Assembly (NCBI GenBank): GCA_034667685.1
Contig: JAXDQU010000071.1
Location: forward strand, 1-42,816
Direction: 5' to 3'
DNA length: 42,816 nucleotides
DNA from: Thermoplasmata archaeon
GTDB lineage: Archaea > Thermoplasmatota > SW-10-69-26 > JACQPN01 > JAJPHT01
The translations under genes and the position numbers were made by a program. Under the pieces are notes generated by a model that had not been told where the DNA came from, ran no database searches, and saw only the letters and a program-made list of their open reading frames with translations. Of the stretch, positions 1-42,816 are shown one piece after another. Position 1 is the first letter of the stretch. The number at the start of each line of letters is the position of its first letter.

Positions 1-121
1 CTTGCGGGAGGCAGCAGGGCTCGGGCTGGGGCTCGAAAGCGGGCTCGGGTCCGGCTCGTCCTTTCCGACCTGACCCTCCCCCTTATCCTCTCCCTGCGCG
101 ACGCCCTTGCCAGTGACTCTC

Positions 122-613
122 ATGAAGGCCAACCAGAAGTTCCAGCGCTCCGCCGACGACGCGGTCTCCCCGGTCATCGCGGTCATCCTCATGGTCGCCA
201 TCACCGTCGTCCTCGCGGCGACCGTGTACGTCTGGGTGAGCGGCTTCGGGGCGCAGTCCGGCAACCCGCAGAAGAGCATCTCGCTCACCAGCGCGGGGAC
301 GCTCTCGTCCTCGAACAAGACGTACGCCATCGCGTCCTCCACCAGCGGCATGAAGTGGAGCGACGTCACCCTGACCGTGAACGGCGTGACGCAGACGATG
401 GACACCAGCAACAGCACCGCCTGTGGGACCAGCGTGCCGCTGGGCCTCCCGACGAACACGTTCGCGGCGTGCTCCGGCGGCAGCTACGTGTCCAGCGCGG
501 CCTCGGTCATCTCGGCGGGCGACACGATCACCATCGAGGGCGCCTCGGGCGCGACGCTGCGCATCCTCGACACGCAGGCGAATGCGGTCATGCTGACCCT
601 GACGATGGGATAG
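122..613 (+). CDS. Archaeal type IV pilin (copy 1)
   Basis: Class III signal-like N-terminus MKANQKFQRSADDA|VSPVIAVILMVAITVVLAATVYVW; ATG at 122 matches the paralogs' MKAN start. Confidence 0.92.
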   Translation: MKANQKFQRSADDAVSPVIAVILMVAITVVLAATVYVWVSGFGAQSGNPQKSISLTSAGTLSSSNKTYAIASSTSGMKWSDVTLTVNGVTQTMDTSNSTACGTSVPLGLPTNTFAACSGGSYVSSAASVISAGDTITIEGASGATLRILDTQANAVMLTLTMG

Positions 614-755
614 GCCCGCGACCCCCGGGGCGCGCCCCGCGCGCCCCCGCCTTCATGTCCCCCCTTTTCGACGGCGACGAACCGCCGCTCTGCCCGTTCG
701 GCCCCTCGCAGACTCTTATGGCTGGATAAGGCAACCAGCCCCCAGTGATCACTCC

Positions 756-1247
756 ATGAAGGCGAACCAATCCTCCCGCAACGCCGACGAGGCCGTCTCC
801 CCGGTCATCGCCGTCATCCTGATGGTCGCGATCACCGTCGTGCTCGCGGCCACCGTTTACGTCTGGGTGAGCGGCTTCGGCGCCCAGAGCGGCAACCCGC
901 AGAAGAGCATCTCGCTGACCAGCTCCGGGGCGCTCGACAACACGAACAACAACAAGACCTACACCGTCGCCTCGGGCACGTCCGGCATGAAGTGGAGCGA
1001 CGTGAGCTTCACCCTCAACGGCGCCCCGCTCTCCCACGCCAACCTGACCACCGCGGCGGGCGCGGCCGCGGCCGGCTACTGCGTCTGGGACCCGGTCCAC
1101 GGCACGTGCTACGCGACGCAGCCCGCCGGGGTCATCTCGGCCGGCGACCTCGTCTACATCCACGACACGGGCGCCATGTCCGGCAAGACCCTGCGCATCG
1201 TCGACGCGCAGGCCAACGCCGTCATGCTGACGCTCACGATCGGCTGA
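756..1247 (+). CDS. Archaeal type IV pilin (copy 2)
   Basis: DEA|VSPVIAVILMVAITVVLAATVYVWVSGFG pilin N-terminus identical to the paralogs. Confidence 0.92.
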   Translation: MKANQSSRNADEAVSPVIAVILMVAITVVLAATVYVWVSGFGAQSGNPQKSISLTSSGALDNTNNNKTYTVASGTSGMKWSDVSFTLNGAPLSHANLTTAAGAAAAGYCVWDPVHGTCYATQPAGVISAGDLVYIHDTGAMSGKTLRIVDAQANAVMLTLTIG

Positions 1248-1269
1248 TCTCCGCGCTCGTCGTTGCGTC

Positions 1270-1302
1270 GGAGGGGCCAATCGCCCCTCCCCTCTTCTTT
1301 AT
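1270..1302 (+). terminator. Hairpin plus pyrimidine tract after pilin 2, overlapping TATA-like element of pilin 3
   Basis: GGAGGGGC-CAATC-GCCCCTCC followed by CCTCTTCTTTAT. Confidence 0.5.
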
Positions 1303-1339
1303 CCAATGCCTTCTGCACACTCACTTCCAGTGACTTTCC

Positions 1340-1822
1340 ATGAAGGCCAACCGAGCGTTCCGTGAGTCTGAGGAGGCGGTCTCGCCCGTCATCGCGGTGA
1401 TCCTGATGGTCGCGATCACCGTGGTCCTCGCCGCGACCGTCTACGTCTGGGTGTCCGGGTTCGGCGCGCAGAGCGGCAGCCCGCAGAAGAGCATCTCGCT
1501 GACCAGCTCGGGGGCGCTCTCCAACGGCTGGAAGAACTACACCGTCGCGTCGGGCACCTCCGGCATGAAGTACAGCGACATCACGATCACGTACGGCGGC
1601 GTCACGCAGGCGCTCGACTCGGGCGGCAGCGCGAGCTGCTCGTCCTACGCCGTGAACGCGGGCAGCGTCTACCTGGCGTGCGCGGGCACCTCGCTGCGCG
1701 CCTCCACCGGCACGGTCCAGGCGGGCGACGTCATCTCGCTGCACGGCATCGCCGCGGGCGGCACGCTGCGCATCCTGGACACGCAGGCCAACGCCGTGAT
1801 GCTGACGCTGACGATCGGCTGA
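1340..1822 (+). CDS. Archaeal type IV pilin (copy 3)
   Basis: EEA|VSPVIAVILMVAIT pilin N-terminus; conserved C-terminus TLRILDTQANAVMLTLTIG. Confidence 0.92.
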   Translation: MKANRAFRESEEAVSPVIAVILMVAITVVLAATVYVWVSGFGAQSGSPQKSISLTSSGALSNGWKNYTVASGTSGMKYSDITITYGGVTQALDSGGSASCSSYAVNAGSVYLACAGTSLRASTGTVQAGDVISLHGIAAGGTLRILDTQANAVMLTLTIG

Positions 1823-1836
1823 GGCTCTTTTCCCCA

Positions 1837-1867
1837 GGGGCCCAGGTCCGGGCCCCCTTCTTTTCAT
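1837..1867 (+). terminator. Hairpin plus T-tract after pilin 3
   Basis: GGGGCCC-AGGTCC-GGGCCCC followed by CTTCTTTTCAT. Confidence 0.5.
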
Positions 1868-1902
1868 CCACCTCCGCGTCGAGGCACGACGGAGTGAACC
1901 TC

Positions 1903-2379
1903 ATGAAGGCCAACCAGAAGTTCGTCAAGGCCGACGACGCCGTCTCGCCGGTCATCGCCGTCATCCTCATGGTCGCCATCACCGTCGTCCTCGCGGCGAC
2001 CGTGTATGTCTGGGTCTCGGGTTTCGGCGCCCAGAGCGGCAATCCCCAGAAGAGCATCTCGCTCACGAGCGCCGGCGCGCTCTCCAACACCTGGAAGAAC
2101 TACACCGTCGCGTCGGGCACGTCGGGCATGAAGTACAGCGACCTGAAGGTCAGCGTCGACGGCGTCGACCAGCCCTTCGACACCGCGGCCGATTGCAGCA
2201 CGCCGGCCGTCGCGTCGCCCGGCTTCGGCGTCTGCCACGGCGGCAGCGCGCTCGCCTCGTCCAACAACGTCGTGTCGGCGGGCGACATCATCATGCTCAA
2301 GGGCATCGCGAGCGGCAAGACCCTGCGCATCCTGGACTCCCAGGCCAACGCGGTCATGCTCACGCTGACCATCGGTTGA
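1903..2379 (+). CDS. Archaeal type IV pilin (copy 4)
   Basis: ATG at 1903 gives MKANQKFVKADDA|VSPVIAV; same constant termini. Confidence 0.92.
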   Translation: MKANQKFVKADDAVSPVIAVILMVAITVVLAATVYVWVSGFGAQSGNPQKSISLTSAGALSNTWKNYTVASGTSGMKYSDLKVSVDGVDQPFDTAADCSTPAVASPGFGVCHGGSALASSNNVVSAGDIIMLKGIASGKTLRILDSQANAVMLTLTIG

Positions 2380-2392
2380 GCTTCGCTGGGCA

Positions 2393-2463
2393 CGGGCAAG
2401 GGCGCAGGCAAGTTCCTCCCCAGATGGGATGTGGGAACGTGCCCGTGGCCCTGCCCTTGCCCG
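2393..2463. repeat. Imperfect intergenic inverted repeat
   Basis: CGGGCAAGGGC ... GCCCTTGCCCG outer arms with inner GTTCC/GGAAC and TCCC/GGGA pairing. Confidence 0.6.
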
Positions 2464-2578
2464 AACGAATCGTATTCGTGACATCGTTTCTCGTATTCTG
2501 GTCGTACCAGTACGGCTTGCCGAAAGCCACGGCTACGTTTTCCAAACCTATTTCCCCGGGCCCGTGGTATGCCGGCCC

Positions 2579-3913
2579 ATGAAGCCCGACGTCCGCGTCC
2601 CGATCCCCGGCCCCAACGCGAGCAAGATCGTCGAGCGCGACGAGCGCGTGCTGATGACGACCACGAAGACGGCGCCCATCGCCGCGGCGAGCGCGAAGGG
2701 CGTGTGGGTCACGGACGTGGACGGCAACACGCTGCTCGACTTCACCAGCGGCGTGGGCGTCGTCAACTGCGGCTACTCGCATCCCAAGATCGTCAAGGCG
2801 ATCCAGGACCAGGCGGCGAAGCTCATTCACTTCGCCGGAACGGATTACTATTACTCTTCGCAGGTCGAGCTGGCCGAGCGCCTCGCGCAGGTCGTGCCGG
2901 GCAAGTGGGCCAAGAAGGTGTTCTACACCAACAGCGGCACGGAGTCGAACGAGGCCGCGATCAAGATCGTGAAGGCGCACCACGGCGACCGCCAGCAGTT
3001 CCTCGCCTTCCAGGGCGCGTTCCACGGGCGCACCATGGGCGCGCTCGCGTTCACCGCGAGCAAGCCCGTGCAGAAGCGCGGCTTCTTCCCGTGGATGGCG
3101 GGCGTCACGCACGTCCCCTTCCCGAACCCCTACCGCAACGCCTGGGGCATCGACGGCTACGCGCACCCCGAGGAGCTGACCAACCGCGCGCTCGACTGGA
3201 TCGAGAACCTTTTCGCCACGAGCCTCCCGCCGCAGGACGTGGGCGGCCTGTGGCTGGAGCCCGTGCAGGGGGAGGGCGGCTACGTCGTGCCCCCGAAGGG
3301 CTTCTATCCGAAGCTCGCCAAGCTCGCGCGCGACCACGGCATCCTGCTCGTGGCCGACGAGGTGCAGACCGGCTTCGGGCGCACCGGCAAGATGTTCGCG
3401 CAGGAGCACTTCGGCCTCGAGGCTGATATCACCATGCTCGCCAAGGGCATCGCCAACGGGATGCCCATGGGCGCTGCGGTGGCGCGCGCCGACCTCGACT
3501 TCGACGCCAACGGCCGCCACAGCAACACCTACGGCGGCAACGTGCTCGCCACCACCGCGGCGCTCGCCACGCTCGACGTCATCCAGGGCGAGAAGCTCGT
3601 GGAGAACAGCGCGAAGGTGGGCGACCACCTCAACAAGCGCCTGCGCGAGCTGGCCGGAAAGCACGAGGCCATCGGCGACGTCCGCGGGCTGGGCATGATG
3701 CAGGCCATCGAGTTCGTCACCGACCGCAAGACGAAGGCCTACGACCCGAAGGTCAAGGACCGCGTCGTCGAGGAGGCCACCAAGCGCGGCCTCGTCCTGC
3801 TCCCCTGCGGCAAGAGCGCCGTGCGCTGCATCCCACCCCTGGTCATCACCGTGGAGGAAGTCGACGCGGGCATCGAGGTGCTGGACCAGGCCATCGGCGC
3901 GGCGCTGAAGTAG
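2579..3913 (+). CDS. Class III PLP-dependent aminotransferase (4-aminobutyrate/ornithine aminotransferase-like)
   Basis: DVDGNTLLDF, NSGTESNEAAIK, FHGRT, EPVQGEGG, ADEVQTGFGRTG, AKGIANG motifs. Confidence 0.92.
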   Translation: MKPDVRVPIPGPNASKIVERDERVLMTTTKTAPIAAASAKGVWVTDVDGNTLLDFTSGVGVVNCGYSHPKIVKAIQDQAAKLIHFAGTDYYYSSQVELAERLAQVVPGKWAKKVFYTNSGTESNEAAIKIVKAHHGDRQQFLAFQGAFHGRTMGALAFTASKPVQKRGFFPWMAGVTHVPFPNPYRNAWGIDGYAHPEELTNRALDWIENLFATSLPPQDVGGLWLEPVQGEGGYVVPPKGFYPKLAKLARDHGILLVADEVQTGFGRTGKMFAQEHFGLEADITMLAKGIANGMPMGAAVARADLDFDANGRHSNTYGGNVLATTAALATLDVIQGEKLVENSAKVGDHLNKRLRELAGKHEAIGDVRGLGMMQAIEFVTDRKTKAYDPKVKDRVVEEATKRGLVLLPCGKSAVRCIPPLVITVEEVDAGIEVLDQAIGAALK

Positions 3914-4009
3914 GGCGCCGAGACGCGCAGCGGTTGTCGACGTTTTCTTTCGGATCGACGATAACGTCTTGCGTCCCCGTGTTATTGGCGCCGCAGGGGG
4001 CCTCCGCGC

Positions 4010-4582
4010 GTGAGCCGCCTCGCGTTCGCCCTTCTCGTGGTCGCCAGCTTCCTCTTGCCCGTGGCGGTCGGCGGCTCGCCGCAGGATCCCGAGATCCGGG
4101 GCAACCCGGACAAGCTCGTGAGCACGAACGGGAGCACGACGATCGACGCGCCCGAGGCGCGCATCGTCGCGATCTGGCTCGACGAGCCCAACGACACGAC
4201 CATCCGCATTTCGTGGCAGGTCGTCGACATCGCGCACCGATTCCAGAGCGACGAGATCCTGAACCTCTGGCTCGACTGCCTCTCCGGCCCCCTGGACAAT
4301 CTCATGGGGATCAACATGGGCGGCCCCTTCCCCCAGCCCGTCGGGTACGTCCGCAGCTACGAGGAGAACCGGGTCTGGTTCCTGCCCGTCACGATCTCGG
4401 GAAACGTCGCGAGCATCACCGTGACGCGCGCGGCATTCGCGCAGCCCCCATGCGTCGAGCCCATCGGCGGGTTTGAGGTCGCGTTCAAGTCGCCCTTGGG
4501 CAACTCGTGGGCTCCGACCTCGCCCGTCTGGTGGGGCCAACGCGCGCCCGAGACGGGGTACGGCCGGGACTTCTTCTTCTGA
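4010..4582 (+). CDS. Secreted hypothetical protein
   Basis: N-terminal signal-like hydrophobic segment; codon usage fits the coding frame. Confidence 0.6.
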   Translation: MSRLAFALLVVASFLLPVAVGGSPQDPEIRGNPDKLVSTNGSTTIDAPEARIVAIWLDEPNDTTIRISWQVVDIAHRFQSDEILNLWLDCLSGPLDNLMGINMGGPFPQPVGYVRSYEENRVWFLPVTISGNVASITVTRAAFAQPPCVEPIGGFEVAFKSPLGNSWAPTSPVWWGQRAPETGYGRDFFF

Positions 4583-4654
4583 GGCCGGAGATTCCCCGTC
4601 GCCCGCAATACCCTTAAGAGAGACCCCCTCCACTCCCGCGGCTCGGTTGCTGCC

Positions 4655-7396
4655 ATGGCCCGAGGTCCCCCTCTCGTGCTTGTCGCCCTTTTCCTCCTTC
4701 CGTTGGCCGCGCCGGGCGCCGTCGCCGCGGAGGCCAAGGCGCTCGACTACGGGCTGCCCAACGCGATGGTCGGCGCGGGCGTCGCGCAGGTGGGCGGCTA
4801 CGTCTACGTCCTGGGCGGCCGCCTCTCCGACGGCACGTACAGCAACGGCATCGTGAGGTACGACCCGACCACGGGCGCGAACAGCACGGTGGCCCGTTTC
4901 CCCGACGTCACCATCGCGCCGGGAAGCTCGGAGCGCTACGCCGGGTCGGTCGCGGTCCACGGCTCGAAGATCTACTACTTCGGCGGCGCGACCTCCGTGC
5001 AGGGCACCGTGGGCGATCAGGCCGCGCGCCTGCCCAAGCCGATCCCCGACATCGTCGTCTTCGACACGCAGACGAACAGCGTCCAGATCCTCTCCAGCGA
5101 GGTCGGCAAGACGCCGCAGAACAGCCAGATCCCGGACAACGGCGCGTGGGGCATGGGCGAGGCCACGATCGGCGACACCGCGTACCTCTTCGGCGGCTTC
5201 ACGCTCGACCTCTCGACGTACACGTTCCAGCGCCACGACTGGATCCTCGCGTTCGACATGAGCACCGAGACGATCCGCACGCTCTCCTCGACGCTCCCCT
5301 ACCCGGTGCAGGACGCGGGCGTCGCGTACCTCTCCTCGCCCTCGCCGCGCGTCTACCTCTTCGGCGGCCTGGGCGACAACAACACCGCGAACCTCTGCCC
5401 GGGGCGCTACAACCAGACCACGGGCCAGACCGACCGCCCGGGGCTGTGCATGACCGACGAGATCGTGCGCTGGGATCCGCAGCTCCAGGACGGCGGCGAC
5501 GTCCTCGACGTCAAGCTCCCCTACCGGGTGCAGTTCCCCAGCGCCGGCGTGGCGCGCAGCGACCGCGGCACGCTCGCCTACGTCCTGGGCGGCCTGCTCG
5601 TGGACGGATCGGCCTCGCAGGCGATCCTGGAGTTCAACCCCGGCTCCACGACGCCCCTGCGCACGCTCGCACCCCGGCTCGACCCGGGCCTCTTCGGCAG
5701 CGGCGCGACGGGCGACGGCAACACGCTGACGCTCTGGGGCGGCCGGCTGGGCGAGGCGAACCAGCTCACCAACGCGATCGTGCGGTTCAACCCCAGCCCC
5801 ACCGCGCCCTTCCCGCCCACGAGCCTCATGGCGACGCGCGCCGCGGGCGCGATCCACCTGGAGTGGCAGCCGCCCACGTACGACGGCGACTCGCCCGTGA
5901 CGGGCTATCACGTCTATCGCACGGGCATCGACGGCGTCGAGACGGCGCTCACCACCACGACCGCGCTCTCCTACGACGACGCGGCGACGAAGCCCGGCGC
6001 CAACTACACCTACCGCCTCACCGCGGCCAACACCTACGGCGAGAGCGGCGGCGCGCGCGTGAGCACCGCGACGAGCACGACGCCGCCGGGCCCCGTGCAG
6101 CACTTCAGCGCCTACGCGGGCAACGCGCAGGTGCAGCTCTCGTGGGACGCGCCCTTGGAGAACGGCGGCGCCGACCTCACCGGCTACCACGTGACGTGCA
6201 GCTGCAGCGCGAGCCCGGTGAGCCTCCCCGCGTCCACCACCTCCTACGCGTGGGCCGGCCTCGCCAACGGCGCGAGCTACACGTTCGTCGTGCGCGCCGT
6301 CAACGCCAAGGGCGAAGGCACCGCGTCCCCCACGCTCGCCGCCTCGCCCGCGCCCGTGCCCGACGCGCCCGCCAACGTCGCCGCGCAGCCCGCCGGCAGC
6401 GACGCGGGGAGCGCCAGCGGCGTCGTCGTCTCGTGGACGTCCCCCGCGACGAGCGTCACCAACGTGATCGTCCTGCGCGGCACGACGCCCGACGCGGTGA
6501 GCTTCCCGCTCGCCAACCTCACGCCCGACCAGGTCACCTACACCGACACGCAGGTCGACCACGGCCGCACGTACTACTACGCGCTCGTGAGCCTCAACGC
6601 CGCGGGCCGCAGCCCCCCGTCCAAGCCCGTCTCGGTGAGCCTCGTCGACGTGCCCGCGCCGCCCACCAACGTGCAGGCCCGCGGGCTCGAAGGCCTCGTG
6701 CAGGTCACGTGGCAGGCGCCCAACGACCTGGGTGGCGCGCAGCCCAGCGCGATCACGTACGCCGTCGTGCGCACGAGCCCCACCGGCAGCCAGAAGATCG
6801 TCTCGCCGCCCGACCTCGCCCTGACGGCGTACTCGGACCGCACCGCCACGCCCGGCGTCGCCTACACGTACACCGTGATGACGCAGAACCCGCGCCGCAG
6901 CGCCGCGAGCCTCCCGGCCACGGCGACCGCGCTCGTCGTCTCCAACAAGCCGCCCACCGCGGCCATCGCGGTCCTTCCCGCCATCGCGACCGCGGGCGAT
7001 CCCGTCACGCTCGACGCGAGCCAGTCCGTCGACCCCGACGGCACCCTCGCGCAGTACGCCTTCGACTTCGGCGACGGGTCGGACGTGAAGCTGACCAACC
7101 AGAGCACCGTCACGCACGCCTACGCGACGAACAACACGTACACCGTGAAGGTCGTCGTCACGGACGACCGCGGCAACACCAGCGCCCCCGCCACGGCGCG
7201 CGTCATCATCGGCACGCTCCAGGGGGGCGGCGCGGATGATTCAGGCGGCACGAACGTGGGCTCGCGCCCCGTCACAAGCGTCGGCGACCCGCAGCCCGGC
7301 GCCGGCGCGGGCAAGATCCCCGGCCCCGAGCCGATCCTCGTGGCGCTCGCGGCCCTCGGCCTGGCGCTGGTGACGCGCCGTCACCTCCGCCGGTGA
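4655..7396 (+). CDS. Surface protein: Kelch propeller, tandem fibronectin type III domains, PKD domain, PGF-CTERM-like tail
   Basis: Signal peptide; YVLGG/YLFGG Kelch repeats; W..P..DG.SPVTGY and YTYRLTAAN FN3 motifs; FDFGDG PKD; C-terminus KIPGPEP + TM + RRHLRR. Confidence 0.88.
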   Translation: MARGPPLVLVALFLLPLAAPGAVAAEAKALDYGLPNAMVGAGVAQVGGYVYVLGGRLSDGTYSNGIVRYDPTTGANSTVARFPDVTIAPGSSERYAGSVAVHGSKIYYFGGATSVQGTVGDQAARLPKPIPDIVVFDTQTNSVQILSSEVGKTPQNSQIPDNGAWGMGEATIGDTAYLFGGFTLDLSTYTFQRHDWILAFDMSTETIRTLSSTLPYPVQDAGVAYLSSPSPRVYLFGGLGDNNTANLCPGRYNQTTGQTDRPGLCMTDEIVRWDPQLQDGGDVLDVKLPYRVQFPSAGVARSDRGTLAYVLGGLLVDGSASQAILEFNPGSTTPLRTLAPRLDPGLFGSGATGDGNTLTLWGGRLGEANQLTNAIVRFNPSPTAPFPPTSLMATRAAGAIHLEWQPPTYDGDSPVTGYHVYRTGIDGVETALTTTTALSYDDAATKPGANYTYRLTAANTYGESGGARVSTATSTTPPGPVQHFSAYAGNAQVQLSWDAPLENGGADLTGYHVTCSCSASPVSLPASTTSYAWAGLANGASYTFVVRAVNAKGEGTASPTLAASPAPVPDAPANVAAQPAGSDAGSASGVVVSWTSPATSVTNVIVLRGTTPDAVSFPLANLTPDQVTYTDTQVDHGRTYYYALVSLNAAGRSPPSKPVSVSLVDVPAPPTNVQARGLEGLVQVTWQAPNDLGGAQPSAITYAVVRTSPTGSQKIVSPPDLALTAYSDRTATPGVAYTYTVMTQNPRRSAASLPATATALVVSNKPPTAAIAVLPAIATAGDPVTLDASQSVDPDGTLAQYAFDFGDGSDVKLTNQSTVTHAYATNNTYTVKVVVTDDRGNTSAPATARVIIGTLQGGGADDSGGTNVGSRPVTSVGDPQPGAGAGKIPGPEPILVALAALGLALVTRRHLRR

Positions 7397-7467
7397 CGAC
7401 CGCGCCCTCAAGCCCGCGCTCGTCCCCGCAGGGTCAGGCTCGTTGCCGCGAGCCAGGTGTTGCCATC

Positions 7468-7758
7468 ATGAAAGCCATCGTCCTCGTCGCCGCGCTCGTG
7501 CTCCCCGCCTTGGCCGGAGCCGCGCTGGCCGGCGCGCCCAGCTCGCCCCCCGACGACAGCGCCGCCGCGTTCGACTTCTCGCAGTTCGCGCCCGGCGCGC
7601 CCGTCTTCTACGTCTTCTGCGCGCAGCACACGACGCTCGCCAACTGCCAGGGCATGACGATCTACCAGGAGAGCAACGGGCTGGGCAAGCTCCAGCACCT
7701 CGGCCTCCAGATCAGCAGCGCCAAGAAGTACGATCCGGACGCCAAGGTCCTGTCCTAG
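7468..7758 (+). CDS. Small secreted protein (ESNGLxxLQ motif)
   Basis: Signal peptide MKAIVLVAALVLPALAGAALA; motif shared with 39517..39762. Confidence 0.7.
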   Translation: MKAIVLVAALVLPALAGAALAGAPSSPPDDSAAAFDFSQFAPGAPVFYVFCAQHTTLANCQGMTIYQESNGLGKLQHLGLQISSAKKYDPDAKVLS

Positions 7759-8003
7759 GCATCTCGGGCTTTCAGGGTCCTCAGGAGCGCGCGGTACGCG
7801 CCGCGCTCCTGCCCCGCCAGCCTCGCCCACACGATCGTCAGCGCGCCCGCCGCGACGACGGCCGCGGCGCCCGCCCATTCTCCCCATGCCAAGGCGATCG
7901 GCGCCGCGAGCAGCGCGATCACGAGGGCGAGGAGCCCCGCGCGCTGCGTGGCGCGGCTGCGGCGGGCCAGGGCGCGGACTTCGGGGAGCGTGGCGTCTCT
8001 CAT
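7755..8003 (-). CDS. Small 2-TM membrane protein
   Basis: MRDATLPEVR... two hydrophobic segments; downstream of glyS on the same strand. Confidence 0.55.
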   Translation of the reverse strand: MRDATLPEVRALARRSRATQRAGLLALVIALLAAPIALAWGEWAGAAAVVAAGALTIVWARLAGQERGAYRALLRTLKARDA

Positions 8004-8076
8004 CGGCACCCGGAGGGCGCCTCGATCGGGTCTCTCCTTGCGCTCTCTCCACCGTGTCGGTGTGACGGTTCGCCAT

Positions 8077-8158
8077 CCTCCAGCCACGGAGGACACAGAG
8101 GTCACGGAGGAACGACAAAAGTCGCCTCTGTGACCTCTGTGTCCTCCGTGGCTGGAGG
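8077..8158. repeat. REP-like long palindrome (copy 1)
   Basis: 34-bp arms CCTCCAGCCACGGAGGACACAGAGGTCACGGAGG / CCTCTGTGACCTCTGTGTCCTCCGTGGCTGGAGG with one mismatch. Confidence 0.9.
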
Positions 8159-8168
8159 GGCGAACCAG

Positions 8169-10151
8169 CTAGCCGACGACGGGGGCCTGGATTGCCTCGA
8201 ACGTGAGGCTGCCCGCCACGAGCTTCTGCATGGTCTCCAGCAGCTTCGCCCGTGGTAGGCGCTTCTGCGCCCCCGTGTCGCGCTCGCGCAGCGTGACGGT
8301 GCCGTCGTCCTTCGACTGGTAGTCGATCGTGACGCAGAAGGGCGTGCCCACCTCGTCCTGGCGCGCGTAGCGCCGGCCGATGGCGCCGCCGTCGTCGTAC
8401 GTCGCCGCGAGGCCCGCCATGCGAAGCTCGCGGTCGATCTCGCCCGCCATCGTGTCGAGGCCGTCCTTCGCCATGAGCGGGAAGACGCCGACCTTGACGG
8501 GCGCGACCTGGGGCGCCAGGCGCAGGCTCGTCCACTCCTTCTTGCCCGCGGGGCTCTCCCACGCGCTCTCCAGCACGGCGTAGAAGATGCGGTCGATGCC
8601 GTACGAAGGCTCGACGACGTGCGGGACGTACCACTCGCCCTCGGCGCGCTCCAGCCGCTTCTCGACGCGGTACATGTCGGACGAGAGGCGGTGCGTCTCG
8701 CCGTCGACGGTGATATCAAGGTGCGCGGGGGCCTGCTCGGGCGCCTCCATCGCGCGCAGGGCCTCCGAGATGGCGCCCGCCTTGCCCTTGAACGTGGGGC
8801 CGAGCTTGGTGGGGTTGGGCACGTAGCGGTTGACCTCGACCTCGCGCGGCTCGGCGTAGCGGCGCATCGCGCGGAGCTTCTGGCCGCTGACGCGCTCGTG
8901 CGCCTTGAGGTCGTAGTCGGTGCGGTCCGCGATGCCGACGATCTCGACCCAGCCAAAGCGCGGGCTGAGGAACTCCGCGTCCCACGTGTCGGTGCTGTAG
9001 TGCGCCTTCTCCTCGCGGCCGTGCTGGCGGAACCGGATGATGTCGGCGGGGATGCCGGCGGTCTCCAGGAACTCGCCGGTCAGCGCGATGAAGTACCCGA
9101 GCGCGCCGTTGGCGATGATGCCCTTCGCGACGGCGTCGCCCATGCGCATGCGCTCGGGGCTCGTCGCGTCGCGGTGCAGGAGGTTCAGCTCCTTTCCGGC
9201 GAGGCGCTCGTAGGCGGGCCAGCTCTTCGCCTCGGGGTCGAAGAAGACCTCCGCCTCCATCTGGTGGAACTCGCGCAGGCGCAGCAGGCTCTGGCGCGGG
9301 CTGATCTCGTTGCGGTACGCCTTGCCCACCTGCACCGCGCCGAAGGGGAGCTTCTCGCGGAAGAAGCGGTAGAGCCAGCCGAAGTCCATGAACATGCCCT
9401 GCGCGGTCTCCGGGCGCAGGTAGCCCACGCGGCCGCTGCCCGGGCCCACGGTGGTGCGGAACATCAGGTTGAAGGCGTGGATGTGCGCCGTCTTGATATC
9501 GAGCGGCTTGTTGCACGAGGGGCACTTCACGACGTCCTCGTAGAGCGTCTTGCCGCCCTTGGCGACGCGCACGGTGAGGTGGGTCGCCTGGACGTGCACG
9601 CCCTCGTGCTCGCCGTGGTAGAGGACCTTCTCGTGGAACATGACGGCGTTGCCGTGCAGGAGATCGGTCAAGTTCTCGGGCGAGGGATTGCGGTCCGCCG
9701 ACTCGCGCACCTCCTCGATCTTCTGGAGCAGCGCGTCGGCCAGCGAGCCCGCGTGCGCCTTGCGGATCGCGTCGGAGGCGCTCTCGCCCAGGCGCTTCCA
9801 CTCGTTGCGCACGAGGTGGTCGCCGCGGTTGCCGCTGCCGCACTGCACGCACTCGATGACCGTGTCGGCGAACTTCTCCAGGTGGCCGGAGGCGCGGAAC
9901 ACCTGCTCGGGCGAGATCGTGGGGCACTGGATCTCGGCCATGCCCTCGCCCAGCACGTAGTGGCGGCGCCAGAGGTTCTCGAGGTTCGTCTTCAGCGCCG
10001 CGCCAAGCGGGCCGTAGTCGAAGAAGCCCGCCACGCCGCCGTAGATCTCGTAGCTCGGCTGCAAGTAGCCGCGACGCTTGAGCGTCGCCATCAGTTCCTC
10101 ATGAATGTCGGGGCGGGCCGCGCCGGATTGCGCGGAGGCGGGTGCGGGCAT
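8169..10151 (-). CDS. glyS: Glycine--tRNA ligase, archaeal/eukaryotic alpha2 type
   Basis: YEIYGGVAGFFDYGPLG, YLRPETAQGMF, FHQMEAE, HVVEPSYGIDR, IGRRYARQDEVGTPFCVTID. Confidence 0.96.
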   Translation of the reverse strand: MPAPASAQSGAARPDIHEELMATLKRRGYLQPSYEIYGGVAGFFDYGPLGAALKTNLENLWRRHYVLGEGMAEIQCPTISPEQVFRASGHLEKFADTVIECVQCGSGNRGDHLVRNEWKRLGESASDAIRKAHAGSLADALLQKIEEVRESADRNPSPENLTDLLHGNAVMFHEKVLYHGEHEGVHVQATHLTVRVAKGGKTLYEDVVKCPSCNKPLDIKTAHIHAFNLMFRTTVGPGSGRVGYLRPETAQGMFMDFGWLYRFFREKLPFGAVQVGKAYRNEISPRQSLLRLREFHQMEAEVFFDPEAKSWPAYERLAGKELNLLHRDATSPERMRMGDAVAKGIIANGALGYFIALTGEFLETAGIPADIIRFRQHGREEKAHYSTDTWDAEFLSPRFGWVEIVGIADRTDYDLKAHERVSGQKLRAMRRYAEPREVEVNRYVPNPTKLGPTFKGKAGAISEALRAMEAPEQAPAHLDITVDGETHRLSSDMYRVEKRLERAEGEWYVPHVVEPSYGIDRIFYAVLESAWESPAGKKEWTSLRLAPQVAPVKVGVFPLMAKDGLDTMAGEIDRELRMAGLAATYDDGGAIGRRYARQDEVGTPFCVTIDYQSKDDGTVTLRERDTGAQKRLPRAKLLETMQKLVAGSLTFEAIQAPVVG

Positions 10152-10190
10152 GCGGCGTGGCGAGGGCGCCACGCCTTGAAAAAGATAGGC

Positions 10191-10421
10191 TCAGAGGGGG
10201 CTGTTCTGAACGCACGCGCCGCCGGGCGCGTCGGCATCGAGGCTTTGCGTGACGCAGACGAGGTCCGCGCGGCACGCCGAGTCGATGGCGATGCCCAGGC
10301 AGACGCCGACGGGACCCGCGTCGCAGCCGGAGCCGCCCGCGGGCGTCATGCACGCCGAAGCCGAAGGCGCGAGGACGAAGACAGAGCCGAGCACGACGAG
10401 GGCGAGGAGAAGGGCGCGCAC
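10191..10421 (-). CDS. Small Cys-rich secreted peptide (6 Cys in mature part)
   Basis: GTG start preceded by GAGGTG SD-like motif; signal VRALLLALVVLGSVFVLAPSASA|C. Confidence 0.75.
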   Translation of the reverse strand: MRALLLALVVLGSVFVLAPSASACMTPAGGSGCDAGPVGVCLGIAIDSACRADLVCVTQSLDADAPGGACVQNSPL

Positions 10422-10431
10422 GTCCAACACC

Positions 10432-10809
10432 TCAGAAGCACTCCGTCGTGTAGCAGGGGTCGGGCACGCAGATCGAGCGCGCGTTGCCGATCACGCAGAT
10501 GAGGTTCGGCCCGCAGGTCGCGAAGTCCTGCTCCGTGCAGACCTGGAACGACTCCGCGACGACGTTGACGCACGTCGGGTTGTCGATGAAGGCGAGCGTC
10601 GGGTGGTTGACGCAGACGAGCCCCGGGCACGTGGGCTGGGTCGCGCGGACGCACGCGCCCACGGGGATCGCGTAGCAGGGCATCGCGCCCACGCCGCAGC
10701 CGGGCGGACAGGCGGAGCCGGGGGACTCGGGGCAGGGCGAGGCCGACGCGCCCGGCAGGAGCGCGACGACGGAGGCGGCGAGAGCAAGGGCGAGAAGAAG
10801 GGAGCGCAT
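10432..10809 (-). CDS. Cys-rich secreted peptide (14 Cys in mature part)
   Basis: Signal MRSLLLALALAASVVALLPGASA|; ends CVPDPCYTTECF; GGAGG upstream. Confidence 0.8.
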   Translation of the reverse strand: MRSLLLALALAASVVALLPGASASPCPESPGSACPPGCGVGAMPCYAIPVGACVRATQPTCPGLVCVNHPTLAFIDNPTCVNVVAESFQVCTEQDFATCGPNLICVIGNARSICVPDPCYTTECF

Positions 10810-10829
10810 GGGTCGATCCTCCGGGAGGC

Positions 10830-11051
10830 TCACTCGATGCAACGCGTCGTGCAGGGCGGGTACTCGACGTAGACGGTGCGGCACTCGGTGATGGTTCCCG
10901 CCTGCACGCAGACCGTACAAAGCTCGTTCGCGTTGAACGGGTTGCAGACGGGCAGCGTGCAGTACTGGATCGTGCACGCCTGGGCCGAGGGGGCCACGGT
11001 CACGAAGGCGAGAGCAGCGAGGCAGGCGGCAAGGAGCAGCGCGATTCTCAT
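10830..11051 (-). CDS. Small Cys-rich secreted peptide (8 Cys in mature part)
   Basis: Signal MRIALLLAACLAALAFVTVAPSAQA|CTIQYC...PPCTTRCIE. Confidence 0.78.
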   Translation of the reverse strand: MRIALLLAACLAALAFVTVAPSAQACTIQYCTLPVCNPFNANELCTVCVQAGTITECRTVYVEYPPCTTRCIE

Positions 11052-11134
11052 GGGGGAACCTCTGCGGCGCGGATCCGCGCTCGTGCGGAAACCGGTTTCG
11101 CGGGCGCGCCGGATGGGGTGCAGGCGGCCCAGCC

Positions 11135-11326
11135 CTACGGCAGGACCCCGTCGGTGATGCAGCGCCAGACGAAGCCGCCGTGGATGCCTTGGCCGCCGTA
11201 ATAGACCGGGATGCAGACGCAGCCGACCTGCGTGGGCGAGGTGCACGTCGCGGAGGCGGTGGGGGCGACGTTGGCGATGGCGAGCACGGAACCGAGCACG
11301 ACAAGGGCGAGGAGGATGGCACGCAT
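11135..11326 (-). CDS. Small Cys-rich secreted peptide (4 Cys in mature part)
   Basis: Signal MRAILLALVVLGSVLAIANVAPTASA|TC, nearly the same leader as 10191..10421. Confidence 0.75.
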   Translation of the reverse strand: MRAILLALVVLGSVLAIANVAPTASATCTSPTQVGCVCIPVYYGGQGIHGGFVWRCITDGVLP

Positions 11327-11367
11327 GCGCCCCGAGCACGCTCCCGGCCGATCCAAATGCCTTGCGT

Positions 11368-12066
11368 CTACGGAGGGTTGCGGAACATCACGAGCATCTC
11401 CGCGTCGTCGGGGCGCATCGGCCGCCGCTCGTACGCGCCCGTCACGCCGCCCCAGAGCGCCTCGTGGCGGAAGCCGGCCTCGCGCCCCATGGCGATGACC
11501 TCGCGCGGCGTGAAGGCGCGCGTCGCCAAGGAGAAACGCCGGACCCGACCCTGGGGATCGGCGAGGTCGTAGCCGTCGAGCATGACGTTGGTCGCCGGGT
11601 CGAACGCGGGGTCCGCGCTCATGGCGAACACGCTCATCGCGGAGAGCAGGAACGGCGCGCCGGGCGCCAGGCACGCGCGGACGCTGCGCAGCATCGCGAC
11701 GTGCGCGGCATCGTCGGGCAGCAGGCCGAACGCCCCCTCGCAGACGGAGAACGCGCCCGCGAACCGGCCGCGGAACGGCAGCGCGCGCGCCTCGGCCTGG
11801 ACCCAGTCACCGCGCTGACGCGCGGCGACTGACAAAAGCCCGCGCGAGAGGTCCGCGCCCACGACGCGCCAGGGCAGGAGCGGCTCGTGCCGGCCCAGCC
11901 CGCACGCGACGTCGAGCACGAGCGCGCCCTTCGGGAGCCCGAGCGCCTCCACGAGGAACTTCGCCTCCTGGCGCGTGCCCTTCGTGTACGGGAACCGCAG
12001 GTAGTTCTCGCGGACGTGGTCGCCCAGCGCGCGGAAGGCGAGACCGCTCTCGAACGGGTCGTCCAC
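11368..12066 (-). CDS. Class I SAM-dependent methyltransferase
   Basis: VLDVACGLGRH motif I, VVGADLS motif II. Confidence 0.85.
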   Translation of the reverse strand: MDDPFESGLAFRALGDHVRENYLRFPYTKGTRQEAKFLVEALGLPKGALVLDVACGLGRHEPLLPWRVVGADLSRGLLSVAARQRGDWVQAEARALPFRGRFAGAFSVCEGAFGLLPDDAAHVAMLRSVRACLAPGAPFLLSAMSVFAMSADPAFDPATNVMLDGYDLADPQGRVRRFSLATRAFTPREVIAMGREAGFRHEALWGGVTGAYERRPMRPDDAEMLVMFRNPP

Positions 12067-12088
12067 GCCGCGGCAGCCGCCACCATAC

Positions 12089-12098
12089 TCTTTAATAC
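12089..12098 (+). promoter_or_regulatory. TATA-like box upstream of rpl44e
   Basis: TCTTTAATAC AT island in ~70% GC background, ~130 bp upstream of the ATG. Confidence 0.55.
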
Positions 12099-12224
12099 AG
12101 GCACCCTCGTGGCAGGAATCCCGCCCGGCCAGGGCAGGCCCCCCGAGGGGAGATCCGTTGCACGGCTTCGGCCGTCCGGAATCGCAGGCCTGACGCGATC
12201 GAGCAGGACAAGGAGAATCACCGA

Positions 12225-12509
12225 ATGCTTCGCCCCCGAACGATCCAGCGCTACTGCCCGAAGTGCAAGAAGCACACGGCGCAGGAAGTCGAGCGCGTCA
12301 AGAAGCGCAAGGCGTCCGAACTCAAGAAGGGTCAGAGGCGCTTCCGCCGCGTGACCGCGGGTTACCGCGGCTTCCCGCGCCCGAAGCCCGAGGGCCGCGA
12401 GAAGGCCACGAAGCGCGTCGCGCTCCGCTACCGCTGCAAGACCTGCAAGAAGGCCACGCAGCCCGCGGCGCAGCGCGCCAAGAAGTTCGAGCTCAAGGAG
12501 GCTGCCTGA
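12225..12509 (+). CDS. rpl44e: 50S ribosomal protein L44e
   Basis: YCPKCKKHT ... [16 protein letters not shown] ... [15 protein letters not shown]; precedes rps27e. Confidence 0.96.
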
Positions 12510-12691
12510 TGGCGCGCCACGGACAGGTCACGAAGTTCGTCAAGGTCAAGTGCAAGGACTGCGGCAACGAGCAGATCGTCTTCAGCAAGGCGGCCACCAA
12601 GGTCTCCTGCGGCGTCTGCGGCGCCACGGTCGCCGAGCCCCGCGGCGGCACGGCCAACTTCCTCGGCGAGATCACGGCTGAGCTGGCCTAA
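12509..12691 (+). CDS. rps27e: 30S ribosomal protein S27e
   Basis: TGATG overlap with rpl44e; [16 protein letters not shown]...[14 protein letters not shown]. Confidence 0.95.
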
Positions 12692-12700
12692 GTTTCGGAC

Positions 12701-12734
12701 CGGGCTTTCGAGCCCGACCCTTTTCATTTTCTTC
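12701..12734 (+). terminator. Terminator-like hairpin and T-tract after rps27e
   Basis: CGGGCT-TTCG-AGCCCG followed by CCCTTTTCATTTTCTTC. Confidence 0.6.
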
Positions 12735-12858
12735 TGCGCCAGCGCAGCGTGAGTCCGCGGAACCGGAACGTGACCTCGGCCGCGTCGCGCAGCAGGAGCC
12801 ACACGAGCGCGAGAAGGAGGAGCCCGTCCGTCCACCACGCCCAGGCCTCCGGGATCAC
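12724..12858 (-). CDS. Putative 44-aa single-pass membrane peptide (not in ORF track)
   Basis: GTG start: VIPEAWAWWTDGLLLLALVWLLLRDAAEVTFRFRGLTLRWRRRK, hydrophobic helix plus basic tail. Confidence 0.4.
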   Translation of the reverse strand: MIPEAWAWWTDGLLLLALVWLLLRDAAEVTFRFRGLTLRWRRRK

Positions 12859-12939
12859 GCCGGGCCGGAGCACGGGACGTGGCTTAGGCTCCTCGCATCG
12901 GCGCGCTCACAGGAATCATCCACAGCGCTCGACCACCCG

Positions 12940-13332
12940 TCAGCGCTTGTCGGCGGCGTGCCCCGGCGCCGCGTCCCGGACCCGAGCCGCGACCTGGCCG
13001 GCGGCGCGCACGTCCCAGAGCACGAGACGACGCCCGTCCGTCAGGCGAAGCTCGACGCCCCACGGCCGCGCCCGCGCGTCGGCGACATCCGCAAGCGGCA
13101 CGACGCGCCGCGCCAGCACGAGCCGGTCACCCGCGAGCCGCGGCGCGCGCCGCGCCTGGGCGCGGGCGACGAGCGCGCCCACGAGAAGGCCACCCACGAG
13201 GATCGCCGCCGCCAGCATGATCGAGCCGGCGAAGCCGTAGAGCGCCGCGACGAGGAGCGCGTACGCCAGCGCGGCAAGCAGGCCGAGGGCGTAGCGCGGC
13301 GCGAGCCGCTCCGTCCCTTCGGCGCCGCGCAT
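12940..13332 (-). CDS. Membrane protein, 2 TM plus small beta-rich (bacterial PH-like) domain
   Basis: Two hydrophobic helices then RRVVPLADVADA...GVELRLTDGRRLVL. Confidence 0.6.
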   Translation of the reverse strand: MRGAEGTERLAPRYALGLLAALAYALLVAALYGFAGSIMLAAAILVGGLLVGALVARAQARRAPRLAGDRLVLARRVVPLADVADARARPWGVELRLTDGRRLVLWDVRAAGQVAARVRDAAPGHAADKR

Positions 13333-13380
13333 CGCCCGTTGCACGTCTTGCGCAACGCAAAAGGGCTTTCGTCGTTCTTG

Positions 13381-13399
13381 CCAGGAAACGCCTTCCTGG
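13381..13399. promoter_or_regulatory. Palindromic operator candidate
   Basis: CCAGGAA-ACGCC-TTCCTGG immediately before the wHTH ATG in a divergent intergenic gap. Confidence 0.4.
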
Positions 13400-13404
13400 G
13401 CGCG

Positions 13405-13764
13405 ATGGCGGCGAAAGCGCCGGCGACCGAGGCGCGCTTCCGGGAGGCGTTGCGCTACAAGCACGCCGTGAGCATGCTCCTCGCGCTGGGGAGCGATCCG
13501 CGCCGCGCGTGGACGGTCCAGGACGTCGCCGACTACCACGGGATCAAGGTCGGCCGCCTCGGAAAGCTCGCCCGCGACCTGGAGAGCTACGGGCTGACCC
13601 ATGTGGATCACGTGGAGGGGCCGGCGAACCAACTGGCGTACCGGATCCGCCTCACGCCGCTGGGCCTCCGGCTGGCCGCGTCGCTCCGCGCCCACGCCAA
13701 GGACATGCCGGAGCGCCGCGAGCCGAAGGCGCCCATCCGCCGCCGCTCGCGGAAATCCCCGTGA
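13405..13764 (+). CDS. Winged helix-turn-helix protein
   Basis: WTVQDVADYHGIKVGRLGKLARDLESYGL...YRIRLTPLG pattern. Confidence 0.7.
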   Translation: MAAKAPATEARFREALRYKHAVSMLLALGSDPRRAWTVQDVADYHGIKVGRLGKLARDLESYGLTHVDHVEGPANQLAYRIRLTPLGLRLAASLRAHAKDMPERREPKAPIRRRSRKSP

Positions 13765-13816
13765 TCCTCACCCGAGCACCTATATACAGAAGCCGGCTGA
13801 TGGCCGCGCGTTCCCC

Positions 13817-14608
13817 ATGGTCAAGCGAACCCCGCTGCCCGAGGAAGGCGAGCTCGTCGTCGCCACGGTCAAGGACGTGAAGGGCTTCGGCGCCTTCGTC
13901 AACCTCGACGAGTACCCGGGCAAGGAGGGCTTCATCCACATCGCGGAGGTCGCCGCCGGCTGGGTCAAGTACGTGCGCGACCACGTGCGCGAGAACCAGA
14001 AGATCGTGGCGAAGGTCATCTCGGTCGATCCGAACCGCGGCCACGTCGACCTCTCGCTGAAGCGCGTGAACGACCACCAGCGTCGCGAGACCATCAGCGC
14101 GTGGAAGAACGAGCAGAAGGCCGAGAAGCTCCTGGGCATCCTGGGCGAGCGCATGAGCAAGAAGCCCGAGGACCTGCTCAAGGACTTCGGCATGAAGCTC
14201 GTCGACACCTACGGCTCGCTCTACGCGGCGTTCGAGAACGCGGCGGTCAACGAGGAGGCGTTCGAGGAGGACGGCCTGAGCGGCCCCTGGGTCAAGCCCC
14301 TCGTGGAGCTGGCGAAGGAGAACATCCAGGCGCCCTTCGTCCACGTCAAGGGATACGTCGAGCTCCAGAGCTTCGCCAAGGACGGTGTCTCCGAGATCCG
14401 CGAGGCGCTCGCCGCGGCCGAGGAGTCCGAGTACGAGGACGTCGCGATCGAGGTCCAGTACACCGGCGCGCCGCGCTACCGCATCCGCGTCAAGGCGCCC
14501 GAGTACAAGGTCGCCGAGGAGGAGCTTCGCAAGTCCGCCGACCGCGCGGTGAAGCTCATCGCCAAGAAGGGCGGCGTGGGGCAGTTCATCCGGGGCGAAG
14601 AGGCGTGA
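13817..14608 (+). CDS. eif2a: Translation initiation factor aIF2 subunit alpha
   Basis: LPEEGELVVATV..V..FGAFVNLDEY..KEGFIHIAEV S1 domain; GAPRYRI; CCTATATAC TATA ~35 bp upstream. Confidence 0.96.
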   Translation: MVKRTPLPEEGELVVATVKDVKGFGAFVNLDEYPGKEGFIHIAEVAAGWVKYVRDHVRENQKIVAKVISVDPNRGHVDLSLKRVNDHQRRETISAWKNEQKAEKLLGILGERMSKKPEDLLKDFGMKLVDTYGSLYAAFENAAVNEEAFEEDGLSGPWVKPLVELAKENIQAPFVHVKGYVELQSFAKDGVSEIREALAAAEESEYEDVAIEVQYTGAPRYRIRVKAPEYKVAEEELRKSADRAVKLIAKKGGVGQFIRGEEA

Positions 14609-14775
14609 GCCTCCTGAAGTGCGCCGAGCACGGCTACACGCTGAAGGCCGCGTGCCCCGCGTGCGGCAAGGCGACGGCGCAGCCCGGCCCCGCGAAGTTC
14701 TCGCCCGAGGACCGCTACGGCGCGTACCGCCGCAAGCTCAAGGCCATGGACCGCGCCAAGGGGCGATCCGCCTGA
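14605..14775 (+). CDS. nop10: H/ACA RNP protein Nop10
   Basis: GTGA overlap; KC..HGYTLK..CP.CG....PAKFSPEDRYGAYRR. Confidence 0.93.
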   Translation: MSLLKCAEHGYTLKAACPACGKATAQPGPAKFSPEDRYGAYRRKLKAMDRAKGRSA

Positions 14776-15536
14776 AGGACGTGCAGATCGACCTCACCGA
14801 GCGCCCCTCGCTCGAGAACGCCGTGTTCATCGAGGGCCTGCCCGGCGTGGGCAACGTCGGCAAGCTCGCGGCGGACCACCTCATCGAGGTGCTGGGCGCC
14901 ACGAAGTTCGCGACGGTCACGTCGAAGTACTTCCCGCCGCAGGTGCTCGTGCTGGGCGACGGCACGATCCGCCTCGTGAACAACGAGCTCTACTTCTGGA
15001 AGGCGCGCGAGGAAGGGCAGCGCGACCTCATCATCCTCATCGGCGACTACCAGGGCTTGACCGCCGACGGGCAGTACGTGCTCGTCGAGGCCATCCTGGA
15101 CCTGCTATCAGAATTGGGCGTGACGATGATCTACACGCTGGGCGGCTACGGCACCGGCAAGATGCTGGAGAAGCCGCGCGTGCTGGGCGCCGCGACCAAC
15201 CGCGACCTCGTCAAGGACCTCAAGAAGAAGAACGTCGTCTTCCGCAAGAACGAGCCCGGCGGCGGCATCGTGGGCGCCTCGGGCCTCTTCCTCGGTCTCG
15301 GCCTGCGCCGCGGCATGCAGGGCGTCTGCCTCATGGGCGAGACCTCGGGCTATCTCGTCGACCCCAAGAGCGCGCAGAGCGTGCTGGAGATCCTCAGCGA
15401 CATCCTCTCGGTGCGCGTCGACTTCACCGACCTGGAGAGCCGCGCCGAGCAGATGGACAAGCTCGCGCAGCAGCTCCGCGACCTCGAACGCGCCGCGGAA
15501 GGGCCCTCGGACGAGGACCTGCGCTACATCGGCTGA
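14772..15536 (+). CDS. PAC2-family (proteasome assembly chaperone-like) protein
   Basis: IEGLPGVGNVGKLAA, YTLGGY, IVGASG, CLMGETSGYLVDPKSA, C-terminal YIG; conserved synteny after nop10; start uncertain (CTG 14772 or GTG 14781). Confidence 0.9.
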   Translation: MKDVQIDLTERPSLENAVFIEGLPGVGNVGKLAADHLIEVLGATKFATVTSKYFPPQVLVLGDGTIRLVNNELYFWKAREEGQRDLIILIGDYQGLTADGQYVLVEAILDLLSELGVTMIYTLGGYGTGKMLEKPRVLGAATNRDLVKDLKKKNVVFRKNEPGGGIVGASGLFLGLGLRRGMQGVCLMGETSGYLVDPKSAQSVLEILSDILSVRVDFTDLESRAEQMDKLAQQLRDLERAAEGPSDEDLRYIG

Positions 15537-15538
15537 TC

Positions 15539-15757
15539 GCGTTCCTTCTCGCACGAAGGCCGACGGCCGAAGCCTCCGACGACCTCGTCATGTTGGCTTT
15601 GCGCCGCCTCCGGCGAGGAAGACGGAATCTCCGGATCTCGCACCTGGGCCGAGATTCCGTGATTCTGAGATTCAGATGCTTTTCGCGCGGAGCGCGCCCA
15701 CAAGCCCAAGGCATCTTCGGAGGCTCGGCCGTCGGCCTTTCGTGCGAGAAGGAACGC
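15539..15757. repeat. 219-bp element with ~40-bp terminal inverted repeats (MITE-like or structured RNA)
   Basis: GCGTTCCTTCTCGCACGAAGGCCGACGGCCGAAGCCTCCGA ... TCGGAGGCTCGGCCGTCGGCCTTTCGTGCGAGAAGGAACGC; inner ACGGAATCTC/GAGATTCCGT. Confidence 0.8.
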
Positions 15758-15761
15758 CTCT

Positions 15762-16073
15762 TCACGTCTTGATCTGCCGTGCGAACGCGTGGACCCACAC
15801 GGTATCTGAGTCCCGGAACCCGCGCGTCGGGTGGTTCTCGCGCCACGTCGCCTCGAACTCCGCGGGCGAGGCCATGCCTTCCTCGCGCCACACGAGGTCG
15901 CGCGCCTCCGCGAGCGGCATCGCCTCGACGCGCGTCAGCACGAACGCGACGCCCTCCACGTCGAACGCATCGCCGACCGAGCCGAAGCGGCGCGTGCGCA
16001 CGGTGGTGGTCTTCGTGCCGGCGAGGACGGCGGGGCGCCAGCGCGGCTGGAAGGGAAGGCCGACGCGGGCCAT
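15762..16073 (-). CDS. ASCH domain protein
   Basis: F...W...VLAGTKTTTVR (GxKxxTxR) and EG..SPAEF...W...H...VWVHAF. Confidence 0.8.
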   Translation of the reverse strand: MARVGLPFQPRWRPAVLAGTKTTTVRTRRFGSVGDAFDVEGVAFVLTRVEAMPLAEARDLVWREEGMASPAEFEATWRENHPTRGFRDSDTVWVHAFARQIKT

Positions 16074-16074
16074 G

Positions 16075-16185
16075 TTACTTGGCGAGCTCGTCCATGGCGG
16101 CGCGGTGCTCGTCGTAGAGCTTGTCCAGCGATTCCCGGACGGAGCCCTTCGGCTTCTCCCGAAGCGCCTCCACACGACGCGCCAT
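16075..16185 (-). CDS. 36-aa putative antitoxin peptide (not in ORF track)
   Basis: MARRVEALREKPKGSVRESLDKLYDEHRAAMDELAK; C-terminus resembles Doc-associated antitoxin tails; adjacent to Doc-like gene. Confidence 0.55.
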   Translation of the reverse strand: MARRVEALREKPKGSVRESLDKLYDEHRAAMDELAK

Positions 16186-16210
16186 GGTCAGCCGTTCTCC
16201 GCCTCGCTAC

Positions 16211-16525
16211 TTATAGGTATTCCAGCCTGGATCGGAACCAGCGCGCGATCTCGTCCAACGCGGGCGCGCCGCACGCGACGCGGAGGACGAACGCCACGAT
16301 CTCGTCGTCGCTTGCCCCGACACGCGCACCGTTCAGGTCGAGGAAGACGCGGAGCGCGGCGCGCTCCGCGAGATCGCCCACCTCGAACGGCCCCCAGCGG
16401 GTGCGCTCCAACGCGGCGAGCACGGCGCCTGCGTGGCGGACGCTGCGGTGAGGGGTTCCGAGCGGTCCCTCGCGGAGCACGCGCGCGTGGATCGCCACCA
16501 CCTCGTCGCGCGTCAGGAAGCGCAC
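16211..16525 (-). pseudogene. Doc/Fic-family toxin homologue lacking the catalytic HPFxDGNKR motif
   Basis: VRFLTRDEVVAIH...VRHAGAVLAALER...DLAERAAL joined directly to RVFLDLNG...EIARW. Confidence 0.65.
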
Positions 16526-16637
16526 GCCCCAGGCGAACGACTTCCGGCAGATGATGGTTCTCCGGAGGTCGCGCCACGTGCCCCTCGCGCCCGCGCCCGA
16601 CCAAGGCCTTTTCTGGCGTCGCGGCGTGGCGAAGCGC

Positions 16638-17318
16638 GTGCGCCGCGTCCTTGTCGTGCAGAACGCGCGCCACGAGGGCCCGGGCCATCTCGCCGCGCCG
16701 CTGGAGGAGGCCGGCGCGACGCTGGAGATCGTGCAAGCGTGGGACGGAGCGCGCCTTCCCGCCACGGTGGAACGATATCACGCCCTGCTCGTCTTGGGCG
16801 GGCCCCCCTCGGCCTACGACCTCGCCAGCGGTCCGTGGATGGCGCGCGTGCTCGACCTGCTGCGCGCGGCGCATGGGCGCGTCCCCATCCTGGGCGTCTG
16901 CCTGGGCGCGCAGCTCGCGGCGCACGCGCTGGGCGGGCGGGCGCGGCCGGGCGAGGCGGGCGCGGAGGTGGGCTTCCACGCGCTGCGCTGGCACGCCGAC
17001 GAGCTTGGCGCGCCGCCGCTGGCCCTGCAGCTCCACCACGACACGTACGACCTGCCGCCTGGCGCCGTGCGCCTCGCGTCGTCGGCGCGCTACGCGGAGC
17101 AGGCGTTCCGGCTCGGGCGCGCGACGTACGGCGTCCAGTTCCACGTCGAGATGCGCGCCGCCGGCCTCGCGCCGATCCTCGAAGCGGACCGCAAGGACCT
17201 GGAGGCCGAGGGCGTGGACGTCGACGCGCTCCTGCGGGAGGCCGCGCAGCGCGACGGCGCGATGGCGGACGCGGCCCGCCGGCTCGCGGAAGCATGGTGG
17301 GCCCTTTCGGGCGCGTAG
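16638..17318 (+). CDS. Type 1 glutamine amidotransferase-like protein
   Basis: HEGPG, VLGGP, PILGVCLGAQL, GVQFHVE Cys-His-Glu triad. Confidence 0.88.
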   Translation: MRRVLVVQNARHEGPGHLAAPLEEAGATLEIVQAWDGARLPATVERYHALLVLGGPPSAYDLASGPWMARVLDLLRAAHGRVPILGVCLGAQLAAHALGGRARPGEAGAEVGFHALRWHADELGAPPLALQLHHDTYDLPPGAVRLASSARYAEQAFRLGRATYGVQFHVEMRAAGLAPILEADRKDLEAEGVDVDALLREAAQRDGAMADAARRLAEAWWALSGA

Positions 17319-17584
17319 AATTGGAGGGGGGGACGGGACCGGCAAGTCCCGCCCCCCGGGGGCAACCTTGTCTGGCAACGGCTCGCAGCCGGGCGCACCG
17401 GGGCGCCCGTCGGGCTGTTGAGCCAAGATGGGGGGCGAGGGGGGATATCCTGAGTTGAACCCCTTTGGACGGTGCGGACGCCGGCGTCTTGCACGGTCGT
17501 TGGCCGGGACCCGACCGATCCGATCGGCAAGGCATGGCGGGCCAGAAGAGGATGGGAGAATGCCCGCGAGGGCGAGAAGAGGGC

Positions 17585-17875
17585 CTACAGGACCGACGCG
17601 ACCTTGGTCACGACGATCATGGCGAAGATGAACATCAGCGGGATGATCGCGACGTTCAGGTTGGCCGCGTAGAAGCGGGCCGCCTTCGCCTTCCAGGTGC
17701 TCTGGAGGCGCTCCTCGGCCGCGTAGGCAAGAAGGAGCTCCTTGGCGACCAGGAGGCCGATCAGGAGGAGCGTCGCGAAGACGCCGAGGGCGACGGCCTG
17801 CTGGACCGTGATGGCGGCGACGACAGCGGTCGTCGTGGTCGCCGTCGTGGCGGCAGCGGTGGTCGTGGTCATCAT
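17585..17875 (-). CDS. Small 2-TM membrane protein with Thr/Ala-rich N-terminus
   Basis: MMTTTTAAATTATTTT; LLVAKEL and LNVAIIPL...FAMIVV helices. Confidence 0.7.
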   Translation of the reverse strand: MMTTTTAAATTATTTTAVVAAITVQQAVALGVFATLLLIGLLVAKELLLAYAAEERLQSTWKAKAARFYAANLNVAIIPLMFIFAMIVVTKVASVL

Positions 17876-17943
17876 GATATTCGGGCCTCGAGGGGTGGGT
17901 ATACAGAGCCGGTGTTAAGCTTTGTGGAGGATGGGACCAGCGC

Positions 17944-18633
17944 TCACATCCAGCCCTTGCGGGTGCGCACGAGCACGACTGCGCCGAGGGCCGTGGCGCC
18001 CAGGCCCAGGAGGACCAGCGCGGGAAGCTCGGGCATCGGGATGGTGGCCGTGCTGTCGGCCGTGGCGCCCAGCGTCGTCTGCGTGGGGTAGAGGCCGTTG
18101 CTGTTGCTGGCGATGATCTGGATGGCCGGGTAGGCGCCGCGGGGGATCTCGCCGTCGATCCCGGAGAGGGTGACCGTGGCGTGGCCGATGTCGACGCTCG
18201 TGCCGGTGGGCGGGAGGGGCGCGCCCAGCGCGTGGCCGACGTTGGCGACGACGGCGCGGGGGACGCGGGCGACGTTGACCGCGTTGGACGCCTTCAGGGG
18301 CGTGAAGTGCTCCTGGTGGTCGAGGCCGAGCGCCATGTAGCCCCAGATGGCCTTCACGCTGCCCGAGGGGCTGGTGAGGTAGAGGTCGAAGGCGAAGGAG
18401 CCGCCGTGGAAGGCCGCGGCCGTGGCGAGCGCGGTCGGGTAGGCCCAGGTCGTGGCGACGTTCGGCGCGAGGGCGACGGGGCTCCCCGCGCCGGCCTGCG
18501 CGAGGGCGAGGGTGCTGCCCAGGACGCCCGCGTTGGGCGCGTCCGTGAAGCCGTAGAGCTTCTCGGCGGGTACCGCCGTGACGACGGGCGCCAGGAGGGA
18601 CGCGATGGCGACGGCGAGGACGACGGTTCTCAT
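17944..18633 (-). CDS. Secreted protein with PEF/PEP-CTERM-like sorting signal
   Basis: Signal peptide; C-terminus IPMPELP + ALVLLGLGATALGAVVLV + RTRK; next to exosortase. Confidence 0.78.
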   Translation of the reverse strand: MRTVVLAVAIASLLAPVVTAVPAEKLYGFTDAPNAGVLGSTLALAQAGAGSPVALAPNVATTWAYPTALATAAAFHGGSFAFDLYLTSPSGSVKAIWGYMALGLDHQEHFTPLKASNAVNVARVPRAVVANVGHALGAPLPPTGTSVDIGHATVTLSGIDGEIPRGAYPAIQIIASNSNGLYPTQTTLGATADSTATIPMPELPALVLLGLGATALGAVVLVRTRKGWM

Positions 18634-18798
18634 GGGAAACTCCCCGGTCGTGCGGAACCTTGTGAGCCTATTAGGGGAGAAAGGTAGGCGCCATCTAGAG
18701 GACTGCTCCAGAGCCTAACACCCGCACAGTCCTTCACCAAAAGAGCCAAGCGACCCGAACCGGTCGTGAGCGCCGGCTTTGTCCTCGAGGCTGGCACC

Positions 18799-19125
18799 AT
18801 GCGTCTCCTTTCTCTTCTCGTCCTCGGCGCGCTCCTGCTCCCCCTCGGCTTCGCGGCGCCCCAGGCCCGCCACGACGAGACCCTGAAGCTGACCAACCCC
18901 GGCAAGAACCTGGGCGACCCCTCGGACGACTCCACGGTCTACGTCTCCGCGTGCCGCGGCGTCTCCCTCACCCAGAGGTTCGCCGTCAACGCGGTGGACG
19001 ACTGCCTGACCTCGGGCGTCTATGGCGAGACCAACAAGGTTGATGGCCTCCAGGTCCGCGCCGGCGAAGCGATGGACGGGGACGTCATGGTCGCCTACGC
19101 GGCGGACCCCTCGCTCCTCGCCTAG
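18799..19125 (+). CDS. Small secreted hypothetical protein
   Basis: Signal MRLLSLLVLGALLLPLGFA; first gene of exosortase operon. Confidence 0.6.
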   Translation: MRLLSLLVLGALLLPLGFAAPQARHDETLKLTNPGKNLGDPSDDSTVYVSACRGVSLTQRFAVNAVDDCLTSGVYGETNKVDGLQVRAGEAMDGDVMVAYAADPSLLA

Positions 19126-19140
19126 TCCGGTGACCGCATC

Positions 19141-19998
19141 GTGGAGCCCGCCCACCCCCTCGTCGAGCCCTCGACCCGCCCGCGCCTGTCGTGGCGGATC
19201 GCCGTGGGCGCGATCCTTCTGGCGGGCCTCGCCTTCCTCTTCCGCGCTCCGGCGCTCTTCGTCTGGCGCGCCTGGTGGAGCGACCCCTACTACACGCACG
19301 GCCTGCCCGTCTTCCTCGCGGCCGCGGGCCTCGCCGCCTGGCGCCTCGCGCGCGCCCCCGCCCTCACCGCCCCGGTCCCGGCGTGGGCGCTCCTTGGGCT
19401 GCCCGCGGCGCTCGGGCTCTACCTCGTCGGCTTCCTCCGCGCGGACGCCTACTTCCTGACGTGGAGCTTCCTCGCCCTCGCGGCCGCGGTCGCGCTCGCC
19501 ACGGGCCGGTTGCGCCTGCTCGCGGCGCCGCTCCTCCTGGCCGCGCTCGCCCTGCCCACGCCCTGGACGATCCAGGTCTGCGTCTGGCTCCAGGACGGCG
19601 CGACCGCCGCCACCGCCGCGCTCCTCGGCCTCGCCGGCGTCCCGCTGGAGCGCGGCCTGACGACGCTCACCAGCGGCGCGCTCGCCTTCGAGGTCACGCC
19701 CGCGTGCAGCGGCTTCCAGAGCGCGGTGAGCCTGCTCGCGGTGGGCGCGGCGATCGCAACGCTCTTCCCCATGTCCAAGGCTCGGCGCCGCGTCGTGCTC
19801 GCCCTCGCGGTCCCGCTGGCGCTCGCGCTCAATGTCGCGCGCCTGATCGCCGTCGTCGCCATCGGCCTGCGCTGGGGCGCCGACGCGGCGGAGGGTTTCT
19901 TCCACGGCTTCTCCAGCGCGCTGATCTTCCTCGCCGAGACGATCGTCCTGCTCGCCGCGGCCGGATTGCTATCTCGCCCCCGGGAGGCCCGCGCGTGA
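19141..19998 (+). CDS. Exosortase/archaeosortase family membrane transpeptidase (EpsH-like)
   Basis: W..DPYYTHG, EVTPACSG (catalytic Cys), LNVARL (Arg), FFHG (His); ~8 TM. Confidence 0.9.
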   Translation: MEPAHPLVEPSTRPRLSWRIAVGAILLAGLAFLFRAPALFVWRAWWSDPYYTHGLPVFLAAAGLAAWRLARAPALTAPVPAWALLGLPAALGLYLVGFLRADAYFLTWSFLALAAAVALATGRLRLLAAPLLLAALALPTPWTIQVCVWLQDGATAATAALLGLAGVPLERGLTTLTSGALAFEVTPACSGFQSAVSLLAVGAAIATLFPMSKARRRVVLALAVPLALALNVARLIAVVAIGLRWGADAAEGFFHGFSSALIFLAETIVLLAAAGLLSRPREARA

Positions 19999-20870
19999 GG
20001 GCCGAGGACACGTGGCGCGTCGTCGCGGGCGCCGTCGCGCTCCTGGTCGTCGCGGGCCTGCTCCTCTCCACGCCGAGCATGATCTTCGTGCGCAAGGTGC
20101 AGATCGTCGACACCGAGCTGCGCGACACGGGCCAGCCGCGCACCGTGCTCTCGCGCTTCGACCTGGGCGATCCCAAGGACCTCGCCACGGTCCCGAAGCG
20201 CATGGGCCCGTGGAACGAGACGCGCGAGTACCAGGAGGACCGCATCGCGTCGCTCCTGGGCACGAACGTGCTCCTCTCGCGCGACTACGGCCGCGACGAC
20301 GTCTTCCAGCCCGTCAACCTCCTCATCATCCAGAGCGGCAACGTCAGCTCGTTCCACCCGGCCGCCGTCTGCTATCGCGCGCAGGGGTACGACGTGCCGC
20401 CCGACGAAGGCCGCGTCGTCAACGTCAACGTCCCCAACGTCACGTGGGCCCAGCAGCAGTGGCTCTCCAAGGACGAGCAGAACGTCTTCGACGGCAACCT
20501 GAGCGCGCGTCTCCTGCAGGTCTCGAAGGCCGCGCCCAACGGCTCGGTCCTCGACAAGCGCGTCGCGCTCTACGTCTACCTCAAGCGCGAGGACTGGCGC
20601 GTCACGGACCAGGTGACGTGGATCCGCCTGGAGATGGCGGTGGGCGCCAACACGACCGCCGACGAGGCGCTCCCGATCCTCAGCGACCTCATGCGCGAGG
20701 CCGTGCCCAGCCTCTTCGTGTTCAAGGTGACCGAGGAGCGCACGCTGGGCGAGAGCCTCATCGACCGGTTCGGCGTCGCGGGGGCGGGCATCGTCGCGGC
20801 CGCCGTCGCCGTGCCCTGCTGGCCCATCGCGGCGGCCATCCGGCATTCGGTGCGCGGGCCGAAGCCATAA
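19995..20870 (+). CDS. EpsI-like exosortase-associated protein
   Basis: GTGA overlap; VPKRMGPW, LLSRDY, FHPAAVCYRAQG motif typical of EpsI. Confidence 0.78.
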   Translation: MRAEDTWRVVAGAVALLVVAGLLLSTPSMIFVRKVQIVDTELRDTGQPRTVLSRFDLGDPKDLATVPKRMGPWNETREYQEDRIASLLGTNVLLSRDYGRDDVFQPVNLLIIQSGNVSSFHPAAVCYRAQGYDVPPDEGRVVNVNVPNVTWAQQQWLSKDEQNVFDGNLSARLLQVSKAAPNGSVLDKRVALYVYLKREDWRVTDQVTWIRLEMAVGANTTADEALPILSDLMREAVPSLFVFKVTEERTLGESLIDRFGVAGAGIVAAAVAVPCWPIAAAIRHSVRGPKP

Positions 20871-20917
20871 GGCGAGGGCAGGGCGGCCTTCATGCCACGG
20901 GGCGCGTCTTCCGCCGC

Positions 20918-22270
20918 GTGCCGGACGACGCGCCGTCCCTGAAGCCCACCCTGGGGCTGCTGAGCGCCACGCTCCTGATCGTGGGCAGCAGCATCGGGAG
21001 CGGCATCTTCCGCCTGCCCAGCACGATGGCCGCGCAGGTGGGCTCGCCCTGGCTGCTCATCGGCGTGTGGGTGCTCTGCGGCGTGCTCTCGCTCACCGGC
21101 GCGCTCACGTTCGCGGAGATGGGCGGCATGTTCCCGCGCGCGGGCGGCCAGTACGTCTTCCTCAAGCAGGCCCTCGGCGGCCGGGTCGCGTTCCTCTACG
21201 GCTGGACGTTCTTCTGGGTCATCCAGACGGGCATCATCGCCGCGGTGGCGACGGCGTTCGCGGGCTTCCTCGCGGTGCTCCTGCCGCTCTCGGCCTTCCA
21301 GCAGAAGCTCGTGGCGATGGGCGTCATCGGCCTCCTTTCGCTCGTCAACTACGTGGGCGTCAAGTACGGCGGCGCGGTGAGCAACGTCTTCACGACGCTC
21401 AAGGTCGCGGCGCTCGCGGCGCTGGTGCTCCTGGGCTTCGCCCTCGCGCGCGGGGCGGGCAACTACGCGATGGCGCCGATCCCCCAGACGGCGGGCCTCG
21501 TGGGCTCCATCGGCCTCGCGATGTCGGCCGCGTTCTTCGCCTACGACGGCTGGAACCAGAGCGCCGCGGTCGCCAGCGAGATCAAGGAGCCGCAGCGCAA
21601 CGTGCCGCTCTCGATGCTCTTCGGCGTCCTGGGCGTCATGGTCGTCTACGTGCTGGCGAACCTCGCGTACGTCTACGTGCTGCCGTTCCACGACATCGTG
21701 GCGACCCAGACGCTCGCCTCGGACGTGGCGCGCGTGCTGCTCGGTCCCGTGGGCGCGACGCTCATCACGATCGCCGTGCTCGTCTCGACGTTCGGCACCG
21801 TGAACGCCTACGTGCTATCAGGCCCGCGCGTCTACTATGCGATGGCGAAGGACGGCCTCTCGTACCCCGGCCTCGCGAGCGTGAGCAAGCGCTTCGCCAC
21901 GCCCGACTTCGCCATCCTCGTGCAGGCCGAGTGGGCGATGCTCCTCGTGCTGACGGGCAGCTACAACTCGCTCGTCAACTTCAGCGTCTTCGCGATCCTG
22001 CTCTTCTACGGCATCGCGACGATCGGCTTCTTCCTGCTGCGCCGCCGCGAGCCCCACACGCCCCGGCCCTACCGCACGGTGCTCTACCCGGTGGTGCCGC
22101 TCGTCTTCCTGGCGACGTGCGTGTTCGTCGTCGTCAACACCCTCGTGTCCGACTTCTGGGATGCGTTCTGGGGGCTCGTGCTGATCCTCACGGGCGTGCC
22201 GGCGCTCTTCCTCGTCGAGTGGGCCAATCGGCGGCGGACGCAGGCGGATGGCGAAGTGGCGCCGGCGTAG
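20918..22270 (+). CDS. APC-family amino acid permease
   Basis: GSSIGSGIF, FAEMGGMFPRAGGQY, FAYDGW, EIKEPQRNVP, RPYR; ~12 TM. Confidence 0.92.
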   Translation: MPDDAPSLKPTLGLLSATLLIVGSSIGSGIFRLPSTMAAQVGSPWLLIGVWVLCGVLSLTGALTFAEMGGMFPRAGGQYVFLKQALGGRVAFLYGWTFFWVIQTGIIAAVATAFAGFLAVLLPLSAFQQKLVAMGVIGLLSLVNYVGVKYGGAVSNVFTTLKVAALAALVLLGFALARGAGNYAMAPIPQTAGLVGSIGLAMSAAFFAYDGWNQSAAVASEIKEPQRNVPLSMLFGVLGVMVVYVLANLAYVYVLPFHDIVATQTLASDVARVLLGPVGATLITIAVLVSTFGTVNAYVLSGPRVYYAMAKDGLSYPGLASVSKRFATPDFAILVQAEWAMLLVLTGSYNSLVNFSVFAILLFYGIATIGFFLLRRREPHTPRPYRTVLYPVVPLVFLATCVFVVVNTLVSDFWDAFWGLVLILTGVPALFLVEWANRRRTQADGEVAPA

Positions 22271-22272
22271 CC

Positions 22273-22734
22273 TCACGGCACGCGCGTCAGCGTCACGACG
22301 AAGTCGCCCGTGTTGTCCGCGTAGTAGTCGTCCACGAAGCGCCCGGTGACGGTGCCGCCAAGCGCGAGCGTCGTCGCGCCGTTCACGCAGATGCCGTTCA
22401 CCGCCACGCTCTGGTCGCCGCAGCCGAGGACGCGCGCCTTGGGCGTCGTGCAGAACTCGGAGGCCGCGCCGACGGACACCGCGCACGTGGCGCCGGGGTC
22501 CGGCACCTGGCCCGCGGGCGTGGGCAGGTGGTACACGTTGGTGGCGGTGATGAAGTTGCACGCGCCCGTCACGGTCACGACGTAGGTCCCGCCGGGCACC
22601 CCGATGGAAACGCCGCCCGACGCGTTGCAAGGCACGACCATGAAGAATGGAGCCTGGGCAGCATGGGCCGGCGTGGCGACCACCAGGAGCGGCAGGACGA
22701 GAGCGACGAGCAACGAAGACGCAAGCTTGGTCAA
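22273..22734 (-). CDS. Secreted hypothetical protein
   Basis: Signal peptide ending AHA; six Cys; FVDDYYADNTGDF acidic loop. Confidence 0.65.
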   Translation of the reverse strand: MTKLASSLLVALVLPLLVVATPAHAAQAPFFMVVPCNASGGVSIGVPGGTYVVTVTGACNFITATNVYHLPTPAGQVPDPGATCAVSVGAASEFCTTPKARVLGCGDQSVAVNGICVNGATTLALGGTVTGRFVDDYYADNTGDFVVTLTRVP

Positions 22735-22803
22735 GACAGTTCCCCGCGCCCCGGAGGCGGGTGGCGGTTGATGAAGTCGACTGGAGGAATCGTAACAAAT
22801 CCG

Positions 22804-23571
22804 TCAGCGCAACAAAAGCACGCTCGTCCCGACGTGCCGCACCAGGTCCTCGGTGAAGCTGTGGCCCAGCACGAGGCGGTGCAGGAAGCCCACGGGCCGC
22901 GCGCGCACGATCGTGAGCCAGTATTGTCCCGAGTTGGCCTCCAGCGTCAGCTCGCGCTCGACAAGCCCCTCGCGCTCCACGAGGTCGGCCTCCGCGCCGC
23001 GGCGGCGCAGCGAGTCCAGCGTGGAGGTCAGCCACGGCGCGCCCGTCTGCTGCTGGACCTGCTGGTGGCCCGAGGCGAAGACGGTGTCCTCCGCCGGGTC
23101 GACGTGCACGAGCGTCACGCGCGAGTCGGTGGCCTTGGCGATCTCCGCGGTGACGTCGAGCATGCGCGAGCTGGGGCGGCCGCCCGCGAGCAGGATGTGG
23201 CGTCCCTCGGGCGAGGTGATGCCGCGCAGCGCGAGCACGGGGCGGTCGCACGTCTCGACGACCTTCTCCACCGTGTTGCCGAAGACGCGCCGGAGCAGGC
23301 CAGGGTGGCGGTCGTGGCCGCGCACGACGACGAGGTCCGCCTTCTCGGTGCGCGCCCGATCCACGATGGCCTTGGCCGGATCGCCCGCGGAGACGATGCG
23401 CGTCACCCGCGCGCCGCCCCGCTCCAGCGCCGCCTGCGCGTCGAGCACGGCCTGCGGCGCCGCGTCGCCCACGTGGAGCACGATGGCGGGGTCGGAGTCG
23501 GCGAGCTTCCCGAGCGATTCGAGCGCGGCGGGATCGAGCGGCTTGTCGGAGACGGCGACGAGGAGCTTCAT
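22804..23571 (-). CDS. Universal stress protein (tandem USP domains)
   Basis: GDPAKAIVD...ADLVVV...FGNTVEKVV...RPVL and LGHSFTEDLVRHVGTSVLLLR. Confidence 0.85.
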   Translation of the reverse strand: MKLLVAVSDKPLDPAALESLGKLADSDPAIVLHVGDAAPQAVLDAQAALERGGARVTRIVSAGDPAKAIVDRARTEKADLVVVRGHDRHPGLLRRVFGNTVEKVVETCDRPVLALRGITSPEGRHILLAGGRPSSRMLDVTAEIAKATDSRVTLVHVDPAEDTVFASGHQQVQQQTGAPWLTSTLDSLRRRGAEADLVEREGLVERELTLEANSGQYWLTIVRARPVGFLHRLVLGHSFTEDLVRHVGTSVLLLR

Positions 23572-24626
23572 GACTTCACCTTCCTTCGCGAGCGCCTGCC
23601 CGGGGGCGAATCGAGGAGCGCGGTGAGCGCGGCGCCCGCGTCCTCGTCCTGGCGCGCGTAGTAGCGCGCTTCGAGCACGCCCTTCACGAGCGCGCGCACG
23701 ACGATGATCGAGATGAACACCGCCGCGCCGATGAGCAGGAGCACGGCGACGGTGTTGCTGCCGGGCACGAGCTGCTTGATGGTGAGCGCGATGGCGGGGA
23801 TCAAGACGCTGATGCCGAAGTAGAGGCGGATGCGCATGCCCTTCACGAACTGGGTCGCCATCGTCCCGATCTGCGCGCCCACCGCCGCGCCCACGAGCAT
23901 GACGGCGGCCACGGTCACGAGCACGCGCCCGTCGAGGGCGTAGAAGAACGCGCCCAGCCCCGCGCTGAAGATGATCTCGAAGAGGTCGGTGCCCACCGCG
24001 ATCTTCGTGGGGACCCCGAGAAGATACACGAGCGAGGGCATGCGGATGAAGCCCGCGCCCACGCCGAGCAGGCCCGACGCGAAGCCCGACACGACCGCGA
24101 GCGCGAAGGGGATCCACGCGCTGATGCGCGCGATGCCGGAGGTGGGCAGCGAGAGGTAGGGCGGCAGCTTGAGCGCCTGGACCTTCTCGTGGAGCCGCGC
24201 CTTGCCAGGCTTGCGCGGCGCGTGGCGGATCGCCGAGCGCCAGTAGTCGTGGAGGACGTAGCCGCTGATGAAGAACAGGATCACGATGTAGATCGTGCGC
24301 ACGACGCTCTCGGCGTTGCCCGCGCGCTCCAGCGCCAGGAGGCTCATCTCGCCCAGCTTGAGGCCGATCGTGGTGCCCACGATCATGAACGCGCCCAGCC
24401 GCATGTCGACGTGGCCGAAGCGGCGGTGCTTGATCGTCGCGACGATGCTCTTGCCCATCGTGTGCAGCAGGTCCGTGCCCACCGCGAACGCGATGGGGAG
24501 CCCGAGCAGGTTGAGCCCGGGCGTGACGATCCACGTGCCGCCCACGCCGAAGAAGCCGCCCAGGATGCCCACGACGAGGCCCAGGAGCAGCAGCACGAGG
24601 ACGTTGATGCCCGCGACGTCGATCAA
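23568..24626 (-). CDS. TauE/SafE (TSUP) family transporter
   Basis: GGFFGVGGTWIVTP, AVGTDL (twice), SGLLGVGAGFIRMP; TTG start overlapping upstream TGA. Confidence 0.88.
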   Translation of the reverse strand: MIDVAGINVLVLLLLGLVVGILGGFFGVGGTWIVTPGLNLLGLPIAFAVGTDLLHTMGKSIVATIKHRRFGHVDMRLGAFMIVGTTIGLKLGEMSLLALERAGNAESVVRTIYIVILFFISGYVLHDYWRSAIRHAPRKPGKARLHEKVQALKLPPYLSLPTSGIARISAWIPFALAVVSGFASGLLGVGAGFIRMPSLVYLLGVPTKIAVGTDLFEIIFSAGLGAFFYALDGRVLVTVAAVMLVGAAVGAQIGTMATQFVKGMRIRLYFGISVLIPAIALTIKQLVPGSNTVAVLLLIGAAVFISIIVVRALVKGVLEARYYARQDEDAGAALTALLDSPPGRRSRRKVKS

Positions 24627-24748
24627 TCGAAGGGATCCCCCGGCCGCTCGGGATGCCACCGCTTCAGGAGGAGGTCGGCGAGGTAGCCCAGGAGGAGCCC
24701 CTCCGCGCCGATGCCCACGATGATCCCTGCTGCGAGCAGCCAGGCCAC
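24623..24748 (-). CDS. Small single-pass membrane protein upstream of TauE
   Basis: VAWLLAAGIIVGIGAEGLLLGYLADLLLKRW; TTGA coupling to the transporter start. Confidence 0.5.
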   Translation of the reverse strand: MAWLLAAGIIVGIGAEGLLLGYLADLLLKRWHPERPGDPFD

Positions 24749-24809
24749 GGACGAAGGTGCCTCGTCGGGCGGACATGACGTTTTCCGCTCGGACGCCGAT
24801 GACGGGCGC

Positions 24810-25388
24810 ATGCCAGCAGGCTTTCACGCGGGCAGCCGCGAGCTCCAGGACCGCTTCGACACGCGGCGCATCGCGGACCGGATCGACGAGCTGCTCGTGC
24901 GCGACGAGATGCACGACGAGCAGCGCGCGACGATCGAGGCCGCGCCGATGTTCTTCCTCGCCACCGCCGACGAGCAGGGACGCCCGACGTGCTCCTACAA
25001 GGGGGGCGACCCGGGCTTCGTCACGACGCCCGACGCGCGGACCGTCGCGTGGCCCAACTACGACGGGAACGGCATGTACCTGAGCATGGGCAACCTGCTG
25101 CGCAATCCGCACGTCGGGCTGCTCTTCGTCAGCTTCGAGGACCCCGACCGCCTACGGATCCAGGGACGCGCGAGCATCGCGCCCGACGATCCGCTGCGAT
25201 CACGCTGGCCCGAGGCGCAGTTCGTGGTGCGCGTCGCGGTCGAGCAGGTCTTCCCGAACTGCCCGCGCTACGTGCACAAGATGAAGCTCGTGGAGCGCAG
25301 CCGCTTCGTGCCGCGCGAGGGGTGCGAGACGCCCGTCCCCGAGTGGAAGCAGATGGACTGGTCGCGCGACTACCTGCCGGTGCGGTAA
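24810..25388 (+). CDS. Pyridoxamine 5'-phosphate oxidase-like FMN-binding protein
   Basis: FFLATAD..G.PTCSYKGGDPGFV, YDGNGMYLSMGNL..NPHVGLLF, NCPRYVH. Confidence 0.88.
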   Translation: MPAGFHAGSRELQDRFDTRRIADRIDELLVRDEMHDEQRATIEAAPMFFLATADEQGRPTCSYKGGDPGFVTTPDARTVAWPNYDGNGMYLSMGNLLRNPHVGLLFVSFEDPDRLRIQGRASIAPDDPLRSRWPEAQFVVRVAVEQVFPNCPRYVHKMKLVERSRFVPREGCETPVPEWKQMDWSRDYLPVR

Positions 25389-26371
25389 CGCCGTCCCTTC
25401 CACGTCGCGCCGCGCCCCGTCGCGTGGTCGAACGCGCTCGCGGCGAGCACGACGGCGAAGAACGCGAAGCCCACGACGTGCAGCAGCGCGTGCCACGCGC
25501 GCGGGCCCTCCGCCGTCGCGCTCGCGCGCCGCACGCGCCACGCGACGACGAGCCACGCCGCGGCGGCCACCCCCGCCACGAGCCAGGCGCGCAGCGCGAG
25601 CGCCACGAGGAGCGTGGGCAGCGCGAGCAGCCCCGCGGTGAAGAGCAGCGCGGTGGCAAGGAACGCCAGGGGCGGCGTGCGCGCGGCGCCGCTCGCGACG
25701 CTCTTGCGCCAGCCCGCGAACATCTCGCGCCAGCCGCGGTACATGCGCACGCGCACGTCGCGCGAGAGGTCGAGGAACTTCGCCGGCACGCCCTGCGCCG
25801 CGGCGAGACGCGCGAGGGCCAGGTCCTCGATGACGCTCCCCTTCACGGCCGCGTGCCCGCCGAGGGCGTCGTACGTCGCGGCCTCGATCAGGATGTATTG
25901 GCCGTTGGCGACCGCGAGCGACGGGTCGTGGATGACGTCCTCGCCCTCGCCGCCCACGGCCGCGTGGATCAGGGAGAAGACCGGCGGCATGACGAGACGC
26001 TCGCCCGCCGTCTCCAATTCCTGCATCGTGAGGCCCGTGACGAGCTTGGCGTCCCCGCGCCGCGCGAGCGCGTTCGCAAGGCTGTCGGGCGCGTGCCACG
26101 TGTCCGCGTCGGTGAAGAGGAGCCACTCGCCGCGCGCGGCCTGGCGCCCGGTCCAGCACGCCCAGCACTTGCCCACCCAGCCCTCCGGGAGCGGCGGCTC
26201 GTCGAGCACGCGCACGCCCGCGGCCTCCGCGATCCCGCGCGAGCCATCGGCGCTGCCTCCGTCCACCACGAGGATCTCCACGTCGACGCCGCGCAGCGCG
26301 CGCAGGCTCGCCAGCAGTCGCGGCAGGTTGCGCGCTTCGTCCCGCTCCGGCACGATGACGCTGACGAGCAC
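25370..26371 (-). CDS. GT2 glycosyltransferase (carotenoid/hopanoid glycosyltransferase-like)
   Basis: SVIVP.RDE, VVDGGSADG, GWVGK.WAC, LFTDADT, GGH......EDLALA, WKGR. Confidence 0.88.
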   Translation of the reverse strand: MLVSVIVPERDEARNLPRLLASLRALRGVDVEILVVDGGSADGSRGIAEAAGVRVLDEPPLPEGWVGKCWACWTGRQAARGEWLLFTDADTWHAPDSLANALARRGDAKLVTGLTMQELETAGERLVMPPVFSLIHAAVGGEGEDVIHDPSLAVANGQYILIEAATYDALGGHAAVKGSVIEDLALARLAAAQGVPAKFLDLSRDVRVRMYRGWREMFAGWRKSVASGAARTPPLAFLATALLFTAGLLALPTLLVALALRAWLVAGVAAAAWLVVAWRVRRASATAEGPRAWHALLHVVGFAFFAVVLAASAFDHATGRGATWKGRRYRTGR

Positions 26372-26411
26372 GCGGGCCAAAGCTGATGACGCCTTGTGGA
26401 GCTTGCGGCGC

Positions 26412-26849
26412 GTGGACGTGCGGCGCATCGAGGCGGAGGAGACGCACGCGATCCGCCGCCAGATCCTCCGCCCGCACCAGCCGATCGACCTGATGCGTTG
26501 GGCCTACGACCAGGATCCCGACACGGTCCACTTCGGCGCGTTCGACCAAGGAAGGCTCGTCGGCGTCGGGACGCTCACGCGCGAGCCGCCGCCGGGCTCC
26601 CCCGACGCGCGCGCGTGGCGCCTCCGCGGCATGGCGACGCTGCCCGAGGTGCGCGGCCGGGGCTTCGGCGCGGCGATCGTCCGCGCGGCGCTGGCCCACG
26701 CGCGGGCGCAGGGCGCTTCGGTGCTCTGGTTCAACGCGCGCACGCCTGCCGTTCCCTTCTACGAGAAGCTCGGCTTCGCGCGGCACGGCGCCGAGTTCCA
26801 TCTGCCGGACGCCGGGCCGCACTACTTCATGGACGCATCCATCTCGTAG
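26412..26849 (+). CDS. GNAT acetyltransferase
   Basis: WRLRGMATLPEVRGRGFG, LWFNAR..AVPFYEKLGF. Confidence 0.88.
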   Translation: MDVRRIEAEETHAIRRQILRPHQPIDLMRWAYDQDPDTVHFGAFDQGRLVGVGTLTREPPPGSPDARAWRLRGMATLPEVRGRGFGAAIVRAALAHARAQGASVLWFNARTPAVPFYEKLGFARHGAEFHLPDAGPHYFMDASIS

Positions 26850-28303
26850 ACGTTCATCCCGTCGCCGGGCGAGATGCTATCGACATGCGCGAGCAGCGTC
26901 CACCCGCGGCCCTCGTCGGCGCTGCGGACGCTCATCACGAGGACCACGTGATCGTACGTGCCGTTGCGCGCGGCGGCCGCGAGCTTCTCCTCGACGTGGC
27001 CGGGCGCGAAGAAGGTCGCGTAGTCCTCGCTCGTCCAGCGCACGTAGCTGCCCATCTCGCCCGTCTGGAGGAAGAGCGCGCGAGGCACGTCCTTGCCCAA
27101 CGGCGCGAGGATCGGCGCGGCGATGAAGTCGGGGTAGACGCCCACGAGCGTGCGCGGGCCGACGTACCCCTTCGACTCCAGCAGCGCTGCGACGGCCGGC
27201 CCGCCGCTGAAGGGCGCGGTCGCATCGCCCGCGATCGCGACGGCCGCGCCCGCCACTTGGACGACGAGCGCGAGGGCGAGGACCGCGGCCCCGGCGCGCC
27301 GGAGCCAGGGGCGCGGCGCTGGCGCCTCGACGCGCGCGATCCACAGGCAGCAGAGCCACGTCACGAAGAGGATGCCGTGGTGGCGCATCTGGCCCGCCGT
27401 GCCCGATCGCGCGTAGTAGAGCGCGCCCAGCGCGAGCGAGGCGAGGATCCAGAGCCCGAGCGCCCGGCCCGAGCGCGCGAGCGGCACGCACGCGACGAGC
27501 CAGACGAGCGCCGCGAGCGCGACGAGGCCGGGGCCGCCCAGCGCCTTGTCGTACCAGGCCTCGTTCCACGCCCACGCGCCCGGCGTGCCCAGCGGAAGGA
27601 AGGCGTGCGAGACGGCGCGCCCGAGGTCGACGAGACTGTCTGCGCGGAACGTGGTGACGGTCGCGTTGCGCCAGGGGGCGACGTCGGGCGCGGGCCGCAT
27701 CTGCCAGTACGCGAGCGCGCCGCCCGCCGCCGCGGGGAGCCAGAGCGCCGCGAGCCGCCGGGGCGCGCGCTCCATCAGCGCCTCCAGGCCGCAACCGGCG
27801 GCGAACGCGGCGGCGACCAGCGCGCCCAGGCCGGTCGTGTTGGCGAGCAGCAGGAGCAGCGCGCCGTGGGCCCACGGATGCTCGCGGCGGCGCGCGTGGT
27901 GCGCCGCCAGCGCGACGAGCGCGAGGATGGTCAGCACGTAGCCGCGCGCGATGGCGAGGTACTCGTAGGCGAAAAGATAGCTTCCCGCCAGGAGCCACTG
28001 CTCCAGCTTGGAGAAGGGCGACCACAGGACGATGGCCGCCAGCGCGCAGGAGCCGAGGGCGACGTGCAGCACGCGCTCGGCGACGAAGGGCAGGCCGAGC
28101 TTCACGAGCGGCCAGAGCAGCAGGTACCAGAGCGCGGGCGAGCCCTCCGAGTCCATCTCGTGGAAGAGGTCGGGCGCGTCGCGCACCAGCAGCCACGGCT
28201 GCGCCTCGTCGCGCCACGGCTCGTGGAACATGAGGTAGGCGAGGCCCAGCAGGACGAACGCGGGCAGGGGCGAGAGCAGCAGCTTCCTGACGATCTCGCG
28301 CAC
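26822..28303 (-). CDS. Polytopic membrane protein, GT-C glycosyltransferase-like
   Basis: HEPWRDEAQPW, EGSPALWY, YEY..IARGY; many TM helices. Confidence 0.7.
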   Translation of the reverse strand: MREIVRKLLLSPLPAFVLLGLAYLMFHEPWRDEAQPWLLVRDAPDLFHEMDSEGSPALWYLLLWPLVKLGLPFVAERVLHVALGSCALAAIVLWSPFSKLEQWLLAGSYLFAYEYLAIARGYVLTILALVALAAHHARRREHPWAHGALLLLLANTTGLGALVAAAFAAGCGLEALMERAPRRLAALWLPAAAGGALAYWQMRPAPDVAPWRNATVTTFRADSLVDLGRAVSHAFLPLGTPGAWAWNEAWYDKALGGPGLVALAALVWLVACVPLARSGRALGLWILASLALGALYYARSGTAGQMRHHGILFVTWLCCLWIARVEAPAPRPWLRRAGAAVLALALVVQVAGAAVAIAGDATAPFSGGPAVAALLESKGYVGPRTLVGVYPDFIAAPILAPLGKDVPRALFLQTGEMGSYVRWTSEDYATFFAPGHVEEKLAAAARNGTYDHVVLVMSVRSADEGRGWTLLAHVDSISPGDGMNVYEMDASMK

Positions 28304-28344
28304 GAGCCCTGCACCCCCGACATCTGCTTGGCTCTTGCTCTCCG

Positions 28345-28417
28345 CTCCAGCCACAGAGGGACACAGAGGCGGTTTTCTCGCCGTCCTCTGTGACCTCTGT
28401 GTCCTCCGTGGCTGGAG
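28345..28417. repeat. REP-like long palindrome (copy 2)
   Basis: Right arm CCTCTGTGACCTCTGTGTCCTCCGTGGCTGGAG identical to copy 1; left arm degenerate. Confidence 0.88.
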
Positions 28418-28474
28418 AAGAAAGCGGCCAAGGCGAGACAACCTTTATCGGCAGCCCAAGGCTCGGCGACCCCG

Positions 28475-30295
28475 ATGGCAGAGCCGCGCGCGCTCGTGGG
28501 CGCCGACCAGGTGAGCTTCGCGTTCGGGGGCCACCACATCTTCACGGGCGCGTCGTGGATGGTCCGCGAGGGCGAGCGCGTGGCGCTCGTGGGGCCCAAC
28601 GGCGCAGGCAAGACGACGTTCATCAAGCTGCTCCTGGGCAAGCTCAAGCCGGACCTGGGCGAGGTGGCGCTGGAGCCGGGCCTGCGCTACGGCTACATGA
28701 CGCAGACGTTCGACTTCCCGCCGGACGCCACCGTGGGCGCGCTGCTCACCGAGCTTCCGCCCCAGGCGCTCGCCATCCAGGAGGAGATGGGCGCGATCGA
28801 AACGCGCATGGCCGACCCCTCCTTCTACGAGGAGAGCGGCTACGAGGAGGTGCTCACGCACTACGGCGAGCTCCAGCGCGAGTTCCAGGTGCTCTCGTCC
28901 AAGGGAGATGCCGCCGCCGCGCTCTCGTTCCTCCAGGAGCTCGGCCTTCCTGATATCACGCTGGAGACGAAGATGCGCACGCTCTCCGGCGGCCAGAAGA
29001 CGCGCGTGCTGCTCGCCAAGGCGCTCGCCAACTGGAAGGACATGGACCTCCTGATCCTCGACGAGCCCACGAACCACCTCGACATCGAGACGGTGGAGTG
29101 GCTGGAGGACTTCCTCGTCAACAAGTACGGCAACGCGCTGCTCCTCGTGGCGCACGACCAGTACCTCATGGACAACCTCGCGACGAGGGTCCTGGAGATC
29201 GACGAGCGCAAGGTCTGGGAGTGGGAAGGCAACTACACGGCCTACCTGGAGCAGAAGGCCGCCGTCCAGGCCGCGCTCGAAGCGCGCCGCCGCCGCGAGA
29301 TGGAGGAATACAAGCGCCAGCTCCAGATCATCGAGGAGATCAAGCGGCGCAACCGCTTCGACCACCAGGCCGCGAGCAAGGCGACCCGGCTGGAGAAGTT
29401 CCAGAAGACGATGGCGGGCGGGGCGGCGAGCGGACAGCGCACGGCCTTCCGGCTCAACCTCAAGAGCGTGCAGAAGAGCAGCAACGACGTGCTCTACGCC
29501 GAGGGATTGGGCAAGCGCTTCGGCGACAACGTCCTTCTCGAAGACGCGGCCTTTACCTTCGTCAAGGGCGACAAGGTCGGGCTCATCGGGCCCAACGGCG
29601 CCGGCAAGACGACGCTCCTGCGCATGATCATGGGCCTGGAGAAGCCCTCGCGCGGCGTGCTGGAGGTGAGCCCCGGCGTCAAGATCGGGTTCTTCGACCA
29701 GGAGCACGCGGGCCTGCAGCCGGGCCGCAGCCTCATCGACGAGGTGCGCGCCACGAAGCGCATGGGCGAGGAGGAGGCGCGCGGCCTGCTGGGGCGCTTC
29801 CTGTTCAAGGGCGATGAGGCGTTCAAGACCGTCGAAAAGCTATCGGGCGGCGAGAAGGCCCGCATGGCCATGCTCAAGTTCACCATCGGCGAGACGAACA
29901 TGCTCGTGCTCGACGAGCCCACGAACCACCTCGACCTCGCCAGCCAGAAGGTCGTCGAGGAGGCGATCAAGAAGTACGACGGGACGGTCCTCGTCGTCTC
30001 GCACGACCGCCACTTCCTCGACGCGGTGGTCAACAAGATCGCCGTCGTCGCGAACCGCAAGGTCGGCATCTTCCCCGGCAACTTCTCCCAGACGCGCACG
30101 CTCACCAAGCTCAACGAGTTCATGGGCGCCAGCGAGGCGAAGGAGTTCGTCGTGCGCAAGGCGTTCCACGACTACGACCAGGACAAGCACTACTCCACCG
30201 GCGAGAAGGTGCTCGTGACGGGCGGCGAGACGCAGACGACGAAGCGGCTGTTCCGGCTGGCGATCGAGCGCGGGTGGATGGAGCCGCGCGACTGA
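28475..30295 (+). CDS. ABC-F family ribosome-associated ATPase
   Basis: Two NBDs (GPNGAGKTT, LSGG, LDEPTNHLD twice), GNYT linker, no TM segments. Confidence 0.93.
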   Translation: MAEPRALVGADQVSFAFGGHHIFTGASWMVREGERVALVGPNGAGKTTFIKLLLGKLKPDLGEVALEPGLRYGYMTQTFDFPPDATVGALLTELPPQALAIQEEMGAIETRMADPSFYEESGYEEVLTHYGELQREFQVLSSKGDAAAALSFLQELGLPDITLETKMRTLSGGQKTRVLLAKALANWKDMDLLILDEPTNHLDIETVEWLEDFLVNKYGNALLLVAHDQYLMDNLATRVLEIDERKVWEWEGNYTAYLEQKAAVQAALEARRRREMEEYKRQLQIIEEIKRRNRFDHQAASKATRLEKFQKTMAGGAASGQRTAFRLNLKSVQKSSNDVLYAEGLGKRFGDNVLLEDAAFTFVKGDKVGLIGPNGAGKTTLLRMIMGLEKPSRGVLEVSPGVKIGFFDQEHAGLQPGRSLIDEVRATKRMGEEEARGLLGRFLFKGDEAFKTVEKLSGGEKARMAMLKFTIGETNMLVLDEPTNHLDLASQKVVEEAIKKYDGTVLVVSHDRHFLDAVVNKIAVVANRKVGIFPGNFSQTRTLTKLNEFMGASEAKEFVVRKAFHDYDQDKHYSTGEKVLVTGGETQTTKRLFRLAIERGWMEPRD

Positions 30296-30301
30296 AGACG
30301 A

Positions 30302-30392
30302 AGGGAAGCGAGGGAAGAGGGGAACCCGGGAAGACGGGAAGAAGGGTCCCTTCTTCCCCAGTTCCCGTCTTCGCTTCTTCCCTCACTTCCCT
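30302..30392. repeat. Purine/pyrimidine-asymmetric palindrome between convergent genes
   Basis: AGGGAAGCGAGGGAAGA ... TCTTCCCTCACTTCCCT; inner GGGAAGAAGGG-T-CCCTTCTTCCC. Confidence 0.75.
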
Positions 30393-31107
30393 ACGCGTGC
30401 TTCCTCGGACGCCCCTTCCCCCGCATCGAACCCTTCGCCAGCGCCGGATGCGTCGTCACCGCCCCGGCGAAGTGCCGCAGGGCGCGCTGCTCGGCCTTGC
30501 GCAGGTGCTCCTCGAAGGTGGTGCGCGCGATGCCCGTGCGCGCCGCGAGGTCCTCGGTCGTGACGCGGCGGGGCGAGTCGTAGTAGCCCGACGCGATGGC
30601 GAGCTGGAGCGCCGCGAGCTGCTTCTCGGTGAGGTCGCTCAGGAAGCCCGCGAGCGGGATCGTGACCGAGAGCGCGCCGGCGCTGACCTCGTGCGCGTGC
30701 TCGACCTCGACCGGGCCCAGCGGCGCCAGCGCGGCGAGGAGCGCTTGCAGCGCGGCGCGGTCCTTGACCAGCACGGTGTAGCGCTCGATGCCCTCCTGCC
30801 ACGTGGCGGGCCAGAGGATCGTGGCGCCGGCGCGCGCGATGGTGGAGACGACGCCCCACTCGGGGTTGCGGCCGCGCACGACGAGCGAGGTCGGGCCGCG
30901 GTGGAGGATCTCGGGCGGATGGTCCTGCGTCTCGACGAGCTTGGCGTAGAAGCGATCCACGGCGCGCTCGTCGCGGCCGCTCATGACGATGATGTCGGCG
31001 TCGCGGTCGGAGCTGACCTGCGTGGCGCTGGCGCCGTCCACGAGCGACTCGGCGACGACGCAGCCGACGTGCCGGATGGCGAGCTTGGCCTCGATGAGCT
31101 TCAGCAT
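30391..31107 (-). CDS. Bat-type (HTH_10) transcriptional regulator
   Basis: LTEKQLAALQLAIASGYYDSPRRVTTEDLA...GIARTTFEEHLRKAE; internal ATG at 31107. Confidence 0.85.
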   Translation of the reverse strand: MLKLIEAKLAIRHVGCVVAESLVDGASATQVSSDRDADIIVMSGRDERAVDRFYAKLVETQDHPPEILHRGPTSLVVRGRNPEWGVVSTIARAGATILWPATWQEGIERYTVLVKDRAALQALLAALAPLGPVEVEHAHEVSAGALSVTIPLAGFLSDLTEKQLAALQLAIASGYYDSPRRVTTEDLAARTGIARTTFEEHLRKAEQRALRHFAGAVTTHPALAKGSMRGKGRPRKHA

Positions 31108-32235
31108 CGGTCTCACGCGCGCGCCCGCGGGCCAGTCGGAGGCGGCGGCATCCGTCTTGAAGGCGATGGCCTTGACGTGGAAGTCCATCTGCCAGGAGAC
31201 GCAGTCCCAGAAGAGGCAGTAGAGGGGCGCGCCGCCGGCGTCCTCGACGTGGTAGGGCCAGAGGCGCCAGTCGCTCGCGTTCGCGTACACGCTGTCGCCC
31301 TGGTCGGGCCCGACGTCGATCTTGAACAGGGCCGACGCGCCCTCCTGCTTGAGGAGCTTGGCGTCGGGCCACGCGAGGGGCGCGTCGGGCGCGCGGTACG
31401 CCAGGCCGACCGCGTTCGGGTCGGAGAGCGGGTTCTGCGACGCGATCTTTTTGATATCGACTTTGACGAGGATGCTCTTCGTTCCCGGCGGCACGGGGTG
31501 CGCGAGCGGGAAGCCGAAGTCGCGCTCCGCCATCGAGCCGCTTCCGTCCGTCGGCCCCAGGGAGCTGATGCTGCCGTCCTGGTCCGCGAGCACGAGCGAG
31601 GTCGCGTTGCCGTAGAGGTCGGGGTGCGGCGGCATGACGACGGGGGAGCGCGTCTTGACGACCGAGACGCTCGCGTGGAGCGTGCCCACCGCCGCGCCCG
31701 CGCCGCCGGGACCCGTCGCCTCCACGAGGAACGCCCACTGGCTGGCGCCCGCGTGCGGCGGGTCCGTCATGAGCGGCGTGACGTCGATCGAGACGGGCGT
31801 GCCGCTCGCGAGCGCGACGAGGTCCGAGTAGCGCTGCTGGCCGAACGCGCGGTAACGCAGCGTCAGGCCCGTGATCGTCGGGTCGCTCCAGCGCGGCGTG
31901 AACTCGAGCTTGCCGGTCCCCTCGTAGACCGTCACGCCCTTGGGGAGCCGGATCACGATGCCGCCCACCGCGGGTCGGTTCTCGACGGCGAAGGTCAGCG
32001 TGTCGTGCGAGACGTTGTCGGCGCTCAGGGGAAAGTCGGCGTCGAGCAGCGTGACGCGCTCCTTGCCCTGCCAGTAGTCGTGCGCGTGCGCGACGGAGCC
32101 GGGCTCGATGGCCTGCGAGGGCGAGGAGGAGGGCGCGGGCGAGGAGGGCGATGGCGGAGGCGCGGCCGAAGGCGCTTGCGCGAGGCATCCCGCGAGGAGC
32201 AGAAGCGCGACGACGATCACGAGCGGGAGCCGCAT
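31108..32235 (-). CDS. Lipoprotein region, in frame with the downstream HTH_10 gene (no stop codon)
   Basis: MRLPLVIVVALLLLAG|C lipobox, Pro/Ser linker, beta-rich body. Confidence 0.7.
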
Positions 32236-32319
32236 GCGCGCGAATGTCTGGCGCCGTGAGATAGGGTTTGTTGCGAGGTCCTCGCACGTTCGCGCGATGT
32301 GCCGTCGGGCGACGGCGAT

Positions 32320-32784
32320 TCAGCGCTCGTACCAGCGCTGCGCGGTCGCGTTGCGCTCCTCCATCGCGGCCCGGTCCTCGTAGAAGGGCAGCATCACGCT
32401 GAGCTTGTACGCCAGGTCGCGCACGCCTTCGAGGTCGCCCACGTCGCGCGTGTGGTGCATCAGCGTCGCCAGGCGCTCCAGGTCCGCAAAGAACGGCTCG
32501 TTGCGCGCCAGGTCGGGCCACTGGTGGAGCGCCATCTCCAGCTCGAAGAGGAGCGCCTTGGCGCCCACGAGGTAGCCTGTCACCGCGTCCACGTTGTTGA
32601 TGTCAAGCTCGCGCTTGAGCATGCGCAGGCGCTCCACGTCGCGGTCGAGCACGGTGAGCTGCGCGGCCCGGCGCGGGATGAACGTGCCGTGGGGCAGCGG
32701 CAGGTTCAGCACGTTCGTGAGCGAGATGAGCACGTGGTACGCGACGATGTTGGCGAACATCACGGGCCGGGGCGGCGTGGCCAT
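32320..32784 (-). CDS. Hypothetical helical protein
   Basis: Clean ORF 6 bp downstream of the hydrolase; no recognised motif. Confidence 0.6.
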   Translation of the reverse strand: MATPPRPVMFANIVAYHVLISLTNVLNLPLPHGTFIPRRAAQLTVLDRDVERLRMLKRELDINNVDAVTGYLVGAKALLFELEMALHQWPDLARNEPFFADLERLATLMHHTRDVGDLEGVRDLAYKLSVMLPFYEDRAAMEERNATAQRWYER

Positions 32785-32790
32785 GCTGGC

Positions 32791-33792
32791 CTACACCTGC
32801 TTCCCCGCGGTGTAGTCCACGACGTGCTCGGCGACGGGCTGGCCCGCGTCGGGCTCGTTGCCGCGCAGGAGCTGATCGACGATCGCGTAGGCGGGGCCGC
32901 TGCCGCGCCCATCGTGCGCCGCGGGGCCGGGCAGATAGTCGCACACCGTCGTCACGGGCGTGGGCTCGCAGACGGTGGGCGGGAGGCACTGGCCCACCGT
33001 GCCGTTGCAGTACGGCACGCCGAGGAAGCCGGTGCCGGGCTCCCAGGGGCCCTGCACGCCGCCCCAGCCGGTCGTGACCGTGTAGAAGCTCGCGGGGACG
33101 CCGTGCGCGACGAGGCCGGCGAACGTCTCCTGGCTCTCGCTGTACGGGACGATCGGATCGCCCACGCCGTGCACGAGGTACGCGCGGTGGAGGCCGACCA
33201 TGCCGTCCGTGTGCAGCGCGGGCGAGCGGTCGAGGTACGCCTGCGGCGCGGTGGCCGGCGTGCCGCCCGTCTCCTGGATCATCCAACTGTTCGCGCAGCC
33301 GCACGGGTAGGTGCCCAGCGTGGCGAACTCGGTGACGAGGTCCGTGACGCCGAACGTGTCGACCCAGTAGTCGTAGAGGTCGGGGCGCTCCGCGACCGCC
33401 ATGCCGGTCGTCTCGCCGCCCATGCTGATGCCCCAGATGACGGTGCGCGTGATCGAGGGGAAGCGCGCCTTGAGGTCCAGCGTCGCGGCGATCAGGTCCT
33501 GGTGCCCCTTCATGACGTCCCAGCCGCCGGCGCCGCGGTACTTCATCGCGACCGCGACGACGCCATACGCCGAGGCGTAGGCCTCGACGAACGCGCTCTG
33601 GTTGGGCTGGCCGCAGCAGCCGTGCCCGAACACGAGGAGCGTGGTCGGGCTGCCGCCGGCGGGATAGGCGAGATCGCCCTCCGCGGCCTCGCCGCTGACG
33701 TTGACGTGGTAGAGCTCGTAGGTGACGCCGCTGCTGGCAGGCGCGACGGGCACGAGCGCGAGGACGACGGCGAGAAGGACGAGCAGCCTCAT
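32791..33792 (-). CDS. Secreted alpha/beta hydrolase (S9-like)
   Basis: Signal peptide; GHG, WGISMGG nucleophile elbow, LVHGVGDPIVP. Confidence 0.85.
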   Translation of the reverse strand: MRLLVLLAVVLALVPVAPASSGVTYELYHVNVSGEAAEGDLAYPAGGSPTTLLVFGHGCCGQPNQSAFVEAYASAYGVVAVAMKYRGAGGWDVMKGHQDLIAATLDLKARFPSITRTVIWGISMGGETTGMAVAERPDLYDYWVDTFGVTDLVTEFATLGTYPCGCANSWMIQETGGTPATAPQAYLDRSPALHTDGMVGLHRAYLVHGVGDPIVPYSESQETFAGLVAHGVPASFYTVTTGWGGVQGPWEPGTGFLGVPYCNGTVGQCLPPTVCEPTPVTTVCDYLPGPAAHDGRGSGPAYAIVDQLLRGNEPDAGQPVAEHVVDYTAGKQV

Positions 33793-33825
33793 GGGTTCCC
33801 CGCGTCCGCAAGCTCGCAGGGGCGC

Positions 33826-34908
33826 TTAGGCGTTCCGCGCCCTGCGCAGCGCCAGGATGGCCGCCCCGCTGAAGAGCAGGCCGAAGCCCACGAGCACGGT
33901 GGCGTGGAGCCAGACGTGCTCCAGCCCCCAGCCGCGCAGCATCACGTCGCGCAGCCCCTGGATCGCCCACGTGGGAGGCAGCAGGTACGAGAGCGGCGAG
34001 AGCCACGCGGGAAGGCTCTCGACCGGCACGAAGATGCCCGATAGCAAAAAGACGGGCAGGATGATGAACGGGATCATCTGCACGGCCTGCCCCTCGCGCT
34101 GCGCGGCGGCGCTGATGAGGATGCCGATGGCCTGCGCGTCGATGGCCGTCAGGCTCACGAGCAGCAGCGCGACGGCGATCGGGCCGACGATCAGCACGTG
34201 GTAGAGCAGCAACGCAGTCGTCAGGAGGAGCGTGGCCTGCACCGCCGCCACGAGGCCGAAGGCCAGCTCGTAGCCCAGGACGATCTCGGCCTCGGTGACG
34301 GGCGTCGCGCGCAGCCGGTCGAGCGTGCCGTTGACGCGCTCACCCACGAACGCCAGGAGCGTGAGCAGCGTCGTGAAGAGCGTGACGGCGAAGGCCATGA
34401 TGCCGGGCACGAAGCCATCGATGAAGCGTGCGTCCTTCGCGGCCGGGTACGCGTAGGCCGGATCGAACGCCACGGGCGCGGACACGCCGCGCTCCCTGGC
34501 GACCTTCTGGAGCGAATCGGCGAGGCTCTGGAGCACGGCGGCCGAAAGCTGGCTCTGCGTCGTGTCGAGGAACACTTCCGCATGGCCGCCCTGCGAGAAG
34601 CTGGCCGGGAAGATCAGCGCCGCGGTCGCGTGGCCGTCGCGCACCGCCTGGCGCGCGACCTCGTCGTCGGTGCCGTTCTCCAGGCGCAGCTTGCCCGCGT
34701 CGAGGTGGCCCACGATGGCGTCCGCGAAGCCGCTCCCGTCGTGGTTGACCACGATCGTGCGCACGTCGTGCGTCTGGCTGCCGAACGCGAAGCCGAAGAT
34801 GAGCATCGCCATGATGGGCGCCAGCATCATCAGCGCGACGGTGCGCGGGTCGTGCCGCAGGGCGTGCAGCGTCTTCCTCGTCACCGCGAGGACGCGGCCG
34901 GGCCTCAA
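33826..34908 (-). CDS. ABC-2 type permease
   Basis: LRHDPRT, ER.NGTLDRLRATP, LLSGIFVP...LP.WL. Confidence 0.9.
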   Translation of the reverse strand: MRPGRVLAVTRKTLHALRHDPRTVALMMLAPIMAMLIFGFAFGSQTHDVRTIVVNHDGSGFADAIVGHLDAGKLRLENGTDDEVARQAVRDGHATAALIFPASFSQGGHAEVFLDTTQSQLSAAVLQSLADSLQKVARERGVSAPVAFDPAYAYPAAKDARFIDGFVPGIMAFAVTLFTTLLTLLAFVGERVNGTLDRLRATPVTEAEIVLGYELAFGLVAAVQATLLLTTALLLYHVLIVGPIAVALLLVSLTAIDAQAIGILISAAAQREGQAVQMIPFIILPVFLLSGIFVPVESLPAWLSPLSYLLPPTWAIQGLRDVMLRGWGLEHVWLHATVLVGFGLLFSGAAILALRRARNA

Positions 34909-34960
34909 CGAATCGCCTCCGGCGCTTCGTCGGGCTCCTCGGCCATTCGGCCTGCGGCCT

Positions 34961-35689
34961 TCACGCGCTCGCCCTCCGGGCCGCGAGCTGGAGGAACGCA
35001 TCCTCGAGGTTGTCGACGCCCGCGGCCGCCATGATCGCGCTGGGCGCGTCCTCCGCGATGAGACGCCCGCCGCGCACGAAGCCCACGCGCCCGCAGCGGC
35101 GCGCCTCGTCCATGTAGTGCGTGGTGATGAGGATCGTCGTCCCCTCGCGCGTCATCTCGCCGAACTTCGCCCAGAACGCGGCGCGAAGCTCCGGATCGAC
35201 GCCCACCGTGGGCTCGTCGAGCACGAGGAGCTTCGGCTTGGGCATGAGCGCGGCCGCGAGCGAGGCGCGGTGCTTCATCCCGCCCGAGAGCTTGGTGATG
35301 AGCGCGTCGCCCCATTTCGATAGCTCGACGAAGTCCAGCAGCTCCCGGATGCGCGCCTCGCGGGCCTCGCCGTCCATCCCGTAGAGCCGGCCGAAGAGCG
35401 CGAGGTTCTCGCTCACCGTGAGGTCGAGGTAGAGCGCCGTCTCCTGGGGCATGTAGCCCACGAGCGGCCGAAGCTCCGGGTCGCGCGGCTTGCGGCCGAG
35501 CACCTCGACGCGCCCGGACGTCTCGCGCAGCAGCCCGGTGAGCACGCGGATCGCCGTGGTCTTGCCCGCGCCGTTGGGGCCCAGGAGACCGTACATCTCG
35601 CCCTCGCGGATGCGGAAGCCCAGGCCGTCGAGCGCGCGGAACTTGCCGAACGCCTTCACGACGTCTTCGAAGACGACGGCGTCTGCCAC
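34961..35689 (-). CDS. ABC transporter ATP-binding protein
   Basis: GPNGAGKTT, LSGGM, LDEPTVGVDP, TTHYMDEA. Confidence 0.93.
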   Translation of the reverse strand: MADAVVFEDVVKAFGKFRALDGLGFRIREGEMYGLLGPNGAGKTTAIRVLTGLLRETSGRVEVLGRKPRDPELRPLVGYMPQETALYLDLTVSENLALFGRLYGMDGEAREARIRELLDFVELSKWGDALITKLSGGMKHRASLAAALMPKPKLLVLDEPTVGVDPELRAAFWAKFGEMTREGTTILITTHYMDEARRCGRVGFVRGGRLIAEDAPSAIMAAAGVDNLEDAFLQLAARRASA

Positions 35690-35751
35690 GGGGAGGACTC
35701 GCCCCGGCCTTGGATAAGGCTGATGTAACTTCACGGGTAGTCTTCGGGACG

Positions 35752-36528
35752 ATGGCGACGACCCACGAGGCGCTTCGCGCGCTGGGCCTGACCGAGTACG
35801 GCGCGCGGGCCTACGCCGCGCTCGTCGCGCTGGGCGCCTCGGGCGCGGCGGCGGTGGCGAGCGCGGGGCCCGTGCCGCGCACGAAGGTGTATGCGGTGCT
35901 CGCCGACCTGGCGCGCCGCGGCTGGGTCGAGGCCGAAGGCGGACGTCCGCGCCGATATCGCGCCCTGCCGCCGCGCGAGTGCTTCGCGCGCGAGCGGGCG
36001 CGCCTCGACGCGCTCGCGGAGGCGGCGCTGCCCGCGCTGGAGGCGCAGATGCGCGACCGCGCGACGCGCTTCGGCGGCCCGCTCTGGATCCTGGATGGCG
36101 CGGACCTCGTCGCGGCGCGCGCGCTGGAGATGATCGCCCGCGCCAAGCGCGACGTGCTGCTCGTGGCCTCCTTCCCGCTGCCAGGCGACGAGCGCGAGAC
36201 GCCGCGCGCGTTGAAGGCCGCGATCCGGCGCGGCGCGCAGGTGCGCCTCGTCGCGCCCGACCTGGGCGCGCCCCACGCCCGCGCGCTCGCGGTGCCCGGC
36301 GCGCAGGTCCGGCAGGGGCTCGTCCCGCCGCGCGTGCTCTTCTGCGACGGGCGCGAGGGGCTCGTGGTCGCGCCGCCCACGAAGGACGCGCCGGTGCGCG
36401 GCATCTACAACCCGGCGCCCGACCTCGTCAAGCTCATGGGCGGGGCGATGGCCGCGTTCTGGGACGGATGGGGCGAGGCGCCGGTGACGCGCCCCCGGAT
36501 GATACGCAATCGCCAGCGTAGGCTTTGA
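35752..36528 (+). CDS. TrmB-family transcriptional regulator
   Basis: LGLTEY.ARAY.AL, VPRTKVY.VL..L...GWV, RPRRY. Confidence 0.88.
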   Translation: MATTHEALRALGLTEYGARAYAALVALGASGAAAVASAGPVPRTKVYAVLADLARRGWVEAEGGRPRRYRALPPRECFARERARLDALAEAALPALEAQMRDRATRFGGPLWILDGADLVAARALEMIARAKRDVLLVASFPLPGDERETPRALKAAIRRGAQVRLVAPDLGAPHARALAVPGAQVRQGLVPPRVLFCDGREGLVVAPPTKDAPVRGIYNPAPDLVKLMGGAMAAFWDGWGEAPVTRPRMIRNRQRRL

Positions 36529-36550
36529 GGGCGATGCCCCTGCCCGACGC

Positions 36551-37651
36551 ATGCACATCGCGCTGCGCCCGCTCCTCGCCATCGCCGCCGTGCTCGCCCT
36601 CGTCGTGCCGGTGACCGGCGCCGGCGCTCCCGCTCCTTCGCCGCTCGCCCACGGAGCCTGGTTCGGCGATGGCGACGTGACCGCCGACGCGGGCTTCGTG
36701 CCCACCACGACGAGCCTCCCGCCCGGCGCGTACGTCACGCCAAACGAGACGAGCGAGATGCTCGATCCGAACGCGACGATCGGGCCGGGCGCGCTGCTGG
36801 CGATCAGCTCGTCGACCGAGAAGGTGGGCAGCGCGAGCGTGCACGTCTTGAACGGATGCACCGCGAACTGGGTCTGGAAGGACCAGAACGGGACGCTCTA
36901 CCTCGGGACGGCGGGCCACTGCGTGCTGGGGAACCACACCGCGACGCACGGGCCCGGCGCCGACACCGACGCCGCGGGCGTCACCGTCTACGTGTGCCCC
37001 AACCCGTGCCAGGTCGGAGGCGCGACGGGCCTCGCGTTCGCCACCGCGACGGCAAGCGCGTCGCTCGCCGGCACCTGGTTCCGGCTCGGGAAGGTCGCGT
37101 ACGCACGGCAGCCCAGGGCCGGCGCCGACCCCGCGGACGACTTCGCGCTCGTGGCGGTGCCGGCCTCGCTGGAGCGCCTGCTCGGGCCGCGGATGCCCAT
37201 GTGGGGCGGGCCGGACCGCGTGGCATCCATCGCGCCGGGCGACCTGCTCGTCATGCATGGCAACGGGCTCGGCGTCGGCGAGGTCTTCCCCACCAAGAGC
37301 CGCCAGGGCGTCTTCCACGGCCTCACCTCCACGGGGAACGGATTCCGCGCCACGGTCTGGGCTGCCGAGGGCGACTCGGGCTCTCCCGTGGGGCTCATCG
37401 CGTCGTCCGGAACACCTGCGGGCGTCGGGGCGGCGGGCATCCTCACCGCGTGCCTGCCCACGGCCTCCGACACGGACACGTGCACGCAGGTCGCGCGCGA
37501 CGTCCCGACGGTCGCGGCGCCCCAGCAGCACCTCATGACCGGCCCCACGCTCGACCACGCCATCGCGCTCGCGCAGCAGGCCAACCTGTGCGTCCGCGTC
37601 GTGCTCGCGGGCGAGGACCCCGTCTCCGCGCCAACGGCGACCTGTCCCTAG
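36551..37651 (+). CDS. Secreted trypsin-like (S1) serine protease
   Basis: Signal peptide; GTAGHC, DDFAL, GDSGSP triad motifs. Confidence 0.85.
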   Translation: MHIALRPLLAIAAVLALVVPVTGAGAPAPSPLAHGAWFGDGDVTADAGFVPTTTSLPPGAYVTPNETSEMLDPNATIGPGALLAISSSTEKVGSASVHVLNGCTANWVWKDQNGTLYLGTAGHCVLGNHTATHGPGADTDAAGVTVYVCPNPCQVGGATGLAFATATASASLAGTWFRLGKVAYARQPRAGADPADDFALVAVPASLERLLGPRMPMWGGPDRVASIAPGDLLVMHGNGLGVGEVFPTKSRQGVFHGLTSTGNGFRATVWAAEGDSGSPVGLIASSGTPAGVGAAGILTACLPTASDTDTCTQVARDVPTVAAPQQHLMTGPTLDHAIALAQQANLCVRVVLAGEDPVSAPTATCP

Positions 37652-37742
37652 AGGCTGGTTTCCCCAACCTCTGTGCGGACCGCTGCCACGCGGAAGATGA
37701 AAAGAAAAACCCCGCAGCAAGCGACGGCTCGTGAAGCAGGTT

Positions 37743-39461
37743 CTAGTGCATCACGGCCGGCTGCGCGGCGCTTCCCGCCTCGCCGTGGTATTCCTCGGCC
37801 GACTTGAGCGGCTTGTTGCGCAGGAAGATCACCACGACGAGCGCGATGAGCGCGATGATGGCGCCCGCGAGCCACACGCTGCCAATGCTGGCGTTGAAGG
37901 CGTCCTTGACGATGTTGAGGAACTGGTCGACGACGCCCGGGTTGCTGCCGTGCGCCGTCATGTTGTCGCGGATCGCCTGGATCTGGTCGGGCGGCGCCAC
38001 GAGGAGCTGCGGGATGTTCTCGACCTTGCCGCCCACGAACGGGTTGTTGAGCACCTGGCCGTAGAAGCCTTGGACCGCGGGCGTGCTCGCCGCGACGCGC
38101 GGGGGCAGCTCGTGGTCCACGTTGCGGTTGAGGATCGCGCCCAGCGCGGCGATGCCCACCGTGGCGCCCAGGCTCCGGAAGAGCGTGATCGCGGCCGTGC
38201 CGGTGCCCACGAAGCGGCGCTCGACGGCGTTCTGCACCGCGACGGTGAACGTCTGGATCGTGAAGCCCAGGCCGATGCCCAGCCACATCATGACGAGCAC
38301 GGCGAGCCAGATGGGCGGGATGCCCTGGCGGTTGATGTACCAGAGGCCGAAGAACGCGGTCGCCGCGATGATCGTGCCCATGACGGTGAACGGCTTGTAG
38401 CCGAACTTCTTCATGAGCTGGCCGCTCGTGATCGAGCCCGCGACGAGCATGAGCGTGAGCGGGATGAGCACCGCGCCGGAGTAGGTGGCGCTGATGCCCA
38501 CGACGCCCTGCATGTAGGTCGGCATGAACGCGATCACGCCGAACATCGCGCTGCCCATGAGGATGCTCGCGATGGCGCTGACGGTGAAGATCGGCTCCTT
38601 CCAGAGCGAGAGCGGGATGAGCGGGTCCTTGGCGCGCGCCTCGGCCCAGATGAACGCCGCGACCATCACGAGCGCGAAGAGGGCCAGCGCGAGGATCTGC
38701 CAGGAGCCCCACGCGTACTCGGAGCCGCCGAAGGACGCCACGAGCACGATGGCGGTCAGGCCCGCGACGATGGTCGCGATGCCGGGCCAGTCGATCTTGG
38801 TGCCCGGGTGGGGCACGGTGCGCGGGAAGTGCGTGTAGACCATGAAGATCGCCACGAGGCCCACGGGGAGGTTCACGTAGAACACCCAGCGCCACGAGGA
38901 GACGCCGAGGACGTGCAGGTTGTCGACGATCCAGCCGCCCAGGAAGGGGCCGATGACGCTGCTGAGGCCGAACACCGCGCCGAAGAGCCCCTGCACGCGG
39001 CCGCGCTCGCTGGGCGAGTACATGTCCGCGATCGTGGCGAGGGCGACCGGGAAGATCGCGCCACCGCCAAGGCCCTGGATGAACCGGAAGATGATGAGCT
39101 GCCACATCCCGCTGATGGTGACGCCGCCGATCGTCCACGCGCCCCACTGGCCCGCCAGGCCGCACAGCGCGCTGCCCGCGAGGAAGAGCGACATGCCCAG
39201 GATGTAGATGGGGCGGCGGCCGTAGAGGTCGCTGAACTTGCCCGCGACCGGGATGACGATGACGCTCGCGAGCAGGTAGGCCGTCACGAGGTGCGCGAAG
39301 TACTGGAAGTCGCCCAGCTCGCCCACGATCTTGGGGAGCGACGTGCCGACCACGGTCTGGTCGAGCGCCGCGAGGAGGACGCCCAGCAGCAGACCGGTGA
39401 GGATGAGCCCGTGGCCGCCGAAGCGGCTCGACTTCGCCGTGGCCTGGGTCGCGTTGGCCAT
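37743..39461 (-). CDS. MFS drug:H+ antiporter, DHA2 (EmrB/QacA) family
   Basis: LDQTVV, SDLYGRR, RFIQGLGGG, WRWVFYVNLP, DPLIPL. Confidence 0.92.
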   Translation of the reverse strand: MANATQATAKSSRFGGHGLILTGLLLGVLLAALDQTVVGTSLPKIVGELGDFQYFAHLVTAYLLASVIVIPVAGKFSDLYGRRPIYILGMSLFLAGSALCGLAGQWGAWTIGGVTISGMWQLIIFRFIQGLGGGAIFPVALATIADMYSPSERGRVQGLFGAVFGLSSVIGPFLGGWIVDNLHVLGVSSWRWVFYVNLPVGLVAIFMVYTHFPRTVPHPGTKIDWPGIATIVAGLTAIVLVASFGGSEYAWGSWQILALALFALVMVAAFIWAEARAKDPLIPLSLWKEPIFTVSAIASILMGSAMFGVIAFMPTYMQGVVGISATYSGAVLIPLTLMLVAGSITSGQLMKKFGYKPFTVMGTIIAATAFFGLWYINRQGIPPIWLAVLVMMWLGIGLGFTIQTFTVAVQNAVERRFVGTGTAAITLFRSLGATVGIAALGAILNRNVDHELPPRVAASTPAVQGFYGQVLNNPFVGGKVENIPQLLVAPPDQIQAIRDNMTAHGSNPGVVDQFLNIVKDAFNASIGSVWLAGAIIALIALVVVIFLRNKPLKSAEEYHGEAGSAAQPAVMH

Positions 39462-39516
39462 GCTGGGCGCGAAGCCAGGCCTCGCATAAATAGCTAAAGG
39501 CGGGGTCTTCTGCAGC

Positions 39517-39762
39517 CTAAAGCGTGACGTGGGTGTCCGGCGGGTAGATCGCGCCGCCCGGCCCGAGGCTCACGTCGGTCTGGAGGCCGGCGAGCCCGTT
39601 CGACTCGCTCCAGAGCGTCGGGACGCCGCGCTCGTCCGTGTGGAGATAGAAGGCGCCCATGCCGCTGACGGCGTCGCCCGGATGGGGCGCGCCCGACCCA
39701 CCCAGGATGGCGCTGACCGCCATCGTGATGGCCAAGAGGATCTTCGCGATCAACGCTCCCAC
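39517..39762 (-). CDS. Small secreted protein (ESNGLxxLQ motif)
   Basis: Hydrophobic N-terminus; LWSESNGLAGLQ...YPPD; downstream of the subtilase. Confidence 0.65.
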   Translation of the reverse strand: MGALIAKILLAITMAVSAILGGSGAPHPGDAVSGMGAFYLHTDERGVPTLWSESNGLAGLQTDVSLGPGGAIYPPDTHVTL

Positions 39763-39846
39763 GCGCTCCCCCGCGCCTCCGCGCGAGCGGGCTCGTAGTG
39801 CGCTGCGGGATTCTTGAACGTTCTCTCTGGCTGAGCCCCAAGCCCG

Positions 39847-41367
39847 TCAGCGCGCCGCCGCGGCCGCCAGCGCCGCCCCAACGTCGACCACGCCGTAGCC
39901 GACGTAGGGGTCGCGGCCGGCGGGGCCGAGGTCCTTGGCGGCGTGCACGACGAGGTTGTCGGCCGCCGCGGGGGCGAGGGTGGAGTTGAGGTCCATGACC
40001 TGGGCCAGCGTGGCGCTCACGAAGGGCACGGCCATGCTGGTGCCGTTGAGGGCGCGGTAGGAGCCGCCCGTCCAGGTGGAGACGATGCCCCAGCCCGGCG
40101 CGGCGATCGAGACGAGGGAGCCGGTCGCGTCGGAGCGGAGCGGCTGGCCGTTGGTGCCCAGGGCCGTGACGCCCATGACCTCGGGGTAGCTCGCGGGGTA
40201 GCGCACGCAGCCGCCCGAGCAGGGGCCGGTGTTGCCCACGGAGGCGACCAGCGCCGCGCCGTGGCTGAACGCATACGAGACCGCGCGGTGGACGGCCTTG
40301 CTGTCGACGTCCGTGCCCAGGCTGAGGCTGACGACCTTCGCGCCGTGGTCCGCGCACCAGGCGATGCCCAGGGCGAGGTTGCCCTCGGTGCCGGTGCCGT
40401 CGGCGGCAAGGACCTTGACCGCCATGATCTTCTCGCGCGAGAGGCCCGCGATGCCGGCGCCGTTGCCGGTGGCGGCCGCGGCGATGCCCGCGACGTGCGT
40501 GCCGTGGCCTGCGTCGTCCATGGGGTCCGTGTCCATGTTCACGAAGTCGTATCCGTGCGTGCCGTCGGGGGCGGTCCACATCTTGCCCGCGAGGTCGGGG
40601 TGCGTGGAGTCGACGCCGGAGTCGACGATGCAGATCGCGCTGCCCGCGCCCTGGCGCAGGGTCGCGGGGGAGGCGTTGACGGCGCGGAGCCCCCACTGGC
40701 GGTGGAGGAGCGGGTCGACGCCCTTGCTCGCGGGGGCGCCGGCGCTCGTGAGCCAGGCGCCGTCGAAGAGCGAGTGGTTGCCCGCCGTGTCCCACCCGCT
40801 GCTGTCCCAGCCCGAGGAATCCCATCCGCTGGAGTCCCATCCGCTGCTGTCCCAACCCGAGGAATCCCAGCCGGACGAGTCCCAGCCCGACGAGTCCCAC
40901 CCGCTGCTGTCCCATCCGCTGGAGTCCCAGCCGGACGAGTCCCAGCCGCTGGAGTCCCAGCCTGAGGAATCCCACCCGCTGCTGTCCCAGCCCGAGGAAT
41001 CCCAGCCGGACGAGTCCCAGCCCGAGGAGTCGAGGTGGGTGGCGAGGTTGGGCTCGACGAAGGCGACGCCGGGGGCGCCGGCCATGGCGAGCATGAAGGC
41101 GCTGACGTTCGTCGTGTAGACGGTGGCGAGGCCGATGCTGTCGCCGCGCTTCAGGAGGGTGCCGCCCGCCGCCGCGATCAGCGTCGCGTTGACGCCGGGC
41201 GTGGTGAAGCCCACGAGGACGTTCGCCCGGGGGGGCGTCGACGCGCTCGTCGAGCCCGAGATCGTGGCGTCCAGGCCCGCGGACGCGCCGGCGGCCAGGA
41301 GGACCGCGACGAGGATCGCGGCGGCCACGGGTCCGGCGCGCACGCTGGGGCGGAAGGTGCTCGGCAT
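39847..41367 (-). CDS. S8 subtilase with 16 DSSGW repeats between prodomain and catalytic domain
   Basis: Signal peptide; IVDSGVD, HGTHVAG, NGTSMAVP catalytic motifs. Confidence 0.93.
   Translation of the reverse strand: MPSTFRPSVRAGPVAAAILVAVLLAAGASAGLDATISGSTSASTPPRANVLVGFTTPGVNATLIAAAGGTLLKRGDSIGLATVYTTNVSAFMLAMAGAPGVAFVEPNLATHLDSSGWDSSGWDSSGWDSSGWDSSGWDSSGWDSSGWDSSGWDSSGWDSSGWDSSGWDSSGWDSSGWDSSGWDSSGWDSSGWDTAGNHSLFDGAWLTSAGAPASKGVDPLLHRQWGLRAVNASPATLRQGAGSAICIVDSGVDSTHPDLAGKMWTAPDGTHGYDFVNMDTDPMDDAGHGTHVAGIAAAATGNGAGIAGLSREKIMAVKVLAADGTGTEGNLALGIAWCADHGAKVVSLSLGTDVDSKAVHRAVSYAFSHGAALVASVGNTGPCSGGCVRYPASYPEVMGVTALGTNGQPLRSDATGSLVSIAAPGWGIVSTWTGGSYRALNGTSMAVPFVSATLAQVMDLNSTLAPAAADNLVVHAAKDLGPAGRDPYVGYGVVDVGAALAAAAAR
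40792..41031 (-). repeat. 16 x 15-bp coding tandem repeat (DSSGW)
   Basis: 240 nt, protein-perfect but synonymously variable (Ser as TCC/TCG/TCA/AGC). Confidence 0.95.
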
Positions 41368-41503
41368 GTGGATCCCTCCGCGCCGGGGAAGGCGCGGATG
41401 GCCCGCGTCCGTGGATGCGCTATTTCTCGGTGTCGCCTTTCCGGACCGCCGAGTGGGCGCCAGCGTGCCCCTTTATCACGGCCGGGCCCCCACGTCCGCG
41501 GGA

Positions 41504-42816
41504 ATGCCGGAGACGGTGGCGTCCGCGCCGCAGCCCATGGCCGCTCCGCAGCTTCCGCGGAAGGTCCGGACGTACGTCGTCCTCCTGGCCCCGCTCGCGG
41601 GCGTCGTCGTGGCGCTGGGCGTCTTCGAGGCGGCGGTCTTCTGGCCGCGCGATCCGGAGGGCGTCCTGCTGCTGGCGCTCCTGGCGGTCCTCACGGGCGC
41701 CGCCTTCGCGCTGGAGCGCCGCGCGCTCGTGCTCCACTGGCGCGGGCAGCGCACCATCAGCTCGTTCGACGAGCCCGTCGTCTTCCTCGCCCTCGCGCTC
41801 CTGCCCCCGGCCGCGCTGGTGCCGCTGATCGCCGCGAGCATGACGCTCGTGCAGATCGCCGCGCGCCGCATCTTCGTGAAGGCCGCGTTCAACGTGGGCA
41901 CCTACGCCGTGGCCGCGGGCGCGGGCGCCGGCTTCGCCACGCTGGGGGGCGTCCTGGGCTGGCCGCCGGCGGGGGGCGCGGCGCTCGGCCTGCTCGCGTA
42001 CACGTTCGTCTCCAACGTCTTCACCTCGGCGCTCTTCGCCGACATGGAGTCGCGCCCGGTGGTCGCCGTGTTCCGCGAGCGCTTCGCGCTGGCCACGGCG
42101 TTCCACGTGACGCTGGGCATCGCGATCGGCGTGATGCTCCTCGCGCTCTGGGGCTATCATCCGCTCGCCACGCTGCTCGTGATCCCGCTCGCGCTCATGA
42201 CGCTCTCGTTCATGCGCCTCTCCGCGAGCGCCGACCGCGAGATCGTCGTGCATCGCAAGCTCGCGCAGGTCGTGGCCGAGATCGCCGGCTCGCAGGCCGC
42301 GGACGCCGTGGCCGACAGGCTGCTCGACGCGTGCGGCGACCTCTTCCTCGCGGGCCGCGCGGAGCTGGCGCTCGACGCGCGGAGCTGGGCGCGCGACTTC
42401 GAAGGGGGCCCCGCGCCCGGCCGCGCGCCCACCGCAGCCCCCATCCTGGCGCACGACGGGCGCGTCATCGGCGCGGTGCGAGTCTGGCCCGCGCGGCGCG
42501 TGCGCACCGGCGCCCACGAGGCCGAGCCGCAGATCCTCAAGGTCGTCGCGAGCCAGGTGGGCGTCGCGATGGAGAACGCGGTCGCGATCGAGGAGCTCGC
42601 CCGGGCGCGCGACCAGCAGCGCGGCATCCTGGAGAACGCGCCGGCCGGGATCGCGATGCTCGACGCCGGGGGGCGCGTCGTGCGCATGAACGTCCACATG
42701 CGCGACGTCATCGACGCGCTCATGGCCGACAAGTCGCTCGCGCAGGCGCTCGAAGGCCTTGCCAAGGGCGTCGCGTTCACCGACGTCGAATGGTGCCACG
42801 AGGGCAAGTGCCGCCT
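41504..42816 (+). CDS. Multi-pass membrane sensor with GAF-like and PAS domains (partial, runs off window; not in ORF track)
   Basis: Open frame from ATG 41504 (MPETVASAPQP...); several TM helices with SSFDEP and RRIFVKAAFNV; ASQVGVAMEN then GILENAPAGIAMLDAGGRVVRMN; CTTTATC TATA-like at ~41471. Confidence 0.85.
   Translation, partial: MPETVASAPQPMAAPQLPRKVRTYVVLLAPLAGVVVALGVFEAAVFWPRDPEGVLLLALLAVLTGAAFALERRALVLHWRGQRTISSFDEPVVFLALALLPPAALVPLIAASMTLVQIAARRIFVKAAFNVGTYAVAAGAGAGFATLGGVLGWPPAGGAALGLLAYTFVSNVFTSALFADMESRPVVAVFRERFALATAFHVTLGIAIGVMLLALWGYHPLATLLVIPLALMTLSFMRLSASADREIVVHRKLAQVVAEIAGSQAADAVADRLLDACGDLFLAGRAELALDARSWARDFEGGPAPGRAPTAAPILAHDGRVIGAVRVWPARRVRTGAHEAEPQILKVVASQVGVAMENAVAIEELARARDQQRGILENAPAGIAMLDAGGRVVRMNVHMRDVIDALMADKSLAQALEGLAKGVAFTDVEWCHEGKCR

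Follow-up and report, generated by a model that had tools for sequence, protein, structure and literature searches.

Conotoxin superfamilies combine a conserved signal sequence with a Cys-framework core that becomes hypervariable after gene duplication, and a positive net charge is common among NCR peptides and defensins. In Archaea, the known archaeocins consist of a handful of halocins and sulfolobicins, according to the overview given in PMC3387779. Halocin C8 and the microhalocins are portrayed as archaeal, secreted, Cys-rich, small, and stable peptides acting against competitors in the parts of PMC3387779 and bioRxiv 10.64898/2026.07.27.741052 that deal with them. In its account of halocin C8, the latter source describes a peptide released from a precursor of 283 aa, which is exported via Tat and includes an immunity protein, a gene adjoining regulator and ABC transporter genes, and a domain model, TIGR04449 (bioRxiv 10.64898/2026.07.27.741052). 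Here, we describe four small genes, A to D, in a window of 42,816 nucleotides (the whole stretch of DNA that was analyzed) from a Thermoplasmata archaeon. In the reading that we favor with fair confidence, their products are Sec-exported disulfide mini-proteins that belong to a shuffled, diverging repertoire and act as extracellular binders.

Four precursor genes and their surroundings

Based on the sequence and the ORF list, the array of four co-oriented genes occupies 10191..11326, all on the minus strand, with the following features and flanks:

11368..12066, minus strand: class I SAM-dependent methyltransferase, upstream flank (Pfam Methyltransf_25, Methyltransf_11)
11135-11326, minus strand: gene A, ATG start, 63-aa precursor
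11249-11326, minus strand: signal peptide of gene A, 26 aa, ending ...APTASA
11052..11134, minus strand: spacer between A and B, 83 nt, the sole long gap within the array
10830-11051, minus strand: gene B, ATG start, 73-aa precursor
10977-11051, minus strand: signal peptide of gene B, 25 aa, ending ...APSAQA
10432-10809, minus strand: gene C, ATG start, 125-aa precursor
10741-10809, minus strand: signal peptide of gene C, 23 aa, ending ...LPGASA
10435..10557, minus strand: 6-Cys module of gene C, 41 aa (alignments A1, A2, and A5)
10191-10421, minus strand: gene D, GTG start, 76-aa precursor
10353-10421, minus strand: signal peptide of gene D, 23 aa, ending ...APSASA
10152..10190, minus strand: spacer between D and GlyRS, 39 nt, from the D stop to the GlyRS start codon at 10151
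8169..10151, minus strand: glycyl-tRNA synthetase (GlyRS), downstream flank (Pfam tRNA-synt_2b, HGTP_anticodon)

GlyRS, whose start codon was set by comparison with the N-termini of relatives, is 65-86% identical in five relatives and constitutes a housekeeping gene outside the system. The window further contains four genes of pilin-like type and one for a large surface protein with Kelch, fn3, and PKD domains. The ORF list places the start of gene D three codons earlier, at 10430.

The leaders of A to D start with MR, continue with 17-20 hydrophobic residues, and end in AxA. No twin arginine, second hydrophobic segment, PGF-CTERM-like segment, or transmembrane anchor was found in the four sequences. 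Signal peptides were called by our own rule and by the form of archaeal signal peptidase I substrates as presented in PMC3387779. The mature part of A comprises 37 aa with 4 Cys (one CVC motif), a net charge of 0, and the C-terminus GVLP; that of B, 48 aa with 8 Cys and a charge of -2; that of C, 102 aa with 14 Cys and a charge of -5; and that of D, 53 aa with 6 Cys, a charge of -4, and the C-terminus NSPL. None of them contains Lys, and in B and D a Cys is the first residue after the AxA site. The even Cys counts reported by the first-pass annotation (4, 8, 14, and 6) were thus reproduced by counting. GGAGGA lies 7 nt upstream of gene C, and GAGGTG lies upstream of gene D. B and C are separated by 20 nt and C and D by 10 nt, and the spacer between A and B holds two perfect palindromes, GAAACCGGTTTC at 11088-11099 and GCGCGGATCCGCGC at 11067-11080. 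A T-rich box in the spacer between D and GlyRS (minus strand, CTATCTTTTTCAA) may serve as a TATA box or a terminator. An Rfam search of 9500-12500 yielded no match at E<=1.

A to D are real genes. The GC content at third codon positions (GC3) was 0.91 in A, 0.88 in B, 0.95 in C, and 0.88 in D, but only 0.54-0.62 where the long ORFs extend upstream. Other overlapping ORFs had a GC3 of 0.57-0.82 with one exception (10491-10787, minus strand), in which the GC peak falls on codon position 2 (0.96), equivalent to the third position of the gene C frame. We also compared contigs of strain X3, a 97-98% identical second soil strain from a different study. Twelve listed differences fall within the four genes; together with one intergenic difference, they make up 13 of the 21 substitutions on the two X3 contigs. 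Nine of the twelve affect third codon positions without changing the residue, I>V and V>I represent two conservative exchanges, and the remaining one turns the GTG start of gene D into ATG. Both listed differences in gene A are synonymous, and gene B shows four synonymous differences and one V>I exchange. The array stretch was not found in any RNA run. Positions, AxA leaders, GC3, the X3 differences, and the reversed-sequence control described below all bore out the initial description of four co-oriented genes for secreted Cys-rich peptides. As had been pointed out, A, B, and C are enclosed by longer ORFs (179, 169, and 296 aa, respectively); the associated fear of misannotation proved unfounded, since C is already present in the protein collection at its length of 125 aa and entries identical to A and B exist in the ESM Atlas.

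The leaders of A and D, which had been singled out as nearly identical, agree at 13 of 16 residues, with a 10-residue identical run, and rank first among the 3,741 leader pairs of the genome. At the nucleotide level, 34 of 42 nt agree, and identity over a longer span of 52 nt is 81%. This likeness is real and exceptional, and it continues for about 15 residues beyond the leader (23/41 identical, E 0.006). The additional claim that the cores are unrelated therefore held only in part: it failed for A and D in these residues and for C and D, which appear to share a module (see below), and it stood for the cores of A and B. No convincing relative of either core was detected in 20 relatives or in the ESM Atlas, where the best scores for A and B were 0.80-0.85, under the lead level of 0.9, and the models of both were poor (pLDDT about 0.5). 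Leaders other than those of A and D are alike merely as Sec signals are.

The Cys module of gene C and its probable partial counterpart in gene D

Gene C falls into three pieces: the N-terminal one has 4 Cys, the middle one is a 'CPGLVCV' unit that also has 4 Cys, and the C-terminal one is a 6-Cys module with the pattern C-x7-C-x5-C-V-x8-C-V-P-D-P-C-x4-C. We defined a 'GVCTE...CVPDPC' family by a signal peptide and at least one copy of C-x6-7-C-x5-6-C-V-x7-9-C-[VI]-x-D-P-C-x4-5-C; gene C belongs to it, with all six Cys aligned, and clusters with six paralogs in the genome (BLASTP E 3e-6 to 3e-4). In gene D, the stretch 10194-10313 encodes residues that can be aligned with the part of the C module containing its first four Cys, and D retains the LVCV strand but not DPC-x4-C. 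Against a module profile built without D, it scored 15.8 bits, a value reached by 0 of 1000 shuffles, and it was the best nontraining match among 87 genome ORFs. Shortened members ending in CVPDIS also exist. As judged from these alignments, C and D appear to share a Cys module of about 40 residues, in the case of D only its first four Cys. A (3.6 bits, reached by 79 of 1000 shuffles) and B (-2.0 bits, reached by 94 of 1000 shuffles) are not members.

The pieces of gene C recur in other combinations. Residues 13-48 and 86-125 match one gene of the congener G003 (E 8e-19), residues 49-81 match the adjoining G003 gene (70% identical, E 8e-14), and both of these genes sit at the same genomic site as the array. 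In secreted proteins, the module occurs singly or as 2 to 5 tandem copies.

An AlphaFold2 model of the module (mean pLDDT 89.8) displayed three strands and a short helix, with a central β-hairpin; the model of whole gene C reached a pLDDT of 62.7. Neither Foldseek (E<=0.001) nor VIA (Z>=2) yielded a match to the whole-C model. The module model likewise lacked a Foldseek match, and its best VIA Z was 2.0; searches with 41 residues have little power. For models of this size, the absence of fold matches provides no evidence of a new fold. Likewise, no defensin appeared among the Foldseek or VIA rows for this 41-residue, low-power query. Foldseek rows to TGF-alpha, epiregulin, and neuregulin appeared at E 5-10 only, and the module profile weakly matched an otherwise unrelated 1,222-aa multi-EGF protein via its last 17 positions. 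None of the EGF Pfam models was matched by C or D (E<=10) or by 16 short homologs and the two G003 genes (E<=1). In the PDB, the profile's sequence match was the hairpin of mamba 'intestinal toxin 1', which was rejected (best E 0.13, not significant).

A Pfam scan of A to D at E<=10 gave nothing above the cutoff; C, D, and A had no rows at all, and B had a subthreshold Myticin-prepro row (10.5 bits; cutoff, 28.5). The NCBIfam scan at E<=10 likewise gave nothing above the cutoff and no halocin family, and TIGR04449 was not matched by any of the four.

Genome-wide repertoire and turnover at the site

The 3.48-Mb genome contains 87-90 small Cys-rich signal-peptide ORFs by our genome-wide rule, corresponding to about 2.5% of the archaeon's genes; the same rule gave 2 ORFs in the reversed genome sequence versus 90 in the forward sequence. 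Ten same-strand tandem clusters hold 32 of the 87 ORFs, with gaps mostly of 0-20 nt. An even mature Cys count was found in 80/87 or 85/90 of the genome-wide ORFs, in addition to 4/4 in the array, and Cys made up 10.5% of mature residues versus 1.2% in background ORFs. Thr, Val, Pro, and Gly are abundant in the repertoire, and its mature parts are anionic in 82 of 87 cases, which fits classical antimicrobial peptides poorly; the net charge of background ORFs was left out of the comparison because these ORFs include noncoding extensions. A C-terminal tail of -LP, -LA, -LL, or -PL, a motif defined after the data were seen, was present in 25/87 ORFs, including A and D, versus 3.7% of background ORFs. 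Pfam searches with 20 of the 87 paralogs returned only subthreshold rows beginning in the signal peptide (Myticin-prepro, Defensin_propep, IlvGEDA_leader). No VKOR was found in the genome. Three DsbA-family matches, one of them also the only Thioredoxin_4 match, had no signal peptide by eye, and no extracytoplasmic disulfide oxidase was found.

The distribution of these genes is narrow. A profile search (E<=0.001) retrieved 41 module matches among 1.84 billion cluster representatives, and the module was detected in 3 of the 21 genomes representing the class and in 3 of the 401 representing the phylum. In a collection of genome contigs, a search with alignment A4 retrieved a single genuine locus (L064), its other match being a chance agreement over 13 residues; the genome carrying this locus encodes ribosomal protein L44e. 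A word-based protein search with gene C returned gene C itself as the sole match. Small Cys-rich ORFs numbered 6 in a 365-kb sample of G003 and 0, 0-1, 0, and 0 in 299- to 400-kb samples of four more distant relatives. Among the remaining congeners, G001 had two weak module matches and G002 and G004 had none (each genome is 86-88% complete). With few or no matches in 3 of the 4 other genomes of the genus, the repertoire may thus be narrower than the genus.

The site itself has turned over. In G001 and G002, the methyltransferase lies directly beside GlyRS with zero genes between, while the interval holds two Cys-rich genes in G003 and four in the window. We propose that the array was inserted between the methyltransferase and GlyRS in the closest relatives only.

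Proposed role, alternatives, and known systems

In the scheme that we propose, A to D would probably form a single transcript, or two that comprise A and B-C-D. The precursors would be exported via the Sec translocon and cleaved by signal peptidase I after AxA, and mature A, B, C, and D would fold outside the cell with 2, 4, 7, and 3 disulfide bonds, respectively. Since A to D lack a membrane anchor, the products would be released or loosely held. The repertoire would grow by local duplication, as the leaders of A and D suggest, and modules of about 40 residues would be reused and shuffled, as in C, D, and the G003 genes, with cores diverging fast. The most likely role would be that of stable, protease-resistant extracellular binders directed toward or against other organisms, with inhibitors, toxins, and receptor-blocking or defense proteins as candidate types. 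We infer that such binders probably function in antagonism or defense; a cationic, membrane-breaking mode is unlikely.

An alternative to which we give a rather small but appreciable chance is that the mini-proteins are components of the cell's own envelope or pili, serving adhesion, cohesion, or surface coating, and are not aimed at other organisms. The tail shared by 25 of the 87 ORFs could act as a signal for sorting or attachment. Further points in favor are the anionic character of the products, their high content of Thr, Val, Pro, and Gly, and the presence of the pilin-like and Kelch/fn3/PKD genes in the window. However, the tail motif was chosen post hoc, and the sequences contain neither a PGF-CTERM-like segment nor a transmembrane anchor. 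Moreover, structural envelope proteins are usually conserved within a family, whereas the array is missing at the site in two congeners and such genes are all but missing in the samples of the four more distant relatives.

Lipid anchoring of B and D through an N-terminal Cys is quite improbable. The lipobox consensus has Leu, Val, or Ile at position -3, but both proteins carry Ala there, and B carries Gln at -2. Lipidation of the first Cys would also leave 7 and 5 Cys, against the even counts in 80 of 87 ORFs. The idea is prompted by the sequences ...SAQA-C in B and ...SASA-C in D and by the lipobox-bearing proteins of archaea mentioned in PMC3387779.

It is still less probable that A to D are extracellular metal-binding or redox-buffering peptides. 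Such a function would suit a soil setting and a Cys content of 10.5%, but metallothionein-type CxxC or CC runs are missing, barring the one CVC in A. Even Cys counts, with conserved hydrophobic residues and Pro between the Cys, suggest a folded disulfide core, and the module was modeled as a β-rich domain at a pLDDT of 89.8.

The first-pass annotation had assigned the constant leaders and variable cores to a logic shared by defensins, conotoxins, and RiPP precursors. A conotoxin-like pattern survives in part, for A and D. A defensin relationship is countered by net charges of 0 to -5, the lack of Lys, and the lack of a defensin family match. As RiPP or bacteriocin-type precursors, A to D would carry leaders recognized by a dedicated enzyme or transporter and modified cores, and the leaders of A and D are indeed conserved well above background and a methyltransferase adjoins the array. 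We regard this as scarcely credible: the leaders show every feature of ordinary Sec signals in a form common to about 90 unrelated small genes and are thus not RiPP-type recognition leaders. The methyltransferase also adjoins GlyRS in the congeners without the array (G001, G002) and is therefore not a dedicated tailoring enzyme. No radical SAM protein, YcaO, lanthipeptide synthetase, peptidase, or ABC exporter was found among the 13 of about 50 window genes scanned, and Pfam searches of the neighbors revealed no immunity, transporter, or regulator gene adjoining the array. Even-Cys cores of 37-102 aa suit plain oxidative folding. With ordinary export leaders, no modifying enzymes nearby, and neutral-to-anionic peptides, the RiPP and defensin readings are unsupported. 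Finally, chance ORFs or decaying pseudogenes, which might be suspected from the very short genes, the lack of relatives of A and B, and the abundance of long open frames in GC-rich DNA, have a negligible probability given the GC3 signal in the A to D frames, the mostly synonymous strain differences, the control (2 versus 90 ORFs), and the homologs of C and D in other genomes.

Returning to exported extracellular binders, a more far-reaching version, which we hold only tentatively and consider doubtful, is that a small group of soil archaea has evolved a eukaryote-style combinatorial arsenal of about 90 unmodified Sec-exported mini-proteins with shuffled modules and no known fold. Its members would act as toxins, inhibitors, or receptor blockers against neighboring microbes or viruses, and it would represent a new archaeocin class; nothing equivalent to the repertoires of venoms or effectors would have been described in archaea before. 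Full-text literature searches turned up no archaeal report of a comparable small secreted Cys-rich repertoire. The action of archaea on their neighbors is little known, and a repertoire without a known family, which changes quickly between close relatives and reuses a confidently modeled module, points to an unexplored extracellular layer. The proteins are short enough to be synthesized or expressed, so the binding question is directly testable, and they may supply new disulfide-rich scaffolds.

Compared with the known systems, the precursors of A to D (63-125 aa, with Sec-type signals) differ from halocin C8 in size, in export route, and in lacking its neighboring genes. After the fourth Cys, the module has the spacing x4-C-x4-C, in contrast to x1-C-x8-C in EGF domains. 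It is otherwise similar to EGF-like and other small disulfide-rich repeat domains, including secreted cysteine-rich repeat proteins (SCREPs; PMC6262176), being a secreted 6-Cys module of about 40 residues with a β-hairpin, used singly or in tandem. The products of A to D are neutral to anionic, which sets them apart from the many cationic NCR peptides and defensins. Fungal and oomycete SSCPs and plant NCR and defensin-like peptides (e.g., PMC7170778 and PMC7230169) likewise comprise a signal peptide and a short even-Cys mature part. Their genes are lineage specific and number in the tens to hundreds; orphans are numerous, tandem arrangement is frequent, turnover is fast, and most members have no assigned function. 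Those proteins are eukaryotic and fold in the ER, whereas the present ones belong to an archaeon with Sec export across the cell membrane, and no sequence or fold relation to A to D was found. The likeness to conotoxins concerns one pair only, A and D, with a conserved signal and a diverging core; there is no pro-region, no animal venom gene is involved, and no conotoxin family was matched in Pfam. In this respect, the A and D pair resembles conotoxin or defensin-like families that evolve through duplication.

Coding status and setting of the array

The array comprises four short genes, A to D, each encoding a small Cys-rich precursor.

Genes of the array
Gene A: 11135-11326, minus strand; start ATG, 63 aa, leader ending APTASA, 4 mature Cys
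Gene B: 10830-11051, minus strand; start ATG, 73 aa, leader ending APSAQA, 8 mature Cys
Gene C: 10432-10809, minus strand; start ATG, 125 aa, leader ending LPGASA, 14 mature Cys
Gene D: 10191-10421, minus strand; start GTG, 76 aa, leader ending APSASA, 6 mature Cys

The first-pass annotation had described four co-oriented signal-peptide genes with even mature Cys counts, and its coordinates, leaders and counts were all recovered. The precursors share one anatomy: MR, then a run of hydrophobic residues and a site of the small-x-small type (signal peptides of Cys-rich genes were assigned by rule). The gaps measure 83 nt (A-B), 20 nt (B-C) and 10 nt (C-D); GGAGGA precedes C and GAGGTG precedes D. 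A to D are real genes, and purifying selection acts on them within the population. Third-position GC (GC3) was 0.91, 0.88, 0.95 and 0.88 in A, B, C and D and 0.97 and 0.95 in the flanking glycyl-tRNA synthetase (GlyRS) and methyltransferase genes, compared with just 0.54 to 0.62 in the upstream extensions of the longer open frames that enclose A (179 aa), B (169 aa) and C (296 aa). Concern that such frames would cause mis-annotation proved unfounded, since the short forms of C, A and B are already in public gene calls. Contigs of a second soil strain, X3, from a separate metagenome study covered the array at 97 to 98% identity. The listed differences represent 13 of the 21 substitutions on the two contigs; the 12 listed within genes comprised nine synonymous third positions, two I>V or V>I exchanges and one GTG-to-ATG change, which sets the start of D at 10421.

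The host is an archaeon, as seen from the products encoded in the window, which include ribosomal L44e and S27e, eIF-2 alpha, Nop10, PAC2 and four type IV pilin-like proteins of the archaeal kind. Its genome (G000) is of soil origin and comprises 3.48 Mb in 124 contigs, at 99% completeness and about 70% GC. A generic SAM methyltransferase gene and the GlyRS gene flank the array, all on the same strand. In two same-genus genomes, G001 and G002, these flanks adjoin with no gene between them, so the methyltransferase is not a partner of the array. The array was also absent from a third, G004, where the methyltransferase was not cleanly called, and a fourth, G003, whose GlyRS is the closest among the relatives, carries two Cys-rich genes at the site. 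With same-genus sites empty (G001, G002) or holding two genes (G003), the array represents a recent, variable insertion.

Further features of the window were recorded. The pilin-like genes form a near-identical tandem (113-2379, plus strand; 160 to 166 aa) whose class III signal reads MKANQ...AVSPVIAVILMVAITVVLAATVYVWV, and Pfam Pilin_N matches the second. An 897-aa product (4703-7396, plus strand) that combines Kelch repeats with one PKD and two fn3 domains is probably a surface protein. A 96-aa signal-peptide protein (7468-7758, plus strand) had no Pfam match and failed the Cys-rich rule. The A-B spacer (11052-11134) contains two perfect palindromes, GAAACCGGTTTC (11088-11099) and GCGCGGATCCGCGC (11067-11080), which may serve as an operator, form a hairpin or have arisen by chance.

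A genome-wide repertoire

The genome was scanned for ORFs with GC3 of at least 0.82 in which the start codon is followed by K or R, then by 12 or more hydrophobic residues and finally by a part with at least 4 Cys that make up no less than 7% of it. This rule returned 87 ORFs in G000, or 90 with a slightly altered cleavage rule, for which the reversed-sequence control gave 2. Cys numbers were even in 80 of the 87 (85 of 90 under the other cleavage rule), and the net charge of the mature part was negative in 82, with a median of -4. Ten tandem same-strand clusters of two to five genes hold 32 of the ORFs; three clusters, the window array among them, have four genes. When the same rule was applied to relatives in samples of 299 to 400 kb rather than whole genomes, six matches were found in G003 and none in G007 (same family), G009 (same order; one without the GC3 filter), G015 (same class) or G024 (same phylum).

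A C-terminal -LP, -LA, -LL or -PL, a motif picked post hoc after data inspection, occurs in 25 of the 87 ORFs versus 131 of 3,576 background ORFs (3.7%; odds ratio, 10.6). A ends in GVLP and D in NSPL, and homologues outside the genome have comparable tails (e.g., ...PTLA, ...DVLP and ...FGLP); the tail may be a sorting or processing signal. In at least 9 of the 87 genes, the sequence immediately before the ATG is GGGCACA(A)CCCC or differs from it by one base (contig:position sites include C2:32908, C16:3424, C17:19180, C28:21582, C34:37057, C39:38928, C63:14177 and C63:14740), and a ...CCCCC-ATG ending is common among the others, including gene B. Another element, GAAAGCCGTTGC.CCC, recurs about 40 to 55 nt upstream of C79:93272 and of three genes in the C89 array. 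These motifs may point to a common promoter or 5′ leader, or to a regulon. Two of three DsbA-family genes (C76:11715-12245 and C102:8537-9115), neither with a signal peptide, lie about 3 kb or less from a Cys-rich gene (C76:13177-13491 and C102:5603-5980, respectively).

Paralogy and module re-use

The leaders of A and D ranked first among the 3,741 pairs of the 87 leaders, with 13 of 16 residues identical, and were the sole pair with a shared run of at least 9 residues. Their DNA was identical at 34 of 42 nt, a longer stretch of 52 nt showed 81% identity, and BLASTP aligned the precursors at 23 of 41 residues (E = 0.006), extending 15 residues into the mature part. As this likeness tops all pairs and reaches the mature part, A and D are likely local duplicates.

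Gene C clusters with six paralogs (seven in all), whose alignment defined a roughly 40-residue module, GVCTE-x4-C-x4-L-x-C-V-x8-C-V-P-D-P-C-x4-C; in many members a related 4-Cys unit, C...CPGxxCV...C, lies ahead of it. D aligns with the first four module Cys and scored 15.8 bits against a profile built without it, a value reached by none of 1,000 shuffles and the best non-training match of the 87. A and B scored like their own shuffles, and neither had a convincing match in 20 relatives. Thus, the near-identical leaders proposed at first stand for A and D, whereas the unrelated cores hold for A and B and not for C and D, which appear to share the module, D through its first four Cys. Gene C has a mosaic make-up. 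One of the two G003 genes at the array site matches its residues 13-48 and 86-125, and the other matches residues 49-81 (70% identity).

A HMMER search of 1.84 billion cluster representatives found the module in 41 proteins at E ≤ 0.001 (7 at E ≤ 1e-10). In each of the 38 examined, the N-terminus is Sec-like and the module occurs one to five times; Cys-rich modules of two or more further types are interspersed in this set. Two of the other three, each about 1,220 aa long, consist of EGF repeats in one case and fn3 repeats in the other, and only part of the profile aligned to them. At E ≤ 0.01, 5 of 41 relatives carried the module; at E ≤ 1e-4, three genomes had it out of 21 in the class, and three out of 401 in the phylum (13 to 14 matches in G000, 10 in G003 and 1 in G012). 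G001 had two weak matches and G002 and G004 none, these three genomes being 86 to 88% complete.

At least two extra module types, VCVAG.TAPSCY.GHDVCV...VP.C and CTE..G.G.AGAVC.V.GK.VGPVATC..C, recur and accompany CVPDPC in multi-module proteins, as in P0003, P0010, P0013 and P0041 (outside homologues) and in G000 at C28:21208-21582 and C78:51909-53274, which suggests a combinatorial module system. A further family locus, L064 (record JAJPHT010000030.1), encodes a two-unit member of 110 aa (P0032, 115 aa, with an earlier start). The title of this record, "Proteobacteria bacterium," looks wrong; its genome encodes ribosomal L44e, archaea-only among control genomes.

AlphaFold2 modeled mature C from 40 aligned sequences at a mean pLDDT of 62.7 (N-terminal 60 residues poor; module, 76 to 88), and modeling the module alone from 35 sequences reached 89.8 and gave three strands plus one short helix. 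Foldseek found no match for either model at E ≤ 0.001, and VIA gave none at Z ≥ 2 for whole C and scored no higher than Z = 2.0 with the module, although a fold search with a 41-residue domain carries little weight either way.

Predicted export, possible role and known systems

The precursors are predicted to be exported through Sec and cleaved after AxA; Sec and signal peptidase I substrates are established in archaea, as outlined in PMC3387779. The absence of an anchor argues for release from the cell, and Cys parity and conservation argue for full disulfide bonding. No oxidizing machinery for disulfides was found in G000.

Proteins that meet other organisms are typically secreted, small and stable, vary strongly, are restricted to a lineage and lie in tandem arrays. 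The negative charge speaks against peptides that break membranes by their positive charge and favors specific binding, as by an inhibitor, toxin, blocker or decoy. An antagonistic or defensive role is possible, and we propose it tentatively; a role on the archaeon's own cell surface appears rather improbable.

RiPP precursors, defensins, halocin C8 and EGF were rejected as models, each failing at least one tested feature. A search of full-text literature, with subscription journals and supplements outside its scope, found no report of an archaeal repertoire of this kind. The conotoxin, defensin or RiPP logic initially suggested survives as a conotoxin-like arrangement of the A-D pair and is not supported for RiPPs and defensins. 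The array works like the small secreted Cys-rich protein families of eukaryotes, and the A-D pair alone works like conotoxin superfamilies.
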